Assembly: GCA_040389905.1 (NCBI GenBank)
Contig: JAZJZK010000050.1
Coordinates: forward strand, 1 to 12,588
Direction: 5' to 3'
DNA length: 12,588 nucleotides
Origin: Gemmatimonadota bacterium
GTDB taxonomy: Bacteria; Gemmatimonadota; Gemmatimonadetes; Gemmatimonadales; Gemmatimonadaceae
Shown: positions 1 to 12,588 of the stretch, one piece after another
Layout: the number at the start of each line of letters is the position of its first letter
How positions within the stretch are numbered: position 1 is the stretch's first letter
Program-made: the position numbers and the translations under genes
The notes under the pieces: generated by a model
What the model saw: the letters and a program-made list of their open reading frames with translations, nothing else
Told to the model about the DNA's origin: nothing
Databases searched by the model: none

Positions 1-42
1 ACTCTTTCATTCGCGACTCCACGCCGGTTTATCCCGGCGCAC
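1..42 (-). mobile_element. Probable 5' end of a group II intron, truncated by the window edge
   Basis: The reverse complement of 42..1 reads GTGCGCCGGGATAAACCGGCGTGGAGTCGCGAATGAAAGAGT. It begins with the GUGYG 5' splice consensus. The CGCCGG/CCGGCG stem and GCGAATGAAAGAGT that follow resemble, from memory, the 5' ends of bacterial class E-like introns. Only 42 nt are visible; no domain V or RT gene is in the window. Confidence 0.6.
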
Positions 43-55
43 CGTCCTCTGCGGT
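43..55 (-). repeat. Partial copy of the ACCRCAGAGGACR repeat abutting the putative intron
   Basis: The minus strand 55..43 reads ACCGCAGAGGACG. The plus strand 12514..12526 reads ACCACAGAGGACA. They are 11/13 identical and both differences are G/A transitions. Confidence 0.55.
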
Positions 56-77
56 AAAGTGTTTCTTGCTTTACTGC
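51..77. other. Stem-loop downstream of the lipoprotein gene (possible terminator or part of the repeat element)
   Basis: GCGGTAAAGT (51-60) pairs with GCTTTACTGC (68-77): 10 bp including two G-U pairs on the + strand, with a 7-nt loop. Confidence 0.4.
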
Positions 78-102
78 CGTTCCTTACTGACCCGTATTGG
101 AT

Positions 103-981
103 CTAGAACGGCCGACGCCGGCGCGACACGGTGGCAGCGGACGCCACGCTCACCTTGCCCGTCCCTTTCGCCACCCACTGACGCCACGTCGCGTCGAGCA
201 CGTCCAGCGACACGCGTGAATCGACATGCGACATGATTTCCGACATGCTCGCGCCACCAAGTAGCGGAACGAGGAGATCGTGCGTCGGGTCCATCCCGAT
301 TTCATTACGCAGGAATTCGAGCACGCTCGTCGCCTGTGCGACAAAGAGTGGGCTTCCTCGTCCGGTCGACGCTGCGGCAAACAGCGACGCGAGCGCGGGT
401 GCCTTCCCGAGTTGCTGTTTCATCCGTCGCGCCGCTTGTGCCGATGCATCGGCGTTCGCGAGCGTCTGGACCGCGGCCTCCTGGAACCACGCTGGCACGA
501 CGGCTCCGTGAATCGGGCGTGATGCGTATCCGCCGTCCTCGACGGTGTTGGCCCACGCGTTCGCGTATGCGTCAACCCAACTGGTGGCGGCCTTCGCCGT
601 CAATGCGCGACGACGCTCCACGCCGTTGGTGCTGATGATCAGCGGCGACGTGCCGCGCGATTGCCGCAATTCGGGGTGAGAGGCGTCCTCCACCATGACG
701 ACGATGCGCGGCGCATCATCGCCGAACAACTCCGTGAACCGCATGGCCGTTGACTGGAGCGCGGGCACCAGTGCTCGTGCCGCCGCCTCGGATTTCGACT
801 GCACCGTAAAAGCGGCATCGCCGTGCGCATAGGTCGTACTCGTCGCGGGCGCGTCAGTTGACTGCTGCGGCGCCAGCGCGCCCGTGTGCAGCGGTTGCGA
901 GACACACCCAGCCATCACGGCACCAAGAGCGCTCAGGGTAGCCAATGTGCGGCAAGCACGTGCGGTCACGGTGTTCGTCAT
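103..981 (-). CDS. Putative lipoprotein with a degenerate peptidase MA-like domain (292 aa)
   Basis: GAGGA RBS at 990-986. Signal peptide ends in the lipobox-like MAG|C. Motifs VPAWFQEA, FVAQATSVLEFL and LDATWRQWV resemble the C-terminal half of peptidase MA family proteins. No HExxH is present. Confidence 0.75.
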   Translation of the reverse strand: MTNTVTARACRTLATLSALGAVMAGCVSQPLHTGALAPQQSTDAPATSTTYAHGDAAFTVQSKSEAAARALVPALQSTAMRFTELFGDDAPRIVVMVEDASHPELRQSRGTSPLIISTNGVERRRALTAKAATSWVDAYANAWANTVEDGGYASRPIHGAVVPAWFQEAAVQTLANADASAQAARRMKQQLGKAPALASLFAAASTGRGSPLFVAQATSVLEFLRNEIGMDPTHDLLVPLLGGASMSEIMSHVDSRVSLDVLDATWRQWVAKGTGKVSVASAATVSRRRRPF

Positions 982-1203
982 GTCATCCTCGTCGGTAAAG
1001 ATCGGTGTTGCGCTGTGCGACCCGTTCTCGAGCCGCGTACTGACTACACACGCAACGAGCGCCGGCCGCTTGGCTTGCTGTCACGAACCGCCCGATGACG
1101 TCACCAACTGCGCAGTGGCGCCTCAGGATGTCGGTCAGCGCGATTCTCCACACCGGATTCGCCGATGCGACGGGCCTCGCCTGGCTCCGTCGCGCCCCGA
1201 TCG

Positions 1204-1209
1204 TATTTT
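1204..1209 (+). promoter_or_regulatory. Candidate -10 element (TATTTT) for a leaderless transcript
   Basis: TAnnnT hexamer 7 nt upstream of ATG 1217, with no Shine-Dalgarno sequence in between. Confidence 0.4.
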
Positions 1210-1216
1210 TCTCGGC

Positions 1217-2914
1217 ATGAGACCATCACGCCTCGCGCATATCGCCGCCTGTTTCCTCGCCGCAGCCGCCAGCGCCAGCGCGCAGCCGTCGCGCACCCTC
1301 GCCCCGAAACCAACGTCCGCGCAAATCACCCGCGAAGACGTCATGACGCGCACCTATATCATCGCGGATGACTCGATGGAGGGGCGCGACACTGGAAAGC
1401 GCGGCGGACTTCGTTCGGCGCGTTACATCGCCGGCGAGTTGCAGCGCCTTGGCCTCAGGCCCGGTGGGGATTCGGGGACCTTTCTCCAGCAGATTCCCTG
1501 GGTTGCTCGCACGCCCGACACGCTGAGCGTGCTGCGCACCGGTACAACGACCTTTACCTGGAACCGCGACTTCCTCGTGATTCCGAAGATCGGCTTCGCC
1601 TTGGCCATCGGCGGCCAACCGTTCGGCGGAGGCTTCGACGGGACCAACGTGCCCACGGTATTCGGCGGTCGTATTGGCGATTCCGCGATCGCACCTGCGG
1701 ACGTACAGGGCAAGGTGGTCGTGTTCGCACCACCGGCCAACGGGCCGTCATTCACCTTCTGGCAACGCGATAACCTTCGGCGCTACGCTGGTGCGCGCGC
1801 CATTTTCGTGGCGACGCTCGATCTTGGCGCTCCCGCCGCATACCGCGCGACGCGGGAGACCTACTGGGACCCCACGGGATCCGCCGGACTTCCACCGATG
1901 ACCGTGATCGCGGTCTCGCGTGCGACCGGCGCGTCGATCTTCGGGCGACCACTCGATTCGGTGGCGGTGCGTTCCACCGGCGCGCCGTTGAGTGGCCACG
2001 CTGGGTTCATCGACACGCCGACGGAGGCACCCGCCTACAACGTCGTCGGCATCCTTCCGGGGAGCGATGCAAAGCTCGCGACGACCTATGTGGCCGTAGG
2101 CGCGCATCACGATCATGTGGGGATGGGGCCACCGGTCGATCACGATTCGATTCGCGCTTTCAATCAAGTCGTGCGCACACGCGGCGCCGATGATCCGCAA
2201 CCGCGGAGTGTGACAGCTGAGCAGACGCAGCGCATTCGCCTCCTGCTCGACAGCCTGCATGCGGCGCACGGAGTTCGGCGCGACTCGATCTTCAACGGTG
2301 CCGACGACGACGGCAGCGGATCGGTGCTCGCACTCGAGATTGCCGAATACTATGCGCGTGCCACGACTCGTCCGAAGCGATCGCTGGTGTTCGTCTTCCA
2401 CACGGCGGAAGAGCGTGGCCTGTATGGTGCGCAGTTCTTCTCCGATCACCCCACCGTGCCGCGCGATTCGATCGTCGCGCAGACCAACATGGATCAGATG
2501 GGCCGTGGCGAGGCGATCGACAATCAACCCGGCGGCGCGAATGCGCTGGTGCTCATCGGTACTCGGCGTCTGTCGACTGAGCTTGGTGACATGGTCGAGG
2601 CAGTGAACGCCCGCACCGCCGCTCCGTTCGCTCTGGACTATTCCTTCGACAAGAACGGCGACCCGACGAACGCGTATTGCCGCAGCGACCACTATATGTA
2701 CGCGCGCTTCGGCATCCCGGTGGCCTTCTTCAGTGCCGCCGCCTGGCACATTGACTACCACATGGTGTCCGACGAGCCGCAATACGTGCAGTACGATCGG
2801 ATGGCGAAGATCGGGCGCTATATCGCCGACGTCGTCGGTGACGTCGCGAACCTGACGCACCGTCCCGTCGTCGACAAGAGTCGTCCGGACCCGAACGCGA
2901 TGTGCCGGCAGTAG
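1217..2914 (+). CDS. Secreted M28 family metallopeptidase with PA-like insert (565 aa)
   Basis: Start moved from 884 to ATG 1217, which gives a signal peptide (MRPSRLAHIAACFLAAAASASA|Q). Motifs: ADDSMEGRDTG, NVVGILPG, GAHHDH, NGADDDGSG, AEERGLYG, NMDQMG, RSDH, DYH. The two-zinc ligand set appears complete. Confidence 0.93.
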   Translation: MRPSRLAHIAACFLAAAASASAQPSRTLAPKPTSAQITREDVMTRTYIIADDSMEGRDTGKRGGLRSARYIAGELQRLGLRPGGDSGTFLQQIPWVARTPDTLSVLRTGTTTFTWNRDFLVIPKIGFALAIGGQPFGGGFDGTNVPTVFGGRIGDSAIAPADVQGKVVVFAPPANGPSFTFWQRDNLRRYAGARAIFVATLDLGAPAAYRATRETYWDPTGSAGLPPMTVIAVSRATGASIFGRPLDSVAVRSTGAPLSGHAGFIDTPTEAPAYNVVGILPGSDAKLATTYVAVGAHHDHVGMGPPVDHDSIRAFNQVVRTRGADDPQPRSVTAEQTQRIRLLLDSLHAAHGVRRDSIFNGADDDGSGSVLALEIAEYYARATTRPKRSLVFVFHTAEERGLYGAQFFSDHPTVPRDSIVAQTNMDQMGRGEAIDNQPGGANALVLIGTRRLSTELGDMVEAVNARTAAPFALDYSFDKNGDPTNAYCRSDHYMYARFGIPVAFFSAAAWHIDYHMVSDEPQYVQYDRMAKIGRYIADVVGDVANLTHRPVVDKSRPDPNAMCRQ

Positions 2915-2959
2915 TGTGCTATCATCCCGACCGAAGTACCTGCTGTTGTCGCTGCGCTC

Positions 2960-5900
2960 TTACTGTGCCCGCGGCAGCGTCAGCACGAACGTACTCCCTT
3001 CGCCCAGCATGCTTCGCACCGACAGCTCGCCACCCATCCGCCGGGCGAGCTCGCGACTGATCGCCAGGCCGAGACCCACGCCCTCGATTCCAACGCTCGT
3101 CAGGTTGCGGTTGACCTGCACGAAGGGATCGAAGATACGCTGAAGTTGATGCTCGGCGATTCCACGCCCTGTGTCGCTCATCTCCAACGTCACCGTCGAT
3201 TCATCCGCGCGCACGAGCACGCCGATCGTTCCCCTGTCGGTGAACTTGATCGCATTCGTCGCCAGGTTGATCAGGATCTGCTGCAACTTCTCCTCGTCGG
3301 CGAAGAACGAGACCTCGAACGTGCCACACGCGAACTCGAGGCCCTTCTCGCGAAGCTGCGGATCGATCATCGTCTGAAGGAGCCCCAGCGCGTGCGTCGC
3401 CGAGACGCCCACGATGTGGAACTCCACATGCCCAGCTTCGACCTTTGCGAAATTCAGAATGTCGTTGATGAGGGACAGCAGGTGACGGGCGCTGCGCTTG
3501 ATGCGAAGCAGGTCGGAGTGCTGCTCCTGGGTCAGGGGCCCATGAATCTCCAGCTGCATCAGGTCGGCGTAGCCGCCGATCGCATTGAGCGGCGTTCGCA
3601 GGTCGTGACTCATGCTCGCGAGAAATGACGCCTTCGTGGAATTCGCTTCCACGGCCTCCGACCGCGCTGCCACGGCGTCGATCAAGAGCAACCGCCGGCT
3701 CTCCGACGTTTCTTCAGCGCTCGCACCGGCTTTCTTCGACGCGTCAATATCCGTGAACACGAGAACTGCGCCATCCACCTTTCGGTCCACACCAACATAC
3801 GGTCGAACGGTCAGCGCCCACCAGTTTCCGCGATCGTCCCGGACATCCGCATGCGTGACGATGAGCGTCGCGATCGTCTCCAACACGCGCGCCTCGAGTT
3901 CCGGGTAGTCGACGCGCAACTTGACATCGCCCAGGGGACGACCGACGTCCGTGGCAATGACACGGAAGACGCGATCGGTGGCCGGCGTGAAGCGACGAAT
4001 GATCAGGTGCCCGTCGACGATCAGGATCGGGATCTGGGTGCTCGCGAAAATGTTGGCGAGGTCCCCCGAGATGGTGGCCAGGTCTCGGCTGCGATGCCGC
4101 AGCTCCTCGTTGACGGTGGTCAGTTCTTCGTTGGTGGACTGAACCTCTTCCTTGGTTGTCTCCAGCTCCTCGTTGGTGCTCTGGAATTCCTCGTTGCTGG
4201 ACTGGATCTCCTCGTTAGCCGCGCGCAGATCCTCGTTGGCCGTCTCGTATTGCGCGATGACGTCCTGAAGATGGCGCTTGGCTTCGGCCAGGAGCTCACG
4301 CAGTTGTGCCACCTCATTCGCGGCTCCTCCCTCGTGTGACGCATGCCCGGCGGGTTCCCTTTCGAACGGCGATTGTGCGAGCGAGACGGACGCGAGCTCG
4401 TGCCGAAACAAGACGACGTAAAGTCGTTCGTTCGTCGCTGCCGATTGAAATGGCAGTACATCGATGGACACGTGGCGGACGACATCGCCGTCACGGAGAA
4501 CGATGTTTACCTCTCGCGCGTCGGTCCCACTCGCTCTCGCGCGCTCGAACGCCGCCCGAAAACGCGGAATCAGCTCGGCGCGCGCCAGCTTCAGCAGGTG
4601 CAGGCTCGCCGTACCGGGCGCGATCTGAAGGAATCCCGCGGTGTCACCACGGAACTGGAGGATTTCGAGACGATCATTGATCACGACGCCGGGAGGCCCG
4701 ATTCTGTTGAGCACGACTCGGTCGGCATCTCGCTCGACGGCACTCGACGGAGACTGTCCGGGAGCGCGCGCGGCAACGACGCGTGTCGCGGCCTTTGGCT
4801 CGGCGCGCAGTGAGAGTTCGAGGTTGGATGTCCGACGCGCGTTCGGCTTCGGGCGGAAGATGCGGTGGTGCTTGTCGAAGGGCGTGAAGTGTTCCGACGA
4901 CGCGGACTCCGCGGGCCCGATGAGGAGCAGACCGCCGGGATTGAGCGCGTAGTGGAAGACTGGCATCACCGCCTGCTGGAGCGTCGCGTCGAAGTAGATC
5001 AGCACGTTGCGGCAGGTGATCAGGTCGAGCTGGGAGAAGGGCGGGTCCCGAAACAGATTGTGCGTCGCGAAGACGCAGAGATCGCGGACACGTCGCGTAA
5101 TCCGGTAGCCGGCGTCCTCGCTGACGAAAAAGCGGCGCAACCGCTCCGCCGACACGTCGGCGGCAATCGAGTACGGGTAGAGTCCAGCGCGAGCGTGGGT
5201 GATGGCGCTTGCACTGAGATCGGTTGCGAAGATCTGAATCTCCGTCTCGGCGGCAAGCTCCCCGAGGAACTCGAGCAGGACGATGGCGAGCGAATACACT
5301 TCCTCGCCGGTCGAGCAGCCAGCGACCCATACGCGAATCGGGGCATCGGGCGCACGCCCGCGCATGAGTTGGGGAAAGCCGAGCCGCGCCAATGCGTCGA
5401 ACGTCTCCGGGTCCCGGAAAAAGCGCGTCACGCCGATCAGCAGGTCCTCATGCAGAGCATCCAGCTCTTCTGGGTGTTCTCGAACGTGGGCCAGGTACTC
5501 GCCACGGGTTTCCGTCTTGTGCGCGATCATGCGTCGCACGATGCGGCGATGCACCGTGGCCCGGCGATAGTGCCTGAAGTCGACGCCGGTGCGATTCCGC
5601 AGAAGCAGGAGGATTTTCGTCGCGTCCTCGTCGTGCTGCGCGCGCTCGGCGGAGCCGTCTCCTTCGCGCGCGGCACGCGCAATGTCCGTCAGCCGCTCGG
5701 CAATCTGTTCTGGCGCGAGGACGAAATCCACGCAACCCGTGGCGACGGCGCGGTCGGGCATACTCGCGACCTGCGCGGAGGCCGAGTCCTGCGCGAGCGT
5801 GATGCCGCCCGCCTGCTTGATGGCCTCGATTCCAACGGCGCCATCAGATCCCGCGCCGGAGAGTATCACGCCGATCGCATCGCTTCCGTGGACGTCGGCG

Positions 5901-6328
5901 AGGGACACCAGGAAGGCGTCGATCACCGTGTGCACGCCGCGGAGCCGTGGGGACTGGACAACTCGCAAGTGTCCGTCGGTGAGCGTCATGATGGCGCCCG
6001 GCGGAATCACATAGGCGTGATTGGCCACAACGCCCATGCCGTCCTCCGCCAATACCACTGGCACTGAAGCAGATCGCCCCAGAATCTCGGGGAGCAGACT
6101 GTCGTGTGACGGATCCAGATGTTGCACGAGGACGTAGGCCATGCCCGTGTCCGCCGGCAGCGCACGCACCAGCCGCGTGAAGGCGGCGAGTCCGCCGGCC
6201 GAGGCACCTATCCCGACGACGGTGGGGTGCGAAGGAGGTGGGGGCGGACCAGACCGCGTGTATGGCGCACCGGCAGTCGGCACATCTCGTACGTCTGGCC
6301 CTTCGGTCCCACGCCCGCCAGTTGTCAT
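2960..6328 (-). CDS. CheB methylesterase / CheR methyltransferase / coiled coil / PAS / histidine kinase fusion (about 1122 aa)
   Basis: CheB triad motifs GASAGG, VQHLDP and GAGSDG. CheR motifs VTRFFRD, WVAGCSTGEEVYS, ATDLS and CRNVLIYF. NEExQS heptads, a PAS-like segment, H-box SHDLRTPLNAI, N-box NLATNAIKFT, DTGRGI, FDPF and GVGLGL. Start ATG 6328 is preceded by GGGAGAG; the exact start is uncertain. Confidence 0.95.
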   Translation of the reverse strand: MTTGGRGTEGPDVRDVPTAGAPYTRSGPPPPPSHPTVVGIGASAGGLAAFTRLVRALPADTGMAYVLVQHLDPSHDSLLPEILGRSASVPVVLAEDGMGVVANHAYVIPPGAIMTLTDGHLRVVQSPRLRGVHTVIDAFLVSLADVHGSDAIGVILSGAGSDGAVGIEAIKQAGGITLAQDSASAQVASMPDRAVATGCVDFVLAPEQIAERLTDIARAAREGDGSAERAQHDEDATKILLLLRNRTGVDFRHYRRATVHRRIVRRMIAHKTETRGEYLAHVREHPEELDALHEDLLIGVTRFFRDPETFDALARLGFPQLMRGRAPDAPIRVWVAGCSTGEEVYSLAIVLLEFLGELAAETEIQIFATDLSASAITHARAGLYPYSIAADVSAERLRRFFVSEDAGYRITRRVRDLCVFATHNLFRDPPFSQLDLITCRNVLIYFDATLQQAVMPVFHYALNPGGLLLIGPAESASSEHFTPFDKHHRIFRPKPNARRTSNLELSLRAEPKAATRVVAARAPGQSPSSAVERDADRVVLNRIGPPGVVINDRLEILQFRGDTAGFLQIAPGTASLHLLKLARAELIPRFRAAFERARASGTDAREVNIVLRDGDVVRHVSIDVLPFQSAATNERLYVVLFRHELASVSLAQSPFEREPAGHASHEGGAANEVAQLRELLAEAKRHLQDVIAQYETANEDLRAANEEIQSSNEEFQSTNEELETTKEEVQSTNEELTTVNEELRHRSRDLATISGDLANIFASTQIPILIVDGHLIIRRFTPATDRVFRVIATDVGRPLGDVKLRVDYPELEARVLETIATLIVTHADVRDDRGNWWALTVRPYVGVDRKVDGAVLVFTDIDASKKAGASAEETSESRRLLLIDAVAARSEAVEANSTKASFLASMSHDLRTPLNAIGGYADLMQLEIHGPLTQEQHSDLLRIKRSARHLLSLINDILNFAKVEAGHVEFHIVGVSATHALGLLQTMIDPQLREKGLEFACGTFEVSFFADEEKLQQILINLATNAIKFTDRGTIGVLVRADESTVTLEMSDTGRGIAEHQLQRIFDPFVQVNRNLTSVGIEGVGLGLAISRELARRMGGELSVRSMLGEGSTFVLTLPRAQ

Positions 6329-6348
6329 TACTCTCCCGCTCGGTACGG

Positions 6349-6357
6349 AACATAGCA
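6349..6357 (-). promoter_or_regulatory. Candidate extended -10 promoter (TGcTATGTT) for the CheBR kinase gene
   Basis: TGn plus TAnnnT match 20 nt upstream of ATG 6328, in an AT-richer intergenic patch. Confidence 0.4.
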
Positions 6358-6385
6358 TAATTGGGCCCACTTGCTCGGCTGGGCG

Positions 6386-6437
6386 AAAAAGCAGCGTCTT
6401 GAAAGCGCTTCCAGTCGCCTTGTTCCGCTGTCTTTTT
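6386..6437. terminator. Possible terminator-like inverted repeat
   Basis: AAAAAGCAGCG (6386-6396) pairs with CGCTG-t-CTTTTT (6426-6437). It starts 15 nt after the stop of the upstream minus-strand gene and has a T-run on either strand. The loop is atypically long (29 nt). Confidence 0.35.
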
Positions 6438-6452
6438 CCGGCCATACACCAG

Positions 6453-7172
6453 TCAGCTACACGGCGGATCGTTCTGCCCGACCGGGTGCCCCTGCACTGC
6501 AACATCGATCGAACCGAATACCGATGTATCCGCAGTGGCGCGCGCGACCACTTTGAGAAACCCGGTCGTTGGACGACATCGATAGGTGATGGTACCGGCG
6601 GAATAGTCGAAGTTCACGGAGGCGGTATCTCCGGTGATCCGCCACACGACGCCTTGCGGAAATCCTGGGTCGGCATCGAGAAAGGGTCGTATGACCCGTG
6701 GTGTGTTGATCCCGGACGACGATCGGTCGAGTATCAAATTTCCCCCCAGGAGAAAGAGGGAGCGCACCGGCGGCGCGTTCGGTGCGAGCGACAGGGTTAT
6801 CGGAAGTTGCACGACGTGGTAGCCCTGGGCCTCCGTTCGGCCGCAGGCACCGTTGAAGGTCTGAACTCCGGACACCAAGGTGTCGTTGTAATACGGCTTC
6901 GAGACAAGCACGTCATATCGTGGACCGCCCGTTAAGTCGATGGGCGATATCGTTAGCGTGTCGTATGCCTCCCGGTATGCAACGCGCCGAGGCCCATCAA
7001 TCGCGAATACCGTTGCGCCGAGCGCCAGTCCCCTGCCTGCCGCGTTCCGGATCGTGACATTGAGGGGCATGTATCCCACCAAAATGCAGTCGCCATCAGA
7101 ACCCGTAATGCCGCACGCCGTTGCCCCGAGCGCGCCGATCGTCAACACGACAGCGATTACGGTTTCGCGCAT
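6453..7172 (-). CDS. Hypothetical lipoprotein with probable beta-sandwich / Ig-like domains (about 239 aa)
   Basis: MRETVIAVVLTIGALGATA|C is a lipoprotein signal (start 7172; 7196 is an alternative). The mature part is beta-strand rich. The C-terminal VVWRIT..ASVNF..GTIT..VVARATADTSVFGSIDVAV segment resembles bacterial Ig-like repeats. Confidence 0.7.
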   Translation of the reverse strand: MRETVIAVVLTIGALGATACGITGSDGDCILVGYMPLNVTIRNAAGRGLALGATVFAIDGPRRVAYREAYDTLTISPIDLTGGPRYDVLVSKPYYNDTLVSGVQTFNGACGRTEAQGYHVVQLPITLSLAPNAPPVRSLFLLGGNLILDRSSSGINTPRVIRPFLDADPGFPQGVVWRITGDTASVNFDYSAGTITYRCRPTTGFLKVVARATADTSVFGSIDVAVQGHPVGQNDPPCS

Positions 7173-7217
7173 TGCGCCATGGAGCTGAGGAAGCATGAAG
7201 TCGAACGTGAGGTTGCG

Positions 7218-7745
7218 CTACTTCGCGTGCTTCTGCGCCCGCGCGGTTGGCTCGAACAACATCATTGGCTCGCTGTCGGCGTCTATCCCGAGCGCCGTCG
7301 AGAGCGTGCCGAGACTCGCGGCCAGCCGTCGCAGTTCTGCCTTCGGCAGGAGCTTGAGGGCATCGAGCAACCGGGTCGTCGCCGCCGCAGGCGCCTTTCG
7401 AGCGAGCTTACGGCCAGCGGCGGTGATCGCGACATCGACTCGGCGCGCGTCCTCCGCCGATCGCGTGCGGCTGACCAGCCCAGCGCGTTCCAGCCGTGAA
7501 ACGATGATCGATACGGCGCTCTGATGCGTGAGCGCGAGGGCGGCAATCTCATTGATCGAATGCGGCACACCGTCGGCGAGCAGTTGCAGGACGAAGAGTT
7601 GTGCATTCGTCACGCCGGTACGATGCTCGACCGTTCTCGCAGACTGGCCAAGGAGCGCCACGAGCGATCGAATCGCTCGCATGGTATCGCGAAGCGCCTC
7701 GTCGTTGGCACGCCCCGCGTCGCGTTTCTTCTGCATTGGAGTCAT
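7218..7745 (-). CDS. MarR family transcriptional regulator
   Basis: Winged-helix pattern GVTNAQLFVLQLL..SINEIAA..THQSAVSIIVSRLERAGLVSR..SAEDARRVDVAITAAG. Start is ATG 7745 or 7736 rather than 7865. Confidence 0.92.
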   Translation of the reverse strand: MTPMQKKRDAGRANDEALRDTMRAIRSLVALLGQSARTVEHRTGVTNAQLFVLQLLADGVPHSINEIAALALTHQSAVSIIVSRLERAGLVSRTRSAEDARRVDVAITAAGRKLARKAPAAATTRLLDALKLLPKAELRRLAASLGTLSTALGIDADSEPMMLFEPTARAQKHAK

Positions 7746-7965
7746 GTCGATTGGTGGTGAGAGCGCTCGCCGCGACCGAGCCGGCGGCGCGCTCTTCGGA
7801 AACCCCGATGAGGGGAGATCGATGCCGCGCGTCCGAACATAGCCAACCAGCGCACCCGATGGCATGCCACCAGGTGACGGGGAGTGACGCGGTGCGCCGA
7901 CGCGAGGTTCTTCTCGCAGCGAACACTCGCCGTAACCCGCGCTGGCGGTCGAGTATCGCCGTCCT

Positions 7966-7971
7966 TATCAT
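7966..7971 (+). promoter_or_regulatory. Candidate -10 element (TATCAT) for the riboswitch transcript
   Basis: 5/6 match to TATAAT. The predicted start site (about 7977-7978) coincides with the 5' end of the riboswitch P1 stem. Confidence 0.5.
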
Positions 7972-7976
7972 TCCTG

Positions 7977-8076
7977 TAGTGGCACGGGGTGCCTGAACGC
8001 GGAAACATTCGCGCGCAGGCTGAGATTACACCCGTCGAACCTGATCTGGGTAATTCCAGCGAAGGGAGCGTCACTG
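7977..8076 (+). promoter_or_regulatory. TPP riboswitch (THI-box) aptamer
   Basis: Conserved blocks in canonical order: GGGGTGCC (7986-7993), GCTGAGA (8019-8025), ACCC, GAACCTGATCTGGGTAATTCCAGCGAAGGGA (8037-8067). P1 is AGTGGC 7978-7983 paired with GTCACT 8070-8075. P3 is closed by GCCTG/CAGGC. Confidence 0.96.
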
Positions 8077-8174
8077 GCACTTGGCGTCTCGACGTTCTGG
8101 CCCTGCGCCAGCACTCCTGGTCGCCAAGCTGCTCCGCTCCCGGCGCGATCACTTGGGCACATCGGAGCGGCATC

Positions 8175-10259
8175 GTGTTCGTACTCGCAATGGTCTTGTT
8201 GGCCCAGTCCGCCCCGCAGCAGCGCGCGGACTCCCTCGCCGCCGACTCGGTGCGAGCGCATCGAGCCCAGCAACTCGAGGGCGTCCAGGTAACCGCCATT
8301 CGCGGCCGAGCGGCGCCGATCTCGTCGAAAACGATCGGGCGAAGCGAGATCCAACGGAAGTACACCGGGCAGGAAACGCCGATCCTCCTGCAAGCGGCCC
8401 CTGGTATCACCGCCTATTCCGAGAGCGGCTCCGCGTCGAACTACTCGTACATCCGCATGCGGGGAATCGACCAGTCGCGCATCAACATCACGCTCGACGG
8501 CATCCCGCTGAATGAACCGGAGGACGAAGCGCTCTACTTCTCGAACTTCCCGGACTTCGCCAACAGCATCGCGTCGGTCCAGGTGCAGCGTGGCGTCGGG
8601 TCCTCGACGCACGGAACGGCCTCGTACGCCGGCTCCGTGAATTTCGAGTCGGTGCCGGTCGCCGCCGTTGCCCGCGGCGGGGAGATGCAGATCGCCGGCG
8701 GGTCCTACAACACGGTGCGTGGTAGCGCCGTCTATCAAACGGGGCTCACGCCCAGTGGGCTGGCTGGCTACATCCGCGCGTCGTCTCAACACACGGATGG
8801 CTATCGATTCAACTCAGGCAATCGCTCACGGAGCATGTTTGCGAGCGGCGGCTGGTTCGGCGCCACGGACATCGTGAAAGTCAGCCTGCTCGCCGGGCTC
8901 TCCTCGAACGAGCAGGCGTACTACGCCTCCGCGTTGTCGGTATTGGGTACGACACCTCGCGATAATCCATTCGGCAACACCCGGGAGACTGCCGTCAACG
9001 ATCGCTTTCATCAGGATCTGCTGAGCGCGGCATGGACGCATGCGCTTACGTCGTCGGCAACCATCAACACCACGGCCTACGGATTCGACGCGGGCGGGTG
9101 GTACGACTATCCCGGCGATACCGGCTTGGCAGACGCGTATCACTACCTGCTGCACTCCCGCTGGGGCGGCGTCATCAGCGCCCTCGACTGGCAGGGCGAG
9201 TCGTCGTCCGCATCCTTCGGCCTGAACGCTGCCCGGTACGCCCGGGAGCATTGGCTCACGCAGCGCCCCGGCATGAGCGACCGCTATTACGACAATACCG
9301 GTCACAAGGGGGAGCAGAGTATCTTCGCGAAAGGCTCCATCACCCGGGGGCGGCTCACCTATTCGGCCGACGTCCAAGGCCGTTTCGTACAGTTCCGGTA
9401 TGAGCCCACGGCGGGCGCCGGCATCGTATCGACGCCGGTGCGCTGGGCGTTTCTCAATCCGAAGATCGGAGTGGCGGCGCACGTCTCCGAAGGACTGTCG
9501 ACATACCTGAGCCTGGGCCGCAACGGGCGTGAGCCCACCCGTGGCGATATGTTCGCCGGTGCTGACGATGTCGATGCCAACAACGCGCCCGTCGTGTTTC
9601 CACTGACGCGGGTGCGCCCGGAAACGGCGAACGATATCGAAACCGGCATCAACTGGCAGCGTGCGTCGGTGCGCGCGCAAGCCAACCTCTTCCTCATGCA
9701 ATTCGTCAACGAGATCGCGGCGATCGGCGAAGTCAGCGAGCTCGGTTTCGACCTGCGCAAGAATGTCGATCGCAGCTACCGCCGCGGTTTCGAGGCCGAT
9801 GTCGCGTGGCAGGCGTCTCGCGCCGTGACGCTGACCAGCACCGTGTCGATCACCGATGCCCGCATTCGCGAGTATCGCGACGACGCGTCACAACAGACCT
9901 ACCACAACGTCACGCCGCTGTTGACCCCAAAGCTCGTGAGCAACCACGGCCTTCGCGCCGAGCTGGCGTCGTGGATGTCACTCGATGTCGATGGGCGTTA
10001 TGTCTCGCGCATGATGTTGACCAACACGAACGATGCGCGATTTACGGTACCCGCGAGCTGGTATGCCGATGTCGGGGCGACGTTCCGCGTCGGCAGGCAG
10101 TCGCTGCTCGTCCAGGTGCGAAACCTCTTCGACGGGACGATTTATACCGGCGGGTATCCTGACGCGGCCGCCAACAGCGGCGCGCCAGGCGCGATGGAGT
10201 CGTATTATTTTCCGCTCGCGCCGAGAAACATTTCAGTGAATGCGAGAATCGCGTTCTAG
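8175..10259 (+). CDS. TonB-dependent outer-membrane receptor, probably for thiamine (694 aa)
   Basis: GTG 8175 has GGAG 7 nt upstream; the ORF-track start at 7989 lies inside the riboswitch. TonB-box-like LEGVQVTA, plug motifs YIRMRGIDQSRINITLDGIPLNEPED and VQVQRGVGSS, FLNPKIG, RPET, VRNLFD, and a C-terminal Phe. Substrate is inferred from the TPP riboswitch and resemblance to Bacteroidota thiamine receptors. Confidence 0.93.
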   Translation: MFVLAMVLLAQSAPQQRADSLAADSVRAHRAQQLEGVQVTAIRGRAAPISSKTIGRSEIQRKYTGQETPILLQAAPGITAYSESGSASNYSYIRMRGIDQSRINITLDGIPLNEPEDEALYFSNFPDFANSIASVQVQRGVGSSTHGTASYAGSVNFESVPVAAVARGGEMQIAGGSYNTVRGSAVYQTGLTPSGLAGYIRASSQHTDGYRFNSGNRSRSMFASGGWFGATDIVKVSLLAGLSSNEQAYYASALSVLGTTPRDNPFGNTRETAVNDRFHQDLLSAAWTHALTSSATINTTAYGFDAGGWYDYPGDTGLADAYHYLLHSRWGGVISALDWQGESSSASFGLNAARYAREHWLTQRPGMSDRYYDNTGHKGEQSIFAKGSITRGRLTYSADVQGRFVQFRYEPTAGAGIVSTPVRWAFLNPKIGVAAHVSEGLSTYLSLGRNGREPTRGDMFAGADDVDANNAPVVFPLTRVRPETANDIETGINWQRASVRAQANLFLMQFVNEIAAIGEVSELGFDLRKNVDRSYRRGFEADVAWQASRAVTLTSTVSITDARIREYRDDASQQTYHNVTPLLTPKLVSNHGLRAELASWMSLDVDGRYVSRMMLTNTNDARFTVPASWYADVGATFRVGRQSLLVQVRNLFDGTIYTGGYPDAAANSGAPGAMESYYFPLAPRNISVNARIAF

Positions 10260-10284
10260 GCCGCTGTGTGGCAGGTAACGAGGC

Positions 10285-10839
10285 TCAGCGCGCGGCCCCA
10301 ATCTCCTCGAGCACGCTCGCTGCGGCGGTGAGCCGCGCATCGCCGCTGCCCTGGATGATCACGTACTCAGCGCCTCGCATCACGAGCTCGTCCCGGAACA
10401 ACTCGAACATCCCTTCACGCTGCGTCGGGCGATCGCGGATTCCATCGGGCTCCCACGGGAGGTCGACCGCGCACAGCAGGTAGACGTGAGCCCTTCGCAC
10501 GATGGCCTCACGTTCGAGCCAATCAGGCGCCGTCCCGTAGTAGTGACGCGCGTACACCACCGTGCTCATGAGGTCTGTGTCGAGCACCATCGTCGGTCGC
10601 TGGCGCGCGCGCGCGCGGCGTGCGGCGGCGTTGGCCTCCGCCATGTGCTCACGCGCGATCGGCTCCACGTCGCTCTCCGTGAGCGGCCGACGCACGCGCT
10701 CCGCATAGGCCCGCGCTGCCTCGAACACGCACTCCGTGTCCGCGAGCTCGGCAAGCTGTTGCGCGAGGGTCGTTTTCCCCGTGCACTCCGGCCCGATCAC
10801 ACACACGCGCCGCAGCGGCGATCGTCCGTGGGGACTCAT
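10285..10839 (-). CDS. Stand-alone NadR-type P-loop kinase (ribosylnicotinamide kinase-like, AAA_28 type; 184 aa)
   Basis: Walker A GPECTGKTT plus EAARAY, LDTDLMSTVVY and YLLCAVDLPWEPDGIRD motifs. ATG 10839 overlaps the transporter's TGA stop (ATGA overlap). Confidence 0.88.
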   Translation of the reverse strand: MSPHGRSPLRRVCVIGPECTGKTTLAQQLAELADTECVFEAARAYAERVRRPLTESDVEPIAREHMAEANAAARRARARQRPTMVLDTDLMSTVVYARHYYGTAPDWLEREAIVRRAHVYLLCAVDLPWEPDGIRDRPTQREGMFELFRDELVMRGAEYVIIQGSGDARLTAAASVLEEIGAAR

Positions 10840-11420
10840 GCGAGTGCCGGCTCCGCGATCGGTCGTGTAGTCATTGAACGACGCCAATCGATGTAACCAC
10901 GCGCGGCCAGGAAGAGGAACACGACATAGAGGCCGGCGGTCACGTAGAGGTGTTTGTAGATGAACATGCCCACATAGAGGACGTCGACAAAAATCCAGAC
11001 AAGCCAGTTTTCGAGCTTCTTCCTCGTCATCATCCACTGCGCGACGAGACTGGTGCTCGAGAGGAATGAATCCATGAATGGTAACGCCGCGTCCGTCGTC
11101 TTCGACAGAATGACGCCAAGGCCCGCGAACCCCACGAGTCCGATCGCCGTGAGCATGCCAGCCAATCGGCCATTCGTCTTCGTCACATGCAGCTCAGTCT
11201 TGTTCTCTCCGCCGTGCAGCCATTCGTACCACCCGTAGACGGAGAGTACCGCATAGATGACCTGAAGCCCCATGTCCGCGTACAGTTTCTCCTGAAAAAA
11301 CACCACGGTGTAGGCCAGGACGTTCACGATTCCCGTCGGCCAACTCCAGATATTCTGGCGAACGCTCAAGTACACGCTGATCGCGCCGACGACCGCGGCG
11401 AAGAGCTCGAAGGGACTCAC
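10836..11420 (-). CDS. pnuC: PnuC-family vitamin transporter (nicotinamide riboside / thiamine / riboflavin family; 194 aa)
   Basis: Multiple TM helices. Motifs RQNIWSWPTGIVN, LYADMGLQ, YGWYEW, PFMDS, AQWMMTRKKLENWLVWIFVD and GYIDW. Start is probably GTG 11420. Confidence 0.93.
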   Translation of the reverse strand: MSPFELFAAVVGAISVYLSVRQNIWSWPTGIVNVLAYTVVFFQEKLYADMGLQVIYAVLSVYGWYEWLHGGENKTELHVTKTNGRLAGMLTAIGLVGFAGLGVILSKTTDAALPFMDSFLSSTSLVAQWMMTRKKLENWLVWIFVDVLYVGMFIYKHLYVTAGLYVVFLFLAARGYIDWRRSMTTRPIAEPALA

Positions 11421-11544
11421 AGCAGGGGTGTGGGAGAAGATTCGGTGCCCGAAGATACGGCGCGGCACTCCGCGAGGGCAGTACGCCGGAACGATTCTCG
11501 CCCATCGCGAGTTCATCCCCGACATCATCTCATTGGAGGACGGA

Positions 11545-12495
11545 ATGGCCGAAAAGAAGATCATTGCGGTAGTTGGCGCCACCGGCGCACAGGGCGGTGG
11601 CGTCGCACATGCCATTCTCGCGGACCCCAATAGCGAATTTGCCGTTCGCGCCATCACGCGTGATGTCGACTCCGACAAGGCGAAGGCCCTCGCGGCGGCG
11701 GGTGCGGAGATCGTCTCGGCCGACGTCGACGACCTCGAGAGCCTCACCAGGGCGTTCGAGGGCGCCTATGGCGCGTTTTGCGTCACGTTCTTCTGGGCGC
11801 ATTTCTCGCCGGAGCGCGAGTTGGCCAGTGCAACGAACATGGCGCAGGCCGCGAAAGCCGCTGGCCTGCAGCATGTCATCTGGTCGACGCTCGAGGATGT
11901 GCGCGAATTCGTTCCGCTCGATGACGCGCGCATGCCGACGCTACAGGGCAAGTACAAAGTCCCCCACTTCGACGCCAAGGGTGAGGCCGACCAGGCCTTC
12001 ATCGAGCGTGGCGTGCCAACCACGTTCCTTTACGCATCATTCTATTGGGACAATTTTATCTACTTTGGATCAGGCCCAAAGAGGGGCCCAGACGGCGCCC
12101 TAGCATTGACGCTCCCAATCGGCCAGGCGAAGATGGCCGGCGTCGCGTCCGAGGACATTGGAAAGGTCGCGTACGGCATCTTCAGGCAGGGCACGAGCCT
12201 GATCGGCGAGAAGATTGGCGTCGCCGGTGAACTGCTCACCGGGGATGAAATGGCCAGCGCGATGTCGACGGCAATCGGCCAACAGGTCCGCTACAACGAG
12301 GTATCGCCCGACATCTATCGAAGCTTCGGCTTTCCCGGCGCGGACGATCTTGGCAACATGTTTCAGTTCTATCGCGACTTCGAACAGGCGTGCAACACGA
12401 TGCGCGATGTCGAGCGCGCGAAGACCTTCGCGCCGGACATTCAGTCGTTCGATGAGTGGCTGGAAAAACATGCGAAGCAGATTCCGCTCGACTGA
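11545..12495 (+). CDS. NmrA/HSCARG family NAD(P)-binding atypical SDR protein (316 aa)
   Basis: GGAGGA RBS at 11535-11540. Motifs IAVVGATGAQGGGV, VRAITRD, AFEGAYGAFCVTFFW, VIWSTLED and VPHFDAKG. Confidence 0.95.
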   Translation: MAEKKIIAVVGATGAQGGGVAHAILADPNSEFAVRAITRDVDSDKAKALAAAGAEIVSADVDDLESLTRAFEGAYGAFCVTFFWAHFSPERELASATNMAQAAKAAGLQHVIWSTLEDVREFVPLDDARMPTLQGKYKVPHFDAKGEADQAFIERGVPTTFLYASFYWDNFIYFGSGPKRGPDGALALTLPIGQAKMAGVASEDIGKVAYGIFRQGTSLIGEKIGVAGELLTGDEMASAMSTAIGQQVRYNEVSPDIYRSFGFPGADDLGNMFQFYRDFEQACNTMRDVERAKTFAPDIQSFDEWLEKHAKQIPLD

Positions 12496-12513
12496 ACGAA
12501 CAACGAACCATTA

Positions 12514-12560
12514 ACCACAGAGGACACAGAGGACACAGAGGACACAGAGGACACAGAGAA
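12514..12560 (+). repeat. 9-bp tandem repeat (CACAGAGGA)x4 plus CACAGAGAA; probable left arm of a REP-like extragenic element
   Basis: Perfect units start at 12516, 12525, 12534 and 12543, with a one-mismatch unit at 12552. The array begins about 20 nt after the NmrA stop codon. Confidence 0.9.
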
Positions 12561-12588
12561 CTGCGGCAACGCGATAAATGTTTCTCCG

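Follow-up and report, generated by a model that had tools for sequence, protein, structure and literature searches.

The left end of the window, the whole stretch of 12,588 nucleotides analysed here (G000:C50:1-12588, where G000 is the source assembly of 66 contigs), raises the question of whether a group II intron uses a dispersed extragenic repeat as its homing site. On the minus strand, bases 55 to 43 read ACCGCAGAGGACG, and GTGCG begins at base 42. The segment 43..55 (minus strand) is the first unit of a G-type repeat arm (ACCGCAGAGGRCG; 109 such arms in the genome), split by the 5' tip of an intron that we assign to class E (1..42, minus strand; GUGCG start and first stem of domain I). 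Base 1 of the window is a contig end, which cuts the tip, and the assembly holds no sequence to the left of it. The evidence described below makes it quite probable that at least four copies of this class E intron occupy one base of a dispersed hairpin repeat, a site likely reached by ordinary retrohoming through EBS1 CGUCCU and EBS3 G.

Intron junctions and the hairpin repeat

The identical 42-nt tip terminates two further contigs, C1 and C66, each time preceded by ACCGCAGAGGGCG, and the ends of contigs C2, C25, C27 and C37 carry the 3' strand of domain V followed by a domain VI that closes with AC. Across all 66 contigs, three GTGCG starts and four AC ends were detected, with no interior. 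All seven junctions lie at the identical base of one dispersed hairpin repeat (ACCGCAGAGGRCG before the intron, CRRAGG after it), and the exon after the intron end reads CAGAGG on C2, CGGAGG on C25, CAAAGG on C27 and CAGAGG on C37. The first-pass annotation had proposed a group II intron at the left end of the window and had asked whether its 3' exon resumes the repeat and whether other copies share this flank; the GUGCG and AC boundaries, with 7/7 junctions in one register and 4/4 ends continuing the repeat, bear out the proposal in each respect. Since three starts and four ends were located, the genome contains at least four copies. Domain VI of the 3' halves is complete and folds as a stem, and only the 3' strand of domain V is kept; these cut ends, with their partial domain V, gave no Rfam match, and four of the four full-length sister introns scanned matched RF00029, three of them at or above the gathering score. 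The intron interior was probably collapsed and dropped in assembly, because full-length sisters measure 1913-1932 nt and the smallest contig 2028 nt. The 5' half belonging to the C25 3' half is absent from the assembly. Two RT and two domain V matches on contig C31 were rejected as parts of this intron, as they belong to different introns. A repeat-homing intron accounts for seven contig ends in this assembly.

The gene order of relatives joined two pairs of 5' and 3' halves, C66 with C27 and C1 with C2. The junction-side gene of C66 adjoins the CCA-adding enzyme gene of C27 in 24/24 genus loci examined, and in 22/23 loci the penicillin-binding protein gene of C1 adjoins the gene that comes first on C2, the remaining locus being too short. 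No repeat is visible in the spacers shown for the loci equivalent to C66/C27, which indicates that the repeat came first at C66/C27 in this lineage and the intron later. An uninterrupted A-type hairpin is present in the C1/C2-equivalent spacer of 3/23 genus loci. C50 most likely joins C37, as judged from the repeat subfamily rather than gene order: the outer flank at 56..102 (minus strand) has its best-matching intact copy at C19:7616, which is the second best for the C37 3' half. Gene order gave no C50-C37 join, as the two flanking genes are seldom present in the genus (3/40 and 1/54). At C66/C27 (L160:43-196, L157:54-284), the repeat and intron occupy a short spacer; an AT-rich motif conserved throughout the genus precedes them, and the CCA-adding enzyme gene follows.

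Each of the three placed insertions is oriented in sense with an adjacent gene, which would supply transcription to the intron. In the window, this is a gene of 292 aa without a Pfam match (103..981, minus strand), and the intron lies 60 nt beyond its end in the sense orientation. The position just past a stop codon, noted in the first-pass annotation for both repeat copies of the window, holds for C50 and C1 but fails for C66/C27, which lies between divergent genes. No promoter or terminator consensus was found at the C50 or C66 junctions. On the intron-sense strand, 17/19 flank windows had a positive GC skew, but the values are mostly small and come from four events, too weak for a strand bias.

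The 13-mer family has 226 matches in G000 against about 12 expected, which rules out the chance match that the first-pass annotation had allowed for. In 197 of these 226 matches, the uninterrupted arm continues with CAGAG, CGGAG or CAAAG. Under the stricter repeat pattern used for the arm count, 204 arms (109 G-type and 95 A-type) form 74 inverted pairs of 61-284 nt and 57 single arms, and 71/73 folded pairs beat their shuffles (z < -3). The arms are largely extragenic, with only 9/204 inside crudely called genes, and convergent-gene gaps hold 33/73 pairs, as compared with 367/1,835 of the gaps overall. Such inverted doublets forming hairpins in extragenic DNA are a REPIN-like trait; the 85% complete G000 gave no match to a Y1/RAYT transposase (PF01797). 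Within the genus, the G-type arm has a patchy distribution (15/39 published genomes), and we found no paper on this hairpin repeat in the searchable literature, outside of which most subscription journals lie. In relatives, the arms bracket GxxExxY nuclease genes. Among the 15 GxxExxY loci of five repeat-rich relatives, two have both arms by the pattern, one has the upstream arm and one has variant arms recognised by eye; the remaining loci, as well as the three of G000 itself, have other arms or none. A sister intron tip, known from about 105 nt only (L096/L216), follows a CGGAT-type tandem repeat like the arms at the G000 GxxExxY genes.

At the right end of the window, an uninterrupted A-type arm of 9-nt tandem units (12514..12560, plus strand) follows the stop codon of a sense gene (11428..12495, plus strand), with its partner arm at C50:12730, just past the window. 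The first-pass annotation had used this copy as the comparator, and it indeed belongs to the same repeat family, its 13-mer being identical to ACCGCAGAGGACG at 11/13 positions. However, it is an intron-free member of the A-type subfamily and is predicted to be a non-target, because the A at -1 mismatches EBS1; the true target is the G-type arm, and A-type arms make up 0/3 of the 5' junctions in G000. The A-type hairpin and its upstream flank occur twice around an N run (window 12489-12588 and C50:12730-12888), probably through a scaffolding duplication. Elsewhere in the window, a TPP riboswitch (7975-8085, plus strand; 66 bits), the sole Rfam match, precedes a 756-aa ORF that resembles a TonB-dependent receptor. 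Presumed NadR-type kinase and PnuC-type transporter genes correspond to the ORFs at 10285-11037 and 10836-11747 (minus strand), and the 1,181-aa frame at 2960-6505 (minus strand) is, we assume, a CheB/CheR fusion with a histidine kinase.

The scaffold duplication beside the 12514 repeat, and the fact that every junction is a contig end known from assembled contigs alone, would suit an artefact of mis-joined contig ends, or a passive spread in which recombination copied one insertion among the repeats. This explanation is highly improbable, since the junction flanks are unique beyond 13-16 nt and represent different repeat subfamilies, the gene order of relatives confirms two joins, and the same junction occurs in two other assemblies.

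Class assignment and guide pairing

The interior of the G000 intron was represented by proxies: EBS1, EBS3 and the ORF were taken from two metagenome copies, L110 and L150, and from the protein P0001, with a 5' end shared at 41/42 nt and the fit of domain V as the links. L110 and L150 derive from two other assemblies and were obtained by a metagenome junction scan requiring the repeat flank, which gave 44 matches, two of them this intron in this repeat; the other 42 were rejected as not being introns. Both copies have the same junction as G000, and because the search pattern required the repeat flank, they show existence, not specificity. Their domain I matches RF02005 at 183 bits, and an RT frame is present. 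In both copies, the RT gene is interrupted at one and the same position (PQG motif, intron base about 1,165) by identically starting DNA, which suggests a site-specific element targeting intron RT genes.

P0001 is an intact RT/maturase of 448 aa with the YADD motif, 99% identical to L110, and was not found in the G000 assembly. The protein ends just past the maturase region and has no endonuclease domain, with RVT_1 and a weak GIIM as its only Pfam matches. With inferred codons, its C-terminus fits a domain V 5' strand complementary to GCACGG of the G000 3' strand; none of the 29 full-length sisters has such a 5' strand. P0001 shares 63% identity with a labelled class E protein from a Burkholderia plasmid and 32% with the class D protein of pSymA, and a quick tree placed it with class E (100 SH-aLRT), subject to a long-branch warning and to a reference set without classes A, B, F, G, CL and ML. 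The alpha' segment lies in the terminal loop of the DId stem, with 4/4 pairing in 39/55 introns and a compensatory GCCA/TGGC change in L110, and at or next to the hairpin tip in 5/5 folded introns. The domain V loop, missing in G000, counts 5 nt by eye between the GCRG/CYGC stem in the sisters, and 3, 4 or 5 nt in 7, 13 and 9 of 29 sisters by energy folding. Judged from the protein and the position of alpha', the intron belongs to class E (IIE), with a protein lacking the endonuclease. The class C mode of insertion at terminator or attC hairpins, raised in the first-pass annotation, is unsupported because the intron is class E, the junction lies inside the ascending 5' arm of the stem, and one site is a solo arm; furthermore, no terminator was found, and EBS1 spans 6 bp. 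No other copy in this repeat was detected among 99 GTDB loci, 400 family genomes or viral contigs; the single match in the family scan was rejected, as it is not an intron.

An alignment of 54 non-redundant introns that retain domain I intact has six adjacent columns in antiparallel pairing with exon positions -1 to -6 (Watson-Crick 0.87-0.98), and one column that pairs with +1. EBS1 of L110/L150 thus reads CGUCCU (CGTCCT in DNA), and forms 6/6 Watson-Crick pairs with IBS1 AGGACG, which makes up the final six bases of the 5' exon (43..48, minus strand), as the first-pass annotation had anticipated; with AGGGCG, one pair is G-U. EBS3 of these copies is G, and pairs with the C that starts 4/4 G000 3' exons. 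Among the sisters, EBS1 pairs at no fewer than five of six positions in 47/49 introns (mean 5.7, shuffled 2.8) and EBS3 pairs in 21/25, counts that are inflated by kinship, with 16 EBS1 sequences in the 49 introns. One of the two exceptions, L009, has EBS1 GACACG against the flank TGCTGA (1.5/6). The EBS2-IBS2 pairing reaches 3/5 in L110/L150; over the 49 introns, it averages 2.29 versus 1.92 shuffled in a fixed register, and the best register gives no excess (74/500 shuffles reach it). CTGCG was rejected as EBS2, since it is part of a conserved internal stem. The guide read in the near-identical copies matches the junction, which makes it likely that the repeat provides the intron with an ample stock of harmless insertion sites; the original idea of a multi-copy repeat as the homing site, now with seven of seven junctions in it and proxy guides that fit, has held up.

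Retargeting and specificity

The sister introns comprise 99 GTDB loci found via the intron's own 5' end, of which 29 are full-length. Their flanks fall into classes of 26, 17, 14, 11, 11 and 1 loci, plus 19 others, none in this repeat. The sites include an IS5 end (L037) and an IS1182-like end (L040, below the cut-off), and L005 and L021, whose EBS1 is TTATTC, are inserted precisely behind the stop codon of ADOP permease genes, which are multi-copy, a pattern shared by 15 more loci. Sisters with EBS1 CCATGA (L011, L024, L026, L029, L060, L063 and L068) occupy a conserved non-coding stretch, which lies downstream of an IS110-family transposase in the two checked (L011 and L026) and is possibly the RNA region of the IS110 element. 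Several flanks are gene-less inverted-repeat elements or MITEs, as judged by eye. In L041 and L066 (Gemmatimonadaceae), the sister 5' ends follow attC-like sequences, again by eye; class E introns near attC are reported only as 5'-truncated fragments in the available sections of PMC7923331. In a tree of 39/56 candidates (coverage of 950 nt or more), L110/L150 group as sister to an intron from Gemmatimonadaceae whose EBS1 is TAAGCG (100/100). Since this closest sister has TAAGCG and L110/L150 have CGUCCU, the retargeting appears to have replaced nearly the whole of EBS1, and the sisters amount to a natural series of EBS1 swaps, with 16 sequences in 49 introns. L161 (G000:C31:977-4735, minus strand) is a chimeric twintron among attC-like hairpins, with a 5' half that is class C-like, a 3' half that is class E (68% to L067, 64% to P0001) and, between them, a class D intron directly behind the YADD codons; it was possibly formed by recombination or misassembly between two class D copies.

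The abundance of matching sites poses a puzzle. The seven base pairs of EBS1 and EBS3 (AGGRCG followed by C) match 2,458 sites in G000, yet all copies lie within the 122 (5%) that are in repeat arms. Because so many sites match and EBS2 is weak, we infer additional specificity. A determinant beyond seven base pairs is likely, since four of four insertions in arms have a probability of 0.002-0.016 under non-coding-survival models, a figure resting on four events. The protein or a weak EBS2 may read positions -7 to -13, by analogy with the distal-exon reading described in the accessible portions of PMC2882425 and PMC2504315.

The weakness of EBS2 in L110/L150 and the sisters could also mean that the intron reads EBS1 and EBS3 alone and lands at any AGGRCG followed by C, with genic insertions purged afterwards. 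This would agree with the dispensability of EBS2 for splicing of a class E intron tested in vitro, as given in the available part of PMC3753933, and with the sites of the closest sister's guide, TAAGCG (L067, L213), which have no evident repeat; moreover, arms already make up 21-36% of the non-coding EBS1/EBS3 matches by crude gene models. Nevertheless, such survivor bias is unlikely in view of the above probability for four independent arm insertions, even though the models are crude and the events few. Alternatively, the RNP might recognise an extruded hairpin, or a single-stranded intermediate of repeat spread, with EBS1 setting the register only. The folding of 71/73 paired elements far better than shuffles, the partner arm at 3/4 of the 3' halves, and the several sister targets that are likewise inverted-repeat ends would fit such guidance by structure. 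However, when the empty sites were folded, IBS1 was paired within the stem with no stable hairpin ahead of the junction, and at C1/C2 the arm is solo, without a partner, which argues against a class C-like reading of structure. The permease stop-codon targets of the sisters also lack such a repeat, and we regard structural guidance as quite unlikely.

We thus favour ordinary retrohoming into the G-type arms, in which full-length G000 copies of about 1.9 kb, collapsed in the assembly, would be transcribed by host read-through and spliced to give the RNP. The RNP would then reverse-splice into G-type arms, likely in single-stranded DNA at replication forks, while the bases at -7 to -13, read by the protein or a weak EBS2, would supply what seven base pairs lack in specificity. 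The order of arrival would have been repeat first, intron second. A broader view, which we consider doubtful, is that the class E lineage is a seven-base reprogrammable hyperparasite that has largely abandoned EBS2, swaps EBS1 wholesale, and hops between the multi-copy ends of other elements. This branch would then depend on the hairpin arms of a GxxExxY nuclease cassette family not yet described, and would enter them via structures or single-stranded intermediates of repeat spread, so that its target supply would keep growing.

Comparison with known systems

The available parts of PMC4424553 list three specificities of bacterial group II introns, namely homing sites, terminators and attC. Homing of a group II intron into a REP-like repeat was not found in the searchable literature, which leaves out most subscription journals, and this target is not described in the accessible portions of PMC7923331, PMC12584367, PMC3552965, PMC8643678, PMC8919778, PMC10011109 and bioRxiv 2021.01.26.428298. 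Like class C introns, as presented in the available parts of PMC4424553 and PMC7923331, the present intron has many intergenic hairpin-associated sites and no endonuclease; class C introns insert after the hairpin with an EBS1 of 3-4 bp, whereas here a 6-bp EBS1 acts inside the stem arm. Between P0001 and the class C-like RT of C31, the identity is about 40%.

B.c.I1 of Bacillus cereus is a class B intron. It resembles the present one in lacking an endonuclease and in using a conserved non-coding site, in the 3' UTRs of unrelated genes, but the available part of PMC2504315 gives 0-4 targets per genome, versus about 110 here; its plasmid neighbours appear as class B in the Miura table (PMC8919778, as far as available). 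The TeI3/TeI4 introns of Thermosynechococcus elongatus, according to the accessible text of PMC2882425, spread as families by EBS divergence and prefer other introns and insertion elements; the present family appears likewise to have spread by EBS divergence into other mobile elements. TeI3/TeI4 differ in being CL1/IIB1 introns that use EBS2, some with an endonuclease, and their multi-copy targets are introns and an IS rather than a short hairpin repeat. An intron hiding in mobile elements is thus already in print (PMC2882425 and PMC7306698, in the parts available). IS elements that insert into REP sequences (PMC1525189) likewise use a dispersed palindrome as a landing site for a mobile element, and REPIN/RAYT systems (PMC3337134) contain repeat doublets forming long hairpins, as seen in the accessible portions of both papers. 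In contrast to both, the invader here is a retroelement; no Y1/RAYT match was found in the 85% complete G000, and in relatives GxxExxY genes are bracketed by the arms in place of RAYT.

Class E itself offers the closest comparison. Table 3 of Miura et al. 2022 (PMC8919778) assigns the plasmid intron of Burkholderia cenocepacia J2315 to class E, and the protein of that intron is the one with 63% identity to P0001. This intron and Cl.be.I2 (PMC3753933), as far as the available text describes them, share with the present one a length of about 1.9 kb, the same 3' end, the lack of an endonuclease, and exon recognition dominated by EBS1; the same portions of the two papers contain no description of class E target sites or mobility. 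The class and chemistry are thus known, and the very abundant target is unusual, with the interior read from proxy copies and the specificity suggested by four events. The extra determinant, once identified, would reveal the rules of class E targeting and might provide a retargetable tool of compact size. The target of the intron described here is a non-coding repeat represented by 109 G-type arms in the genome, and homing-type chemistry at a site present more than 100 times would remove target saturation at little cost to the host.
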